The position numbers were made by a program, and so were the translations under genes. Shown piece by piece: positions 1 through 64,000 of a stretch of 64,000 bases of DNA. Numbering within the stretch: the first letter of the stretch is position 1; every line of letters starts with the position of its first letter. The notes beneath the pieces were generated by a model. That model saw only the letters and a program-made list of their open reading frames with translations, was not told the DNA's origin and did no database searches. This stretch comes from Escherichia phage vB_EcoM_ECO78. Where the stretch lies: sequence record PP526941.1. One strand, 5' to 3'.

Positions 1-515
1 ACGAATTTATCAAAAAGATCATCAACAATAGTTAAGATATTCTTTTTACTAAGAATACGCTTATTTTCATGCTTTGTTTCAGAATCAACTATAAGAGTAA
101 AGAAATATTTCTTTCCCTGAAATTTTACCGTAGTATCAATATAAAATAAATTTGACTTTTGTAAATTACGTTTAAACCATGCGTCACTTAAACTATAAAT
201 GCCAAGATAATCATAATCGTCATTTAAATAACAAACTGTCCATTCAGGAGAAATGAAATCAGTAAATTCAACATCAAAATCACATGTCAATGAATGAATT
301 GATTCAATACTTTTAATGAGTATTCCAGGACGTATTAAAGACTTTTTACCTCTACAAAATCTTCCAGAAAGGCTTTCATCAGTTTCATATGAAGACCCCC
401 AATAGTAATTACGTCCTTCTGCCATGCGTTTAAGAGCATTTAGTAATTGGTCTGGAACATCAACCTGTCTTTGGAACTCTTCAAACATTGAATTGAAATC
501 ACTTTGCATTTTCAT
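1..515 (-). CDS. hypothetical early protein, partial (N-terminal ~171 aa; continues past window start)
   Basis: ATG at 513-515 preceded by GGAG RBS; open frame runs to position 1 with no stop (MKMQSDFNSMFEEFQRQVDVPDQLLNALKRMAEGRNYYWGSS...). Not in ORF track because it is unterminated. Confidence 0.5.
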   Translation of the reverse strand, partial: MKMQSDFNSMFEEFQRQVDVPDQLLNALKRMAEGRNYYWGSSYETDESLSGRFCRGKKSLIRPGILIKSIESIHSLTCDFDVEFTDFISPEWTVCYLNDDYDYLGIYSLSDAWFKRNLQKSNLFYIDTTVKFQGKKYFFTLIVDSETKHENKRILSKKNILTIVDDLFDKF

Positions 516-556
516 TCCTATTTACTCCAAGTAATAGGGGCCGAAGCCCCTTATCA

Positions 557-1150
557 TTATTTCAGAGAATTAATGTATTCCTGAACATCGGCAGAGGTGG
601 TTTCAACCCCAGAAATATTACCGTTAAAGGTTTCAACTCGAGCGAGAGTATCTTCAATATCAACCTTAGTCAGTGCTGCAATTTCAACTACATCATCAGC
701 AGTACTAATTCCAAGGGCATTTGCTGCACGAGTTTCACGGATATATTCCAATTTAACTGCAAGTTCTTGACGAGCATCATCTAACTCAACTACTTTCTTG
801 GCGATTTCAATTCGCATTTCAGCATAACCATCAGCTTTAGTAGTCAACTGCTCAGCTGTTCGACGATATAGTAAACCGAGTTTAGCATGCATTGTTACAT
901 CTTGACCTTCAAAAAGAAGCTTGCGAATTTCACGCTCTTTTGATTCGGCCTGCTTATTCTTTTCGACAATAAGTTCACGAATACGTTTTTCTTCATTAAT
1001 AGATTTAACAGAAGCAGTTTTTAGGTCTTTAATTTTATCAAGTAGTTTTGCTGCTGCAGCAGTATACTGTTCTTCAACAGATAGATTTTTAGCCATAGCA
1101 GAACCAAGTTTAGTGCGAATAAACTCAACAATTTTCTTCAGTGTGTTCAT
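557..1150 (-). CDS. hypothetical protein, 197 aa, predicted coiled-coil
   Basis: ATG with AGGAA RBS; heptad-like charged sequence; own sigma70-like promoter upstream. Confidence 0.6.
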
Positions 1151-1192
1151 AGTATTTCCTTAGGTTGATTAAGATTTAAAATCCGTGGAAGA

Positions 1193-1221
1193 ATTATATC
1201 ATGTTATCTGAGTGATGTAAA
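1193..1221 (-). promoter_or_regulatory. early promoter (sigma70-like: -35 GTTTACA, 17-bp spacer, -10 TATAAT)
   Basis: Minus-strand reading gaataaGTTTACA-17nt-TATAAT about 40 nt upstream of the ATG at 1150. Confidence 0.5.
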
Positions 1222-1222
1222 C

Positions 1223-1558
1223 TTATTCTTCGTCTAGCTCATCGATAAAACCGTCGATGGCCTCGATAACTGCATCATTGATAGCCAATAAAGTAAAATC
1301 ATCGTCAGTGCCTTTAGAAAATTCTAAAGCATTGATATATGCTTGATTAGCAAGTTCCCAAGCCTTTTTAAAATAAGGAGCTTCATCATCAGGGCCAACG
1401 AAACGTACACCTTCAAAGATACGGTTAGCATAATCCAATACCCACTGTACAGGCATATTTTGAGAACGTTCGTTAAACTCTTTAAAGTCCTTAGATTCAA
1501 AAAGCTCTTCGGGATAATTATTTCTATTACAAAAAGCTTTACTAAAGTTACGTTTCAT
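1223..1558 (-). CDS. hypothetical early protein, 111 aa
   Basis: ATG with GAGGAG RBS; acidic C-terminus. Confidence 0.6.
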   Translation of the reverse strand: MKRNFSKAFCNRNNYPEELFESKDFKEFNERSQNMPVQWVLDYANRIFEGVRFVGPDDEAPYFKKAWELANQAYINALEFSKGTDDDFTLLAINDAVIEAIDGFIDELDEE

Positions 1559-1581
1559 ATTGTTCTCCTCAAGTTGGGCTC

Positions 1582-1610
1582 ATAATATCTCAATCATGAG
1601 CCCATGTAAA
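1582..1610 (-). promoter_or_regulatory. early promoter (-35 TTTACA, 17 bp, -10 TATTAT) embedded in an inverted repeat
   Basis: Minus strand TTTACA-17nt-TATTAT; spacer lies inside the inverted repeat GGGCTCAT...ATGAGCCC (1576-1603). Confidence 0.45.
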
Positions 1611-1611
1611 C

Positions 1612-1875
1612 TTATTTCATATTATTGAAATATTCTTCTGCGATTTCGTCGTTATCATGGTAAACTTTAGAAGACAGTTTAACATAACCTTCAGCAGCGA
1701 ACATGTTAATCACAACCTTTACAGTATACCACTGACCGTCTTCATTACCCATTACTGCATAGGTTTCAAACATCGGATGGTCAGGACCGATAACTTTAAT
1801 ATCATTCACCGTACGACCAAAATCTTCTGAAACACATTTCATAAAGAAGTTGAACAGTTCGCCGTAATTATCCAT
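1612..1875 (-). CDS. hypothetical early protein, 87 aa from the ATG (track shows a TTG-extended 91 aa form)
   Basis: ATG at 1873-1875 preceded by GGAGA RBS at 5-nt spacing; the track start at 1887 is TTG. Confidence 0.55.
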   Translation of the reverse strand: MDNYGELFNFFMKCVSEDFGRTVNDIKVIGPDHPMFETYAVMGNEDGQWYTVKVVINMFAAEGYVKLSSKVYHDNDEIAEEYFNNMK

Positions 1876-1918
1876 TTTATTCTCCAAGTTGTTTTCTGTA
1901 TCAGTAGTTGATAGTTGT

Positions 1919-1947
1919 ATAGTACCATGGAAGAACAGGGATGTAAA
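1919..1947 (-). promoter_or_regulatory. early promoter (-35 GTTTACA, 17 bp, -10 TACTAT)
   Basis: Minus strand tttcacaaaacgGTTTACA-17nt-TACTAT; same extended motif recurs at 7025-7053 and 7391-7419. Confidence 0.5.
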
Positions 1948-2081
1948 CCGTTTTGTGAAAAAAATTTTTAAAAAGTTTTAGGGAATTCTAGGGTCAGGAG
2001 GGGCAATTAAAAGATAGGATAATATATTATAAAGGGTAGAAACTAAATGATGCCTAGAGAGGTCCAGAAAGGCCTAGATAC

Positions 2082-2107
2082 CAAAAAGCCCTATCATTTA
2101 GATAGGG
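2082..2107 (-). terminator. rho-independent terminator (hairpin CCCTATC/GATAGGG plus U-run) after the 187-aa IP-like gene
   Basis: Plus strand aaaaag-CCCTATC-attta-GATAGGG; on the minus strand this is hairpin then CUUUUU. Confidence 0.5.
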
Positions 2108-2115
2108 ATTTAAGA

Positions 2116-2679
2116 TTATTTGCTTAGTTTAGTTATTATAGCTTCGGCAGCAGCTTTTAGCTTAGATGCGGTGTTAATACGATTTTTAATTTCAGTATAC
2201 GCATCGCCAAGAACATCAAGGCTATCGGAATAAACACTTACACTATTGCGTTCGCTATTTGAAATAGAACCTTTAGTTTTACGATCAAAATCAGTGTACA
2301 CGTCTTGAAGATCACGGGCTGCCTTCTTTGCATCATCCAATGCATCAAGAGCTTTATTCAAAGCATTAACATATTTTTTAGTATCGAACATATTCTTAGA
2401 AATTTTAACAGGTGCACGTTCAGGAGTAGCTAAGGCAGATTTAGGAACCTGAGCGCCTGATGCTAATTTCTTAGAAATTTTGAAAAATGCTTTATTGAAT
2501 TTATTTTCTTGACTCATCGTAAAAGAACTATTATCAATGTTATACATTTCAATAGCTTTAGCTTTCCACTTAAGAAAATCGCCACGGTCTTTTGGGTCTA
2601 ATTGGAAGAATACTTTAGTAAGATCTGCTTCAGATGGTAATTTTGCTGCTTCGGTTAAAAATTCGGCGTAGGTTTTCAT
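2116..2679 (-). CDS. internal-protein-like capsid-targeted protein (IPIII-like), 187 aa
   Basis: N-terminus MKTYAEFLTEA resembles the T4 internal-protein capsid targeting sequence; AGGA RBS. Confidence 0.6.
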   Translation of the reverse strand: MKTYAEFLTEAAKLPSEADLTKVFFQLDPKDRGDFLKWKAKAIEMYNIDNSSFTMSQENKFNKAFFKISKKLASGAQVPKSALATPERAPVKISKNMFDTKKYVNALNKALDALDDAKKAARDLQDVYTDFDRKTKGSISNSERNSVSVYSDSLDVLGDAYTEIKNRINTASKLKAAAEAIITKLSK

Positions 2680-2761
2680 TTAAAATCCTTGAAATAATTT
2701 ATTGGTTATTAATTATTTATCACGTTGTTATATGTAACAGTATTATCCGAGCGATTCAAAC

Positions 2762-2790
2762 TAAAAAGCCCCAACCTTTCGGCTGAGGCT
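2762..2790 (-). terminator. rho-independent terminator; copy 1 of a repeated ~29-bp element
   Basis: AGCCCCAACCTTTCGGCTGAGGCT hairpin followed on the minus strand by UUUUU; near-identical to 3318-3345. Confidence 0.5.
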
Positions 2791-2797
2791 AAGAATG

Positions 2798-3271
2798 TTA
2801 TTTGATTTGTTTAGCAGACCAAATGCGGTCTTTAATAATTTTTTGGATGTCTTCAACATATTCAAGAGAGTGAACATGTGGGTTATCTTTGAAACTATAA
2901 GCACGAGCTAACTTTTGGCCTTCGGTTTTGATTACTAAAAGCTCTTTAAGGATAGCTTCATATTTAGCGATAATGCCTTTAACAATATTTTTTTCTTGTG
3001 CAGCTTTAGGATCTGCTTTAGGAGCAGGTTTACCCGAAGCCTTTGCAAAAGCAGCTCCAGTAGCAACTAAACTTTTCCAAGCCATACTAACTGCATTCCC
3101 TGTAAATCCTTCTGCTTTCATATCGCGAGCAAATTGGAATCGTGATTCATCGGAAGCATCTTTATAGGAATATTTACCCGCGGCAATGGCAGCTTTTGCA
3201 ACAGCTTGAATTTCGGTGCTAGATGCTTCATTTAACACCGCTTCATTTAAAAATTGAGCATATGATTTCAT
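2798..3271 (-). CDS. internal-protein-like capsid-targeted protein (IPII/IPIII-like), 157 aa
   Basis: N-terminus MKSYAQFLNEA (CTS-like); AGGAA RBS; minus-strand TATAAATA late promoter upstream. Confidence 0.6.
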   Translation of the reverse strand: MKSYAQFLNEAVLNEASSTEIQAVAKAAIAAGKYSYKDASDESRFQFARDMKAEGFTGNAVSMAWKSLVATGAAFAKASGKPAPKADPKAAQEKNIVKGIIAKYEAILKELLVIKTEGQKLARAYSFKDNPHVHSLEYVEDIQKIIKDRIWSAKQIK

Positions 3272-3307
3272 CTTATTTCCTGTTTTAATTCGTGGTTTTA
3301 ATATACT

Positions 3308-3315
3308 TATTTATA
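3308..3315 (-). promoter_or_regulatory. T4-type late promoter TATAAATA (minus strand)
   Basis: Exact TATAAATA on the minus strand about 35 nt upstream of the ATG at 3271. Confidence 0.55.
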
Positions 3316-3317
3316 CT

Positions 3318-3345
3318 AAAAAGCCCCAACCTTTCGGCTGGGGCT
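3318..3345 (-). terminator. rho-independent terminator; copy 2 of the repeated element
   Basis: AGCCCCA-ACCTTTCGGC-TGGGGCT hairpin followed on the minus strand by UUUUU; ends the non-coding block 3346-3656. Confidence 0.55.
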
Positions 3346-3656
3346 AAGCCTTGCGGCAACCTTGTCGGGGTTCCACCTGCTAAGGCAAGTGTTTGTACGA
3401 AACGCCGGGATTCGAACCCGGTTACCAAGCAGTTGACGCTACTCAATATTTTTAAAAGGCCATATCTCGACCATATCCGAACGTTCCGTCAAAAACGCTA
3501 CTCGGCTTACGGCAAAGATATTTCCTCGAATCGATAATTCGGTGCGCCGTTTCTGCTGTGATGTAAGGGGGCATTAACCGATCGCAAAGATTTGTTAATG
3601 CCAGTCCTTACCCAGGGAACATCAGTCCGACGACTTACCGGTAGCGACCCGGTTTC
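3346..3656 (-). ncRNA. candidate stable small RNA(s), positionally like T4 rnaC/rnaD at the distal end of the tRNA cluster
   Basis: 310 bp with no ORF of 60 aa or more on the transcribed strand; locally GC-richer; T-arm-like CCGGG-TTCGAAT-CCCGG on minus strand; terminator directly downstream. Confidence 0.35.
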
Positions 3657-4007
3657 TTAATATTCTTTTAAAGCATCAATCTGTTCACGGCGTTTACGCC
3701 ATAAATCAATTGCTTCATACGCAGATTCAGCATTTCGAATTAGCCGACATTTATATAAAGACTTATGATTTTGATATTGTGTAGATAACGGAATTTTATC
3801 TAAAAGGTCTTTACGTTCAAAATATTCGTAACCATCTAAACCAAATGAACGATTTTTAAGAAATTGCCAATGTCCAAATTCGTTTTCAACATAAACATAA
3901 TCTGCATGCTGATAAAGTAAATTAATTACACGTTCAGAAATAACAGTATCATTATGATTAAAATAGAATGTTAAATCATGAACTACTAAATAAACATTAC
4001 CTTTCAT
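3657..4007 (-). CDS. hypothetical protein, 116 aa
   Basis: ATG with GAGGAAA RBS immediately downstream of tRNA-Arg. Confidence 0.55.
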   Translation of the reverse strand: MKGNVYLVVHDLTFYFNHNDTVISERVINLLYQHADYVYVENEFGHWQFLKNRSFGLDGYEYFERKDLLDKIPLSTQYQNHKSLYKCRLIRNAESAYEAIDLWRKRREQIDALKEY

Positions 4008-4025
4008 ATTTTCCTCACTTATAAT

Positions 4026-4101
4026 TGGTCGAGGCAGTAGGGATCGAACCTACGACCCAGGACTTAGAAGGTCCTTGCTCTTCCTTCTGAGCTATGCCCC
4101 G
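4026..4101 (-). tRNA. tRNA-Arg (anticodon TCT), CCA encoded
   Basis: Manual fold: acceptor CGGGGCA/TGCCTCG, anticodon loop CTTCTAA, T-loop TTCGATC. Confidence 0.8.
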
Positions 4102-4105
4102 TAAT

Positions 4106-4181
4106 TGGGGTGACCGATGGGAGTCGAACCCATGACTACGAGAATCACAATCTCGAGTTCTACCAACTAAACTACGGCCAC
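4106..4181 (-). tRNA. tRNA-His (anticodon GTG), CCA encoded, no encoded G-1
   Basis: Manual fold: acceptor GTGGCCG/CGGTCAC, anticodon loop TTGTGAT, T-arm ATGGG-TTCGACT-CCCAT. Confidence 0.7.
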
Positions 4182-4294
4182 ATTAATACCTACTCCAACA
4201 ATCAAGATGTCTTCACACGAAATTAAGAGAAGAGTGATCAGTTCAACCCTATAATCGCGTCAAGTAGATATTAATGTGACAGTTGTCACAAATT

Positions 4295-4369
4295 TGGCGG
4301 ACGTGATAGGATTCGAACCTATAACCAATCGCTTAACAGGCGATCGCTCTGCCATTGAGCTACACATCC
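4295..4369 (-). tRNA. tRNA-Asn (anticodon GTT), CCA encoded
   Basis: Manual fold: acceptor GGATGTG/CACGTCC, anticodon loop CTGTTAA, T-arm ATAGG-TTCGAAT-CCTAT. Confidence 0.75.
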
Positions 4370-4373
4370 AAAT

Positions 4374-4460
4374 TGGTGGGGAGTGATGGAGTCGAACCAC
4401 CCGAGTCGCAATGACAATGGATTTACAGTCCACACCGCTACCTCTACGGGATAACTCCCC
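4374..4460 (-). tRNA. tRNA-Tyr (anticodon GTA), class II long variable arm, CCA encoded
   Basis: Manual fold: acceptor GGGGAGT/ACTCCCC, anticodon loop CTGTAAA, T-loop TTCGACT; 87 nt. Confidence 0.75.
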
Positions 4461-4473
4461 TTAATTCTTAATT

Positions 4474-4548
4474 TGGTGGCCCTGGGTGGAATTGAACCAC
4501 CATCTGGCGATTATGAGTCGCTTGCTTGAACCTTCCAGCTACAGGGCC
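4474..4548 (-). tRNA. tRNA with anticodon CAT (Met or lysidine-type Ile2), CCA encoded
   Basis: Manual fold: acceptor GGCCCTG/CAGGGCC, anticodon loop CTCATAA, T-arm GGTGG-TTCAATT-CCACC. Met versus Ile cannot be decided from sequence. Confidence 0.7.
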
Positions 4549-4556
4549 AAATTTTC

Positions 4557-5039
4557 TTATTTTATGTAATATTTATTTAAAAACTTTCTAGCTTGAGTAT
4601 GGCTAACATTTATAGCGTTTGCATAATTTTTAATAAAACCTCGTTCATCCATATTAAAATTTTCTAATATTTTTAATCGTCTAGTTATCTCATCTTGACT
4701 TAAGGTACTTGCATTATTTTTAGAAATTTTTTCTAAGGACTGTGCCGAGTGTTTTCTACCATTAAAATTAAAATTTTTAGATTTTGGAGGAAATCTAGCA
4801 TTTAATCTCGCATCTTTTGTATTTTGATTATTAGTTGCGCAATATATGTTATTTAATGAATATGGTCCTTTATCGCCGAAACGGCACATGCAGTATTCAT
4901 GACCCTTTCTTCCACGCTTATCATAATTTCCCGTCGATTTCCACCAATGCAGCCATTCATCAAAAGTTAAATTCCATTCAATGTTTCTACGTATAGCAGA
5001 ATTCCGCTGAGAAATATATTTTGCATAATCTTCTTTCAT
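4557..5039 (-). CDS. putative homing-endonuclease-like protein (Cys/His-rich core plus C-terminal HTH-like tail), 160 aa
   Basis: Sits between the two tRNA blocks, where T4 carries segB; motif GHEYCMCRFGDKGPYS...NNQN and basic C-terminus resembling an endonuclease DNA-binding domain. Track start is GTG; ATG at 5037-5039 preferred. Confidence 0.45.
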   Translation of the reverse strand: MKEDYAKYISQRNSAIRRNIEWNLTFDEWLHWWKSTGNYDKRGRKGHEYCMCRFGDKGPYSLNNIYCATNNQNTKDARLNARFPPKSKNFNFNGRKHSAQSLEKISKNNASTLSQDEITRRLKILENFNMDERGFIKNYANAINVSHTQARKFLNKYYIK

Positions 5040-5086
5040 CACAAATTTCTCTACTTATTCAATACACTGAGCTAAATCAGCAAAAC

Positions 5087-5176
5087 TGGCGGAGGCGATA
5101 GGATTTGAACCTATGAGTCGCCGGAGCGACTGCCGGTTTTCAAGACCGGTGCATTAAACCACTCTGCCACGCCTCC
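5087..5176 (-). tRNA. tRNA-Ser (anticodon TGA), class II, CCA encoded
   Basis: Manual fold: acceptor GGAGGCG/CGCCTCC, anticodon loop CTTGAAA, long variable arm, T-loop TTCAAAT. Confidence 0.8.
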
Positions 5177-5178
5177 AG

Positions 5179-5252
5179 TCTCCATACAAGGATTTGAACC
5201 TTGGACCTCCTGATCCCAAATCAGGCGCTCTACCAAACTGAGCTACACGGAG
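5179..5252 (-). tRNA. tRNA-Pro (anticodon TGG), CCA not encoded
   Basis: Manual fold: acceptor CTCCGTG/TATGGAG, anticodon loop TTTGGGA, T-arm CAAGG-TTCAAAT-CCTTG. Confidence 0.75.
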
Positions 5253-5262
5253 TAAATTAAAT

Positions 5263-5336
<74 letters not shown>

Positions 5337-5341
5337 AAATT

Positions 5342-5428
5342 TGGTGCGAGAAGTGGGACTCGAACCCACAAGGAAATCATTCCGCAGCATTTTAAGTGCT
5401 GTGCCTTTACCAATTTGACCATTCTCGC
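5342..5428 (-). tRNA. tRNA-Leu (anticodon TAA), class II, CCA encoded
   Basis: Manual fold: acceptor GCGAGAA/TTCTCGC, anticodon loop CTTAAAA, long variable arm, T-arm GTGGG-TTCGAGT-CCCAC. Confidence 0.8.
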
Positions 5429-5429
5429 G

Positions 5430-5502
5430 CTGGGAATAAAGGACTCGAACCTTTGCATCCTGGAATCAAAATCCAGTGCCTTACCAACTTGGCTAATTCC
5501 CA
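5430..5502 (-). tRNA. tRNA-Gln (anticodon TTG), CCA not encoded
   Basis: Manual fold: acceptor TGGGAAT/ATTCCCA, anticodon loop TTTTGAT, T-arm AAAGG-TTCGAGT-CCTTT. Confidence 0.8.
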
Positions 5503-5588
5503 ATTATTAACAAAGGCTCTCAAACAAGAACCCTTGATGATAGAGGGTATTAATCAGTGCGGTATGAATTAATAATAACAAATAATTC

Positions 5589-6104
5589 TTAAAGCAAATT
5601 AAACATTTTAACGGTCGGCAAAACAATTTCTTCTTCTATATAAGAGTATTTAACACTCTCAACTACACGCAAAAAATCATAATCATAATACTCAGAAGCA
5701 TTACCTAAAATATTAATAAGTCCTTCAAGCACTTTATTACCATTCGCAAAGAATAAGTCAAATACACGTTCTTCGTCTTCTTCGGATTTATTACCAAGGT
5801 CAACTTCTATATCAAATACCTTTTTAATGAATTCTGGATAAAGTTGTTCTGAGAACAGTCCTTCAACCAAGTATTCATAAATAAAAAGCGATTGCTCGCT
5901 GAACAAGCCATTACCACAATAGCGTTCAGCTTTAGTACTAGAATGTCTGCTTTTAAACTTCTTTAAAAGATATTGGAATTGTAAGATTTCATGCTCTTCT
6001 ACGCCAAACAATGTTTTGGTTTTATAGTTATCACCGTCATTTTCCCAGGTAGTGACATCAATTACGTAACCCTGCGGAATTGTAGTACCTAAACAAATAT
6101 TCAT
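5589..6104 (-). CDS. hypothetical early protein, 171 aa from the ATG
   Basis: Track start is GTG at 6113; ATG at 6102-6104 lies 2 nt after the stop of the upstream ORF (coupled). Confidence 0.5.
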   Translation of the reverse strand: MNICLGTTIPQGYVIDVTTWENDGDNYKTKTLFGVEEHEILQFQYLLKKFKSRHSSTKAERYCGNGLFSEQSLFIYEYLVEGLFSEQLYPEFIKKVFDIEVDLGNKSEEDEERVFDLFFANGNKVLEGLINILGNASEYYDYDFLRVVESVKYSYIEEEIVLPTVKMFNLL

Positions 6105-6106
6105 TT

Positions 6107-6397
6107 TCACCACGCTGCATTAATATAAGTATATTTAATACATTCAAGACCCAAAGGATTCTTGAAAATATCATATTCAAGAGGACCTTTTTCTGTTTCG
6201 ATAAAGAAATCAAAATTTACTGTATTAAATTTACGGTCTTCCTTCACTAATTTAACTTGAGAAGATGAACGGTCAATGTAAACCTTTTCAACTTCAAAAC
6301 ATGTTAAAATGCCATAATCATCAATCAAGGCTTTAGCCGCGTCTTGATCATATTTATATCCATTTTCAATGGACGATACTTTCGCATAAAGAATCAT
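6107..6397 (-). CDS. hypothetical early protein, 96 aa
   Basis: ATG adjacent to the stop of the upstream ORF (TAATAATG). Confidence 0.5.
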   Translation of the reverse strand: MILYAKVSSIENGYKYDQDAAKALIDDYGILTCFEVEKVYIDRSSSQVKLVKEDRKFNTVNFDFFIETEKGPLEYDIFKNPLGLECIKYTYINAAW

Positions 6398-6399
6398 TA

Positions 6400-6810
6400 T
6401 TAACCTTTATCAACAATAGTATGAGTATGGGCATTTACAATTTGCCACCAGTCGAAACTATCGCCAAATCGTTTTGATTTATTGTCTTCAATAATTTGGC
6501 GTAATTCATCTTCTGTTTCAGCATACGCAATCAAATCATCATATCCACCACAAGGATAGTAATTATCGCCTGCGAACAAAAGAAAATTTACTTTAGATGG
6601 GTCTACATAATAATGCTCTTTAGGATATTTAGTTCCTTTCCAATCAGTTACTTCAACATAACGGTAAGAAAATCCATTTTTACTTTCAACCCAACTCCAC
6701 GCTTCAAAAGGAGTATTAAAAACTTTATCAGGTATTAAATTACCTTCAAAATGAGAAGGATTTGCATAATCCCCAGCATAAACATAGTATTCGTTAATGT
6801 TAATACTCAT
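6400..6810 (-). CDS. hypothetical early protein, 136 aa
   Basis: ATG with AGGTGA RBS; aromatic-rich sequence. Confidence 0.55.
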   Translation of the reverse strand: MSININEYYVYAGDYANPSHFEGNLIPDKVFNTPFEAWSWVESKNGFSYRYVEVTDWKGTKYPKEHYYVDPSKVNFLLFAGDNYYPCGGYDDLIAYAETEDELRQIIEDNKSKRFGDSFDWWQIVNAHTHTIVDKG

Positions 6811-6996
6811 CTATTCACCTTTAGAAATTTTATCCATAACGATAGCAATTAAACCAATTAAAAATGCTACTACAAGTGAAAACACGTTTTCTGCTGTAGT
6901 CAATAATCCGCATATAAATCCAACAAACATTGAAAAACTAAAAGCAGAAGCAGAAATTGCAATAGCAACATTTCGAATTAATTCACAACGTTTCAT
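6811..6996 (-). CDS. small predicted membrane protein, 61 aa
   Basis: ATG with AGGAG RBS; two hydrophobic stretches (AIAISASAFSFSMFVGFICGLL and VFSLVVAFLIGLIAIV). Confidence 0.5.
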   Translation of the reverse strand: MKRCELIRNVAIAISASAFSFSMFVGFICGLLTTAENVFSLVVAFLIGLIAIVMDKISKGE

Positions 6997-7024
6997 TTTA
7001 TTCTCCTCGGTAGTTGATAGGGTA

Positions 7025-7053
7025 ATAGTATCACAACTAAAACCCTATGTAAA
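7025..7053 (-). promoter_or_regulatory. early promoter (-35 GTTTACA, 17 bp, -10 TACTAT)
   Basis: Minus strand atttcacaaagttGTTTACA-17nt-TACTAT, then AGGAG RBS and ATG at 6996. Confidence 0.55.
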
Positions 7054-7072
7054 CAACTTTGTGAAATATTTA

Positions 7073-7360
7073 TTACAAAAGATTTTTAGCAATAATCTTG
7101 AGATGTGCCGCAGAAATGTGTTTAGCTTTAAACAACGCAGTTTCTTCAGCAGGAGAGATAACGATTGTAGCACCATCCTTTTTAGCAGACCACCCATCAC
7201 CTAGGTAAACAGTACCTTTGATTTCTTCGCCATCAACCAAACTAATCATTGGTTTACCTTCTCGTCCTTTATTTGCTTTAATAACTTCAGAAGTAAGAGT
7301 AGCTTCAGTAATAGTAGAAACCGGGATAGTTGTAGAAGTAAATTCTTTGAAAGTTTTCAT
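7073..7360 (-). CDS. ipI: internal protein I (capsid-packaged, injected anti-restriction protein), 95 aa
   Basis: N-terminal CTS MKTFKEF...ITE; sequence and 95-aa length match T4 IPI as recalled; AGGAA RBS. Confidence 0.75.
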   Translation of the reverse strand: MKTFKEFTSTTIPVSTITEATLTSEVIKANKGREGKPMISLVDGEEIKGTVYLGDGWSAKKDGATIVISPAEETALFKAKHISAAHLKIIAKNLL

Positions 7361-7390
7361 TTTATTTTCCTAATTAATTTTGATGAGATA

Positions 7391-7419
7391 ATAGTATCAC
7401 TACCTCATCAGTATGTAAA
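7391..7419 (-). promoter_or_regulatory. early promoter (-35 GTTTACA, 17 bp, -10 TACTAT)
   Basis: Minus strand tttcacaaagttGTTTACA-17nt-TACTAT upstream of ipI; motif near-identical to 7025-7053. Confidence 0.55.
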
Positions 7420-7432
7420 CAACTTTGTGAAA

Positions 7433-8129
<697 letters not shown>

Positions 8130-8130
<1 letters not shown>

Positions 8131-8855
8131 TATAGTACCTTTAGTGTATTTTTAATTTTAGAAAAAAGTTCTTCAAGAGAACCATCGTTTGTAATTACTA
8201 AATCGCCATCACGAATTGGCAATCCAGCTTCTGTAATATGTGTATCATTGGATTTTTGACCAGGACGAACTACATGAATTACTGTAGCACCCATCGCCCT
8301 AGCCGCATCCATTTCATGATCTTGACGGGTATCAGGAACGATATAATAATCATAACCTGAGTTAAATTTATCAAGATAATCTAAAGCAAATAATTTTACC
8401 CAATACATGCGGTCGAAGTTATTAACAATCAAATCCGTACCTAGGGCTTGCATCAGACGACGGACTGACCATTGATCTTCAATATTATTTATAACGTCAG
8501 CAATCTTGTTAAATGCTACGAAAGTAACTGATTCTTTTCCTTCGTCATCAAAAACAAACACGCCTTTAATTGGGCTTTTACTATTAAGATAGCAAAATGC
8601 TTGTTCCATAATCGTAATTACTTCTAATTTAGTCAGATTTAAATTAGTCTCACGATCATAGTCAATTCCTTCAAACTCTCTACGAGTTAAGCAAGGATAA
8701 TCAGTGTTTGCTGCAAATACGCCCCATGCATAAGCCAATGCATCCTTAATAGGACCAGCAAGTTGGTATTTAATTGCAGAATAATTGCTCATGATAAAAT
8801 CGGCAGTAGTATCTTTTCCACTACGCTTTACACCGCTTAAAAAGATTAGTTTCAT
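8130..8855 (-). CDS. 1: deoxynucleoside monophosphate kinase (gp1), 241 aa
   Basis: MKLIFLSGVKRSGKDT P-loop N-terminus; GAGGAG RBS before the ATG at 8855 (track start at 8894 is an upstream extension). Confidence 0.9.
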
Positions 8856-8904
8856 GTGTTTCTCCTCAAATTTAATTAAGATTATAACACACAAAACTGA
8901 AGCA

Positions 8905-9435
8905 TTAAACTTCTGCTATAATTTTTCCATCTTTTTCTACTTGAAAATAGGTGTAAGGAATCGTTGCTGTACATACTAAAGCCGGGTCTGAATCTTCTGT
9001 ATAGCTAAATTCTACTTCAGACAGGTCAGAAACCCAAGGCTTATAAAAATTTATTGACATCACGATTTCAGTTTTGCTATTATCTAAGATGTAAAGCGTA
9101 ATGTACTCAGGACCTGTTTTTTGGGAAGTATTTTCACCTGTAAGATAGTTGCTAGTTCCTAGCATCCATTCATACATTCCTATCCACGACTTAAGTTCTT
9201 CATCAACTATAAATCTCACGATGAGTGGATCGTACTCAAATGTAGCACCTGGACGTTGTGCTCGGCCCAGTCCAAACGGCCCAGTCACGGTATCAGTAAC
9301 AGGTATTCTAATTCCTGGAATAGGAACTGACTGAGCATTTAAAGTAAAAGCAGATGTAGTATTACTATGTGGTATTGATACTACAAAGTTAGTTGTATTT
9401 GCTTGGTTAAAAATTTGTTGCAGAGCTTGCGACAT
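8905..9435 (-). CDS. 3: gp3, tail tube terminator/sheath stabiliser, 176 aa
   Basis: MSQALQQIFNQANTTNFVV...; ATG at 9433-9435 with GAGGA RBS; the track's 203-aa form starts at an upstream TTG. Confidence 0.8.
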   Translation of the reverse strand: MSQALQQIFNQANTTNFVVSIPHSNTTSAFTLNAQSVPIPGIRIPVTDTVTGPFGLGRAQRPGATFEYDPLIVRFIVDEELKSWIGMYEWMLGTSNYLTGENTSQKTGPEYITLYILDNSKTEIVMSINFYKPWVSDLSEVEFSYTEDSDPALVCTATIPYTYFQVEKDGKIIAEV

Positions 9436-9541
9436 ATATTCCTCATAATGCTTTATAACTGTTGGTGGTATAATGGGTCTAAGTCCCTTCCATTCAATTC
9501 CATTTAGAACAAACAACAGAAAAGAATGGAAGATAATAGAA

Positions 9542-10366
9542 TTAAATATTTGACCAGACTTTGTTTGCAGAGAAACGTTTTCCTTTTGAAACGAACTGCT
9601 GAAGTGGCATTAACACAACGTTCGCCCAGTCTTTCGGGGCGATTTCAACAAGGCTACCCATAATATTACCGGGTATATATGCCTTAATCATTTGGTCTGC
9701 ACCCCTAAATCCTTTCACTTGACTCCAATCAATTTTTAATTTCGTTTTATTAGTAATAGTAGGTGTATTTGAATATTGCTTTAAAAGCTCTTCTAGGAAT
9801 TGCTGACGAGCTTTAGGTGGAATATAGTGCAAGTTTAATCCGTACATTAAATTATGCTTACCTAAACCAAGGTAAATTATCAAAGGAAATTTATCCCAGT
9901 AAGGAAGAGTTTCCTTGTGTTTAGCATCATAAGCAAAAGCATATATTCGTCCCGGCTGCGGGCGAACAACTTTATGTCCTTTTACTTGCTTAATAGTTTC
10001 AGCAAACCACTTTCTAGTTTTATTATTAATTGCTGCGCCTTCATTACGAATTTTATCACGCAATGTTTGCCTGAATGAATTTATCATAAGCAGTTGTCTT
10101 TCTTGCTTATTGAGTTTATTCATTGGTTTTGATTCAAGCTTTTGAATCTTTTCAGCTGTTTTAATTCCTGAAGCATATTTTGACATTGCTGAAGTAAACG
10201 TAGAGTATTTTATTCCTCTTTCTTCAGCAAATTGCTTTCCTGTCATTCCTTTTGCTTTGGCCTTTTTATATTCAAGACCTATCTGAATCCATTTCTTTTC
10301 GTTTAATGATTGCTTAACCTTTGGAACTTGGGGAGTGCTTTCATTAATTATTTGAAAAATAGCCAT
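9542..10366 (-). CDS. 2: gp2, DNA end-protector protein, 274 aa
   Basis: Length and position (between 3 and 4) as in T4; basic protein; start overlaps the gene 4 stop. Confidence 0.85.
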
Positions 10367-10818
10367 TATGCCCCCTTAAAGCCAAGAGCTCGTAATCCAT
10401 CTTCTGTTAGAATTCTAAATTTTATTCCACGCTTTTCAGCTAAAGATTGTGCTGCTTTCCATTTGTCAGTATTAACAGAATATGTATAAATTTCATTCAT
10501 AAATCTTTTCTTCGCTGCGGTTGTTAGATGTGCTGGTTTAACTGGTGGTTGTGTTTCTTTTTTAGGTTTTATTTCAATGAAAAATTCTTGTCCAGAAGAA
10601 TCTTTCATCCAAATATCCATGAAGTATCTACGTTTTTTCCCTTCTGCATTACAAAAATAAGGAATTACTGCTGTTTCACTACCCCATGCAATAATTTCTG
10701 GATTTTTATCTAACCATTCAAAAAAGAATTTTTCCCAATTTGATCTATACGTAATTTTTTTAGGGTCACCTCTATATTTTGATATATTTTTAGGAACCCA
10801 TTTTCCAGAATATGCCAT
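10366..10818 (-). CDS. 4: gp4, head completion protein, 150 aa
   Basis: Length and synteny as in T4; divergent from gene 53 with late promoters between. Confidence 0.85.
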
Positions 10819-10829
10819 TGGATTCTCCT

Positions 10830-10837
10830 TATAAATA
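10830..10837 (+). promoter_or_regulatory. late promoter TATAAATA for gene 53
   Basis: Exact TATAAATA about 28 nt upstream of the ATG at 10866. Confidence 0.6.
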
Positions 10838-10844
10838 GATAATA

Positions 10845-10852
10845 TATTTATA
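10845..10852 (-). promoter_or_regulatory. late promoter TATAAATA (minus strand) for genes 4-2-3
   Basis: Exact TATAAATA on the minus strand upstream of the gene 4 ATG at 10818; divergent partner of 10830-10837. Confidence 0.55.
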
Positions 10853-10865
10853 AACAGGAGGGCCC

Positions 10866-11456
10866 ATGCTCTTTACATTTTTTGATCCGATTGAATATGC
10901 GGCCAAAACGGTGAATAAAAACGCGCCGACTATTCCTATGACAGATATTTTTAGAAACTATAAAGACTATTTCAAACGTGCTCTTGCGGGATACCGCTTA
11001 CGTACTTATTATATCAAAGGTTCACCACGCCCGGAAGAATTAGCAAATGCTATATATGGAAATCCGCAGTTGTATTGGGTTTTATTGATGTGTAATGATA
11101 ATTATGATCCATATTATGGATGGATTACTTCACAAGAAGCAGCTTATCAAGCATCTATACAAAAATACAAAAATGTAGGTGGAGACCAAATAGTATATCA
11201 CGTGAATGAGAATGGTGAAAAATTTTATAATTTAGTATCATACGATGATAATCCACATGTTTGGTATGACAAAGGCGATAAAGCTAGAAAATATCCTCAA
11301 TATGAAGGAGCACTTGCTGCTGTCGATACGTATGAAGCGGCTGTTCTTGAAAATGAAAAACTTCGTCAAATAAAAATAATAGCAAAATCAGACATCAATT
11401 CATTTATGAACGACCTTATACGTATAATGGAGAAATCTTATGGAAATGATAAGTAA
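10866..11456 (+). CDS. 53: gp53, baseplate wedge protein, 196 aa
   Basis: Length and synteny as in T4; late promoter upstream. Confidence 0.9.
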   Translation: MLFTFFDPIEYAAKTVNKNAPTIPMTDIFRNYKDYFKRALAGYRLRTYYIKGSPRPEELANAIYGNPQLYWVLLMCNDNYDPYYGWITSQEAAYQASIQKYKNVGGDQIVYHVNENGEKFYNLVSYDDNPHVWYDKGDKARKYPQYEGALAAVDTYEAAVLENEKLRQIKIIAKSDINSFMNDLIRIMEKSYGNDK

Positions 11457-13167
11457 TAACCTTAATTGGTTTGTTGGTGTTGTTGAAGATAGAATGGACC
11501 CATTAAAATTAGGTCGTGTTCGTGTTCGTGTGGTTGGTCTGCATCCACCACAAAGAGCACAAGGTGATGTAATGGGTATTCCAACCGATAAATTACCATG
11601 GATGTCAGTTATTCAACCTATAACTTCTGCAGCAATGTCTGGAATTGGAGGTTCTGTTACTGGACCGGTAGAAGGAACTAGAGTTTATGGTCATTTTTTA
11701 GACAAATGGAAAACTAACGGAATTGTCCTTGGCACGTATGGCGGGATAGTTCGCGAAAAACCTAATAGACTTGAAGGATTTTCTGACCCAACTGGACAGT
11801 ATCCTAGACGTCTAGGAAATGATACTAACGTATTAAACCAAGGCGGAGAAGTAGGATATGATTCGTCTTCTAATATTATCCAAGATAGTAATCTAGACAC
11901 TGCGATAAATCCCGATGATAGACCGCTATCAGAGATTCCAACTGATGATAATCCAAATATGTCAATGGCTGAAATGCTTCGCCGTGATGAAGGATTAAGA
12001 CTAAAAGTTTATTGGGATACAGAAGGATATCCGACAATTGGTATTGGTCATCTTATCATGAAGCAGCCAGTTCGTGATATGGCTCAAATTAATAAAGTTT
12101 TATCAAAACAGGTTGGTCGTGAAATTACCGGAAATCCAGGTTCTATTACAATGGAAGAAGCGGTAACTTTATTTGAACGTGATTTAGCTGATATGCAACG
12201 TGACATTAAATCACATTCTAAAGTTGGCCCAGTCTGGCAGGCAGTTAATCGTTCTCGTCAAATGGCATTAGAAAATATGGCATTTCAGATGGGTGTTGGC
12301 GGTGTAGCTAAATTTAACACAATGTTAACTGCTATGTTAGCTGGAGATTGGGAAAAAGCATATAAAGCCGGTCGTGATTCATTGTGGTATCAACAAACAA
12401 AAGGCCGTGCATCCCGTGTTACCATGATTATTCTTACGGGAAATTTGGAATCATATGGTGTTGAAGTGAAAACCCCAGCTAGGTCTTTATCAGCAATGGC
12501 TGCTACTGTAGCTAAATCTTCTGACCCTGCTGACCCTCCTATTCCAAATGACTCGAGAATTTTATTTAAAGAGCCAGTTTCTTCATATAAAGGTGAATAT
12601 CCTTATGTGCATACAATGGAAACTGAAAGCGGACATATCCAAGAATTTGATGATACCCCTGGGCAAGAACGATATAGATTAGTTCATCCAACTGGAACTT
12701 ATGAAGAAGTATCACCGTCAGGAAGAAGAACAAGAAAAACTGTTGATAATTTGTATGATATAACCAACGCTGATGGTAATTTTTTGGTAGCCGGTGATAA
12801 AAAGACTAACGTCGGTGGATCAGAAATTTATTACAACATGGATAATCGTCTTCACCAAATAGATGGAAGCAATACAATATTTGTACGTGGCGATGAAACT
12901 AAGACGGTTGAAGGTAATGGAACTATCCTAGTTAAAGGTAATGTTACTATTGTAGTTGAAGGTAATGCTGACATTACAGTTAAAGGAGATGCTACCACTT
13001 TAGTTGAAGGAAATCAAACTAACACAGTAAATGGAAATCTTTCTTGGAAAGTTGCTGGGACAGTTGATTGGGACGTTGGTGGTGATTGGACAGAAAAAAT
13101 GGCATCTATGAGTTCTATTTCATCTGGTCAATACACAATTGATGGATCGAGGATTGACATTGGCTAA
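11440..13167 (+). CDS. 5: gp5, baseplate hub subunit and tail lysozyme, 575 aa
   Basis: MEMISNNLNWFVGVVED... OB-fold N-terminus, central lysozyme domain, C-terminal beta-helix repeats (VEGN...TVKG...). Confidence 0.95.
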   Translation: MEMISNNLNWFVGVVEDRMDPLKLGRVRVRVVGLHPPQRAQGDVMGIPTDKLPWMSVIQPITSAAMSGIGGSVTGPVEGTRVYGHFLDKWKTNGIVLGTYGGIVREKPNRLEGFSDPTGQYPRRLGNDTNVLNQGGEVGYDSSSNIIQDSNLDTAINPDDRPLSEIPTDDNPNMSMAEMLRRDEGLRLKVYWDTEGYPTIGIGHLIMKQPVRDMAQINKVLSKQVGREITGNPGSITMEEAVTLFERDLADMQRDIKSHSKVGPVWQAVNRSRQMALENMAFQMGVGGVAKFNTMLTAMLAGDWEKAYKAGRDSLWYQQTKGRASRVTMIILTGNLESYGVEVKTPARSLSAMAATVAKSSDPADPPIPNDSRILFKEPVSSYKGEYPYVHTMETESGHIQEFDDTPGQERYRLVHPTGTYEEVSPSGRRTRKTVDNLYDITNADGNFLVAGDKKTNVGGSEIYYNMDNRLHQIDGSNTIFVRGDETKTVEGNGTILVKGNVTIVVEGNADITVKGDATTLVEGNQTNTVNGNLSWKVAGTVDWDVGGDWTEKMASMSSISSGQYTIDGSRIDIG

Positions 13168-13696
13168 TATACTTCCAATGAGCGCTGATTTAGGAGAATC
13201 CATGGAAGGTTCTTCTATCGACGTCACCTTTACCGCTCAATTAGAAACAGGTGAAACGTTAGTATCTATAAATATAACTAGTTACGAAGAAACTCCTGGG
13301 GTTTTAGTAGAAGAAAATCGCTTATATGGAACATATGAATCTGTATTTGGTTTTGGAAATGACGCGTTGAAATATCGTTTAGGCGATGAATTTAAAACTG
13401 CTGCTTCATGGGAAGAACTTCCTACTGATTCTGACACTCAGTTGTATTTGTGGAAAGCTCCTCAGAATCTCCAGAAGACATTCACTTACGAAGTAACATT
13501 AATATATGACTACCAAGAACAAAGTGAATCTGGAGGTTCTGGCAGTAATTCTAGATCATCTTCTGATACTACTGAACCAACGGATCCTCCTGCTCCAGTA
13601 AGAAAAACTCTCGTTAAAAATTATACTAAAACTATAGTTGGAAATTGGAGCCGTTGGGCTAATAAATTGAGAAGCTATGTGTATGAGAGGCCATAA
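13142..13696 (+). CDS. 5.1: gp5.1-like hypothetical protein (start uncertain)
   Basis: ORF overlapping the gene 5 end; track start is TTG at 13139; first ATG at 13142 has a weak RBS. Confidence 0.45.
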
Positions 13697-13990
13697 ATGT
13701 CAGGATTAAGTTATGATAAGTGTGTTACTGCTGGCCATGAAGCGTGGCCTCCAACAGTTGTGAATGCTACACAAAGTAAAGTATTCACTGGAGGAATTGC
13801 TGTTCTCGTAGCAGGCGATCCAATTACAGAACACACAGAAATTAAAAAGCCATATGAAACACATGGCGGAGTGACACAACCTAGAACTTCTAAGGTATAT
13901 GTCACTGGAAAGAAAGCTGTTCAAATGGCTGATCCAATATCATGCGGTGATACTGTGGCTCAGGCATCATCTAAAGTATTCATTAAATAG
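13697..13990 (+). CDS. 5.4: gp5.4, PAAR-repeat spike-tip protein, 97 aa
   Basis: Small Gly-rich protein with PAAR-like segments ([14 protein letters not shown]..., GDTVAQ) directly after 5/5.1. Confidence 0.8.
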
Positions 13991-13998
13991 GATTTAAA

Positions 13999-15981
13999 AT
14001 GGCAAATACCCCTGTAAATTATCAATTAACAAGAACAGCAAATGCTATTCCCGAGATATTCGTCGGGGGTACGTTTGCTGAAATAAAACAAAACCTCATT
14101 GAATGGCTTAATGGCCAAAATGAATTTTTGGATTATGATTTTGAAGGCTCAAGATTAAACGTTCTGTGTGACCTTTTGGCTTATAATACGCTGTACATTC
14201 AGCAGTTTGGTAATGCTGCTGTATATGAAAGCTTTATGCGTACTGCTAACTTACGAAGTTCAGTTGTTCAAGCTGCACAAGATAACGGATATTTACCTAC
14301 TTCAAAATCAGCTGCTCAAACTGAAATTATGCTAACTTGTACAGACGCATTGAATAGAAATTACATTACAATTCCTCGCGGAACTCGCTTTTTAGCATAT
14401 GCAAAAGATACTTCTGTTAATCCATATAACTTCGTTTCTACCGAAGACGTTATTGCTATTCGTGATAAAAATAACCAATATTTTCCACGTTTAAAATTGG
14501 CCCAGGGACGTATAGTAAGAACTGAAATCATTTATGATAAATTAACACCTATTATCATTTATGATAAAAATATTGATAGAAACCAGGTTAAATTATATGT
14601 TGATGGAGCGGAATGGATTAACTGGACGAGAAAGTCAATGGTTCATGCTGGTTCTACATCAACAATTTATTATATGCGTGAAACTATTGATGGAAACACT
14701 GAATTCTATTTTGGCGAAGGTGAAATTTCTGTTAATGCTTCTGAAGGAGCTTTGACTGCTAATTATATTGGAGGTCTTAAACCTACTCAGAACTCTACGA
14801 TTGTCATTGAGTACATCAGTACTAATGGTGCTGAAGCGAACGGCGCAGTCGGATTTTCATACGCAGATACATTAACAAATATAACTGTCATCAATATTAA
14901 TGAAAATCCAAACGATGACCCAGATTTTGTTGGGGCAGATGGAGGCGGTGATCCAGAAGATATTGAGCGTATCCGCGAATTGGGTACTATTAAACGCGAA
15001 ACTCAGCAACGATGCGTAACTGCAACTGACTATGATACATTCGTTTCAGAGAGATTTGGTTCTATTATTCAAGCTGTTCAGACTTTCACTGATTCTACTA
15101 AACCTGGTTATGCATTTATTGCTGCTAAACCTAAATCAGGCCTGTATTTAACTACCGTACAGCGTGAAGATATTAAAAATTATCTCAAAGACTATAATTT
15201 AGCTCCTATTACGCCATCAATTATTTCTCCTAATTATCTTTTTATTAAGACTAATTTAAAAGTCACATATGCTTTAAATAAACTGCAAGAATCCGAGCAG
15301 TGGCTTGAAGGTCAAATAATTGATAAAATTGATCGCTATTATACCGAAGATGTAGAAATTTTTAACTCGTCTTTTGCCAAGTCTAAGATGTTAACTTATG
15401 TAGATGATGCAGACCATTCTATCATTGGTTCATCAGCGACAATTCAAATTGTTCGTGAAGTACAAAACTTCTATAAAACACCTGAAGCAGGTATTAAATA
15501 CAATAATCAAATAAAAGATCGTTCTATGGAATCTAATACGTTTTCATTTAATTCTGGACGAAAGGTTGTAAATCCTGATACTGGTTTAGAAGAAGATGTA
15601 TTATATGACGTTCGTATAGTATCAACAGACCGAGATTCTAAAGGAATTGGTAAAGTTATTATTGGTCCATTTGCTTCTGGCGATGTTACAGAAAATGAAA
15701 ACATTCAGCCGTATACAGGCAACGATTTTAACAAATTAGCAAATTCTGATGGACGCGACAAATACTATGTTATCGGTGAAATAAATTATCCAGCTGATGT
15801 GATTTATTGGAATATCGCTAAAATTAATTTAACATCTGAAAAATTTGAGGTTCAGACTATTGAATTATATTCTGACCCAACCGATGATGTTATCTTTACT
15901 CGCGATGGTTCACTGATTGTATTTGAAAATGACTTACGTCCACAATACTTAACTATCGATTTGGAGCCTATATCACAATGA
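13999..15981 (+). CDS. 6: gp6, baseplate wedge protein, 660 aa
   Basis: Length and synteny as in T4. Confidence 0.93.
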   Translation: MANTPVNYQLTRTANAIPEIFVGGTFAEIKQNLIEWLNGQNEFLDYDFEGSRLNVLCDLLAYNTLYIQQFGNAAVYESFMRTANLRSSVVQAAQDNGYLPTSKSAAQTEIMLTCTDALNRNYITIPRGTRFLAYAKDTSVNPYNFVSTEDVIAIRDKNNQYFPRLKLAQGRIVRTEIIYDKLTPIIIYDKNIDRNQVKLYVDGAEWINWTRKSMVHAGSTSTIYYMRETIDGNTEFYFGEGEISVNASEGALTANYIGGLKPTQNSTIVIEYISTNGAEANGAVGFSYADTLTNITVININENPNDDPDFVGADGGGDPEDIERIRELGTIKRETQQRCVTATDYDTFVSERFGSIIQAVQTFTDSTKPGYAFIAAKPKSGLYLTTVQREDIKNYLKDYNLAPITPSIISPNYLFIKTNLKVTYALNKLQESEQWLEGQIIDKIDRYYTEDVEIFNSSFAKSKMLTYVDDADHSIIGSSATIQIVREVQNFYKTPEAGIKYNNQIKDRSMESNTFSFNSGRKVVNPDTGLEEDVLYDVRIVSTDRDSKGIGKVIIGPFASGDVTENENIQPYTGNDFNKLANSDGRDKYYVIGEINYPADVIYWNIAKINLTSEKFEVQTIELYSDPTDDVIFTRDGSLIVFENDLRPQYLTIDLEPISQ

Positions 15982-18900
15982 CAGTAAAAGCACCTTCAGT
16001 CACTAGTCTCAGAATTTCCAAGTTATCCGCAAATCAGGTGCAAGTACGCTGGGATGACGTTGGTGCTAATTTCTACTATTTTGTAGAAATCGCTGAGACA
16101 AAAACAGACTCGGGGGAAAATCTCCCGAGCGATCAATATCGTTGGATTAATTTAGGATATACAGCAAACAATAGTTTCTTTTTTGATGATGCTGATCCAC
16201 TAACATCATACATCATTAGAGTAGCTACAGCTGCACAAGATTTTGAGCAATCTGATTGGGTTTATACAGAAGAGTTTGAAACTTTTGCTACGAATGCTTA
16301 CACATTTCAAAACATGATTGAAATGCAATTAGCCAATAAATTCATTCAGGAAAAATTTACTCTTAATAATTCTGATTATGTTAATTTTAATAATGATACT
16401 ATAATGGCTGCATTGATGAATGAATCATTTCAATTCAGCCCATCATATGTTGATGTTTCATCAATCAGTAATTTTATTATTGGTGAAAATGAGTATCATG
16501 AAATACAAGGTTCTATTCAACAAGTATGTAAGGATATTAACCGAGTTTATTTGATGGAATCAGAAGGGATTCTATATCTTTTTGAGCGTTATCAACCTGT
16601 AGTTAAAGTATCCAATGATAAAGGACAAACTTGGAAAGCTGTAAAGCTCTTCAATGACCGTGTAGGATATCCTTTATCTAAGACAGTATATTACCAATCT
16701 GCGAACACAACATACGTTCTAGGATACGACAAGATTTTCTACGGCCGCAAATCTACTGATGTTAGATGGTCAGCCGATGATGTCAGATTTAGTTCTCAGG
16801 ATATAACATTTGCTAAACTTGGCGACCAATTACATTTAGGATTTGATGTAGAAATTTTTGCCACTTACGCGACTTTACCAGCGAATGTATATCGCATTGC
16901 AGAAGCTATTACTTGCACCGATGATTACATTTACGTTGTCGCCAGAGACAAAGTTAGATACATAAAAACGAGTAATGCACCTATAGATTCTGATCCATTA
17001 TCTCCAACATATTCGGAAAGACTTTTTGAACCTGATACAATGACTATAACCGGAAATCCTAAAGCAGTATGCTATAAAATGGATTCTATCGGTGATAAAG
17101 TTTTTGCTCTTATTATTGGTGAAGTTGAAACATTAAATGCTAATCCTAGAACATCAAAAATAATTGATTCTGCTGATAAAGGAATATATGTTTTAAATCA
17201 TGACGAAAAGACGTGGAAAAGAGTTTTTGGTAATACCGAAGAAGAAAGAAGACGTATTCAACCCGGATATGCGAATATGTCAACTGACGGTAAATTAGTT
17301 TCTCTGTCTTCGAGTAATTTTAAATTTTTAAGCGATAATGTTGTTAATGACCCTGAAACTGCAGCAAAATATCAGTTAATTGGCGCTGTTAAATATGAAT
17401 TTCCTCGTGAATGGTTAGCTGATAAGCATTATCATATGATGGCATTTATAGCGGATGAAACATCTGATTGGGAGACTTTTACTCCTCAACCAATGAAATA
17501 CTACGCAGAACCATTCTTTAACTGGTCTAAAAAATCTAACACACGTTGTTGGATAAACAACTCTGATAGAGCTGTAGTAGTTTATGCTGATTTAAAATAC
17601 ACCAAAGTTATAGAAAATATTCCGGAAACATCACCAGATAGATTAGTTCATGAATACTGGGATGATGGTGATTGCACTATAGTAATGCCAAATGTCAAAT
17701 TCACTGGATTTAAAAAATACGCATCAGGAATGCTTTTCTACAAAGCCTCCGGTGAAATAATTTCTTACTATGATTTTAACTATCGTGTGAGAGATACAGT
17801 AGAAATTATTTGGAAACCTACTGAAGTATTTTTAAAAGCATTTTTACAAAACCAAGAGCATGAGACTCCTTGGTCACCAGAAGAAGAGCGTGGACTAGCT
17901 GACCCTGATTTAAGACCATTAATTGGCACAATGATGCCTGATTCTTATTTGTTACAGGATTCAAATTTTGAGGCATTTTGCGAAGCATATATTCAATATC
18001 TTTCTGATGGATACGGAACTCAATATAATAATTTACGGAATCTTATTCGTAATCAGTATCCACGAGAAGAGCATGCATGGGAATATTTGTGGTCAGAGAT
18101 ATATAAAAGAAACATTTATTTAAATGCTGATAAACGTGATGCTGTTGCGAGATTCTTTGAATCACGTAGCTATGATTTTTATTCTACTAAAGGAATTGAA
18201 GCATCATACAAGTTTCTTTTTAAAGTTCTTTATAATGAAGAAGTTGAAATTGAAATTGAATCTGGGGCTGGTACTGAATATGATATAATCGTTCAATCTG
18301 ATTCTTTGACTGAAGATTTAGTAGGACAAACGATTTATACGGCAACAGGAAGATGTAATGTTACTTATATAGAAAGAAGCTATTCTAATGGTAAATTGCA
18401 ATGGACCGTAACTATTCATAATCTTTTAGGACGATTAATTGCTGGTCAAGAAGTTAAAGCAGAAAGACTCCCTAGTTTTGAAGGCGAAATTATTCGTGGG
18501 GTTAAAGGAAAGGATTTGCTTCAAAACAATATAGACTATATTAATAGAAGTAGATCATACTATGTAATGAAAATTAAATCCAATTTACCTTCTTCTCGTT
18601 GGAAATCTGACGTTATTCGTTTTGTTCATCCAGTAGGATTTGGATTTATAGCAATTACACTTTTAACAATGTTTATTAATGTTGGTTTAACTCTTAAACA
18701 TACAGAGACTATAATTAATAAATACAAAAACTATAAATGGGATTCTGGATTGCCTACTGAATATGCTGATAGAGTAGCTAAATTAACTCCAACCGGCGAA
18801 ATTGAGCATGACTCAGTAACAGGCGAAGCAATTTATGAGCCTGGCCCAATGGCTGGTGTAAAATATCCTCTTCCTGATGACTATAATGCTGAAAATAATA

Positions 18901-19076
18901 ATTCAATATTTCAAGGTCAATTGCCGTCTGAACGACGTAAATTAATGAGTCCTTTATTTGATGCATCTGGAACAACATTTGCACAATTTAGGGATTTAGT
19001 TAATAAACGTCTAAAAGACAATATAGGAAATCCAAGAGACCCTGAAAATCCAACACAGGTTAAAATAGATGAATGA
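15978..19076 (+). CDS. 7: gp7, baseplate wedge initiator, 1032 aa
   Basis: Length and synteny as in T4; overlaps the gene 6 stop. Confidence 0.93.
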   Translation: MTVKAPSVTSLRISKLSANQVQVRWDDVGANFYYFVEIAETKTDSGENLPSDQYRWINLGYTANNSFFFDDADPLTSYIIRVATAAQDFEQSDWVYTEEFETFATNAYTFQNMIEMQLANKFIQEKFTLNNSDYVNFNNDTIMAALMNESFQFSPSYVDVSSISNFIIGENEYHEIQGSIQQVCKDINRVYLMESEGILYLFERYQPVVKVSNDKGQTWKAVKLFNDRVGYPLSKTVYYQSANTTYVLGYDKIFYGRKSTDVRWSADDVRFSSQDITFAKLGDQLHLGFDVEIFATYATLPANVYRIAEAITCTDDYIYVVARDKVRYIKTSNAPIDSDPLSPTYSERLFEPDTMTITGNPKAVCYKMDSIGDKVFALIIGEVETLNANPRTSKIIDSADKGIYVLNHDEKTWKRVFGNTEEERRRIQPGYANMSTDGKLVSLSSSNFKFLSDNVVNDPETAAKYQLIGAVKYEFPREWLADKHYHMMAFIADETSDWETFTPQPMKYYAEPFFNWSKKSNTRCWINNSDRAVVVYADLKYTKVIENIPETSPDRLVHEYWDDGDCTIVMPNVKFTGFKKYASGMLFYKASGEIISYYDFNYRVRDTVEIIWKPTEVFLKAFLQNQEHETPWSPEEERGLADPDLRPLIGTMMPDSYLLQDSNFEAFCEAYIQYLSDGYGTQYNNLRNLIRNQYPREEHAWEYLWSEIYKRNIYLNADKRDAVARFFESRSYDFYSTKGIEASYKFLFKVLYNEEVEIEIESGAGTEYDIIVQSDSLTEDLVGQTIYTATGRCNVTYIERSYSNGKLQWTVTIHNLLGRLIAGQEVKAERLPSFEGEIIRGVKGKDLLQNNIDYINRSRSYYVMKIKSNLPSSRWKSDVIRFVHPVGFGFIAITLLTMFINVGLTLKHTETIINKYKNYKWDSGLPTEYADRVAKLTPTGEIEHDSVTGEAIYEPGPMAGVKYPLPDDYNAENNNSIFQGQLPSERRKLMSPLFDASGTTFAQFRDLVNKRLKDNIGNPRDPENPTQVKIDE

Positions 19077-20073
19077 TTCAAGTGTTATCTATCGTGCGAT
19101 AGTTACTTCAAAATTTAGAACAGAAAAAATGTTGAATTTTTATAATTCAATTGGAAGTGGTCCGGATAAAAACACTATCTTTATCACATTTGGAAGATCA
19201 GAACCGTGGTCATCAAATGAAAATGAGGTGGGCTTTGCCCCACCTTATCCAACCGATTCTGTATTAGGCGTAACTGACATGTGGACGCATATGATGGGAA
19301 CCGTAAAAGTTCTTCCATCAATGCTTGATGCAGTTATTCCTCGTCGAGATTGGGGAGATACTCGATATCCTGATCCATACACATTTAGAATTAACGATAT
19401 TGTAGTGTGTAACTCAGCTCCTTACAACGCTACTGAATCAGGCGCAGGCTGGTTAGTATATCGTTGTTTAGATGTTCCTGATACCGGAATGTGTTCAATA
19501 ACATCTTTAACTGATAAGGATGAATGCCTTAAGTTAGGTGGAAAATGGACTCCTTCTGCTAGGTCAATGACTCCGCCTGAAGGCCGAGGAGATGCTGAAG
19601 GAACAATTGAACCCGGAGACGGGTATGTGTGGGAATATCTATTTGAGATTCCGCCTGATGTATCTATAAACAGATGCACGAATGAATATATCGTGGTTCC
19701 TTGGCCTGAGGAATTAAAAGAAGACCCGACTAGATGGGGGTATGAAGATAATCTCACTTGGCAACAAGATGATTTTGGATTAATTTATCGTGTTAAGGCA
19801 AATACTATCCGTTTTAAAGCATATTTAGATTCAGTTTATTTTCCTGAAGCTGCATTGCCGGGAAATAAAGGATTTAGACAAATATCAATAATCACGAATC
19901 CTCTTGAAGCTAAAGCTCATCCAAATGACCCAAACGTTAAAGCTGAAAAGGATTATTATGACCCAGAAGATTTAATGAGGCATTCGGGTGAAATGATTTA
20001 TATGGAAAATAGGCCACCTATTATTATGGCAATGGATCAAACAGAAGAAATCAATATTCTGTTTACATTTTAA
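19069..20073 (+). CDS. 8: gp8, baseplate wedge protein, 334 aa
   Basis: Length and synteny as in T4. Confidence 0.93.
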   Translation: MNDSSVIYRAIVTSKFRTEKMLNFYNSIGSGPDKNTIFITFGRSEPWSSNENEVGFAPPYPTDSVLGVTDMWTHMMGTVKVLPSMLDAVIPRRDWGDTRYPDPYTFRINDIVVCNSAPYNATESGAGWLVYRCLDVPDTGMCSITSLTDKDECLKLGGKWTPSARSMTPPEGRGDAEGTIEPGDGYVWEYLFEIPPDVSINRCTNEYIVVPWPEELKEDPTRWGYEDNLTWQQDDFGLIYRVKANTIRFKAYLDSVYFPEAALPGNKGFRQISIITNPLEAKAHPNDPNVKAEKDYYDPEDLMRHSGEMIYMENRPPIIMAMDQTEEINILFTF

Positions 20074-20078
20074 ATTAA

Positions 20079-20105
20079 GGGAGCCCATGGGCTCCCTTTT
20101 TCTTT
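20079..20105 (+). terminator. rho-independent terminator after gene 8
   Basis: GGGAGCCC-AT-GGGCTCCC hairpin followed by TTTTTTCTTT. Confidence 0.6.
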
Positions 20106-20112
20106 ATAAATA
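20105..20112 (+). promoter_or_regulatory. late promoter TATAAATA for gene 9
   Basis: Exact TATAAATA 25 nt upstream of the ATG at 20137. Confidence 0.6.
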
Positions 20113-20136
20113 CTATAAACTCATAAGGAAACCGCT

Positions 20137-21003
20137 ATGTTCATTCAAGAACCAAAGAAATTGATTGATACCGGCGAAATTGGTAACGCTTCTACTGGTG
20201 ATATCTTATTCGACGGTGGTAATAAAATTAATAGTGATTTTAACGCAATTTATAATGCGTTTGGCGATCAGCGTAAAATGGCAGTAGCAAATGGTACTGG
20301 CGCTGATGGCCAAATTATCCATGCTACTGGATATTATCAAAAACACACTATCGCAGAGTATGCAACTCCTGTAAAAGTTGGTACTAGGCATGATATTGAT
20401 ACTTCTACCGTAGGCGTAAAAGTTATTATTGAAAGAGGAGAACTTGGTGATTGTGTTGAATTTATTAACTCTAATGGATCAATATCAGTTACTAATCCTT
20501 TAACTATTCAAGCCATTGATTCAATTAAAGGCGTTTCAGGTAATTTAGTAGTAACTAGCCCATATAGTAAAGTTACTTTACGCTGTATTTCATCTGATAA
20601 TTCTACGTCGGTTTGGAATTATTCTATTGAAAGTATGTTTGGACAAAAGGAATCACCAGCTGAAGGTACATGGAATATTTCTACATCCGGATCAGTTGAT
20701 ATTCCATTATTTCATCGTACTGAATACAATATGGCTAAATTGCTAGTTACGTGCCAATCGGTAGATGGAAGAAAAATTAAAACAGCAGAAATAAATATTC
20801 TTGTGGATACTGTTAATTCAGAGGTAATTTCTTCTGAATATGCTGTCATGCGGGTTGGGAATGAAACCGAAGAAGACGAAATCGCTAATATTGCATTTAG
20901 TATTAAAGAAAATTACGTAACGGCGACTATAAGTTCTTCAACTGTCGGTATGAGAGCAGCAGTTAAAGTTATCGCTACGCAGAAAATCGGGGTGGCTCAA
21001 TAA
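20137..21003 (+). CDS. 9: gp9, baseplate wedge / long tail fibre socket, 288 aa
   Basis: Length and synteny as in T4. Confidence 0.93.
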   Translation: MFIQEPKKLIDTGEIGNASTGDILFDGGNKINSDFNAIYNAFGDQRKMAVANGTGADGQIIHATGYYQKHTIAEYATPVKVGTRHDIDTSTVGVKVIIERGELGDCVEFINSNGSISVTNPLTIQAIDSIKGVSGNLVVTSPYSKVTLRCISSDNSTSVWNYSIESMFGQKESPAEGTWNISTSGSVDIPLFHRTEYNMAKLLVTCQSVDGRKIKTAEINILVDTVNSEVISSEYAVMRVGNETEEDEIANIAFSIKENYVTATISSSTVGMRAAVKVIATQKIGVAQ

Positions 21004-22811
21004 TGAAACAAAATATTAATATCGGTAATGTTGTAGATGATGGTACCGGTGACTACCTGCGTAAAGGTGGTATAAAAATAAATGAAAACTTTGATGAGCT
21101 TTATTATGAACTCGGTGATGGTGATGTTCCATATTCAGCCGGTGCCTGGAAAACTTATAATGCTTCATCAGGACAAACATTAACAGCAGAATGGGGAAAA
21201 TCATACGCTATTAATACATCTTCTGGAAGAGTGACTATAAATCTTCCAAAGGGTACAGTTAATGATTACAACAAGGTAATTAGAGCTAGAGACGTATTTG
21301 CTACATGGAACGTTAATCCAGTTACACTCGTAGCTGCTTCCGGCGATACGATTAAAGGGTCTGCAGTACCAGTTGAAATTAATGTTCAATTCAGCGATTT
21401 AGAACTAGTGTATTGCGCCCCAGGACGTTGGGAATATGTCAAAAATAAACAAATTGACAAAATTACCAGTTCAGACATTAGTAATGTAGCTCGTAAAGAA
21501 TTTTTAGTTGAAGTTCAAGGACAAACGGACTTTTTAGATGTTTTCCGTGGAACTAGTTATAATGTAAATAACATCAGAGTAAAACATCGTGGTAACGAAT
21601 TGTATTACGGCGATGTATTTAGTGAAAACAGCGATTTTGGCTCTCCGGGCGAAAATGAAGGAGAACTAGTTCCTCTTGATGGATTTAATATTCGATTAAG
21701 ACAGCCTTGTAATATTGGCGACACTGTTCAAATTGAAACATTTATGGATGGTGTATCGCAGTGGAGAAGTTCATATACAAGACGTCAAATTAGACTGTTA
21801 GATTCAAAATTAACGTCAAAAACTTCTCTAGAAGGAAGCATTTACGTTACTGATTTATCAACAATGAAATCAATTCCATTTTCTGCTTTTGGATTAATTC
21901 CAGGAGAACCTATTAATCCAAACTCTCTTGAGGTTCGTTTTAATGGAATTTTGCAGGAATTGGCTGGCACAGTTGGAATGCCATTATTTCATTGTGTTGG
22001 TGCCGATTCAGACGATGAAGTAGAATGCTCTGTTTTAGGTGGAACTTGGGAACAATCTCATACCGATTATTCAGTTGAAACTGATGAAAACGGCATACCG
22101 GAAATTTTACATTTCGATAGAGTATTTGAGCATGGTGACATTATCAATATCACCTGGTTTAATAATGATTTGGGTACATTATTAACAAAAGATGAGATTA
22201 TTGATGAAACTGATAATCTCTATGTATCGCAAGGACCGGGAGTAGATATTTCTGGTGATGTAAATTTAACAGACTTCGATAAAATTGGTTGGCCAAATGT
22301 AGAAGCAGTTCAATCTTATCAACGCGAATTTAATGCTGTTTCAAATATCTTTGATACGATTTATCCTATTGGAACTATATATGAAAACGCTGTTAATCCA
22401 AACAACCCTGTTACATATATGGGATTCGGCTCATGGAAATTATTTGGGCAAGGAAAAGTTTTAGTTGGATGGAATGAAGATATTTCGGACCCTAACTTTG
22501 CTCTAAATAACAACGATTTAGATTCGGGTGGAAATCCTTCGCATACTGCAGGTGGAACAGGTGGTTCTACTTCTGTTACATTGGAAAATGCTAATCTTCC
22601 TGCAACTGAAACAGATGAAGAAGTTCTAATAGTTGATGAAAATGGATCAGTCATTGTTGGTGGGTGTCAATACGATCCAGATGAATCCGGTCCAATCTAC
22701 ACTAAATACCGTGAATCTAAAGCATCTACTAACTCTACTCACACTCCGCCAACATCAATAACTAACATTCAACCATATATTACAGTTTATCGTTGGATAA
22801 GGATTGCATAA
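21003..22811 (+). CDS. 10: gp10, baseplate wedge / short-fibre attachment, 602 aa
   Basis: Length and synteny as in T4. Confidence 0.93.
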
Positions 22812-23470
22812 TGAGTTTACTTAATAATAAAGCGGGAGTTATTTCCCGCTTAGCCGATTTTCTTGGTTTTAGACCTAAAGCTGGTAATATAGATGTAATG
22901 AATCGTCAATCAGTTGGGTCAGTGACAATTTCTCAATTAGCGAAAGGATTTTATGAACCAAACGTAGAATCAGCTATTAATGACGTTCATAATTTTTCTA
23001 TAAAAGACGTTGGTACAATTATTACTAATAAAACTGGTGTTTCTCCTGAGGGTGTTTCTCAAACTGATTATTGGGCATTTTCTGGAACTGTAACAGACGA
23101 TTCTCTTCCTCCTGGTTCTCCTGTTACAGTATTAGTATTTGGTCTTCCAGTTTCAGCAACAACTGGAATGACGGCAATTGAGTTTGTTGCAAAAGTTCGT
23201 GTTGCCCTTCAAGAAGCTATTGCGTCATTTACTGCTATCAACTCATATAAAGACCATCCAACAGATGGTAGTAAATTAGAAGTTACTTATTTAGATAATC
23301 AAAAACATGTATTAAGCACATATTCTACATATGGAATAACTATTTCGCAGGAAATTATTTCTGAGTCTAAACCTGGCTATGGTACATGGAATTTATTAGG
23401 CGCGCAAACTGTAACTTTAGATAATCAGCAGACTCCTACAGTATTTTATCATTTTGAGAGAACAGCATGA
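22811..23470 (+). CDS. 11: gp11, baseplate wedge / short tail fibre connector, 219 aa
   Basis: [20 protein letters not shown]...; ATG at 22811 overlaps the gene 10 stop (track start is an upstream TTG). Confidence 0.9.
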
Positions 23471-25050
23471 GTAATAATACATATCAACACGTTTCTAATG
23501 AATCTCGTTATGTAAAATTTGATCCTACCGATACGAATTTTCCACCAGAGATTACTGATGTTCAGGCTGCTATAGCAGCCATTTCTCCTGCTGGCGTAAA
23601 TGGAGTTCCTGATGCATCGTCAACAACAAAGGGAATTTTATTTCTTGCCACTGAACAGGAAGTTATAGATGGAACTAATAATACCAAAGCAGTTACACCA
23701 GCAACGTTGGCAACAAGATTATCATATCCAAACGCAACTGAAACTGTTTACGGATTAACAAGATATTCAACCAATGATGAAGCCATTGCCGGAGTTAATA
23801 ATGAATCTTCTATAACTCCAGCTAAATTTACTGTTGCTCTTAATAATGCTTTTGAAACGCGAGTTTCAACTGAATCCTCGAATGGTGTTATTAAAATTTC
23901 ATCTCTACCGCAAGCATTAGCTGGCGCAGATGATACTACTGCAATGACTCCATTAAAAACACAGCAGTTAGCTATTAAATTAATTGCGCAAATTGCTCCT
24001 TCTGAAACTACGGCTACAGAGTCTGACCAGGGTGTTGTTCAATTAGCAACAGTAGCACAGGTTCGTCAGGGAACTTTAAGAGAAGGCTATGCAATTTCTC
24101 CTTATACGTTTATGAATTCATCTGCTACTGAAGAATATAAAGGCGTAATTAAATTAGGAACACAGTCAGAAGTTAACTCAAATAATGCTTCTGTTGCGGT
24201 TACTGGCGCAACTCTTAATGGTCGTGGTTCTACAACGTCAATGAGAGGCGTAGTTAGATTAACAACAACGGCTGGTTCACAGAGTGGAGGCGATGCTTCA
24301 TCAGCCTTAGCTTGGAATGCTGATGTTATCCACCAAAGAGGCGGTCAAACTATTAATGGAACACTTCGCATTAATAACACACTTACAATAGCTTCAGGTG
24401 GAGCAAATATTACCGGAACAGTTAACATGACTGGCGGTTATATTCAAGGTAAGCGTGTCGTAACACAAAATGAAATTGATAGAACTATTCCTGTCGGAGC
24501 TATTATGATGTGGGCCGCTGATAGTCTTCCTAGTGATGCTTGGCGTTTTTGCCACGGTGGAACCGTTTCAGCGTCAGATTGTCCATTATATGCTTCTAGA
24601 ATTGGAACAAGATATGGCGGAAGCTCATCAAATCCTGGATTGCCTGACATGCGTGGTCTTTTTGTTCGTGGCTCTGGTCGTGGCTCTCACTTAACAAATC
24701 CAAATGTTAATGGTAATGACCAATTTGGTAAGCCTAGATTAGGTGTAGGTTGTACTGGTGGATATGTTGGTGAAGTACAAAAACAACAGATGTCTTATCA
24801 TAAACATGCTGGTGGATTTGGTGAATGGGATGATTCTGGGGCATTCGGTAATACCCGTAGATCAAATTTTGTTGGTACACGTAAAGGACTTGACTGGGAT
24901 AACCGTTCATACTTCACCAATGATGGATATGAAATTGACCCAGCATCACAACGAAATTCCAGATATACGTTAAATCGTCCCGAATTAATTGGAAATGAAA
25001 CACGTCCATGGAATATTTCTTTAAACTACATAATTAAGGTAAAAGAATGA
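23467..25050 (+). CDS. 12: gp12, short tail fibre, 527 aa
   Basis: Length and synteny as in T4; fibrous repeat-rich sequence. Confidence 0.93.
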
Positions 25051-26510
25051 CAGATATTGTACTGAATGACTTACCATTCGTTGACGGCCCTCCTGCAGAG
25101 GGCCAGAGCCGCATTTCCTGGATTAAAAACGGCGAAGAAATTTTAGGAGCTGACACACAGTATGGAAGTGAAGGCTCAATGAATAGGCCTACAGTTTCTG
25201 TATTAAGAAATGTTGAAGTTCTCGATAAAAACATTGGAATACTTAAAACATCTTTAGAAACTGCAAATAGTGATATTAAAACAATTCAGGGCATCTTAGA
25301 TGTATCTGGTGATATTGAAGCTTTGGCCCAAATAGGTATCAATAAAAAGGATATTTCTGACCTCAAAACGCTAACCAGTGAACATACAGAAATATTAAAT
25401 GGTACTAATAATACGGTTGACAGTATTCTTGCCGATATTGGTCCATTTAACGCCGAGGCCAACTCTGTATACAGAACGATCAGAAATGATTTACTGTGGA
25501 TAAAGCGTGAACTTGGACAATACACTGGTCAAGATATTAATGGTCTTCCTGTTGTAGGAAATCCTAGTAGTGGAATGAAGCATCGCATTATTAATAATAC
25601 TGATGTCATTACTTCACAGGGAATACGTTTAAGCGAATTAGAAACAAAATTTATTGAATCTGATGTAGGTTCTTTGACTATTGAAGTTGGTAATCTTCGT
25701 GAAGAGCTTGGACCGAAACCGCCATCATTTTCACAGAACGTTTATAGTCGTTTAAATGAAATTGACACTAAACAGACAACATTTGAATCTGACATTAGTA
25801 CTATTAAGACCTCAATAGGATATCCAGGAAATAATTCGATTATCACGAGTGTTAATACAAACACTGATAATATTGCATCTATTAATTTAGAGCTAAATCA
25901 AAGTGGAGGTATTAAACAACGTTTAACCGTTATTGAAACTTCTATTGGTTCAGACGATATTCCTTCGAGTATTAAAGGCCAAATTAAAGATAATACAACT
26001 TCAATCGAATCTTTAAATGGAATCGTCGGTGAAAACACTTCATCTGGTTTAAGAGCGAATGTTTCGTGGTTAAACCAAATTGTTGGAACTGATTCTAGCG
26101 GTGGACAACCTTCTCCTCCTGGGTCTCTTTTAAACCGAGTTTCTACAATTGAAACTTCTGTTTCAGGCTTGAATAATGATGTTCAAAACCTACAAGTAGA
26201 GATTGGTAATAACAGCACAGGAATTAAAGGGCAAGTTGTAGCGTTAAATACTTTAGTAAATGGAACTAATCCAAACGGTTCAACTGTTGAAGAACGCGGA
26301 TTAACCAATTCAATAAAAGCTAACGAAACTAACATTGCATCAGTTACACAAGAAGTGAATACAGCTAAAGGCAATATATCTTCTTTACAAGGCGATGTTC
26401 AAGCTCTCCAAGAAGCCGGTTATATTCCTGAAGCTCCAAGAGATGGGCAAGCTTACGTTCGTAAAGACGGCGAATGGGTATTGCTTTCTACCTTTTTATC
26501 ACCAGCATAA
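25047..26510 (+). CDS. wac: fibritin (whisker antigen control), 487 aa
   Basis: Coiled-coil heptad segments; C-terminal foldon [27 protein letters not shown]. Confidence 0.95.
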
Positions 26511-26514
26511 CATG

Positions 26515-26530
26515 GGGCCGCAAGGCCCCA
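26515..26530 (+). other. intercistronic GNRA-tetraloop hairpin (GGGGCC-GCAA-GGCCCC) between wac and 13
   Basis: Perfect 6-bp stem with GCAA loop; no U-run, so probably an RNA-stability or processing element. Confidence 0.4.
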
Positions 26531-26541
26531 AAGGATTTTAA

Positions 26542-28243
<1,702 letters not shown>

Positions 28244-28284
28244 TAAATATTATAAACTAATTAAAGCCCAGATTAGGAGAAATC

Positions 28285-31425
<3,141 letters not shown>

Positions 31426-31453
31426 TATTAAAGCATATTAAAGAGGATTAAAA

Positions 31454-33433
31454 ATGACTTTATTATCTCCGGGCATTGAGCTCAAAGAAACTACGGTTCA
31501 AAGCACCGTGGTTAATAACTCTACTGGTACAGCAGCTTTGGCCGGTAAATTCCAGTGGGGTCCTGCTTTTCAGATTAAACAGGTTACAAATGAAGTAGAT
31601 TTAGTTAACACTTTTGGTCAACCAACCGCTGAAACTGCTGACTATTTTATGTCTGCGATGAATTTCTTGCAGTACGGAAATGACTTACGAGTAGTTCGTG
31701 CTGTTGATAGAGATACCGCTAAAAACTCATCGCCAATTGCTGGTAATATTGAATACACAATTTCTACCCCAGGTAGTAACTATGCGGTTGGAGATAAAAT
31801 CACGGTCAAATATGTTTCAGAAGATGTTGAAACAGAATGTAAAGTTACCGAAGTAGATGCTGATGGAAAAATTAAGAAAATTAATATTCCTACCGCAAAA
31901 ATTATCGCTAAAGCTAAAGAAGTCGGTGAATATCCAGAATTAGGTTCTAACTGGACTGCGGAAATTTCTTCGTCTTCCTCTGGTTTAGCTGCAGTAATAA
32001 CTCTTGGAAAAATTATTACTGATTCTGGTATTTTATTAGCTGAAATTGAAAATGCCGAAGCTGCTATGACAGCTGTTGACTTTCAAGCAAATCTCGAAAA
32101 ATATGGAATTCCAGGAGTAGTAGCTCTTTATCCAGGCGAGTTGGGCGATAAAATCGAAATTGAAATCGTATCTAAAGCTGACTACGCAAAAGGTGCTTCT
32201 GCATTACTCCCAATTTATCCAGGTGGCGGAACACGCGCATCTACTGCCAAAGCAGTGTTTGGATATGGACCACAAACTGATTCGCAGTATGCTATTATAG
32301 TTCGTCGTAATGATGCTATTGTTCAAAGCGTTGTTCTTTCAACTAAGCGTGGTGAAAAAGATATTTACGATAGTAACATCTATATCGATGACTTTTTCGC
32401 AAAAGGTGGCTCAGAATATATTTTTGCAACTGCACAAAACTGGCCAGAAGGCTTCTCTGGAATTTTAACTCTGTCTGGTGGATTATCATCAAATGCTGAA
32501 GTAACAGCAGGAGATTTGATGGAAGCTTGGGACTTCTTTGCTGACCGTGAATCTGTTGATGTTCAGTTGTTTATTGCGGGTTCTTGTGCCGGTGAATCTT
32601 TAGAAACAGCATCTACTGTCCAAAAACACGTCGTTTCAATTGGGGATGCTCGCCAAGATTGCTTAGTATTGTGCTCTCCTCCGCGTGAAACTGTAGTTGG
32701 AATTCCTGTAACTCGTGCAGTAGATAATTTAGTTAACTGGAGAACTGCAGCAGGTTCATACACTGATAATAACTTTAATATCAGTTCAACCTATGCAGCA
32801 ATTGATGGTAACTACAAATATCAGTATGACAAATATAATGATGTGAATCGTTGGGTTCCATTAGCAGCTGATATTGCTGGTTTATGCGCAAGAACTGATA
32901 ACGTTTCTCAGACTTGGATGTCACCAGCTGGTTATAATCGTGGTCAGATTTTGAACGTTATTAAACTGGCTATTGAAACTCGCCAGGCTCAGCGCGACCG
33001 TTTATACCAAGAAGCTATCAACCCGGTAACTGGTACAGGTGGTGATGGTTACGTATTGTATGGTGATAAAACAGCTACTTCTGTTCCTTCTCCATTTGAT
33101 CGTATTAACGTTCGTCGTCTGTTTAACATGTTGAAAACGAATATCGGACGTAGTTCAAAATATCGTTTGTTCGAATTAAACAACGCGTTTACTCGTTCAT
33201 CATTCCGCACAGAAACTGCCCAGTACTTACAGGGAATTAAAGCTCTCGGTGGAATTTATGAATATCGTGTAGTTTGCGATACAACAAATAACACTCCGTC
33301 AGTAATTGATAGAAATGAGTTTGTTGCAACATTCTACATCCAACCGGCTAGAAGCATTAACTACATTACCTTAAACTTCGTAGCAACTGCTACTGGTGCA
33401 GATTTCGATGAGTTAACTGGTCTTGCAGGTTAA
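31454..33433 (+). CDS. 18: gp18, contractile tail sheath, 659 aa
   Basis: Length and synteny as in T4. Confidence 0.95.
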   Translation: MTLLSPGIELKETTVQSTVVNNSTGTAALAGKFQWGPAFQIKQVTNEVDLVNTFGQPTAETADYFMSAMNFLQYGNDLRVVRAVDRDTAKNSSPIAGNIEYTISTPGSNYAVGDKITVKYVSEDVETECKVTEVDADGKIKKINIPTAKIIAKAKEVGEYPELGSNWTAEISSSSSGLAAVITLGKIITDSGILLAEIENAEAAMTAVDFQANLEKYGIPGVVALYPGELGDKIEIEIVSKADYAKGASALLPIYPGGGTRASTAKAVFGYGPQTDSQYAIIVRRNDAIVQSVVLSTKRGEKDIYDSNIYIDDFFAKGGSEYIFATAQNWPEGFSGILTLSGGLSSNAEVTAGDLMEAWDFFADRESVDVQLFIAGSCAGESLETASTVQKHVVSIGDARQDCLVLCSPPRETVVGIPVTRAVDNLVNWRTAAGSYTDNNFNISSTYAAIDGNYKYQYDKYNDVNRWVPLAADIAGLCARTDNVSQTWMSPAGYNRGQILNVIKLAIETRQAQRDRLYQEAINPVTGTGGDGYVLYGDKTATSVPSPFDRINVRRLFNMLKTNIGRSSKYRLFELNNAFTRSSFRTETAQYLQGIKALGGIYEYRVVCDTTNNTPSVIDRNEFVATFYIQPARSINYITLNFVATATGADFDELTGLAG

Positions 33434-33449
33434 TACAGTGCATTCTAAA

Positions 33450-33467
33450 GGCCTGTTTCGGCAGGCC
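33450..33467 (+). terminator. hairpin after gene 18 (GGCCTG-TTTCGG-CAGGCC)
   Basis: 6-bp stem immediately upstream of the late promoter boxes for gene 19; weak U-run. Confidence 0.4.
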
Positions 33468-33468
33468 A

Positions 33469-33476
33469 TATAAATA
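33469..33476 (+). promoter_or_regulatory. late promoter TATAAATA (distal) for gene 19
   Basis: Exact TATAAATA. Confidence 0.5.
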
Positions 33477-33527
33477 CACTATATCCTTAATTCTTTAATT
33501 CTATATGCCCTAGGTTAAACATAGGGA

Positions 33528-33535
33528 TATAAATA
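33528..33535 (+). promoter_or_regulatory. late promoter TATAAATA (proximal) for gene 19
   Basis: Exact TATAAATA 14 nt upstream of the ATG at 33550. Confidence 0.55.
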
Positions 33536-33549
33536 CTACAGAGGCTAAT

Positions 33550-34041
33550 ATGTTTGTAGATGATGTAACACGAGCGTTTGAATCTGGTGATTTTGCTCGA
33601 CCTAACTTATTCCAAGTAGAAATTTCTTATCTTGGACAAAATTTTACGTTTCAATGTAAAGCTACTGCTTTACCAGCTGGTATTGTAGAAAAAATTCCAG
33701 TCGGATTTATGAACCGTAAAATTAACGTAGCAGGCGATCGTACATTCGATGACTGGACTGTTACAGTAATGAACGATGAGGCACATGATGCTCGTCAGAA
33801 GTTCGTTGATTGGCAAAGCATTGCCGCTGGGCAAGGAAACGAAATTACTGGTGGAAAACCTGCAGAGTATAAAAAGAGCGCTATCGTTCGTCAATATGCT
33901 CGTGACGCTAAAACAGTAACAAAAGAAATTGAAATTAAAGGTCTGTGGCCTACTAACGTGGGTGAACTTCAATTAGATTGGGATTCAAACAATGAAATCC
34001 AAACATTTGAAGTAACTCTTGCTCTCGATTATTGGGAATAA
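33550..34041 (+). CDS. 19: gp19, tail tube protein, 163 aa
   Basis: Length and synteny as in T4. Confidence 0.95.
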   Translation: MFVDDVTRAFESGDFARPNLFQVEISYLGQNFTFQCKATALPAGIVEKIPVGFMNRKINVAGDRTFDDWTVTVMNDEAHDARQKFVDWQSIAAGQGNEITGGKPAEYKKSAIVRQYARDAKTVTKEIEIKGLWPTNVGELQLDWDSNNEIQTFEVTLALDYWE

Positions 34042-34046
34042 AATGA

Positions 34047-34064
34047 ATGGGGAGAAATCCCCAT
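34047..34064 (+). other. GNRA-tetraloop hairpin after gene 19 (ATGGGGA-GAAA-TCCCCAT)
   Basis: Perfect 7-bp stem with GAAA loop. Confidence 0.4.
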
Positions 34065-34073
34065 CCTGCTTAA

Positions 34074-35698
<1,625 letters not shown>

Positions 35699-35699
<1 letters not shown>

Positions 35700-35947
35700 T
35701 GGAAGGTTTAATTGAAGCTATTAAATCAAACGACCTCGTAGCCGCTCGTAAATTATTTGCTGAAGCCATGGCTGCAAGAACGATTGATTTAATTAAAGAA
35801 GAAAAAATCGCTATCGCTCGTAATTTCTTAATTGAAGGTGAAGAACCTGAAGACGAGGATGATGACGAAGACGAAGATAGTGATGATAAAGACGACAAAA
35901 AAGACAAAGACTCTGATGAAGATGACGAAGACGAGGATGATGAATAA
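35699..35947 (+). CDS. 67: gp67, prohead core protein, 82 aa in this frame, acidic C-terminal tail
   Basis: Position between 20 and 68; Asp/Glu-rich tail. Confidence 0.85.
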
Positions 35948-36372
35948 TGCTTCTGATCCCTGAAACTCATGAATTAGTTCTCGAGAATGTCGAAGCACTT
36001 ATTCCTGAAGCACGGGGTCGCTTTGACAAATTGTCTTCTGCTTTAAATAAAGACGATATAAATACAATTGTCGAGAATATGCTTGATGATGAAACTGATT
36101 TAGCGGTTGCATTAGCTTCTATTAATGAAAATATGCCGTTAAATGAATTCATCGTTAAACATGTTTCCGCCCGTGGTGAAATTACTCGCACTAAAGACCG
36201 CAAAACGCGTGAACGTAATGCATTTCAAACCACTGGGCTGTCTAAAGCAAAACGTAGACAAATTGCTCGTAAAGCTACCAAAACGAAGATTGCCAATCCA
36301 GCAGGTCAATCTCGTGCTCAGCGTAAGCGTAAAAAAGCTCTTAAACGCCGTAAAGCATTAGGATTAAGCTAA
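35947..36372 (+). CDS. 68: gp68, prohead core protein, 141 aa
   Basis: Length and synteny as in T4. Confidence 0.88.
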
Positions 36373-37010
36373 TGAATGAACCCCAATTACTAATTGAAAC
36401 TTGGGGTCAACCTGGCGAAATTATTGATGGCGTACCAATGCTTGAATCTCATGATGGAAAAGACTTAGGTTTAAAACCGGGTTTATACATCGAAGGAATA
36501 TTCATGCAAGCGGAAGTCGTCAATAGAAATAAACGTCTTTATCCAAAACGTATATTAGAAAAAGCGGTAAAAGACTATATTAATGAGCAAGTTTTAACTA
36601 AACAAGCTCTCGGAGAATTAAATCATCCTCCACGCGCTAATGTTGACCCAATGCAAGCCGCTATCATTATAGAAGATATGTGGTGGAAAGGAAATGACGT
36701 ATACGGACGAGCTCGTGTTATTGAAGGTGACCATGGTCCTGGAGATAAATTAGCAGCTAATATTCGTGCCGGATGGATTCCAGGAGTTTCTTCTCGTGGA
36801 TTAGGTTCATTGACTGACACAAATAAAGGTTATCGTATCGTAAACGAAGGATTCAAATTAACTGTAGGTGTTGATGCAGTATGGGGTCCAAGTGCTCCAG
36901 ATGCATGGGTAACTCCTAAGGAAATTACCGAATCACAGACGGCGGAAGCCGATACAAGTGCCGATGACGCCTATATGGCTCTCGCAGAGGCCATGAAAAA
37001 AGCGTTATAA
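36372..37010 (+). CDS. 21: gp21, prohead core protease, 212 aa
   Basis: Length and synteny as in T4. Confidence 0.93.
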   Translation: MNEPQLLIETWGQPGEIIDGVPMLESHDGKDLGLKPGLYIEGIFMQAEVVNRNKRLYPKRILEKAVKDYINEQVLTKQALGELNHPPRANVDPMQAAIIIEDMWWKGNDVYGRARVIEGDHGPGDKLAANIRAGWIPGVSSRGLGSLTDTNKGYRIVNEGFKLTVGVDAVWGPSAPDAWVTPKEITESQTAEADTSADDAYMALAEAMKKAL

Positions 37011-37013
37011 ATA
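37006..37013 (+). promoter_or_regulatory. late promoter TATAAATA for gene 22
   Basis: Exact TATAAATA 27 nt upstream of the ATG at 37041. Confidence 0.6.
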
Positions 37014-37040
37014 TTATTATCTAAACAACAGGACTACAAA

Positions 37041-37850
37041 ATGCTTAAAGAACAACTGATTGCCGAAGCGCAGAAAATTGATGCTTCCGTTGCTCTTGAT
37101 AGTATTTTCGAATCAGTTAATATTTCTCCGGAAGCAAAAGAAACTTTCGGCACTGTATTCGAAGCTACCGTCAAGCAGCACGCCGTTAAATTAGCTGAAT
37201 CTCATATCGCTAAAATTGCTGAAAAAGCAGAAGAAGAAGTAGAAAAAAATAAAGAAGAAGCCGAAGAAAAAGCTGAGAAGAAAATCGCTGAGCAAGCTTC
37301 TAAATTCATTGACCATCTTGCGAAAGAATGGCTCGCTGAAAATAAATTAGCAGTTGATAAAGGTATCAAAGCCGAACTGTTTGAATCCATGCTTGGTGGA
37401 TTAAAAGAGCTCTTTGTTGAACACAACGTTGTTGTTCCAGAAGAATCAGTTGATGTTGTAGCTGAAATGGAAGAAGAGCTGCAAGAACATAAAGAAGAAT
37501 CAGCTCGTCTGTTCGAAGAACTCAATATGCGCGACGCATATATCAATTATGTGCAGCGTGAAGTGGCATTGAGCGAAAGTACTAAAGATCTGACTGAGTC
37601 TCAAAAAGAAAAAGTCTCTGCTCTGGTCGAAGGTATGGATTATTCAGATGCATTCTCAAGTAAATTGAGTGCAATCGTAGAAATGGTGAAGAAATCTAAT
37701 AAAGATGAAAGCACTATTACTGAGAGTATAAATACTCCTGATACTGAAGCAGCCGGACTGAATTTCGTCACTGAAGCTGTAGAAGATAAAGCTGCACAGG
37801 GTGCAGAAGATATTGTAAGTGTATATGCGAAAGTCGCATCTCGTTTCTAA
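37041..37850 (+). CDS. 22: gp22, major prohead scaffolding core protein, 269 aa
   Basis: Acidic coiled-coil scaffold; length as in T4. Confidence 0.93.
   Translation: MLKEQLIAEAQKIDASVALDSIFESVNISPEAKETFGTVFEATVKQHAVKLAESHIAKIAEKAEEEVEKNKEEAEEKAEKKIAEQASKFIDHLAKEWLAENKLAVDKGIKAELFESMLGGLKELFVEHNVVVPEESVDVVAEMEEELQEHKEESARLFEELNMRDAYINYVQREVALSESTKDLTESQKEKVSALVEGMDYSDAFSSKLSAIVEMVKKSNKDESTITESINTPDTEAAGLNFVTEAVEDKAAQGAEDIVSVYAKVASRF
37727..37734 (+). promoter_or_regulatory. late promoter TATAAATA inside the 3' end of gene 22 (gene 23 promoter)
   Basis: Exact TATAAATA about 135 nt upstream of the gene 23 ATG. Confidence 0.55.
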
Positions 37851-37868
37851 TTTTAAAGGTTAACACAA

Positions 37869-39434
37869 ATGACTATCAAAACTAAAGCTGAACTTTTGAA
37901 CAAATGGAAGCCATTACTGGAAGGTGAAGGTTTACCGGAAATTGCTAATAGCAAACAAGCGATTATCGCTAAAATCTTTGAAAACCAGGAAAAAGATTTC
38001 CAGACAGCTCCGGAATATAAAGACGAAAAAATTGCTCAGGCATTCGGTTCTTTCTTAACAGAAGCTGAAATCGGTGGTGACCATGGTTACAATGCTACTA
38101 ACATCGCTGCAGGTCAGACTTCTGGCGCAGTAACCCAGATTGGCCCAGCTGTTATGGGTATGGTACGTCGTGCTATTCCTAACCTGATTGCTTTCGATAT
38201 TTGCGGTGTTCAGCCGATGAACAGCCCGACTGGCCAGGTATTCGCACTGCGTGCAGTATATGGTAAAGACCCAATCGCTTCCGATGCTAAAGAAGCATTC
38301 CACCCAATGTATGGTCCAGATGCAATGTTCTCTGGCCAGGGTGCTGCTAAGAAATTCCCAGCTCTGGCTGCTAGCACACAAACCGTTGTAGGTGATATCT
38401 ATACTCACTTCTTCCAGGAAACTGGTACTGTGTATCTGCAAGCTTCCGCTGTAGTAACAATCGATGCTGGTGCGACTGATGCTGCTAAATTAGATGCTGA
38501 AATTAAGAAACAAATGGAAGCTGGTGCACTGGTAGAAATCGCTGAAGGTATGGCTACTTCTATCGCTGAACTTCAGGAAGGTTTCAACGGTTCTACCGAT
38601 AACCCATGGAATGAAATGGGCTTCCGTATCGATAAACAAGTTATCGAAGCTAAATCTCGTCAGCTGAAAGCTGCTTACTCTATTGAATTAGCACAAGACC
38701 TCCGCGCTGTTCACGGTATGGATGCTGATGCTGAACTGTCTGGTATTCTGGCTACAGAAATTATGCTGGAAATCAACCGCGAAGTTGTTGATTGGATTAA
38801 CTACTCAGCTCAGGTTGGTAAATCTGGTATGACCCTGACTCCAGGTTCTAAAGCTGGTGTATTTGACTTCCAGGATCCGATTGATATTCGTGGTGCTCGC
38901 TGGGCGGGTGAATCCTTTAAAGCTCTGTTGTTCCAGATTGACAAAGAAGCAGTTGAAATTGCTCGTCAGACTGGTCGCGGCGAAGGTAACTTCATTATCG
39001 CTTCCCGTAACGTAGTTAACGTTCTGGCTTCAGTTGATACTGGCATTTCTTATGCTGCACAGGGTCTGGCTACCGGCTTCAACACTGATACTACCAAGTC
39101 AGTATTTGCTGGTGTTCTGGGTGGTAAATACCGTGTATATATCGATCAGTATGCTAAACAGGATTATTTCACTGTAGGTTATAAAGGTCCGAACGAAATG
39201 GATGCTGGTATTTACTACGCTCCATATGTAGCTCTGACTCCGCTGCGTGGTTCCGATCCGAAGAACTTCCAACCAGTAATGGGATTCAAAACTCGTTACG
39301 GTATCGGTATCAACCCATTTGCAGAATCCGCTGCTCAGGCTCCGGCTTCTCGCATCCAGAGCGGTATGCCTTCTATTCTGAATAGCCTTGGTAAAAACGC
39401 TTACTTCCGCCGTGTATATGTTAAAGGTATCTAA
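37869..39434 (+). CDS. 23: gp23, major capsid protein, 521 aa
   Basis: Length and synteny as in T4; strongly biased codon usage typical of a very highly expressed gene. Confidence 0.96.
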   Translation: MTIKTKAELLNKWKPLLEGEGLPEIANSKQAIIAKIFENQEKDFQTAPEYKDEKIAQAFGSFLTEAEIGGDHGYNATNIAAGQTSGAVTQIGPAVMGMVRRAIPNLIAFDICGVQPMNSPTGQVFALRAVYGKDPIASDAKEAFHPMYGPDAMFSGQGAAKKFPALAASTQTVVGDIYTHFFQETGTVYLQASAVVTIDAGATDAAKLDAEIKKQMEAGALVEIAEGMATSIAELQEGFNGSTDNPWNEMGFRIDKQVIEAKSRQLKAAYSIELAQDLRAVHGMDADAELSGILATEIMLEINREVVDWINYSAQVGKSGMTLTPGSKAGVFDFQDPIDIRGARWAGESFKALLFQIDKEAVEIARQTGRGEGNFIIASRNVVNVLASVDTGISYAAQGLATGFNTDTTKSVFAGVLGGKYRVYIDQYAKQDYFTVGYKGPNEMDAGIYYAPYVALTPLRGSDPKNFQPVMGFKTRYGIGINPFAESAAQAPASRIQSGMPSILNSLGKNAYFRRVYVKGI

Positions 39435-39449
39435 TCTTTGACGATTTAA

Positions 39450-39480
39450 GGGACCTTCGGGTCCCTTTAGTTGTTTTTAT
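39450..39480 (+). terminator. rho-independent terminator after gene 23 (UUCG tetraloop hairpin plus U-run)
   Basis: GGGACC-TTCG-GGTCCC followed by TTTAGTTGTTTTT. Confidence 0.65.
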
Positions 39481-39482
39481 GG

Positions 39483-39490
39483 TATAAATA
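39483..39490 (+). promoter_or_regulatory. late promoter TATAAATA for gene 24
   Basis: Exact TATAAATA 27 nt upstream of the ATG at 39518. Confidence 0.6.
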
Positions 39491-39517
39491 AATCATATAA
39501 ACCAAAAGGAAAGCGCA

Positions 39518-40801
39518 ATGGCTAAAATCAACGAACTTCTGCGCGAATCAACCACAACGAATAGCAACTCAATCGGTCGCCCAAATCTCGTTGCTTTGAC
39601 TCGCGCTACCACTAAATTAATATATTCTGACATTGTAGCAACGCAAAGAACTAATCAACCTGTTGCTGCTTTTTATGGTATCAAATACCTTAACCCAGAT
39701 AACGAATTTACATTTAAAACTGGTGCTACTTACGCTGGCGAAGCTGGGTATGTAGACCGAGAACAAATCACAGAATTAACAGAAGAGTCTAAATTAACTC
39801 TCAATAAAGGCGATTTATTCAAATATAATAATATCGTTTATAAAGTATTAGAAGATACACCATTTGCTGATATTGAAGAAAGCGATTTAGAATTAGCTCT
39901 TCAGATTGCAATTGTTCTTTTAAAGGTTCGTCTATTTTCTGATGCTGCAGTAACAAGCAAATTTGAAAGCTCTGATAGTGAAATTGCGGATGCTAGATTC
40001 CAGATTAATAAATGGCAAACCGCGGTTAAATCTCGTAAACTTAAAACTGGCATCACAGTTGAATTAGCACAAGATTTAGAAGCAAATGGATTCGATGCTC
40101 CTAATTTCTTGGAAGATTTGCTTGCAACCGAAATGGCAGATGAAATCAATAAAGATATTCTACAGTCTTTGATTACAGTGTCAAAACGCTATAAAGTTAC
40201 AGGAATTACTGATACTGGATTCATTGATTTGAGTTATGCATCTGCACCCGAAGCGGGTCGTTCATTATACCGAATGGTATGTGAAATGGTTTCGCATATC
40301 CAAAAAGAATCAACTTATACAGCAACGTTCTGTGTTGCTTCAGCTCGTGCTGCTGCGATTCTTGCTGCATCAGGTTGGTTAAAACATAAACCAGAAGATG
40401 ATAAATATCTTTCACAAAATGCCTATGGGTTCTTAGCTAATGGTTTACCGCTTTATTGCGATACTAACAGCCCATTAGATTATGTAATCGTTGGCGTAGT
40501 AGAAAATATCGGTGAAAAAGAAATTGTTGGATCAATTTTCTATGCTCCGTATACAGAAGGTCTCGACTTAGATGACCCTGAACATGTAGGTGCATTTAAA
40601 GTTGTGGTTGATCCAGAAAGCTTACAACCGTCTATCGGTTTATTAGTTAGATATGCTTTATCAGCAAATCCTTACACTGTAGCAAAAGATGAAAAAGAAG
40701 CAAGAATAATTGACGGTGGAGACATGGATAAAATGGCAGGTCGTTCAGATTTGTCTGTTTTATTAGGTGTTAAATTACCAAAAATTATTATCGATGAATA
40801 A
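39518..40801 (+). CDS. 24: gp24, capsid vertex protein, 427 aa
   Basis: Paralog-like similarity to gp23; length as in T4. Confidence 0.95.
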   Translation: MAKINELLRESTTTNSNSIGRPNLVALTRATTKLIYSDIVATQRTNQPVAAFYGIKYLNPDNEFTFKTGATYAGEAGYVDREQITELTEESKLTLNKGDLFKYNNIVYKVLEDTPFADIEESDLELALQIAIVLLKVRLFSDAAVTSKFESSDSEIADARFQINKWQTAVKSRKLKTGITVELAQDLEANGFDAPNFLEDLLATEMADEINKDILQSLITVSKRYKVTGITDTGFIDLSYASAPEAGRSLYRMVCEMVSHIQKESTYTATFCVASARAAAILAASGWLKHKPEDDKYLSQNAYGFLANGLPLYCDTNSPLDYVIVGVVENIGEKEIVGSIFYAPYTEGLDLDDPEHVGAFKVVVDPESLQPSIGLLVRYALSANPYTVAKDEKEARIIDGGDMDKMAGRSDLSVLLGVKLPKIIIDE

Positions 40802-40807
40802 AACAAA

Positions 40808-40830
40808 GGGACCGAAAGGTCCCTTTTTAT
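40808..40830. terminator. bidirectional terminator between convergent genes 24 and rnlB
   Basis: GGGACC-GAAA-GGTCCC with T-run on the plus side (TTTTTATTT) and T-rich on the minus side (TTTGTTTTA). Confidence 0.6.
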
Positions 40831-41835
40831 TTAGCTCACCAACTCAATCCAAGCTGGACGAAGTACATCTTGTACCATTTTAACTAATTCCTTTTTAATC
40901 AAAGAAGGATTATCTGCTTGAGTTAGAGTAATACCTTCACGAGAAGTTTCTTCCAAAATATCTTGAACAGTTAGTCCCATCACCTTTCCAAAATCATTTG
41001 GACCAATTTCGCCAATTTTAGAAATAACGTTATTTACTCGGTTCAGTGTAACATAACAAGCTAAAATTCCCAGCAATTTATTATCAGCTTCTGACAGTTC
41101 AACTTTAGCTTTAATAGGCTTATCAGACTTTTTCTTTTCGCTAAATTTAGAGTTCTTGCATTTGATGGCTACACGATTGCGATTAGGCAGCCAAGAAGGA
41201 TAACAAGGTTTCAATACATATCCTTCAGCGGTAAATACTTCGCCTTTTGCTTCAGAATTCCAAACGCATTTATTTGCATCAACTAATCCAGCGTGGTCTA
41301 CTGTAAAATTATAATCTTGGACGACAGAATCTAAATCATTTGGCAATTTAATAAGCTCTTCAAATTTACCGCGACCTAAAAGTGGAGCCATTTTAAATTT
41401 AAACGTATTACAGAATGATTCCATCATATAATCATCGACATAAGTCACATCACCACTTTCTGTAGTAACAATAATGTCAAATACATAAAAATCTTTATCG
41501 CCATAATCGACATTCTTCTGAATGCCAGGTCCAGCGAATTCGCCAAAGACTTGATAAGATACAACCGCTGAGGTTTCCATAATATCTTGTACTGCTTTAA
41601 TGGAATCAGCATAATTCTTTAGAATAATTTCATACCCAAAGAAATCTTCAGCAGGAAGAATAGGACCAGTACGTTTAGCACAAGTTACTTTATCACGCTC
41701 AATAATCAATGAGAAATTTGTGCCGTGAATCTTTTCACGAGCTACCCACTCCCCACCAGTCAATCCCAAGCTATAAAGTTTTTCAATGAATTTAGAATTG
41801 TAATGATTTTCAAGACTGCTATATTTTTTAAACAT
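40831..41835 (-). CDS. rnlB: RNA ligase 2 (RnlB), 334 aa
   Basis: N-terminus [13 protein letters not shown]... with KIHGTN ligase motif I (lysine nucleophile). Confidence 0.9.
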
Positions 41836-41844
41836 AATTAATCC

Positions 41845-42123
41845 TCAAAATATAATTTCTAACCAATCACCATCACGCTGATCACTATTAACTTTAAAGC
41901 TGAATCCTTCTTTTCTCAGCCAATCACCAATTTCTTCAGTAATCAATTTATCACGAGCAATACAATAATAATTAAAATGTGTTTTACCTTGTTCAGCTGC
42001 TTTATTAGCAAGTTCCGAAAAATCTTTAATAAAACACTCTAGCTTAAACTGTTTACTTTTTAATGCTTTTTCGCGTAATTGATTAGCAAAAGATTCATTT
42101 TCATAAAGATCATACTGTTCCAT
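41845..42123 (-). CDS. hypothetical protein, 92 aa (24.2-like position)
   Basis: ATG start; located between rnlB and hoc. Confidence 0.55.
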   Translation of the reverse strand: MEQYDLYENESFANQLREKALKSKQFKLECFIKDFSELANKAAEQGKTHFNYYCIARDKLITEEIGDWLRKEGFSFKVNSDQRDGDWLEIIF

Positions 42124-42325
42124 TTTTCACCTTTTTATTAATATGTCTTTTTCTATAGACAACTTTTTCTCGAGTTTCAAATTTATTCTTAGCAGTCATA
42201 GCTCGAGCCCATAATACAGCCACTTCTTTAGCCTGTAAGTTTAATTCACGAGCAATTTCAATGAATGACTTTCCAGACTCATGAAGAGTAAACACCACAA
42301 CCTCAGTTCTCATAATCAATCTCAT
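42110..42325 (-). CDS. hypothetical small protein with HTH-like segment, 71 aa (start uncertain)
   Basis: Segment SFIEIARELNLQAKEVAVLWARA resembles a helix-turn-helix; no clear RBS for either candidate ATG. Confidence 0.4.
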   Translation of the reverse strand: MRLIMRTEVVVFTLHESGKSFIEIARELNLQAKEVAVLWARAMTAKNKFETREKVVYRKRHINKKVKNGTV

Positions 42326-42382
42326 GTTATCGAGTTGGTGCCATTATATACATCATTTTCTGATTATGTTTTGTGTGCTTTC

Positions 42383-42408
42383 AAAATGAAGAAAGGGGCC
42401 GAAGCCCC
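42383..42408 (-). terminator. rho-independent terminator after hoc (GGGGC-UUCG-GCCCC plus U-run)
   Basis: Minus strand GGGGCTTCGGCCCC followed by TTTCTTCATTTT. Confidence 0.6.
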
Positions 42409-42414
42409 TTATGA

Positions 42415-43833
42415 TTATGGATAGGTATAGATGATACCAGTTTCTAAAGCAGTTTTGTGAATGATGTATCCATTACGCGATTCTTGGACATCAACTTCTG
42501 GATAATCTTTCATCATCTTCTGGAGAGTGTAACGATGCAGATAGTATTTACTATCTGGGTCTTCAGTTTTCCAATCTTTACCTTCTTCAGTCATTTTTTG
42601 AATTTCATCCATAACCCACCAACCGCACCAGATATAAGCTGAAGTACGATGTGGAAGAGGATGAACATAAGGCAATTCACCTTCTGGTTCTGGAGCAACT
42701 TTATCAGTCACTTGAACTTGACCTTCTGCTGTGATAGTTTTGCTATCATAATCAGTGGCAGTAACAGTTGCAGTAACTTCAATAGTTTGACTTCCAATAG
42801 ATGATGTATCAACGGTGTATACATTAGTTGACCCTTCTACAGGAGAAGAATCTTTCTTCCATGAATAAGTAATTTGTGCTTCTTCTGGAGCATCCGTAAC
42901 ATTAGCAGTAAATGTAGCCGAAGCATCTTGCTGAACGTTAATAGAAGGAGGAGTCAATGTAACCCGTGGATTCATTGTTTTCTTATTAACTGTCAATGAT
43001 ACTTCATTCGAAGTAACTTCCTTTTCATTGTAATTTTCAGCAGTTACTTGGGCTACGCATTTAATTCTTTTTACTCCACTTGTAGTTGGAGTATAGTTAA
43101 ATGTAGAGTTAGTTTCTCCACCAACTTGTGAATCATCTACATACCACTGATACGTAGCAGACGCTCCAACTGGTTGAGAAGCTAAGGCAGCAGTAAATTG
43201 AACTGGGGTTCCAATCACTCCAGCAGCAGGACTATCAGGAGTTACTGCCAAGGTAGTTGTCTGCGTCTTTTTATTAACAGTCAGTGACACTTCATTAGAA
43301 GTAACGCTTAGTGTATCATAATCTGTCGCGGTTACTTGAGCCACACACTTAATTGTTTTAACTCCGCTTGTGGTAGGAGTGTAATTGAATGTAGCAGAAG
43401 TTGCTTCGCCAACAGGAGAACCGTCAACGTGCCATTGATACGTAGCAGATGCACCTGGTGGCTGCGAAGCTAAAGCGGCAGTAAATTCAATAGCTGTTCC
43501 GATTACTCCAGCGTCAGGGCTATTAGGAGTTACAGCTAAGGTGGTCGTTTGTGTCTTATTTTGAACTGTGATAGTTGTAGTAGCTTCTGCTGTTTCAGCA
43601 TCAGTATCTGGAACTGTATTTGTTGCAACTACTTTAATAGTCTTTTGCCCGGCAGGTCCTTTTAGTACATAACTAAAAGTTGCTTCAGCTCCATCTTGTG
43701 GAACATCATCCACAGTCCAAGCATATGTAATAGTTCCGCCTCCAGTTTCACCACTGGGTGTAGCAGTAAACTGCTTAGTTTCATCAATAACCCCTGTCGA
43801 TGTTTTAGGAGTTATATCAACTGTAAAAGCCAT
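42415..43833 (-). CDS. hoc: Hoc, highly immunogenic outer capsid protein, 472 aa with four Ig-like domains
   Basis: N-terminus MAFTVDITPKT..., C-terminal capsid-binding region WCGWWVMDEIQ; contains two near-identical 96-aa Ig-like units in tandem. Confidence 0.9.
   Translation of the reverse strand: MAFTVDITPKTSTGVIDETKQFTATPSGETGGGTITYAWTVDDVPQDGAEATFSYVLKGPAGQKTIKVVATNTVPDTDAETAEATTTITVQNKTQTTTLAVTPNSPDAGVIGTAIEFTAALASQPPGASATYQWHVDGSPVGEATSATFNYTPTTSGVKTIKCVAQVTATDYDTLSVTSNEVSLTVNKKTQTTTLAVTPDSPAAGVIGTPVQFTAALASQPVGASATYQWYVDDSQVGGETNSTFNYTPTTSGVKRIKCVAQVTAENYNEKEVTSNEVSLTVNKKTMNPRVTLTPPSINVQQDASATFTANVTDAPEEAQITYSWKKDSSPVEGSTNVYTVDTSSIGSQTIEVTATVTATDYDSKTITAEGQVQVTDKVAPEPEGELPYVHPLPHRTSAYIWCGWWVMDEIQKMTEEGKDWKTEDPDSKYYLHRYTLQKMMKDYPEVDVQESRNGYIIHKTALETGIIYTYP
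42979..43554 (-). repeat. intragenic tandem duplication (2 x 288 bp) encoding two Ig-like Hoc domains
   Basis: Protein segments 94-189 and 190-285 share most residues (TQTTTLAVTP...VSLTVNKK). Confidence 0.75.
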
Positions 43834-43842
43834 AAGTTATCC

Positions 43843-44523
43843 TTATTTTAATGTTACGAAAGAAGAGTTGCGTGTTTCACGAATTAAAACTGATCCATCA
43901 CGGTTAATGTAATAAATTAAGCTAAATAAAGTTTGATGTGCTGACGCATGTTCAAAACTAGTTGGGTGAGATTTCCAATCAGGAGTTTCAGCAATCCATT
44001 GATAAATCCACCAAGGAACAGTACAGAATCCTGGATTTTTTCCAATCAGCTGAAGATTCGGACTAAAGTTTTCCGGAAGAGTAAATACAGACGGCTTTTC
44101 AGATTCAATAATCTCAGCTACAGCCTGTTCAAATTTTTCTTCAACAAAGGGAGTATCTTCAATCAAAATATCAGTATTTTCAGGAATTTTATCCGTTTCT
44201 ACTACTTCAATTTTAATGTCAGATTTAACCGGAGAATCAATCAGAAGTGCTGCTTCTGGATTGACTTCTTCATCGTCATATTTTAATCCCTCTGCAGCAT
44301 CAGCAGCATCAATTAAGTCTTTAATAGATAACCCATCAGTCTCTGGCATAGGTTCACTAGCGAGCTTCTGGAGGGCTTCTTCAATATCAACAACGATATT
44401 ATCAAAAGATTTATTCTTTTTGACCTTTATACCAAACTGTTCAGCATATTCAGCTAATTTAGCTTTAGCTTCTTTATTATCATCAAGAGCCTTCAGCTCT
44501 GCAATATAATCTTTATCTATCAT
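43843..44523 (-). CDS. inh: Inh, inhibitor of prohead protease gp21, 226 aa
   Basis: Length and position (hoc-inh-segE-uvsW) as in T4. Confidence 0.8.
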   Translation of the reverse strand: MIDKDYIAELKALDDNKEAKAKLAEYAEQFGIKVKKNKSFDNIVVDIEEALQKLASEPMPETDGLSIKDLIDAADAAEGLKYDDEEVNPEAALLIDSPVKSDIKIEVVETDKIPENTDILIEDTPFVEEKFEQAVAEIIESEKPSVFTLPENFSPNLQLIGKNPGFCTVPWWIYQWIAETPDWKSHPTSFEHASAHQTLFSLIYYINRDGSVLIRETRNSSFVTLK

Positions 44524-44536
44524 AATATTTCCTCAG

Positions 44537-44544
44537 TATAAATA
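44537..44544 (+). promoter_or_regulatory. late promoter TATAAATA upstream of the segE-like gene
   Basis: Exact TATAAATA 29 nt upstream of the ATG at 44573. Confidence 0.5.
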
Positions 44545-44572
44545 TAGATATATTTATTACTCGGAAAATAGT

Positions 44573-45190
44573 ATGTACCACTTTGTATATGAAACAACAA
44601 ATCTAATAAATGGTAAAAAGTATATAGGAAAGCACTCTACTGATGACTTGAATGATGGTTACCTTGGTTCCGGTAAGGCAATTCAGCAGGCTATAAAGAA
44701 ATATGGTGAAAACAATTTCTCTAGAACAATACTAAAAGAGTTTAAAACTTCCGAAGAAGCGTACATGTATGAAGAAGAAATTATAACTCCTGAACTAATA
44801 AAAAGCAAAAATTATTATAATATGAAACCTGGTGGAATTGGTGGAATTGTTATGACTACAGATGTTATAGCAAAGATGAAAGAATCTTCCGCTAAAAGAT
44901 TTGAAAACTCACCGGGCACGGTATTAGGTAAAACTTGTTACACTAATGGAACTAAAAATATTTTTATTAAACCTGGAGAACTTGTTCCAGAAGGATTTGT
45001 AAAAGGGATGGTTCATCCTAATAGAAAGTCCAGAAAAGGATGTAAAGTCAAACCGACTACCACAGGAACTTTTTGGGTCAATAATGGCGCAATAAATAAA
45101 TTAATACAACCAGACGGTATTATTCCCGACGGATTTATTAAAGGTCGTCTCATGAAAAGAGATTCTAAAGGCAAATTTAGTAAGGCATAA
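44573..45190 (+). CDS. segE: GIY-YIG homing endonuclease (SegE-like), 205 aa
   Basis: N-terminal GIY-YIG motif (HFVYETTNLINGKKYIGKH) with downstream conserved R, E, N; same position and length as T4 segE. Confidence 0.8.
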   Translation: MYHFVYETTNLINGKKYIGKHSTDDLNDGYLGSGKAIQQAIKKYGENNFSRTILKEFKTSEEAYMYEEEIITPELIKSKNYYNMKPGGIGGIVMTTDVIAKMKESSAKRFENSPGTVLGKTCYTNGTKNIFIKPGELVPEGFVKGMVHPNRKSRKGCKVKPTTTGTFWVNNGAINKLIQPDGIIPDGFIKGRLMKRDSKGKFSKA

Positions 45191-45192
45191 TT

Positions 45193-46701
45193 ATGGATAT
45201 TAAAGTACATTTTCACGACTTCAGTCATGTACGCATCGATTGTGAAGAGAGCACGTTCCACGAATTAAGAGATTTCTTTTCGTTTGAGGCCGATGGATAT
45301 AGATTTAATCCTCGCTTCAGATATGGCAACTGGGATGGACGAATCCGTCTTTTAGATTATAATCGACTTCTTCCATTCGGCTTAGTCGGGCAAATTAAAA
45401 AGTTCTGCGATAACTTTGGCTATAAAGCCTGGATTGACCCACAAATTAACGAAAAAGAAGAATTATCAAGAAAAGATTTTGATGAATGGCTTTCTAAATT
45501 AGAAATCTATTCAGGAAATAAAAGAATTGAACCGCACTGGTATCAAAAAGATGCAGTGTTCGAAGGATTAGTTAATCGTCGTAGAATTCTTAATCTTCCA
45601 ACATCCGCTGGTAAATCTTTAATTCAAGCTTTGCTTGCGCGATATTATTTGGAAAATTATGAAGGTAAAATTCTTATCATTGTTCCAACAACTGCTCTGA
45701 CAACTCAGATGGCTGATGACTTTGTTGACTATCGTTTATTCAGTCATGCAATGATAAAGAAAATCGGCGGTGGAGCATCAAAAGATGATAAATATAAAAA
45801 TGATGCACCAGTCGTTGTTGGTACATGGCAAACTGTAGTAAAACAACCGAAAGAATGGTTCTCACAGTTTGGAATGATGATGAATGATGAATGCCATCTT
45901 GCTACAGGAAAAAGTATTTCATCTATCATATCAGGTTTAAATAACTGTATGTTTAAATTTGGTTTGTCTGGTTCATTACGTGATGGCAAAGCTAATATCA
46001 TGCAGTATGTTGGAATGTTTGGTGAAATATTTAAGCCAGTAACGACTTCTAAATTAATGGAAGATGGACAAGTAACTGAGCTAAAAATTAATAGTATTTT
46101 TCTTCGCTATCCCGATGAGTTCACTACTAAATTAAAGGGAAAAACTTACCAAGAAGAAATAAAAATTATCACTGGACTCAGTAAAAGAAATAAATGGATC
46201 GCTAAATTAGCTATTAAGCTTGCACAAAAAGATGAAAACGCTTTTGTCATGTTTAAACACGTATCACACGGTAAAGCTATTTTCGATTTAATTAAAAATG
46301 AATACGATAAAGTTTATTACGTATCAGGGGAAGTTGATACCGAAACCCGCAATATAATGAAAACCTTAGCTGAAAACGGTAAAGGAATAATTATAGTAGC
46401 TAGTTATGGTGTATTTTCTACCGGTATTTCAGTTAAAAATCTGCATCACGTTGTTTTAGCACACGGTGTTAAATCTAAAATTATTGTATTGCAAACAATC
46501 GGTCGTGTATTACGTAAGCATGGTTCCAAAACAATCGCAACAGTCTGGGACCTCATCGATGATTGTGGTGTTAAGCCAAAATCTGCTAATACGAAAAAGA
46601 AATACGTTCATTTGAACTATCTTTTAAAACACGGCATTGATCGTATTCAGCGCTACGCAGATGAAAAATTTAATTACGTAATGAAAACAGTTAATTTATA
46701 A
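45193..46701 (+). CDS. uvsW: UvsW, RNA-DNA / DNA-DNA helicase (SF2), 502 aa
   Basis: Walker A LPTSAGKS, DECH box MMNDECH; N-terminus MDIKVHFHDFSHVRIDCEE... Confidence 0.93.
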   Translation: MDIKVHFHDFSHVRIDCEESTFHELRDFFSFEADGYRFNPRFRYGNWDGRIRLLDYNRLLPFGLVGQIKKFCDNFGYKAWIDPQINEKEELSRKDFDEWLSKLEIYSGNKRIEPHWYQKDAVFEGLVNRRRILNLPTSAGKSLIQALLARYYLENYEGKILIIVPTTALTTQMADDFVDYRLFSHAMIKKIGGGASKDDKYKNDAPVVVGTWQTVVKQPKEWFSQFGMMMNDECHLATGKSISSIISGLNNCMFKFGLSGSLRDGKANIMQYVGMFGEIFKPVTTSKLMEDGQVTELKINSIFLRYPDEFTTKLKGKTYQEEIKIITGLSKRNKWIAKLAIKLAQKDENAFVMFKHVSHGKAIFDLIKNEYDKVYYVSGEVDTETRNIMKTLAENGKGIIIVASYGVFSTGISVKNLHHVVLAHGVKSKIIVLQTIGRVLRKHGSKTIATVWDLIDDCGVKPKSANTKKKYVHLNYLLKHGIDRIQRYADEKFNYVMKTVNL

Positions 46702-46713
46702 GGGCTTCGGCCC
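46702..46713 (+). other. UUCG-tetraloop hairpin (GGGC-TTCG-GCCC) immediately after the uvsW stop
   Basis: Perfect 4-bp stem with UUCG loop followed by TTT. Confidence 0.45.
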
Positions 46714-46726
46714 TTTGGAGAAAAAG

Positions 46727-46957
46727 ATGTTACTAGAATTTAAACAATTTCTTTATGAAGCTTCTATTGATGAATTTATGGGTAAAATTGCCTCTTGTCA
46801 AACAATAGAAGGTCTAGAAGAACTTGAAGCTTATTATAAGAAAAGAGTTAAAGAAACTGAATTAAAAGATACTGATGACATCTCCGTGAGAGATGCTTTG
46901 GCAGGAAAAAGAGCTGAATTAGAAGATTCAGACGATGAAGTAGAAGAAAGCTTTTAA
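46727..46957 (+). CDS. uvsW.1: UvsW.1, small acidic protein, 76 aa
   Basis: MLLEFKQFLYEASIDEF...; GGAG RBS before the ATG at 46727 (track start is an upstream TTG). Confidence 0.8.
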   Translation: MLLEFKQFLYEASIDEFMGKIASCQTIEGLEELEAYYKKRVKETELKDTDDISVRDALAGKRAELEDSDDEVEESF

Positions 46958-47012
46958 ATTAAAAAAGGCCCAACCAAAAAGGAAGGGCCAAAACTATAGA
47001 CTAAAGGTCACA

Positions 47013-47180
47013 CTATAGCAAAAGTTGTGTTTCATTTAATTGTTCTTCCGAACTTTCTGAAACTGGTAGTTCTTTAATGTAATTATAACAAGGCCCAGGA
47101 TGTACAGGACCTTTGTCTGTTTCAACAACCAATGCAGAATCGATTGGAGTTTTACAGACAACGCAAATCTTATCTGACAT
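47013..47180 (-). CDS. small Cys-containing protein, 55 aa, not in the ORF track
   Basis: ATG at 47178-47180 with GGAGA RBS; MSDKICVVCKTPIDSALVVETDKGPVHPGPCYNY...; minus-strand TATAAATA 26 nt upstream. Confidence 0.5.
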   Translation of the reverse strand: MSDKICVVCKTPIDSALVVETDKGPVHPGPCYNYIKELPVSESSEEQLNETQLLL

Positions 47181-47205
47181 GATTGTCTCCTCTAAATTAT
47201 ATATC

Positions 47206-47213
47206 TATTTATA
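47206..47213 (-). promoter_or_regulatory. late promoter TATAAATA (minus strand)
   Basis: Exact TATAAATA on the minus strand upstream of the 55-aa ORF. Confidence 0.5.
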
Positions 47214-47433
47214 TAACTCTCATATGCATATCAATGCCCATATCTTTAGAATAAAAATATTCATCAAGATATCCGGCAAATTTTCCTTTAACATAAAGTA
47301 CATCTTCACCGCATGGGTGGTCGGCCAGGATACGAATATCCTGACGCTTGAGATTATACTTTTTCATTAAGAATTGAATTTCCGTTTCGAATTCTTCTTC
47401 ATAATTAAAAGCATCATCAATGCTATATTTCAT
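47209..47433 (-). CDS. hypothetical protein, 74 aa (uvsY.-2-like position)
   Basis: ATG overlapping the uvsY stop (TAATG); contains HPCGEDVLY. Confidence 0.6.
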   Translation of the reverse strand: MKYSIDDAFNYEEEFETEIQFLMKKYNLKRQDIRILADHPCGEDVLYVKGKFAGYLDEYFYSKDMGIDMHMRVI

Positions 47434-47846
47434 TATTTTCCAGCCTCAAATGCTCGCATGTCTTGAATATGCTTAATAGCAAATCCGCGTGATTTAATAG
47501 CATCAAGAGCTCCGCTACAGAAATCCAATAAAATTCCCCAATATTGTAATGAAGTATCAACTTTTAAAACATCCTTATCAGCTGATAGAACTGTCTTCAT
47601 TTCTGATTTCTCATAACGGTCCATACTAAATTCATCACCATCTCCTCGTCCCGAGTAGTAGTCTAATCTAGCTTTAAGAGCAACTTTTTTCTGTGCGTCA
47701 ATTCTAAGCATTTCCTTTTTAATACTTGAATGCTTATTAAGCCATTTACTATATAACATCACATTATTAGCTGCTTCATACTGTAATTTAGTCGAATCTA
47801 TAAATACATCTTTCTTCAATTCTTCTTGAAGATCTTCTAATCTCAT
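47433..47846 (-). CDS. uvsY: UvsY, recombination mediator protein, 137 aa
   Basis: MRLEDLQEELKKDVFIDSTKLQYEAANNVMLYSKWL...; length as in T4. Confidence 0.93.
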   Translation of the reverse strand: MRLEDLQEELKKDVFIDSTKLQYEAANNVMLYSKWLNKHSSIKKEMLRIDAQKKVALKARLDYYSGRGDGDEFSMDRYEKSEMKTVLSADKDVLKVDTSLQYWGILLDFCSGALDAIKSRGFAIKHIQDMRAFEAGK

Positions 47847-47886
47847 ATTATTCTCTATTCAATTGTTATTGGATGGACTTAGATTC

Positions 47887-47914
47887 ATTATACCACGTTT
47901 TAACGTGAAGCATT
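47887..47914 (-). promoter_or_regulatory. middle (MotA-dependent) promoter for uvsY: MotA box aaTGCTTCA plus -10 TATAAT
   Basis: Minus strand ataaTGCTTCAcgttaaaacgtggTATAAT; MotA-box-like element about 13 nt upstream of the -10. Confidence 0.45.
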
Positions 47915-48311
47915 ATACCCTATTACTGGAAGCCAGTTGCAGTTTTATCTGCTCAATATCATCGGGGTTATCGATGACTGAAAAGCGTATTTCTACTATC
48001 AGAGTATAATCATCATAAACGGGTATCACATTAACTGATAATTTATCAATACGTGGCTCATAGTTTCTTACTGCGCTTTCGATGTTACGCTCAACCGTAT
48101 CAGCAGTAAGAGGAGTCATATTTTCAAAAAGCTGGTCTGATAAATCACATCCAAATTCAGGGTCAAACGGTCTTGAACCTTTTCTTGTTGTAATAATTCC
48201 CAAAAGACTGTTTTTAATTGACCTTAATCCAAGCGATCTGGAAACGTCTTTGTTCCAATCCATTTTCATTTCCGGGTCAATGTCAGAATAAAGCTTATTA
48301 ATATTTGACAT
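47913..48311 (-). CDS. 25: gp25, baseplate wedge (gpW/lysozyme-like), 132 aa
   Basis: Length and synteny as in T4. Confidence 0.9.
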   Translation of the reverse strand: MSNINKLYSDIDPEMKMDWNKDVSRSLGLRSIKNSLLGIITTRKGSRPFDPEFGCDLSDQLFENMTPLTADTVERNIESAVRNYEPRIDKLSVNVIPVYDDYTLIVEIRFSVIDNPDDIEQIKLQLASSNRV

Positions 48312-48937
48312 TATAGTAACTCAAAGAACTCTTTGAGGCCTCTTATTACGTGAGCATGGGTTTTTCCACACTCTGGACACTTAATTGGAACAGCCAAATA
48401 AACAGTAGGCTTTAAAAGCATATCTTTTATAGCTACAATATCTGACTCTGTGATGATAGAATATAAATCTTCCAGTTCTTTTTCATTTAAGTCTTCAACT
48501 GGAATGCTTTCCCCGTTAGCATGAATCGTTTCTATGCATGATACTATCATGTGGGCTATATTTTTATCATCAAAAATTTTAGGGTATCGGAATTTAATTT
48601 TAATGTCACCCAGTGTATACCAGAGGTCTTCTGGTGCATCTATTTGTGTATGTAATAGATTTATATGGGTTGGTATTTCAGTTCCACAGGTGCACTTCCA
48701 GGAGTTTTCGTGATTAACTTCGCCGAGAGAATGTGCCCATAAATGAATCAACAATAGTTCTGATTCTTGGCGGTTTAAATCTTTTGCATTTGTGCAGTCT
48801 TTGATTAGCTTTTTAACAATTACTTCTACAGAACCATTATTTTTGGCAGTAATAAGTTCTAGATATTCTTTAAGCGTGAATGCGCGACAATTGATTATTT
48901 TAGAACCAACTCTCACATCAAATTTGTATTCATACAT
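48311..48937 (-). CDS. 26: gp26, baseplate hub subunit, 208 aa
   Basis: Length and synteny as in T4; Cys-containing motifs CTCG and CPECG. Confidence 0.9.
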
Positions 48938-48958
48938 ATTTAGCTCCTTTATTTATCA

Positions 48959-48966
48959 TATTTATA
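48959..48966 (-). promoter_or_regulatory. late promoter TATAAATA (minus strand) for genes 26-25
   Basis: Exact TATAAATA on the minus strand; overlaps the plus-strand late promoter by 4 bp. Confidence 0.55.
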
Positions 48967-48970
48967 AATA
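48963..48970 (+). promoter_or_regulatory. late promoter TATAAATA for gene 51
   Basis: Exact TATAAATA 17 nt upstream of the ATG at 48988. Confidence 0.55.
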
Positions 48971-48987
48971 GAATAAAAGGAGCATCT

Positions 48988-49737
48988 ATGGCAAACATTA
49001 TTCGTTGTAAATTACCAGATGGTGTTCATCGTTTTAAACCATTTACGGTAGAAGATTATCGAGATTTTTTGTTAGTTCGAAACGATATAGAACATCGGTC
49101 ACCACAAGAACAAAAAGAAATAATTACTGATTTAATTGATGATTATTTTGGAGACTATCCGAAGACTTGGCAACCATTTATATTTTTGCAGGTATTTGTA
49201 GGGTCAATAGGTAAAACTAAAGTACCGGTTACATTTGTATGTCCAAAATGTAAAAAAGAAAAGACAGTTCCATTTGAAATATACCAAAAAGAATTAAAGG
49301 AACCTGTTTTTGATGTAGCTAATGTTAAAATTAAATTAAAGTTTCCTTCTGAGTTTTATGAAAATAAAGCAAAGATGATTACTGAAAATATTCATTCTGT
49401 TCAAGTAGATGAAATATGGTATGATTGGAAGGAAATTAGTGAATCAAGCCAAATAGAACTTGTTGATGCTATCGAGATAGAAACATTAGAAAAAATTCTC
49501 GATGCAATGAATCCTATTAATTTAACTCTACATATGTCATGCTGCAATAAGTACATTAAAAAATACACTGATATAGTAGACGTGTTTAAGCTATTAGTTA
49601 ACCCAGATGAGATATTTACTTTTTATCAAATTAATCACACACTCGTAAAAAGTAATTATAGCTTAAATTCAATAATGAAAATGATTCCTGCTGAGCGCGG
49701 ATTCGTATTAAAACTGATTGAGAAGGATAAACAATAA
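48988..49737 (+). CDS. 51: gp51, baseplate hub assembly catalyst, 249 aa
   Basis: Length and synteny as in T4; Cys pairs CPKCKK and CCNKY. Confidence 0.9.
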
Positions 49738-50912
49738 TGAGTATGTTGCAACGCCCAGGATATCCAAATCTCAGCGTTAAATTATTTGATAGCTACGACG
49801 CTTGGAGTAATAATAGATTTGTTGAATTAGCTGCTACTATTACCACATTAACTATGCGGGATTCTCTTTATGGTCGAAATGAAGGAATGCTGCAGTTTTA
49901 TGATTCTAAAAACATCCATACAAAAATGGATGGAAATGAAATAATTCAGATTTCTGTAGCTAATGCAAATGATATTAATAATGTTAAAACACGAATTTAT
50001 GGATGTAAGCATTTTTCCGTGTCAGTAGATTCAAAAGGTGATAACATCATTGCTATTGAATTGGGAACTATTCATTCTATAGAAAACCTTAAATTTGGTA
50101 GGCCGTTTTTCCCTGATGCAGGTGAATCTATAAAGGAAATGCTTGGTGTCATTTATCAGGATCGCACGTTATTAACTCCAGCAATAAATGCTATAAATGC
50201 TTATGTTCCTGATATTCCATGGACTAGTACGTTTGAAAATTATTTGTCCTATGTAAGAGAAGTTGCTCTAGCTGTAGGAAGTGACAAATTTGTATTTGTG
50301 TGGCAAGACATCATGGGAGTTAACATGATGGACTATGATATGATGATAAATCAAGAACCGTATCCAATGATTGTCGGTGAGCCATCTTTAATAGGTCAAT
50401 TCATCCAAGAATTAAAATATCCATTAGCATATGATTTCGTTTGGTTGACTAAATCGAATCCTCATAAACGCGACCCAATGAAAAATGCTACTATCTATGC
50501 TCATTCATTTTTAGATTCTTCATTGCCAATGATTACTACAGGAAAGGGCGAAAACTCTATTGTGGTGTCAAGGTCAGGTGCTTATTCTGAAATGACTTAT
50601 AGGAATGGCTATGAAGAAGCTATTCGTCTTCAAACTATGGCACAATATGACGGCTATGCTAAATGTTCTACTGTCGGTAATTTTAACTTGACTCCTGGTG
50701 TTAAAATTATTTTTAATGATAGTAAAAACCAATTTAAAACAGAATTTTACGTTGATGAAGTTATCCATGAATTATCCAATAATAATTCAGTAACTCATCT
50801 ATATATGTTCACTAATGCAACGAAACTGGAAACAATAGACCCAGTTAAGGTTAAAAATGAATTTAAATCTGATACTACCACTGAAGAAAGTAGTTCTTCC
50901 AATAAGCAATAA
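49737..50912 (+). CDS. 27: gp27, baseplate hub subunit, 391 aa
   Basis: Length and synteny as in T4. Confidence 0.93.
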
Positions 50913-51390
50913 AGAAGTTTCTATTCCTAAAATGGGTCTTAAACATTATAACATTTTAAAAGATGTTAAAGGTCCTGATGAAAATTTAAAACTTCTTATT
51001 GATTCTATTTGTCCGAATTTATCACCGGCAGAAGTTGATTTCGTTTCTATTCATTTATTGGAATTTAATGGAAAGATTAAATCTCGTAAAGAAATAGATG
51101 GTTATACTTATGACATTAATGATGTTTATGTGTGCCAAAGATTAGAATTTCAATACCAAGGAAATACATTTTATTTTAGACCTCCTGGAAAATTTGAACA
51201 ATTTTTAACGGTGAGCGATATGTTATCTAAATGCTTACTTAGGGTCAATGATGAAGTTAAAGAAATTAATTTTCTTGAGATGCCAGCATTCGTTTTAAAA
51301 TGGGCAAATGATATTTTTACAACTTTAGCAATTCCTGGCCCTAATGGTCCAATAACCGGAATTGGCAATATTATTGGATTATTTGAATGA
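50857..51390 (+). CDS. 28: gp28, baseplate hub distal subunit, 177 aa
   Basis: ATG at 50857; overlaps the gene 27 3' end by 56 nt in another frame. Confidence 0.88.
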
Positions 51391-53159
51391 AAAAGCCACA
51401 AGAAATGCAAACGATGCGTAGAAAAGTTATTTCAGATAATAAACCAACACAGGAAGCGGCTAAATCCGCTTCCAACACTTTATCTGGACTTAACGATATA
51501 TCTACGAAATTGGATGATGCTCAAGCTGCTTCTGAATTAATTGCTCAAACTGTCGAAGAAAAATCGAATGAAATAATTGGAGCAATTGACAATGTAGAAA
51601 GCGCAGTGAGTGATACTACTGCCGGTTCTGAGTTAATTGCTGAAACTGTTGAAATTGGCAACAATATTAATAAAGAAATCGGTGAATCACTCGGGAGCAA
51701 ATTAGATAAATTAACAAGTTTACTAGAGCAAAAAATTCAGACAGCTGGAATTCAACAGACTGGAACTAGTTTAGCCACGGTTGAAAGCGCTATTCCTGTT
51801 AAAGTTGTTGAGGATGATACAGCCGAATCTGTGGGTCCTTTATTACCGGCCCCCGAAGCAGTTAATAATGATCCTGATGCTGATTTTTTCCCTACCCCTC
51901 AGCCAGTTGAGCCAAAGCAAGAATCACCAGAAGAAAAACAGAAAAAAGAAGCATTTAACTTAAAATTATCTCAAGCTTTAGATAAATTAACAAAGACAGT
52001 TGATTTTGGATTTAAGAAATCTATTTCAATTACTGATAAAATATCAAGCATGCTATTTAAGTACACCGTCAGTGCTGCTATTGAAGCTGCTAAAATGACT
52101 GCAATGATATTGGCTGTTGTTGTTGGAATAGACCTTTTGATGGTGCACTTTAAATACTGGTCAGGTAAATTTTCACAAGCCTGGGACTTGTTTAGTGCAA
52201 ACTTTACTAAATTCTCTAGCGAAACCGGAACATGGGGTCCTTTATTACAGAGCATCTTTGGTTCTATTGATAAAATTCAACAATTTTGGGAAAAGGGAGA
52301 TTGGGGCGGATTGACAGCAGCTATCATAGAAGGACTCGGAAGTGTTCTTTTTAATTTAGGAGAGCTTATTCAATTAGGTATGGCTAAATTATCTGCTGCA
52401 ATTCTTCGAGTCATTCCTGGCATGAAAGACACTGCTGATGAAGTAGAAGGAAGAGCACTGGAAAATTTCCAAAATACTACTGGAGCATCTCTCAATAAAG
52501 AAGACCAGGAAAAAGTTGCAAATTATCAGTACAAAAGAATGAATGGAGACCTTGGTCCAATAGCAAAAGGATTAGACAAAATTGCGAACTGGAAAACTCG
52601 TGCATCTAACTGGATTCGTGGTGTAGATAATAAAGAAGCACTAACAACTGATGAAGAGAGAGCAGAGGAAGAAGAAAAATTAAAGCAGCTTTCTCCAGAG
52701 GAAGCTAAAATTGCTTTAATGAAAGCTAATGAAGCTCGTGCTGCGATGAATCGTTTTGAAAAATATGCTGATTCAGCTGATATGAGTAAAGACTCAACGG
52801 TTAAATCTGTTGAATCTGCCTATGAAGACCTTAAAAAACGGATGGATGACCCGGATTTAAACAATTCACCGGCAGTTAAAAAAGAACTTGCTGCTAGATT
52901 TTCTAAAATTGATGCTACTTATCAAGAGCTCAAGAAAAATCAGCCTAATGCCAAACCTGAAACTTCTGCTAAATCGCCAGAAGCAAAACAAGTCCAGGTA
53001 ATAGAAAAGAACAAAGCACAGCAAGCTCCTGTTCAACAAGCATCTCCTTCGATCAATAATACTAATAATGTTGTTAAGAAAAATACTGTCGTTCATAATA
53101 TGACACCTGTCACAAGCACAACTGCTCCTGGTGTATTTGATGCGACTGGAGTTAATTAA
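51387..53159 (+). CDS. 29: gp29, tail tape-measure / baseplate hub protein, 590 aa
   Basis: Length and synteny as in T4. Confidence 0.93.
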   Translation: MKKPQEMQTMRRKVISDNKPTQEAAKSASNTLSGLNDISTKLDDAQAASELIAQTVEEKSNEIIGAIDNVESAVSDTTAGSELIAETVEIGNNINKEIGESLGSKLDKLTSLLEQKIQTAGIQQTGTSLATVESAIPVKVVEDDTAESVGPLLPAPEAVNNDPDADFFPTPQPVEPKQESPEEKQKKEAFNLKLSQALDKLTKTVDFGFKKSISITDKISSMLFKYTVSAAIEAAKMTAMILAVVVGIDLLMVHFKYWSGKFSQAWDLFSANFTKFSSETGTWGPLLQSIFGSIDKIQQFWEKGDWGGLTAAIIEGLGSVLFNLGELIQLGMAKLSAAILRVIPGMKDTADEVEGRALENFQNTTGASLNKEDQEKVANYQYKRMNGDLGPIAKGLDKIANWKTRASNWIRGVDNKEALTTDEERAEEEEKLKQLSPEEAKIALMKANEARAAMNRFEKYADSADMSKDSTVKSVESAYEDLKKRMDDPDLNNSPAVKKELAARFSKIDATYQELKKNQPNAKPETSAKSPEAKQVQVIEKNKAQQAPVQQASPSINNTNNVVKKNTVVHNMTPVTSTTAPGVFDATGVN

Positions 53160-53167
53160 GGAATAAT

Positions 53168-54262
53168 ATGGCAATTGTTAAAGAAATAACTACTGATTTA
53201 ATTAAAAAGTCCGGTGAGAAAATTTCAGCCGGACAGAGTACTAAATCAGAAGTAGGAACTAAAACATACACTGCCCAGTTTCCAACTGGGCGTGCTAGTG
53301 GTAATGACACTACAGGGGACTTCCAGGTAACAGATCTATATAAGAATGGATTATTATTTACTGCATACAATATGTCATCTAGGGATTCTGGAAGTCTTAG
53401 ATCAATGAGATCTAACTACTCTTCTTCATCTTCGAGTATTTTAAGTACAGCTAGAAACACTATTAGTAGTACAGTATCAAAACTATCAAATGGATTAATA
53501 TCAAATAATAATTCAGGAACAATAAGTAAAGCTCCTGTCGCAAACATTCTTTTACCGAGATCTAAATCTGATGTTGACACATCATCACATAGATTTAATG
53601 ATGTTCAAGAAAGCCTTATCAGCAGAGGCGGAGGTACTGCTACTGGTGTGCTAAGTAATATTGCTTCAACCGCAGTATTTGGGGCACTGGAAAGTATAAC
53701 ACAAGGTATAATGGCTGATAATAATGAGCAGATTTATACGACAGCCAGAAGTATGTACGGTGGTGCTGAAAATAGAACTAAAGTGTTTACATGGGATTTG
53801 ACTCCACGTTCAACAGAAGATTTAATGGCTATTATTAATATCTATCAGTATTTTAACTATTTTTCTTATGGTGAAACAGGTAAATCTCAATATGCTGCTG
53901 AAATAAAGGGGTATTTAGATGATTGGTATCGTTCTACATTAATTGAACCTTTATCTCCGGAAGACGCAGCTAAAAATAAAACACTATTTGAGAAAATGAC
54001 AGCAAGTTTAACGAACGTTCTTGTAGTTTCAAACCCGACAATTTGGATGGTGAAAAACTTTGGTGCAACATCTAAGTTTGATGGAAAAACGGAAATATTT
54101 GGTCCATGCCAAATACAGAGCATTAGATTTGATAAAACACCTAATGGTAACTTTAACGGATTAGCTATTGCTCCAAACCTCCCTAGTACATTTACTCTCG
54201 AGATTACTATGAGAGAAATTATCACGTTAAACCGTGCTTCTTTATATGCGGGGACTTTTTAA
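53168..54262 (+). CDS. 48: gp48, baseplate tail-tube cap, 364 aa
   Basis: Length and synteny as in T4. Confidence 0.93.
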   Translation: MAIVKEITTDLIKKSGEKISAGQSTKSEVGTKTYTAQFPTGRASGNDTTGDFQVTDLYKNGLLFTAYNMSSRDSGSLRSMRSNYSSSSSSILSTARNTISSTVSKLSNGLISNNNSGTISKAPVANILLPRSKSDVDTSSHRFNDVQESLISRGGGTATGVLSNIASTAVFGALESITQGIMADNNEQIYTTARSMYGGAENRTKVFTWDLTPRSTEDLMAIINIYQYFNYFSYGETGKSQYAAEIKGYLDDWYRSTLIEPLSPEDAAKNKTLFEKMTASLTNVLVVSNPTIWMVKNFGATSKFDGKTEIFGPCQIQSIRFDKTPNGNFNGLAIAPNLPSTFTLEITMREIITLNRASLYAGTF

Positions 54263-55227
54263 TGTATTCTTTAGAGGAATTTAATAATCAAGCAATAAAT
54301 GCAGATTTCCAACGTAATAATATGTTTAGCTGCGTTTTTGCAACAACTCCATCAACTAAAAGCTCTTCGTTGATAAGTTCAATTAGCAACTTTTCTTATA
54401 ATAACTTGGGCCTAAATTCAGATTGGTTAGGATTAACTCAAGGTGATATTAATCAGGGAATTACCACGCTAATTACAGCTGGCACACAAAAACTGATAAG
54501 AAAATCAGGGGTTAGTAAATATCTTATTGGTGCCATGAGTCAACGTACAGTTCAAAGTTTATTAGGCTCATTTACAGTTGGTACATATTTAATTGACTTC
54601 TTTAACATGGCATATAACTCATCTGGATTGATGATATACTCTGTAAAAATGCCAGAGAATAGATTATCCTATGAAACTGACTGGAACTATAATTCTCCTA
54701 ATATTCGTATAACTGGGAGAGAATTAGACCCTTTGGTTATTTCATTTAGAATGGATTCAGAAGCTTGTAACTATCGTGCAATGCAAGACTGGGTTAACTC
54801 TGTTCAAGACCCAGTAACTGGACTGCGTGCTTTGCCACAAGATGTCGAGGCAGATATTCAGGTTAATCTTCATTCTCGCAATGGATTACCTCATACTGCG
54901 GTGATGTTCACCGGATGCATTCCAATATCAGTGAGCGCTCCTGAGTTATCATATGATGGAGATAACCAAATAACTACATTTGATGTTACTTTTGCGTACA
55001 GAGTGATGCAGGCTGGAGCGGTTGATAGGCAAGCTGCGCTTGAATGGCTTGAATCTGCTGCTATAAATGGTATTCAAAGCGTTCTCGGAAATAGTGGAGG
55101 TGTTACTGGACTATCTAATTCGCTTTCACGACTTAGTAGATTAGGAGGAACTGCAGGAAGCATTTCAAACATTAACACTATGACAGGAATTGTCAATTCG
55201 CAGAGTAAAATATTAGGAGCAATATAA
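54262..55227 (+). CDS. 54: gp54, baseplate tail-tube initiator, 321 aa
   Basis: Length and synteny as in T4. Confidence 0.93.
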   Translation: MYSLEEFNNQAINADFQRNNMFSCVFATTPSTKSSSLISSISNFSYNNLGLNSDWLGLTQGDINQGITTLITAGTQKLIRKSGVSKYLIGAMSQRTVQSLLGSFTVGTYLIDFFNMAYNSSGLMIYSVKMPENRLSYETDWNYNSPNIRITGRELDPLVISFRMDSEACNYRAMQDWVNSVQDPVTGLRALPQDVEADIQVNLHSRNGLPHTAVMFTGCIPISVSAPELSYDGDNQITTFDVTFAYRVMQAGAVDRQAALEWLESAAINGIQSVLGNSGGVTGLSNSLSRLSRLGGTAGSISNINTMTGIVNSQSKILGAI

Positions 55228-55231
55228 CAAT

Positions 55232-55258
55232 GGGGACCTTTCGGTCCCCATATTTTTA
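55232..55258 (+). terminator. terminator after gene 54 (GGGGACC-TTTC-GGTCCCC plus U-run); also downstream of the convergent 96-aa gene
   Basis: Perfect 7-bp stem followed by ATATTTTTATTT. Confidence 0.6.
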
Positions 55259-55546
55259 TTTACGGAATGAAATGAAAGCAGCAACTGAAGCAACTAAACT
55301 GTCTTCAATATAAACTTCAATTTTTACCGGAGCTTCTGACTCAAATTTACCTGTTACTACACCCTGAAAAATACTTTCAGTCTGTTCTGGTTTTGAAAAA
55401 TTTTCAGAAGGAAAAATTCCGAACTTTTTATCTGTTCCAAAAATTTTGATAAATTCATCGTAAACTGCTTCATTAAAAGCATTATCAGCAGGAATAACGC
55501 CTTCAACTACAAGTTCTTGACCTAAAAAGCGTAAAGAAGATTTCAT
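55256..55546 (-). CDS. hypothetical protein, 96 aa (alt-downstream small gene)
   Basis: ATG with AGGAA RBS. Confidence 0.6.
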   Translation of the reverse strand: MKSSLRFLGQELVVEGVIPADNAFNEAVYDEFIKIFGTDKKFGIFPSENFSKPEQTESIFQGVVTGKFESEAPVKIEVYIEDSLVASVAAFISFRK

Positions 55547-55606
55547 TTTGTGTTCCTCATGTTATGTCAGTAAGACTACTATAACACAACACGAGGGACT
55601 TGTAAA

Positions 55607-57664
55607 CTACATTTTGAACTTTTTAGACATTCCGTTGATGTTAACCAAAGAAGCTAAGATTTGAGAAACTTCATTTTCCTCTTCTTTTGATTCTTCTACA
55701 AGGAATTGATTAAATCCAGCCATTGGACGAACTTCACCAGTTTCCATTAGATGGTCGCCATCATATACCGATTCCTCTAATTGTTCAGAAGGAGGAACGA
55801 TTGTACCTTCGATTAGATACTTGTTATAAGCAGTTTCTTTCATAAAGTACGTACTTACTTTATTAATCTTCAGTAAAATTCCACGTGGTAGAATAACTTC
55901 AGCTTCTGATGGAAATCCTGATAAATGACCTGGAACGATAACTTTGATTCGTTCAGCTCCTTTAATTACCATACCCACGCTAGTTTCAGCATCTTCATTA
56001 GCATATGTAGAATGACTACCCATATGCATCAAATCTTCTGCATCAACGGAACCTTCTCCTTCACCAGAAAATACTGCGCCGGAATCATCTAGAGCCATAT
56101 AGTTTTTACCATGCTCGCCGAAGATATTTGGTTTAAGTGATGTTGATACGAAGTTCTTGAAATAGAACATTTTATTTTCAATGTTATGACGCAAAGTTTT
56201 AAAGGTAACTTCTTGTCCGCGATAAAGCGTAGTTCCTGGAGGAAGAACTGATCCTTTGGCAAAGGCAGAATCAAGCGTCTCAATATGTTTAATAGCTCGT
56301 TCCATATATTCTTCACGGGTAGAATCTGGTTTACCCAAAAGGAACGAGTTCATTTCAACATATGAATCTGCACAATAATCTTCAATTACATCAGATTCAG
56401 CTTGAGTTAATCCTTTTGGAGTTACTTCAGTACTTGCATATTCATACGCCTGAGCGGCAGATTCATTAATCAATTTATAAATGCCATTCATTACAAATTG
56501 AATAATAGCTGTCTTTTCATCTGGCGTGGCTTTAGAACCTTTAACTAAATCATTAATAATTTTCTTAATAACATCAAAGCTATTAGAAATATTAATGTCA
56601 GCAAGATCGCTTAAAATTTTATCAGTTTTATAATCAAAGAATTCTTTATTCTTTAAATATTCTTGAGAACCTTGATATGTTATATCGCTCTGCAACTTGA
56701 TAGATGGATCACGTAAACGTGCATGGGCTAATGCAATATGATTTCGGAAGTTTTCTAGTTCATAATCGCTAGATTTAAAACGAGAAGCACTTCTCATACC
56801 ACCAATAGCTCCTTTGTTGAAGTTTGAACCAATCTGAATAACGCCAGAGTTCATCGGACCTTCTGCTTTATATACCGGAACCTTAGATTCAAACTCTTGA
56901 TATTTCTTAGCAGCGAAGCTATCACCCTGAAGTGAAGCATCAACAGTAGAATATTGAGCTTGTGCTGCTAATCGACGACTAATTTTAGTTTTCTGAATAA
57001 CAGCTTGATCAGTGCGCTTATCATTTTCTAAAGCAATAGAAGCAGCAACAGCGACAGCTTTAGGAACAGCATTACCTGTTTTAACGTCTACATAAACATC
57101 ACCAACCTTTGATTCAACTTTTGTGAATAACTCAGTTGAAATAGGAGGTACACCTGGAATGTCTTCTAAATTGGCATTTTTACGGTAAACCATAATATAT
57201 GCATACTTTTTATCATAGTCCCAGATTTCCTTTAAAAGAACATAACGACCTGCTCCTTTAGTACGTACTAAACGGTCAGCAATAACTTGCATTTGACGAG
57301 CTGCGCCATTTGTTTTACTTTTTAGTACGCGGAATAAGCATGCATCAATTTTATACTGTTTCATTGTTTGAAGAGCAGTATCAAAAACAGCATTAATGAC
57401 ACCAATTGGATTTCCACCCAAGTTTTTAAGCTTAACCAGCGATAGTTTCTCATTAACACCTATCATTACGATATGCATCATTTTATCGCCTGGCTTAACG
57501 TTTTTATTTGTATCACCGCCAGAGGTGTATGTACAAAATCTAAATCCAGGAAGCACGCTTTCTTCACCAGCTTGAATAGCAAAAATTTGAGGTATTTTAT
57601 GCTTAGGATTTAAGTTAACAACCGGCGCCGAAGCGCCGTCAAATAATTCTGTAATAAGTTCCAT
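55607..57664 (-). CDS. Alt-like ADP-ribosyltransferase paralog (arginine-specific ART motifs), 685 aa
   Basis: N-terminus MELITELFD... closely similar to the upstream Alt over about 240 aa; C-terminal half has YRGQ, FVSTSL and SEAEVILPRG (R-S-ExE) but is otherwise divergent; ATG 3 nt after the upstream stop. Confidence 0.8.
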   Translation of the reverse strand: MELITELFDGASAPVVNLNPKHKIPQIFAIQAGEESVLPGFRFCTYTSGGDTNKNVKPGDKMMHIVMIGVNEKLSLVKLKNLGGNPIGVINAVFDTALQTMKQYKIDACLFRVLKSKTNGAARQMQVIADRLVRTKGAGRYVLLKEIWDYDKKYAYIMVYRKNANLEDIPGVPPISTELFTKVESKVGDVYVDVKTGNAVPKAVAVAASIALENDKRTDQAVIQKTKISRRLAAQAQYSTVDASLQGDSFAAKKYQEFESKVPVYKAEGPMNSGVIQIGSNFNKGAIGGMRSASRFKSSDYELENFRNHIALAHARLRDPSIKLQSDITYQGSQEYLKNKEFFDYKTDKILSDLADINISNSFDVIKKIINDLVKGSKATPDEKTAIIQFVMNGIYKLINESAAQAYEYASTEVTPKGLTQAESDVIEDYCADSYVEMNSFLLGKPDSTREEYMERAIKHIETLDSAFAKGSVLPPGTTLYRGQEVTFKTLRHNIENKMFYFKNFVSTSLKPNIFGEHGKNYMALDDSGAVFSGEGEGSVDAEDLMHMGSHSTYANEDAETSVGMVIKGAERIKVIVPGHLSGFPSEAEVILPRGILLKINKVSTYFMKETAYNKYLIEGTIVPPSEQLEESVYDGDHLMETGEVRPMAGFNQFLVEESKEEENEVSQILASLVNINGMSKKFKM

Positions 57665-57667
57665 GAT

Positions 57668-59761
57668 TTATCCTTGAACGAACTTGTAAGGCATGTTTGT
57701 AATATCTATGCAAGACGCAATAATTCCAAGAGATGATTCTACTTTTTGTTTAACATTTGATGAAACAAACGATGCAAAGTCAACTCTGTCTTCTATTTCA
57801 ATATCACCTGTCATTGCAACTACTTCACCGGTTTCCATTAGACGGTCACCGTCATAAATTACTGATTCGGTGAGTTCTTCCGTAGTCATAACTTCAGCTT
57901 GAATGAGTTTTGTATTATTAGATGTTGTTCCGTCATTATTAGAAGCATCAGTTATTTTATTAACTTTGACCATCAATCCGCGTGGTAGAATAACTTCAGC
58001 TTCTGTTGCTATTCCGAGACTTCCTGGATATACAACATTAACTTTATGAGCTCCATCAATTGCCCATCCTATTTGAACTTTAACGTATTCAGGATTTTCT
58101 TTATACGCTCTTATTTCGTTTGGATTAATAGTTATTCCTTCTTCATTTTTATCAACTGTCAATTCATTACGAGCTTCTGGTTCTAAAAGACCAATACCAG
58201 CATGCGTAATTCCAAAACGTCCAAAAATGATAGGAGTTAAAGAAGTAGATACAAAATTTCTGAAATAAAACACTTTATTTTTAACTAGTGCTTCGTATAT
58301 AGGAGCAGTCATGCTTTGAGCACGATAAACTGTAATGCCTTCTGGTATACGGTCACCGTTTTCAAAAGCTGAATCTAAGTTATTTATAGCAGATTCAATT
58401 TCTTTTTCACTCATTACATCATATCGTTCTGGATTGTAGCGACCCAAAAGAAGATTATTGATGTCAGTATATCCTGAACCGCAATACTCTCTAATGCCGC
58501 GCTTTTGTGATGGAGTATATTTAGAACCATCACGGGCAATAGTAATATCAATCATTGGACCTGCACCAATTCCAGAAAAGCTATAAATCATTCGTTTGAG
58601 GAATTTAGTTTTTGCTGCGTTCCAGGAATTTTTAGTTATTTCTTCCCAGACTTCATCTGGCTGTCCTTTACGGGTTTTATTATGTTTATCAAGCCAATTA
58701 TCTTTATATTCTTCAAAGAATTTATTAACAGCTGCTGCGTATTTCTCTAAACATTTTATTGAAGTAGTTGGTTCATTTTTAATCGCATTAAGAATTACAT
58801 CTTTAATTTTTTCAGAAACTTCATCAACCTCACTTTTTGAAAAGAATTTATAGTCATAGTGAAGTTCATTTGCAGTTCCTTCAGCAATAATTTTTGCTGC
58901 CTTAGTTTTAGAAGCTAATGAATTAATTCCAAGCTTCATTTCTTCTGCTTCGGGAATTAAAGGAGCGGTAGCAGGTTTATTAAAATTAGCTGCGGTAGAT
59001 TCATACTTCTGGAATAATTCACTTTCAAATCTAGAAGATTCTAATGATTGACTTTGCGCAATTGCTCTACGGGAAATTTTAACTTTAACAATAACAGCTT
59101 GGTCAGAACGTTTATCATTTTCTTGTGCAATAGATGCTGCAATTGCCTCATTTTTAGTTACTTGAGCTCCAGTATCTTTATTGATATAAACATCACCGAC
59201 CTTCGATTCAACTTTAGTAAAGAGCTCGGTACTAATTTCCGGAACTCCTGGAATGTCTTCTAGTGATACATTTTTGCGATGTATAAGAATATATGCATAC
59301 TTTTTATCATAATCCCAGAGTTCCTTAAGAAGGACGTATCTGCCACCTGAACGACTACGGATGAGCCTATCAGCAATAACTTGAATTTGTCGAGCTTGGC
59401 CAGCAGTTTTAGACTTAAGAATACGAAGCATACAAGCATCAATTTTATACTGACGCATAGTTTGCATTGCAACAGTAAAAACTGAATTGATATAATTAAT
59501 TGGGCTTGGTCCAAGACCTTTTAATTTAGCAATTGAACCTTTAGCAGTTAATGTAAAAGGAACAATATGCATCATTTTATCGCCCATCTTTAAATCACGA
59601 TTAGTATCACCTCCAGATGTATAGGTACATAAACGAAAGCCTGGTTGTTCAATTGCATCATCAACATGAACTGAAAAAATTTGCGGTATTTTCTTCTTTG
59701 GATTTAAGTTTGTAATCGGAAGAGTAGTATCTTCGTCAAATAATTCTGTAATGAGTTCCAT
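57668..59761 (-). CDS. alt: Alt, capsid-packaged NAD:protein ADP-ribosyltransferase, 697 aa from the second ATG
   Basis: MELITELFDEDTTLPITNLNPKKK...; ART motifs YRAQ, FVSTSL, TEAEVILPRG; GAGAGGA RBS; late promoter upstream. Confidence 0.88.
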   Translation of the reverse strand: MELITELFDEDTTLPITNLNPKKKIPQIFSVHVDDAIEQPGFRLCTYTSGGDTNRDLKMGDKMMHIVPFTLTAKGSIAKLKGLGPSPINYINSVFTVAMQTMRQYKIDACMLRILKSKTAGQARQIQVIADRLIRSRSGGRYVLLKELWDYDKKYAYILIHRKNVSLEDIPGVPEISTELFTKVESKVGDVYINKDTGAQVTKNEAIAASIAQENDKRSDQAVIVKVKISRRAIAQSQSLESSRFESELFQKYESTAANFNKPATAPLIPEAEEMKLGINSLASKTKAAKIIAEGTANELHYDYKFFSKSEVDEVSEKIKDVILNAIKNEPTTSIKCLEKYAAAVNKFFEEYKDNWLDKHNKTRKGQPDEVWEEITKNSWNAAKTKFLKRMIYSFSGIGAGPMIDITIARDGSKYTPSQKRGIREYCGSGYTDINNLLLGRYNPERYDVMSEKEIESAINNLDSAFENGDRIPEGITVYRAQSMTAPIYEALVKNKVFYFRNFVSTSLTPIIFGRFGITHAGIGLLEPEARNELTVDKNEEGITINPNEIRAYKENPEYVKVQIGWAIDGAHKVNVVYPGSLGIATEAEVILPRGLMVKVNKITDASNNDGTTSNNTKLIQAEVMTTEELTESVIYDGDRLMETGEVVAMTGDIEIEDRVDFASFVSSNVKQKVESSLGIIASCIDITNMPYKFVQG

Positions 59762-59784
59762 CATATCCTCTCTAGTGTTTATTC

Positions 59785-59792
59785 TATTTATA
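59785..59792 (-). promoter_or_regulatory. late promoter TATAAATA (minus strand) for alt
   Basis: Exact TATAAATA on the minus strand about 24 nt upstream of the alt ATG. Confidence 0.55.
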
Positions 59793-59797
59793 AAATT

Positions 59798-59815
59798 AAA
59801 GGCCCGAAGGCCTTT
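59798..59815 (-). other. intercistronic UUCG-tetraloop hairpin (AAAGGCC-UUCG-GGCCUUU) upstream of alt
   Basis: Perfect 7-bp stem; lies between the 62-aa ORF stop and the alt late promoter. Confidence 0.45.
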
Positions 59816-60002
59816 AATAATCTATTGGTAAGAGAGTACGATATATTTCAAACTTTGGACCTTTTTCATAGGCATCAAATGTTTCTGTGAATTTATTATA
59901 AGCATATGCATCTATAAATTCAATCATGATTTGTGATACAGAAGTAGAAACATCTCCACCTTCTTTTTGAGCCACGACAATTGTTTCTAAGTAAGCTTTC
60001 AT
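59814..60002 (-). CDS. hypothetical small protein, 62 aa
   Basis: ATG overlapping the ligase stop (ATGA). Confidence 0.5.
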   Translation of the reverse strand: MKAYLETIVVAQKEGGDVSTSVSQIMIEFIDAYAYNKFTETFDAYEKGPKFEIYRTLLPIDY

Positions 60003-61462
60003 AAACCAGTTACCTCATGAAAATCACCAAATACATCTTCGAATGTATTAGCTTTAGTTTTATCTTCACGCAAACGAATCGCAATTGGAAGAAATAATTT
60101 AACGTAATCGGTGCGGCCATCAGATTTTAACCAACCGTTGCATTCGCACTCTAGAATTTTTCCAATATAATAATTTTGGTTTTCCATAATGCGAGTACGG
60201 TCAAGTTCATGCGATTTTACACCGGCTTTATCTTTTAAGCCTGAACCAGCATTTACTTTAATTTTTCCACACTCTGACTCAAGAATAAATCCACCCGCTT
60301 TAGTAGGGTCTTTACGGTGAGGATAAATTCCTACAATTTTTAAATCAACATCAATTACTTCTTTAAATTTATAGAGATTTTTTGAACGAGCATTTTCCCA
60401 TAATCCATCGATATTTTTGAGAATAATACCTTCAAGACCTTGGTCAATATACTTTTTATAAATTACCTTAGCTTCATCCAGGTTATTTACTACTTGGTTT
60501 TCAATTAAAATTACTTTATCATAGCCTGATGTCATTTGTTCTAGTTTAGAAAAACGTACATCATATTTCAAACGAAATGCTGGAAGACCGTATATTTCTA
60601 CCAACGGTACATAATCCCAGACCTGAAACTTCATGCATTGTGCTTCTTTTTCTGAAATAGTTCCCTTTAAAGATTTATTGGCGATGCCATTAGATGCAGT
60701 ACGTGATTCAGCTACTTCTGTGAAGTCTTTAGCTTTACTGTTTTCAGGGTGAGCATCAAAAAGAAAATCTAGGCCTTCTGGTTCCTTTTCAACTTGCTCA
60801 TGGTATACCAATTCGCCATCAATTAACACACCTTCTGGATGAATCTGGCGGGCTTCAGCAGTCATTTTGATTAATTCTTCCTTAAGAAGATCTAATCCTA
60901 GATATTCATTACCAGCTCGTGATAAAAGACGAACATCATCTAATTCATCGCCTCGGACTTCAGCAAAACACCGAGCTCCATCAGCTTTTAACTGGGCAAA
61001 GGCTGGAAATTTGATATTCTTATTAATGCCTTTTTCATCATAAGAACTTGCTAGCATTTGAGGTTGTTCAGGAATTAAACCTGGCCAAACTTTGTTTGCA
61101 ATAGATACTGAAGCACCACATTCAAGGTCTCGCATCATCACTCGACGCAAAACTTCAACATCATCTTTTTTACCGTCAGTAATATAACCTACTAATTCCT
61201 CAATTGCCGCATTTCCAGTCAATTTCCGAGTAGCTAACGTGAATTCAATGAAGTCAAGCATATCGGTAAGAGTCAACATTCCAAAACTCTGGGTAGCAAT
61301 ACCAGGTTTAGGCCATTTCTTGATATAATATTGTAACCCACGAGAATAAGTCAGACGATATACTCGTTTAAGCAATTCATTATCTTTATTCTTTTCAAGA
61401 ATTGCTTGCTTCTGCTTAGTTGAACCAATAGATGCTATTTCGTTCAGAATTTTAAGAATCAT
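59999..61462 (-). CDS. 30: ATP-dependent DNA ligase (gp30), 487 aa
   Basis: MILKILNEIASIGSTKQKQAILEKNKDNELLKRVY...; adenylation motif KADGARC. Confidence 0.95.
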   Translation of the reverse strand: MILKILNEIASIGSTKQKQAILEKNKDNELLKRVYRLTYSRGLQYYIKKWPKPGIATQSFGMLTLTDMLDFIEFTLATRKLTGNAAIEELVGYITDGKKDDVEVLRRVMMRDLECGASVSIANKVWPGLIPEQPQMLASSYDEKGINKNIKFPAFAQLKADGARCFAEVRGDELDDVRLLSRAGNEYLGLDLLKEELIKMTAEARQIHPEGVLIDGELVYHEQVEKEPEGLDFLFDAHPENSKAKDFTEVAESRTASNGIANKSLKGTISEKEAQCMKFQVWDYVPLVEIYGLPAFRLKYDVRFSKLEQMTSGYDKVILIENQVVNNLDEAKVIYKKYIDQGLEGIILKNIDGLWENARSKNLYKFKEVIDVDLKIVGIYPHRKDPTKAGGFILESECGKIKVNAGSGLKDKAGVKSHELDRTRIMENQNYYIGKILECECNGWLKSDGRTDYVKLFLPIAIRLREDKTKANTFEDVFGDFHEVTGL

Positions 61463-61728
61463 TGCTCATCCTTTAGAGTTTGGTTTACAGCTCTATTATA
61501 AATCAATTCATCATTAAGCTCAGTCAAAGACCTATGATATGTAGTTCTAACTTTATTTCCTTGCATCCAATGCTTGACGTAAATGAAACCTTGCTCTACA
61601 CATTTTTTAAAAATTCGTTCGTCTTTTTGAGCTCGGAATTCTGGATTGCATCTAAAAAATTGATTTACGTGACCATAATCACGTGTAGTATTACCTTCAT
61701 TTTCATAAATAGTGTGAACAACAAACAT
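61459..61728 (-). CDS. hypothetical protein, 89 aa (30.1-like position)
   Basis: ATG overlapping the upstream stop; coupled gene series. Confidence 0.6.
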   Translation of the reverse strand: MFVVHTIYENEGNTTRDYGHVNQFFRCNPEFRAQKDERIFKKCVEQGFIYVKHWMQGNKVRTTYHRSLTELNDELIYNRAVNQTLKDEQ

Positions 61729-62582
61729 TAGAATGCTCCTTGGAAAATATTATCACCACTACCACTAGTAAGTCTATTAAAATACCCTGCATCGCCGGGC
61801 TTAATATAACTCCACGTATGGAATGGATGCATCTGGTGTGAGTGCGTATAATATGGATGATATGGATTATAAGGATTAAATCCAGGAGTTCTCCAGGTAG
61901 TGTTCCAGCGAAAAGAATCGTTTTTAATCATCTTCTCAATTACATCTTTTATAGCTTTTTCACTATCAAAATTTTCTTTATTTTCCTTCAATGGAAAAAG
62001 CTTATTCTCTACATCATTCCATGTATAAACTCGCTGTGCAGTTTTTGGAATATTGTCACGCTCTCCTCGAGCCATCCAATACACAGGAACACGTAATATT
62101 TCACTCGCATGATCGCAGTGGTGAGCGAGATCGTCAATATAACAAATTACGTTATATTTCTCTTTTGCCTTTTTGAACAACTCTTCTTTTGAAGAATCAT
62201 GACCACACATCATTACTTCCGAGAAGGCACCAGGAAAAAGAGCATTCAAATTAAATTGACGATTCAACAAAGCGTCAATAGAATCACCCAATGCTGTAAC
62301 AGCTACAAAATTATAATCTTCTTTTAATTTGTTAATTACACACAGGGCATCTTTATATGGAGACAAATAACGAATAAAATCTGATCGATTGTATTTTTCA
62401 ATTAGCTTAACGCCAAGTTCTTCATCACAATTAAAGAGTTTACCTGGAGAAATAAATTTCTCATCCTGGATCATTTTTAAAATATGTTCCAACGGAAGAT
62501 TATATTTCTGAGCAAAATAAGGAAGGCCTGATTGCCAGCTTAAACATACTCCATCAATATCAGTTAAAATAGTAGGCTTCAT
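61728..62582 (-). CDS. HAD-superfamily hydrolase-like protein (possible nucleotidase/phosphatase), 284 aa
   Basis: N-terminal motif ILTDIDGV (DxDG HAD motif I); C-terminal low-complexity Pro/Tyr/His-rich tail. Confidence 0.6.
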   Translation of the reverse strand: MKPTILTDIDGVCLSWQSGLPYFAQKYNLPLEHILKMIQDEKFISPGKLFNCDEELGVKLIEKYNRSDFIRYLSPYKDALCVINKLKEDYNFVAVTALGDSIDALLNRQFNLNALFPGAFSEVMMCGHDSSKEELFKKAKEKYNVICYIDDLAHHCDHASEILRVPVYWMARGERDNIPKTAQRVYTWNDVENKLFPLKENKENFDSEKAIKDVIEKMIKNDSFRWNTTWRTPGFNPYNPYHPYYTHSHQMHPFHTWSYIKPGDAGYFNRLTSGSGDNIFQGAF

Positions 62583-63043
62583 AGAGAGTCTCTTAATAGG
62601 TTTAACACATCAATAAATTCAGCTTCGGTTAGTATTGTATCATCTTTTGTTAGACCACTAGCCATGCTGTGCTTCAAAACTTTTCCTTTCGAGGCTTGTA
62701 ATGCATCACGAAAGCCCTTGTTTTGGATCGCTGCTTCAAAATATGCATTTGTGTATAATTCTTTCCACGCCGGGGAGTATCTTGAAAATGGAACTCCAAG
62801 CCAGAAGAGGGTCCCACGGTCCTGAGCTCTAGCATAAGCTCGTCCAGCTTGTTGGGCGGCAAGCCCGGATAACCCAAATATACGTCTTTGCTGTTCAACA
62901 TTTTTCACTTTACATCCTTGAAGGAATCCTTCGAGACCTCCAAATTGAATGCCATCCATAACGAAAGGCCATTGGGCGAAATTACTTAATGCACATGATG
63001 GCCATCTAAAATTACTTCTAATCTCTAACTCAGACATTTTCAA
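62579..63043 (-). CDS. NADAR (YbiA/DUF1768)-like protein, possible ADP-ribose-processing enzyme, 154 aa
   Basis: Motif LSNFAQWPFVMDGIQF...EGFLQGCKV resembles the NADAR N-terminal core (SNF..WP...DG....E.F.Q.K). Confidence 0.5.
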   Translation of the reverse strand: MKMSELEIRSNFRWPSCALSNFAQWPFVMDGIQFGGLEGFLQGCKVKNVEQQRRIFGLSGLAAQQAGRAYARAQDRGTLFWLGVPFSRYSPAWKELYTNAYFEAAIQNKGFRDALQASKGKVLKHSMASGLTKDDTILTEAEFIDVLNLLRDSL

Positions 63044-63236
63044 TGCTTATAATTTCAACATCAGCCCAATGACCATAGCAAGGAAGACGAAATTCAACTG
63101 GCCAGTTAGGGTCCTTTTCTAATATAATAGACTCAACTTGTGGTTCTTCGTGTTCATCAGTATACGGATTTTTATCTGTTACTTTATATGTGACCTTAAT
63201 GTACTGAATTCCAAAAATCTTATTAATTATATTCAT
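63030..63236 (-). CDS. hypothetical protein, 68 aa
   Basis: ORF overlapping its neighbours in a coupled minus-strand series. Confidence 0.5.
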   Translation of the reverse strand: MNIINKIFGIQYIKVTYKVTDKNPYTDEHEEPQVESIILEKDPNWPVEFRLPCYGHWADVEIISIENV

Positions 63237-63430
63237 ACTAATTCCTTTAATCCGTAAATAGGAGATAATTCATCACCCATACGAAGGTCTTCATTTCCAT
63301 CTACCCAGGAAACAATATAAGCCTCTTTTATTTGAATACCACTCCATTTAAATGGAGATAGAACCTTAGAAATTAATCCAGGTATACCAACTCCCTTTAA
63401 TTCAACAGTTTGACCTAAAAAGAATTTCAT
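63233..63430 (-). CDS. hypothetical protein, 65 aa
   Basis: ORF in the coupled series; start overlaps the upstream stop. Confidence 0.5.
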   Translation of the reverse strand: MKFFLGQTVELKGVGIPGLISKVLSPFKWSGIQIKEAYIVSWVDGNEDLRMGDELSPIYGLKELV

Positions 63431-63717
63431 TAGAACCTCATCTGAAAACCGTGCGATTTAACATTACCTCCGCCAATATCAGAAATATTAATTTCACGCG
63501 CAATTGAAGGGTCAATGTCAATTTCACGATTGAGTTTAGTGATAGCTAAAGTATCGCGCCCATTTACAGTACGGAACTCTAAAGGACAAACCACATCAAC
63601 GTAGTTTTTAATCGATTCGCTAGTAGGTTGCAAATGTGCAGGAAGGTCTTTAGGTGCCTTTGAGAAAACCACTTCACAGAAATTTTTGCGGGTATCAAAA
63701 TAAGTAGTCATAAACAT
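63430..63717 (-). CDS. hypothetical protein, 95 aa
   Basis: ATG with GAGGAAA RBS; preceded on the mRNA by a GGGGC-UUCG-GCCCC hairpin. Confidence 0.6.
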   Translation of the reverse strand: MFMTTYFDTRKNFCEVVFSKAPKDLPAHLQPTSESIKNYVDVVCPLEFRTVNGRDTLAITKLNREIDIDPSIAREINISDIGGGNVKSHGFQMRF

Positions 63718-63757
63718 AACATTTTCCTCAATAGGGGCCGAAGCCCCTCATTTATTT

Positions 63758-63988
63758 TTAAATATCAAATTCGTTAAGAACTACATCAAAGACTGCTTCC
63801 AAGTGCTCAGGTTTAGCTTTGTTACTCAGAATATGACGAATCCAAGTTTTAACTAAGAGTTTACGATTAACACCATTCCAGCAAGGATGAGTCCCTAAAT
63901 CGCGTTGACGAAAATCATCATCCAAAGCGATTTTGAAGTTGGAACCTTCCATTGTGATTGAAACCGTGATGCCATTTTCAAATCGCAT
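63758..63988 (-). CDS. hypothetical protein, 76 aa or longer (start may lie beyond the window end)
   Basis: ATG at 63986-63988 without an obvious RBS; the frame stays open to position 64000. Confidence 0.4.
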   Translation of the reverse strand: MRFENGITVSITMEGSNFKIALDDDFRQRDLGTHPCWNGVNRKLLVKTWIRHILSNKAKPEHLEAVFDVVLNEFDI

Positions 63989-64000
63989 ATAAACGTAGTT

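Follow-up and report, generated by a model that had tools for sequence, protein, structure and literature searches.

A conserved tandem pair of predicted Alt-family ADP-ribosyltransferase genes in a T4-like phage, and a relic of the second gene in T4

Reviews credit phage T4 with three ADP-ribosyltransferases (ARTs), Alt, ModA, and ModB, and nearly all knowledge of phage ADP-ribosylation comes from T4. About 40 copies of T4 Alt are packaged per head and are injected with the DNA. The mapped targets of T4 Alt include R265 of the alpha subunit of RNA polymerase, R84 of MazF, EF-Tu, and others. In C3-like ARTs, the stretch from the S-T-S motif to the E-x-E motif includes substrate-recognition loops. 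The T4 alt gene is expressed late (PMC9697503). The phage protease gp21 cleaves T4 Alt at ITE-6 and LTE-619, and the short N-terminal MELITE propeptide is a capsid-targeting-type leader (PMC5694885). Catalytic activity is abolished in a T4 Alt mutant published under the name E577A (PMC11404850). We take this residue to be the second glutamate of the E-x-E motif, that is, E576 in the numbering of the 682-aa protein.

We analyzed a 64,000-nucleotide stretch of DNA from Escherichia phage vB_EcoM_ECO78 (PP526941.1; referred to as the window) and found a tandem pair of alt-like genes, here called gene 1 and gene 2 (Table 1). The ORF coordinates confirmed what an earlier note, made from the sequence alone, had described as two adjacent minus-strand genes of 697 and 685 aa. 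Based on comparison of the ORF map with those of T4, RB32, T2, REP2, and dhaeg, the pair lies in the interval from gene 30/alt.1 to gene 54 and runs on the opposite strand to the baseplate genes.

The tandem alt pair is an already known and annotated feature; the earlier reading was correct and is not a discovery. The locus is 97.7% identical in nucleotide sequence to that of RB32, in which the pair was annotated in 2006 as alt and alt.-2. RefSeq labels both genes 'Alt-like RNA polymerase ADP-ribosyltransferase' (the second copy is YP_803136.1), and a 2026 paper offers the same reading of diverged paralogs with expanded targets. Thus, the paralog, whose description in T4 relatives the earlier note had left uncertain, is widely annotated (~400 records) and has been discussed in print. 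In the searchable literature, we found only annotation-level mentions when looking for functional or virion-proteomic work on it. What we add to the known pair is the interpretation of two short T4 ORFs as a relic of gene 2, along with the evidence for purifying selection, for the age of the two lineages, and for retention of protease cleavage motifs.

Table 1. Features of the alt locus and identity between the two encoded proteins. Positions are those of the window.
Feature	Position	Strand	Residues	Comment
Gene 1 (alt)	57668..59761	minus	697 aa + stop	698 aa (MMELITE) if started at 59764
Gene 2 (full-length Alt paralog; RB32 'alt.-2')	55607..57664	minus	685 aa + stop	
T4-type late promoter TATAAATA	59785..59792	minus		24 nt 5' of gene 1 ATG
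Shine-Dalgarno GAGG, gene 1	59767..59770	minus		5 nt ahead of ATG 59761
Shine-Dalgarno AAGGA, gene 2	57671..57675	minus		in final gene 1 codons; 6 nt before ATG
Hairpin AAAGGCC-TTCG-GGCCTTT	59798..59815	minus		overlaps alt.1 stop codon; read from sequence
Bidirectional hairpin terminator, gene 54/alt.-3 interval	55230..55251	none		first terminator 3' of the pair
Gene 1 predicted N-terminal propeptide	59744-59761	minus	1-6	
Gene 1 predicted C-terminal propeptide	57671-57865	minus	633-697	
Gene 2 predicted N-terminal propeptide	57647-57664	minus	1-6	
Gene 2 N-terminal alpha/beta domain	56951-57622	minus	~15-238	
Gene 2 helical region	56420-56950	minus	239-415	
Gene 2 ART domain	55790-56419	minus	416-625	
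Gene 2 R482 codon (YRGQ)	56219..56221	minus	482	NAD-binding arginine of R-S-E triad
Gene 2 S507-T508-S509 codons	56138..56146	minus	507-509	S-T-S motif; S507 and S509 invariant
Gene 2 E587-A-E589 codons	55898..55906	minus	587-589	E-x-E, signature of arginine-specific ARTs; both Glu invariant
Gene 2 predicted C-terminal propeptide	55610-55771	minus	632-685	
CTAAAAAGT, upstream copy of 9-bp direct repeat	57317..57325	minus	codons ~114-117 of gene 2	left T4 deletion breakpoint
CTAAAAAGT, downstream copy	55618..55626	minus	final gene 2 codons	right T4 deletion breakpoint
Gene 1 vs gene 2			1-238	68% identity
Gene 1 vs gene 2			239-410	22% identity
Gene 1 vs gene 2, R and STS			411-515	42% identity
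Gene 1 vs gene 2, STS to ExE			516-575	14% identity
Gene 1 vs gene 2, ExE strand			576-605	55% identity
Gene 1 vs gene 2, C-terminal tail				36% identity

Several lines of sequence evidence support the assignment of both gene products to the Alt family of R-S-E ARTs. Pfam PF03496 (ADPrib_exo_Tox; curated cut-off, 23.4 bits) matched the products of gene 1 (1.8e-37, 129 bits) and gene 2 (5.8e-20, 71.9 bits), both above threshold. PHROG 802, 'Alt-like RNA polymerase ADP-ribosyltransferase', also matched both (4e-257 and 1e-272), and PF26846 (Tevenvirinae_ADPRT) is precomputed for P0001, a protein 99% identical to that of gene 2. An NCBIfam search gave no match. Homology to T4 Alt is full-length for both proteins and includes the N-terminal family-specific domain. 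The R, S-T-S, and E-x-E hallmarks quoted in the earlier note were found in the correct order in gene 1 {YRAQ (R480), VSTS (S505/S507), and EAEVILPRG (E587/E589)} and in gene 2 {YRGQ (R482), VSTS (S507/S509), and EAEVILPRG (E587/E589)}. The catalytic Arg, Ser-Thr-Ser, and Glu-x-Glu residues are invariant in a 17-sequence family alignment; that is, gene 2 has the glutamate pair, and both E587 and E589 are conserved throughout the alignment.

Structure prediction, one of the checks proposed earlier, was applied to gene 2 and gave a confidently predicted ART fold that matched Vis/C3/VIP2. In the AF2 model, residues 1-10 and 629-685 are disordered. A search of the gene 2 sequence against PDB chains had zero matches, and therefore no Alt-family structure has been solved. 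The N-terminal domain that the two proteins share weakly resembles a GNAT-like fold and has an invariant K-x-x-G-x-[A/G] loop; nothing was found with this domain alone against Pfam (E up to 10) or as a profile against PDB sequences. As a long shot, this domain might be a ligand-binding or enzymatic module and more than a packaging handle.

We found that the two proteins are old paralogs with divergent catalytic halves. In a pairwise BLASTP alignment, also proposed earlier, 297 of 719 positions were identical (41%; E 5e-158), far beyond chance. The earlier description of a similar N-terminal region of ~240 aa and a divergent remainder holds, with the drop in identity falling after residue 238. 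The lowest identity is in the helical linker and the STS-ExE loop region rather than in the catalytic core, and conservation is still recognizable in the C-terminal tail. Recent gene conversion in this genome was rejected as the source of the N-terminal similarity, since synonymous sites in the two N-terminal regions have diverged to saturation (dS about 1.3).

A tandem pair of this kind, likewise separated by 3 nt, is found in a Dhakavirus. In the ART domain, identity between the window and Dhakavirus is 83% for copy 1 (80% by BLASTP) and 59% for copy 2, and that between the paralogs is 37%. Each catalytic half is thus nearer to its positional counterpart in Dhakavirus than to its own neighbor. 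By this comparison, the duplication is old and both catalytic lineages predate the split between Tequatrovirus and Dhakavirus. Since there are two catalytic lineages, each conserved across genera, it is reasonable to infer that gene 1 and gene 2 proteins differ in their host targets.

Gene 2 is widespread. It was found at ≥90% nucleotide identity in about 400 phage records, T2 and T6 among them. Proteins at least 80% identical to that of gene 2 were found in 402 phage records (207 at ≥99%), and in 396 records identity was 95-100%. In comparisons with RB32, T2, and REP2, dN/dS for gene 2 was 0.024-0.042, with dS up to 0.28; by this measure, purifying selection on gene 2 is strong. Gene 2 is missing from at least 91 phage records, that of T4 among them. 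Therefore, phages can do without it on laboratory hosts, and its function could overlap in part with that of Alt. In addition, one assembled contig has a single hybrid gene that joins the N-terminus of gene 1 to the catalytic half of gene 2, indicating that the catalytic half of gene 1 can also be lost.

It is possible that gene 2 is a redundant back-up whose targets are essentially those of Alt itself (RNA polymerase alpha and others) and that is kept for dosage. The two proteins share a domain plan, the arginine-specific E-x-E signature, and a likely route of expression and packaging, and both the absence of gene 2 from T4 and at least 90 other records and the existence of single-hybrid loci fit with such a role. 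We consider it unlikely, however. Identity between the paralogs is only 37% over the ART domain and 14% in the stretch from S-T-S to E-x-E, which includes the substrate-recognition loops of C3-like ARTs, and the two lineages have each been conserved on their own from one genus to the other (83% and 59%). Protein identity of at least 95% in 396 records with a dN/dS of about 0.03 is also unexpected for a redundant copy.

Our comparisons indicate that alt.-1 and alt.-2 of T4 are a relic of gene 2. These ORFs (61 and 67 aa) have ~96% nucleotide identity to codons 1-117 of gene 2, and PHROGs 23015 and 15247 match residues 1-56 and 62-117 of its product. T4 lacks exactly the 1699 bp between the two CTAAAAAGT repeats and keeps one copy of the repeat. 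That is, the changes in T4 are a 1-nt frameshift and a 1699-bp deletion that removes codons ~118-682 of gene 2. In the T4 annotation, alt.-1 and alt.-2 are described as a duplicate of the first part of alt alone, whereas here they are the remains of a full gene 2. The remark in the RB32 annotation of an 'apparent insertion in alt.-2' has the polarity reversed, since T4 has a deletion.

The T4 relic demonstrates that the second copy can decay, and gene 2 might likewise be a decaying duplicate or a pseudoenzyme with only a structural role. This notion is highly improbable for gene 2 and is already contradicted by the sequence evidence: the 685-codon frame is intact, the catalytic residues are all invariant, dN/dS is about 0.03 gene-wide, and the ART fold is confidently predicted.

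The expression signals indicate that the two genes are plausibly co-expressed from a late promoter. The promoter reported earlier at 59785-59792 reads exactly TATAAATA on the minus strand (59792..59785). This motif occurs 22 times in the window versus 9.1 expected, and by sequence comparison it is also present at the equivalent position in T4, RB32, T2, and REP2. For gene 1, we favor a start at ATG 59761 rather than at the in-frame ATG 59764 because of the spacing from GAGG; this choice fits both the T4 annotation and the residue number of the ITE-6 site found by mass spectrometry (PMC5694885). The junction between the genes reads caaggaTAAatcATG, with the 3-nt gap and the gene 2 ribosome-binding site inside gene 1 that the earlier note had pointed out, and it is identical in RB32, T2, REP2, and T4. 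A sequence scan found neither a terminator nor a second promoter between the genes. Gene 2 lacks a separate late promoter, and on its 5' side there is only a translational-coupling-type junction. There is a second TATAAATA within gene 1 (58381-58388). We considered it as a promoter for gene 2, but it is probably coincidental, as it is encoded by conserved A-I-N-N codons and this copy is absent from T4.

Two hairpins flank the unit. The one at 59798..59815 is likely a terminator that shields the alt unit from transcription of the upstream gene 30/alt.1. It was missed by a consensus terminator scan because its T-run is short. T4-like genomes have been reported to share a conserved terminator ahead of alt (Nolan et al. 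2006; PMC1524935). The hairpin at 55230..55251 is likely the 3' end of the late transcript.

Both gp21 cleavage motifs of T4 Alt are kept at corresponding positions in the two proteins. ITE is at residues 4-6 in each, and L-x-E-S is at residues 630-633 of gene 1 and 629-632 of gene 2, placing L-x-E ~55-65 aa from the C-terminus. The earlier argument for packaging and injection of both proteins relied on the conserved N-terminus. Retention of the gp21 motifs in both strengthens that argument and supports the view that both proteins would be packaged and injected. Alternatively, gene 2 protein could be made late, remain unpackaged, and act within the cell that makes it (late host or phage proteins are possible substrates), with its N-terminal domain serving something other than head targeting. 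This alternative seems to us quite doubtful: both gp21 motifs and the MELITE propeptide are retained, the predicted propeptides are disordered in the model, and in the N-terminal domain it shares 68% identity with packaged Alt.

The explanation that we think probable is that the locus is a two-gene late Tequatrovirus unit encoding paralogous arginine-specific Alt mono-ADP-ribosyltransferases that act by packaged delivery in five steps. As part of this explanation, both proteins follow one four-part plan: the shared N-terminal alpha/beta domain, which is specific to the family, a helical region, a catalytic R-S-E domain of the C3/VIP2 type, and a short propeptide at either end. First, TATAAATA at 59785-59792 would drive late transcription of both genes, with translation starting at neighboring ribosome-binding sites. 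Second, the prohead core would take in both proteins. Third, the prohead protease gp21 would trim both after ITE-6 and after L-x-E (E632 in gene 1 and E631 in gene 2). Fourth, both proteins would be injected along with the DNA. Fifth, they would ADP-ribosylate host proteins in the first moments of infection. The two enzymes would modify partly different sets of proteins, because their STS-ExE loops and helical regions differ.

A broader proposal, which we would give an even chance of being correct, is that gene 2 encodes a fourth, functionally distinct, capsid-delivered ART of the T-even phages. It would belong to a lineage older than the Tequatrovirus/Dhakavirus split, have targets unlike those of Alt (possibly defense or translation proteins), and have been overlooked because T4 deleted it. 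If so, then the picture of three ARTs in host takeover by T-even phages is incomplete for ~80% of Tequatrovirus genomes. T4 is atypical in that most of its close relatives, including T2 and T6, have an extra full-length and strongly conserved Alt paralog, and the first Alt copy exists in at least two catalytic versions. Consequently, what has been concluded about targets of T4 Alt may not hold as such for T4-like phages used in therapy or found in the environment. An obvious candidate for an added host-takeover or anti-defense activity is the second enzyme.

Among known systems, T4 Alt (gpalt, 682 aa; UniProt P12726 as cited in PMC8120803) occupies the same slot between gene 30/alt.1 and gene 54 and has the same late promoter, domain plan, R-S-E motifs, and ITE-6 and L-x-E cleavage motifs. 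Over its full length, gene 1 protein shares 70% identity with T4 Alt (237/238 in residues 1-238, 32% in residues 239-410, and 62-65% in the ART domain), and gene 2 protein is 41% identical (E 4e-163). Only T4 Alt is known to ADP-ribosylate RNA polymerase alpha (at R265) and further host proteins (PMC8120803), and neither catalytic half here is the T4 Alt enzyme whose targets were mapped. With only 62-65% identity in the catalytic half, even the targets of gene 1 are extrapolated. RB32 alt.-2 and its orthologs (T2, T6, and ~400 Tequatrovirus records) are the same gene as gene 2, with no substantive difference. The bacterial toxins C3, VIP2, iota, and Vis (PF03496) have the catalytic fold, R, S-T-S, and E-x-E in common with the phage enzymes, at 10-25% identity. 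Unlike these toxins, the phage enzymes have a family-specific N-terminal domain and predicted protease-removed propeptides, and they are presumably delivered from the capsid, whereas the toxins use a toxin B component or a secretion system. Within the same broad clade, T4 ModA and ModB are phage R-S-E ARTs whose substrates are host proteins of transcription and translation (PMC8120803, PMC5512222). By their descriptions, they are set apart from the Alt pair as proteins of ~200 aa that are expressed early, are not packaged, and lack the Alt N-terminal domain.

The window contains a tandem pair of full-length genes for Alt-type ADP-ribosyltransferases (ARTs): alt (gene 1) and a paralog (gene 2). 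The two proteins can be aligned over their whole length at 41% identity (E 5e-158). Identity is 68% over aa 1-238 and drops to 22% over aa 239-410. It recovers to 42% in the segment that carries the Arg and S-T-S motifs and to 55% around E-x-E, but is 14% from S-T-S to E-x-E and 36% in the C-terminal tail. That is, the N-termini are similar and the remainder is divergent, as the earlier note had claimed. The motifs it quoted (YRAQ/YRGQ, FVSTSL, EAEVILPRG) are all found in the two proteins. Gene 2 does start 3 nt past the gene 1 stop codon (junction caaggaTAAatcATG), with AAGGA 6 nt 5' of its ATG, and the late promoter proposed at 59785-59792 is there as TATAAATA. All elements of the observation were borne out, and its interpretation is supported.

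The window is a genome segment of a Tequatrovirus (T4-like). The pair lies in a 4.9-kb stretch that shares 97.7% identity with RB32 and RB33. In 342 phage records the alignment covers 80% or more of this stretch, and gene order at the locus is the same as in T4, RB32, T2 and REP2. An extra in-frame ATG one codon 5' of the gene 1 MELITE gives 698 aa in the ORF listing. This ATG is only 2 nt from GAGG. Its use is therefore unlikely, and we take the second ATG as the start (MELITE...), as in T4.

Features at the alt locus (window coordinates)
Feature	Position	Strand	Remark
29, 48, 54		plus	ORF map; first in coordinate order
Bidirectional hairpin	55230-55251		first terminator downstream of the pair, past alt.-3
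alt.-3	55256-55546	minus	ORF map
Early-type promoter	55578-55606	minus	
CTAAAAAGT copy	55626-55618	minus	flank of segment missing in T4
Gene 2	55607-57664	minus	ORF map; 685 aa; preceded by alt.-3 in coordinate order
CTAAAAAGT copy	57325-57317	minus	flank of segment missing in T4
Gene 1 (alt)	57668-59761/59764	minus	ORF map; 697/698 aa
Internal TATAAATA	58381-58388	minus	within gene 1
Extra ATG	59762-59764	minus	
Late promoter TATAAATA	59792-59785	minus	
GC-rich hairpin	59815-59798		overlaps alt.1 stop codon
alt.1, DNA ligase		minus	ORF map; follow gene 1

We found that the small T4 ORFs alt.-1 and alt.-2 are, by alignment, what is left of gene 2. Over the initial 354 nt of gene 2, T4 is ~96% identical, apart from a 1-nt frameshift. 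T4 then skips to the final 20 nt of gene 2, stop codon included. In the window, a copy of CTAAAAAGT lies on each side of the 1699 bp missing in T4, and one copy is left in T4. The loss is a classic microhomology deletion, and alt.-1/alt.-2 are the remnant of this deletion between CTAAAAAGT repeats plus the frameshift. T4 is annotated as having 'an old duplication of the first part of gene alt', and the full-length gene in RB32 as 'alt.-2; apparent insertion'. Both annotations have the polarity wrong, the reverse of that in the alignment.

A 90-nt probe spanning the T4 deletion junction (T4 record L001, 6064-6153) was intact in 91 phage records. The segment deleted in T4 was found in 401 records, with identities of 90-99%. 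T6 has both junction halves, separately. Based on these counts, the full-length paralog is the common state (~80% of records) and T4 the exception.

Gene 2 is a conserved, constrained gene for a putative enzyme. Compared with RB32, T2 and REP2, it has 46-105 synonymous and 5-17 non-synonymous differences (dN/dS 0.024-0.042; 0.026-0.066 for gene 1). By tblastn, 402 phage records, T2 among them, encode a protein at least 80% identical to that of gene 2, with 207 at 99% or more (100% in JLBYU31) and 189 at 95-99%. The dN/dS values and these 402 records rule out a decaying duplicate.

Both proteins exceed the Pfam PF03496 threshold by a wide margin and match PHROG 802, 'Alt-like RNA polymerase ADP-ribosyltransferase', a label that RefSeq uses for both genes in many genomes. 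Aligning 17 diverse members of the family shows no variation at the Arg, at either Ser of S-T-S or at either Glu of E-x-E. The E-x-E form of the Glu motif is the signature of arginine-specific enzymes (PMC8120803), and catalysis is abolished in a T4 Alt mutant that its authors call E577A (PMC11404850). We take E577 to be the second E-x-E Glu, E576 in the 682-aa numbering of the RefSeq protein; the authors may have counted the extra upstream ATG codon.

Mass spectrometry has shown that the gp21 prohead protease processes T4 Alt at two sites, after ITE-6 and after LTE-619, and that the second cut removes 63 C-terminal residues (Ali et al. 2017; PMC5694885). The T4 Alt sequence has these motifs at exactly the reported positions. 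Similar motifs are at ITE 4-6 and LTE 630-632 in the gene 1 protein and at ITE 4-6 and LEE 629-631 in the gene 2 protein, the second motif followed by Ser in each. The AlphaFold model of the gene 2 protein (pLDDT 74.7, pTM 0.65) has an alpha/beta domain (~aa 15-230), a helical region, and disordered ends (aa 1-10 and 629-685) that coincide with the predicted propeptides. These results support the suggestion in the earlier note that both proteins are packaged, and both would then be matured in the head.

A GC-rich hairpin lies just 5' of the late promoter, as expected from the conserved terminator described 5' of alt (Nolan et al. 2006; PMC1524935). Scanning the window, we found no terminator-like or late-promoter sequence between the two genes. 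The promoter and the gene junction are kept in T4, RB32, T2 and REP2, and T4 omics data place alt among the late genes (PMC9697503). The simplest reading of these signals is that the genes are co-transcribed with translational coupling. The second exact TATAAATA, within gene 1, is present in RB32, T2 and REP2. Although a further late transcript of gene 2 could start there, the match is probably fortuitous, as it results from the codons for A-I-N-N in the conserved motif AINNLDSAF and is missing from T4. Directly after the gene 2 stop and before alt.-3 is a T4 early-type promoter (TTTACA, 17 nt, TG-TATAGT), right at the deletion scar in T4. T4 mutants whose Alt.-3 is extended at the C-terminus escape the CmdTAC defence system (PMC11618068).

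The tandem pair, 3-nt spacing included, is also found in the Dhakavirus dhaeg (L005 1937-6124). Between the window and dhaeg, copy 1 is 65% identical in the middle region and 83% in the ART region (80% by BLASTP), and copy 2 is 45% and 59%, compared to 21% and 37% between paralogs within a genome. Because cross-genus counterparts are much closer than same-genome neighbours, both catalytic lineages must be older than the Tequatrovirus/Dhakavirus split. The N-terminal domains have the opposite pattern: same-genome neighbours are 65-68% identical and cross-genus counterparts only 46-47%. This suggests that the domains were homogenised in the past (concerted evolution) or co-evolved with a genus-specific partner, for example the head core. 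Recent conversion in this genome is ruled out by a dS of ~1.3 between the N-terminal regions (saturated synonymous sites).

Gene 1 itself is a mosaic (aa 239-630). Its N-terminal 238 aa match T4 Alt at 237/238 positions, but in the ART domain identity is 62-65% to T4 Alt and 80-83% to the first Dhakavirus copy. The catalytic cassette was therefore exchanged between lineages, and the 'Alt' of the window is a different enzyme from the biochemically characterised one. Phage phiC600P9 has a T4-type Alt together with full-length gene 2. Four database proteins (P0003-P0006) are graded chimeras, in which an N-terminus of gene 1 type is followed by sequence of gene 2 type. One, P0006 (L006 5001-7090, a contig from Logan SRR19633722), is right after alt.1 and is followed directly by the alt.-3 promoter region, indicating that this locus likely has only one Alt gene, a hybrid that joins the N-terminus of gene 1 to the catalytic half of gene 2. 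The hybrid apparently arose by unequal crossing-over between tandem copies. It is possible that it is an assembly artefact, although two contigs carry it.

The tandem pair has been annotated before, and its interpretation is in print. Nolan et al. (2006) recognised T4 alt.-1/alt.-2 and ORFs in RB49 and 44RR, one full-length, as paralogous alt duplications (PMC1524935). [quoted passage not shown] Our literature search turned up neither biochemistry nor virion proteomics on the second paralog. Our results add a deletion mechanism for the T4 relic, evidence that gene 2 is strongly constrained and that both protease sites are conserved, and a modular history of the locus. Reviews still count three ARTs in T4 (PMC8120803). 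The main value of the observation is as a reminder that T4 is unrepresentative of the ADP-ribosylation enzymes of T-even phages.

Follow-up and report, generated by a model that had tools for sequence, protein, structure and literature searches.

Genes 30.3 and 30.2 of a T4-like Escherichia phage: an AdfN-type NADAR protein next to a HAD-superfamily protein

Two adjacent genes of Escherichia phage vB_EcoM_ECO78, located close to genes encoding a DNA ligase and two ADP-ribosyltransferases (ARTs), raise the question of whether their products are a NADAR/YbiA-like protein and a HAD-like hydrolase, as the initial annotation of this locus suggested, and whether they belong to a phage-encoded ADP-ribosylation writer/eraser toolkit or to a counter-defense against host ADP-ribosylating systems. 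The window (the whole stretch of 64,000 nucleotides from record PP526941.1 that was analyzed) comes from a Tequatrovirus and displays the gene order alt.-3, Alt paralog, Alt, alt.1, ligase, 30.1, 30.2, 30.3 and 30.4 to 30.6, which is also that of T4 (AF158101), and its DNA between positions 61400 and 63300 matched 669 phage records with a top identity of 97.4%. Genes 30.3 and 30.2 are both encoded on the minus strand, exactly where they had first been placed, as are their neighbors: gene 30.1 (61459..61728; DUF3045, 89 aa; PF11243, E 2.9e-64), which shares one nucleotide with the 30.2 stop codon, gene 30 encoding the ATP-dependent DNA ligase (59999..61462; PF01068, E 5.3e-33), the gene for a 698-aa Alt ART at the position of T4 alt (57668..59764; PF03496, E 1.8e-37) and the gene for an intact second Alt paralog of 685 aa (55607..57664; PF03496, E 5.8e-20), a position at which T4 retains no more than the remnants alt.-1 and alt.-2. 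The proximity to a ligase and to two ARTs was therefore real. In all likelihood, the 30.3/30.2 stretch is ordinary gene content of a T4-like (Tequatrovirus) phage, since 30.3 corresponds to the characterized adfN gene and 30.2 to a conserved HAD-type phosphatase gene.

The translational coupling proposed for the two genes stood up in part: 30.3 does stop and 30.2 does start within a shared ATGA (62579..62582, minus strand; tcat on the plus strand), but this is not specific to the pair, as ORF coordinates showed that overlaps of 1, 4 or 8 nt link 30.6, 30.5, 30.4, 30.3, 30.2, 30.1, 30 and alt.1, so that such coupling is a trait of the entire string of eight early genes, which are tightly packed. 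A promoter and terminator scan returned counts equal to those obtained from shuffled sequence. We also considered an overlapping ORF, 30.3' (62674-62901), as a conserved gene and rejected it: its ATG is missing in 8 of 12 related loci, and an open +1 frame of the same length appeared in 23% of synonymous resamplings, leaving a conserved gene unsupported.

Which protein does gene 30.3 encode? The ORF at 62579..63043 is indeed 154 codons long when read from a TTG, but an ATG at position 63037, two codons further in, gives a 152-aa protein (62579..63037, minus strand) and must be the real start, since T4 gene 30.3 is annotated with 459 nt and since the published E36/K43 numbering fits the ATG start only; the surplus TTG AAA codons occupy 63038..63043. 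The two motif strings on which the NADAR/YbiA suggestion had been based were found in this protein, LSNFAQWPFVMDGIQF at residues 17-32 and EGFLQGCKV at residues 36-44. The protein matched the phage-type NADAR family PF08010 over profile positions 1-138 of 138 (E 4.6e-70) and is identical to T4 gp30.3 at 150 of 152 residues, the differences being A67 for S and M125 for I. It is full length and frameshift-free, and E36, K43 and H123 (the latter in the last strand), which are invariant across the gp30.3 family alignment, are all intact.

Structure and profile comparisons pointed to the NADAR superfamily. The AF2 model of gp30.3 (pLDDT 85.8), which includes a C-terminal helix at residues 138-151, had confident PDB matches to the NADAR structures 2b3w, 8bat and 8bau only (probability 0.99-1.00, TM 0.57-0.67), while other matches reached a probability of at most 0.07. 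The best of them was E. coli YbiA (2b3w; Foldseek E 5e-5, TM 0.67), at an identity of only 18%. When profiles were used, the gp30.3 family profile aligned to YbiA by hhalign with a probability of 85% (E 6.3e-6), in a match that spans gp30.3 residues 16-125 and pairs LEGFLQGCK with SEHYFQAQK, and a PDB profile search retrieved YbiA at E 0.056. YbiA nonetheless differs in that its last strand carries a Glu where gp30.3 has the His, and other roles have been proposed for it. These results place the product of this ORF in the phage-type (gp30.3) branch of the NADAR superfamily, in agreement with the initial suggestion.

This assignment could easily have been missed. PF08719, the Pfam family suggested for the check, did not match window gp30.3 at E ≤ 10, and only 3 of 10 gp30.3 relatives matched it weakly (best E 0.0031); likewise, window gp30.2 matched no Pfam or NCBIfam family, PF08010 was the one family returned when the two window proteins were run against Pfam, NCBIfam and PADLOC, and single-sequence PDB searches with both window proteins gave nothing meaningful. 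At E ≤ 1, the proposed Pfam search thus retrieved neither PF08719 nor a HAD family, and reading this blank as a refutation, as had been envisaged, would have been misleading, since both fold guesses were right. Fold assignment of the two proteins needed profiles, structure models and literature; the pair also matched phrog_652 (E 2.1e-51) and phrog_420 (E 4.1e-91), matches that chance does not explain.

The function of the T4 protein has been described. T4 30.3 was renamed adfN after it was found that this gene alone suffices against DarTG1, that E36A and K43A mutants are defective and that AdfN strips ADP-ribose from DarT1-modified DNA in vitro, while a two-hybrid assay detected no AdfN-DarT1 interaction (PMC11825919). 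T4 NADAR hydrolyzes guanine-ADPr and has a His that replaces the Glu/Asp of other NADAR families (PMC11125620, PMC12945103), and the roles of E36, K43 and this last-strand His are taken from published work (PMC11825919, PMC11543638, PMC11125620). The protein of the window is encoded by the same gene at the same position and with the same length, and it shares with T4 AdfN the E36/K43/H123 residues and the C-terminal helix, its two substitutions being conservative; this helix is lost in the inactive RB69 AdfN allele. AdfN activity is thus experimental for the T4 protein, and we infer it for the window allele from its 99% identity, full length and intact E36, K43 and H123. According to this model, adfN would encode a minimal stand-alone NADAR-fold ADP-ribosylglycohydrolase that, when a DarTG1 host is infected, would cut the N-glycosidic bond that DarT1 makes between ADP-ribose and guanine on phage DNA, which would give back normal guanine and make replication possible; AdfN would then act as an enzyme, without binding the toxin. 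Since its allele is full length and catalytically intact, the phage is predicted to be DarTG1-resistant. The counter-defense proposal therefore agrees with what was shown experimentally for the T4 protein, and the main part of our reading, that 30.3 is the anti-DarTG1 gene adfN, is already published: a known counter-defense gene was rediscovered here from sequence alone, and this is not a discovery.

Close counterparts of AdfN are the DarG1 NADAR antitoxins (G. lovleyi 8bat and E. coli C7), which share with the phage NADAR the fold, the hydrolysis of guanine-N2-ADP-ribose on DNA and equivalent catalytic Glu and Lys residues. The phage protein differs from them in having no DarT partner, in consisting of the core domain only, with no N-terminal extension, and in having a His where DarG1 has an Asp. 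Furthermore, unlike the DarG1 antitoxins, T4 NADAR leaves uninfected E. coli unprotected from DarT1. In the window, we detected no DarT1 toxin partner for gp30.3, as its neighbors are 30.4 and 30.2 and the nearby ARTs are of the Alt type (PF03496) only, and PADLOC gave no match for gp30.3 or gp30.2. Window gp30.3 is therefore an orphan NADAR, as published for T4.

Considering that two intact Alt-type ARTs are encoded in the same strand block, 3-7 kb away, one could imagine that AdfN, with gp30.2, reverses or tunes ADP-ribosylation by the phage's own Alt enzymes. On the chemical side, the ADP-ribose of ADP-ribosyl-arginine and that of N2-ADP-ribosyl-guanine are each attached N-glycosidically to a nitrogen that is guanidine-like, and the pierisin-type ARTs, which are specific for guanine, are related to arginine-specific R-S-E ARTs. 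We found no test of T4 NADAR on protein Arg-ADPr in the literature, PMC11543638 included. A paper of 2022 had also pointed out that the NADAR genes of T4-like phages are early genes and lie close to ART genes (PMC9503650). Against this, every demonstrated T4 NADAR substrate is an ADP-ribosyl-guanine in nucleic acid (the published AdfN substrates are found in DNA and RNA, and protein is not among them), and the reported phenotype of an adfN deletion is DarTG1 sensitivity. The adjacency to Alt is inherited T4 synteny and is broken in other T4-like phages: phage CIP9 carries its NADAR near gene 1/ipI, in a different plastic region some 119 kb away from 30.2/ligase/alt, and Slopekvirus-like loci have a NADAR-30.2-ligase arrangement with alt absent within 5 kb. 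In distant NADAR loci (L018 to L026), gp30.2 is not nearby either. NADAR/HAD/Alt adjacency is thus not conserved beyond close T4 relatives, and we found no evidence joining 30.3 and 30.2, or Alt, into a single writer/eraser unit for ADP-ribosylation. A toolkit combining AdfN with Alt and the HAD protein, as first imagined, is very improbable, given guanine-linked AdfN substrates, general coupling and unconserved adjacency.

If 30.3 is best understood as adfN, what does its neighbor do? Gene 30.2 (61728..62582, minus strand) encodes the expected 284-aa protein with DIDGV at residues 8-12. This motif is the first of four HAD motifs that occur in order: I (D8-I-D10-G-V), II (T96), III (K132) and IV (D150-D151). 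Among 35 diverse gp30.2 homologs, D8, D10, K132, D150 and D151 never vary, and at least 90% have T96. Residues 1-196 (61995..62582) correspond to the core of a HAD phosphatase, whose C1 cap (about residues 13-75) is alpha-helical, and the structure model, which is confident for the core, shows a Rossmann-like HAD fold in which the cap, made of five helices lying over the active site, is inserted after motif I. Some relatives matched HAD families, with PF00702 found in 9, PF06941 in 5 and PF13419 in 5 of the 35 (best E 1.2e-4 to 7.6e-3), and further relatives scored under the gathering cut-off, with the exception of one PF13419 match. The motifs and the fold identify gp30.2 as a HAD-superfamily enzyme, as its motif I had suggested, and the structure models that had been proposed as a check returned the anticipated fold for each protein.

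The closest matches of gp30.2 are nucleotidase-like. Its top PDB profile match was 2jao, with an alignment that includes the cap, and its BFVD neighbors are phage proteins labeled 5' nucleotidase. Identity to NT5C 5'(3')-deoxyribonucleotidases (human cdN 6g2n, 2jao and S. epidermidis 3bwv) is only 14-21%, the NT5C profile PF06941 is reached weakly by the five relatives mentioned above and not by window gp30.2, and the protein differs from NT5C by invariant positions in the cap and core that are particular to it (W16, S18, Y64, S67, R108, N111 and R172) and by an 88-residue tail. The T5 Dmp deoxynucleoside-5'-monophosphatase resembles gp30.2 in being phage-encoded and in having a DxDGT motif I, but we rejected it as a relative, as motif I alone aligns and the hhalign probability is 1.8%; Dmp matched no Pfam family. 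Our literature search, biochemistry included, found no report on gp30.2. We propose that gp30.2 may be a Mg-dependent HAD phosphatase with a C1 cap, nearest to the 5'(3')-deoxyribonucleotidase (NT5C-like) branch. Most likely, it dephosphorylates a small phosphorylated nucleotide-type metabolite via an aspartyl-phosphate on D8, an activity and a substrate that we infer from fold, motifs and neighbors.

The remaining part of gp30.2, residues 197-284 (61731..61994, minus strand), consists of a long helix (residues 197-221) followed by a disordered tail, with a pLDDT below 50 at residues 242-284. The tail is rich in Pro, Tyr, His and Trp and strongly variable among phages, ranging from 0 to 187 residues in homologs, 21 long-tailed members of which display a motif like GIGTGIEYLxxQPT. 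A frameshift origin of the divergent tail in the window was ruled out, as the indels that distinguish its 30.2 from that of T4 (+15, -3 and +6 nt) are in frame. This disordered and lineage-variable tail is probably a docking element. Fusion partners gave no clue to function, the long relatives (P0125, P0162, P0170 and P0237) having no Pfam domain beyond the HAD part.

We also considered that gp30.2 could be a DNA-end 3'-phosphatase preparing nicks for the adjacent DNA ligase. A ligase gene was found within 5 kb of 30.2 in 73 of 78 gp30.2 loci, and no other gene accompanies 30.2 as consistently in T4-like phages. The C1 cap predicted above the active site argues against this idea, because such caps are typical of small-molecule HAD phosphatases, while the Pnkp-type DNA phosphatase is capless. 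The nucleotidase-like nearest matches and the fact that Pnkp is already present in T4 argue in the same direction. Outside T4-like phages, neighborhoods of gp30.2 relatives are heterogeneous (Pol I, UvsY, RecA/UDG and PhoH), and no ligase or NADAR link was seen in those examined; since these relatives adjoin UvsY, RecA or PhoH rather than ligase, the gp30.2-ligase link looks like inherited synteny. A 3'-phosphatase role is thus very unlikely, and a small-molecule phosphatase remains the preferred reading of gp30.2.

One aspect of AdfN biology could still involve gp30.2. AdfN(T4) was found to be fully active in T-even infections only, with no antitoxin effect in uninfected cells, and an additional T-even protein was proposed by the authors of that study (PMC11825919); T5 was poorly rescued by AdfN(T4). 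A phage partner is therefore absent from the current picture, and gp30.2 may be this additional T-even-specific protein on which AdfN(T4) depends in vivo, either through a tail that docks AdfN at replicating phage DNA or at the replication machinery, or through a phosphatase activity that clears a phosphorylated by-product. Consistent with this, 30.3 and 30.2 overlap on the same message, and in 37 of the 78 loci a NADAR gene lies within 5 kb of 30.2, each time directly upstream of it or at most about 1.5 kb away on that side, even in distant phages (Acinetobacter, Aeromonas and Slopekvirus-type phages included). The two families are also spread over the genera in nearly the same way, gp30.2 homologs occurring in 1444 and gp30.3 homologs in 1510 GenBank phage records (77/77 in Aeromonas, 69/69 in Acinetobacter and 33/33 in Yersinia phages), and a search of the first 60 kb of T5, half its genome, found no member of the gp30.2 family (best E 0.28). 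However, AdfN by itself strips ADP-ribose off DNA in vitro, in a reaction that needs no phosphate chemistry, no NADAR was found nearby in the other 41 of the 78 gp30.2 loci, the two genes lie about 119 kb apart in CIP9, and co-distribution may just reflect that both genes are common in Straboviridae. A helper role for gp30.2, in either form, is therefore unlikely; if it were true, the NADAR and HAD genes would not be unrelated but would together encode an anti-DarT module of two components.

With 30.3 as adfN and 30.2 as a putative nucleotidase-like HAD phosphatase gene, the locus matters in two ways. Identifying adfN is useful for annotation and for host-range prediction. As for gp30.2, it represents a very large phage HAD family, with 1459 50%-identity clusters at E ≤ 1e-3 and at least 683 at E ≤ 1e-10 and with no Pfam model of its own, whose members, at many T4-like loci among those examined, are encoded between an anti-DarT enzyme and a DNA ligase.

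The genes under study lie in a minus-strand block of the window, as shown by its open reading frames (ORFs) once these are set against the T4 annotation (AF158101). By increasing coordinates, the block contains alt.-3 (55256-55546, DUF5498), an Alt paralogue of 685 aa (55607-57664, PF03496), Alt itself (698 aa, 57668-59764, PF03496), the 62-aa alt.1 (59814-60002, which hits 'Phage blade protein', PF24647, a recent addition to Pfam, with E 7.5e-29), gene 30 for DNA ligase (59999-61462), 30.1 (61459-61728, DUF3045), 30.2 (61728-62582) and 30.3 (listed as 62579-63043), with 30.4, 30.5 and 30.6 beyond. The two Alt paralogues are in tandem and apparently intact, both keeping the YR.Q, STS and EAEVILPRG motifs, whereas T4 has nothing but decayed remnants, alt.-1 and alt.-2, where the first one stands. 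The DNA of 61400-63300 is matched by 669 phage records, the best being Tequatrovirus isolates at ~97% identity. We also observed a perfect G+C-rich palindrome at 63733-63748 (AGGGGCCGAAGCCCCT), followed by a plus-strand T-run, in the 40 nt that separate gene 30.6 from an ORF at 63758-63988; no other strong hairpin occurs in 59.7-64 kb, and the number of sites of this type is the same as in shuffled sequence.

The initial annotation had described a 154-aa NADAR-like ORF joined by an ATGA overlap (62579-62582) to a 284-aa protein with a DIDGV motif, and the quoted motifs and the overlap are all present. The 154-aa frame begins at a TTG. Counted from an ATG two codons further on (63037), the protein has 152 aa, just like that of T4 gene 30.3, and we prefer this start since no other brings the catalytic residues to their published numbers, E36 and K43. 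The protein covers the entire profile of PF08010 (Bacteriophage protein GP30.3; E 4.6e-70) and is identical to T4 gp30.3 at 150 of 152 positions, differing only at A67/S and M125/I. At the sequence level the link to NADAR is thin, because PF08719, the NADAR profile, gave no hit with the window protein and only weak ones with 3 of 10 relatives; the family profile does find E. coli YbiA (E 6.3e-6), with LEGFLQGCK aligned to SEHYFQAQK. In the predicted structure, the assignment is clear: the AlphaFold2 model (pLDDT 85.8) has three confident PDB matches, all of them NADAR structures, namely E. coli YbiA (2b3w), the DarT1-associated NADAR of Geobacter lovleyi (8bat) and a Phytophthora NADAR with ADP-ribose (8bau), and every other match has a probability of 0.07 or less.

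The small protein is thus AdfN, the product of an already known and characterised NADAR gene, and the suggested counter-defence against host ADP-ribosylation agrees with what is published for its T4 counterpart. Resistance of T-even phages to DarTG1 was mapped to gene 30.3, renamed adfN, by Johannesman et al. 2025 (PMC11825919), who showed that adfN restores growth of RB69 on DarTG1 hosts, that it is weakened by E36A, K43A or loss of the C-terminal helix, and that purified AdfN strips ADP-ribose from DarT1-modified DNA without binding to DarT1. Independent work found that the T4 NADAR, in vitro, removes ADP-ribose specifically from guanine and that it has a His where other NADAR families have Glu/Asp (PMC11125620, PMC12945103, PMC11543638). 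The adfN of the window retains E36, K43 and H123 as well as the terminal helix (138-151) and should therefore be functional. Overlapping adfN in the +1 frame is the T4-annotated 75-aa ORF 30.3' (62674-62901, minus strand), which is unlikely to be a conserved gene: of 12 related loci, 8 have ACG, ATT or ATC in place of its ATG, and 23% of synonymous resamplings yield an equally long open frame by chance.

The neighbouring 284-aa gp30.2 belongs to an established superfamily, the HAD enzymes, as its DIDGV motif had suggested. It matches no Pfam or NCBIfam model and belongs to phrog_420 (function unknown), but an alignment of 35-37 homologues with identities down to 36% recovers the four HAD motifs, with D8, D10, K132, D150 and D151 invariant and T96 nearly so, together with family-specific invariant residues (W16, S18, Y64, S67, R108, N111 and R172). 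Residues 1-196 are modelled with confidence as a Rossmann-like core into which five helices, a C1 cap, are inserted behind motif I; a long helix and a disordered tail (pLDDT < 50 from residue 242) follow. Profile search of the PDB ranks a deoxyribonucleotidase, 2jao, first (E 0.028), with an alignment that runs through the cap, relatives match PF00702, PF06941 and PF13419 weakly, and structural neighbours among viral proteins are phage proteins labelled 5' nucleotidase; gp30.2 is best read as a Mg-dependent phosphatase of small molecules, most likely a nucleotide. The characterised T5 nucleotidase Dmp was rejected as a relative, having only motif I in common. The family is very large, with 683 clusters (50% identity) at E <= 1e-10 and 1459 at the looser cut-off of E <= 1e-3, mostly core-only proteins of ~200 aa; it is encoded in 1444 GenBank phage records, a few of which label it a HAD-like hydrolase or putative phosphatase, and we found no functional study of gp30.2 in the literature.

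The C-terminal tail of gp30.2 (residues 197-284; 61731-61994, minus strand) is disordered and hypervariable in sequence and length (0-187 residues across homologues), and the window allele DAGYFNRLTSGSGD is a form of T4's GIEYLYNRPTCGD that diverged through in-frame indels. A motif like GIGTGIEYLxxQPT nevertheless recurs in 21 homologues with long tails, and a further group ends in one like L[RK]A[YF]Y; this looks like a docking motif for some partner. Some relatives are apparent fusions: P0035 (302 aa, metagenome) has a gp30.1 domain (PF11243) behind the HAD core, either a real 30.2-30.1 fusion or an assembly/frameshift artefact, and P0170 (591 aa, L109 6001-7776) and P0237 (660 aa) have N-terminal extensions of ~390 and ~500 residues without Pfam match.

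Although it removes ADP-ribose in vitro, AdfN(T4) leaves uninfected E. coli unprotected against DarT1 and gives only poor rescue of T5 and Bas25, leading the authors to suggest that an additional T-even protein is required (PMC11825919). Being co-translated with adfN, gp30.2 is an obvious candidate: a NADAR is adjacent in about half of the examined loci, including distant T4-like lineages, the genus distributions of both genes in GenBank phages are almost identical, and the first 60 kb of T5 contain no family member. We nevertheless consider this role improbable, as the AdfN reaction needs no phosphate chemistry, adjacency is not universal, and co-distribution may merely reflect two common Straboviridae genes.

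The proximity of T4-like NADARs to ADP-ribosyltransferases had been remarked before (PMC9503650), and the initial annotation raised the possibility that the NADAR/HAD pair and Alt form one writer/eraser unit; this part of its interpretation is unsupported, while the folds and the counter-defence role stand. The overlaps, the neighbourhoods of the two genes and phage CIP9 all speak against such a unit. The ATGA overlap is nothing special, since overlaps of 1, 4 or 8 nt also join 30.6/30.5, 30.5/30.4, 30.4/30.3, 30.2/30.1, 30.1/30 and 30/alt.1 as they do 30.3/30.2. The known AdfN substrates, moreover, are guanines of nucleic acid and not the protein targets of Alt; in the literature we came across no experiment that had tried AdfN directly on Arg-ADP-ribose. 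Among 78 gp30.2 loci on viral contigs, ligase lies within 5 kb in 73 and a NADAR in only 37. Outside T4-like phages the gp30.2 family adjoins UvsY, RecA/UDG, Pol I or PhoH, and its link to the ligase most plausibly reflects synteny inherited within a region of DNA-metabolism genes. Across 26 NADAR loci, 30.2 adjoins in close T4 relatives but not in the distant ones (L018-L026), among which only L021 has a weak HAD, ~0.8 kb upstream. In Enterobacter phage CIP9 (Kanagawavirus; L108, NC_048849), 30.2, 30.1, ligase and alt stay together, but the gp30.3-type NADAR (139041-139505) lies ~119 kb away, in a plastic region near gene 1 and ipI. There it sits within a string of small hypothetical genes, close also to dNMP kinase and to a small ORF that carries the annotation 'RNA ligase', so that the NADAR has changed from one plastic region to another. 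The NADAR gene thus has the behaviour of a mobile accessory gene, which is what one would anticipate of an anti-defence factor.
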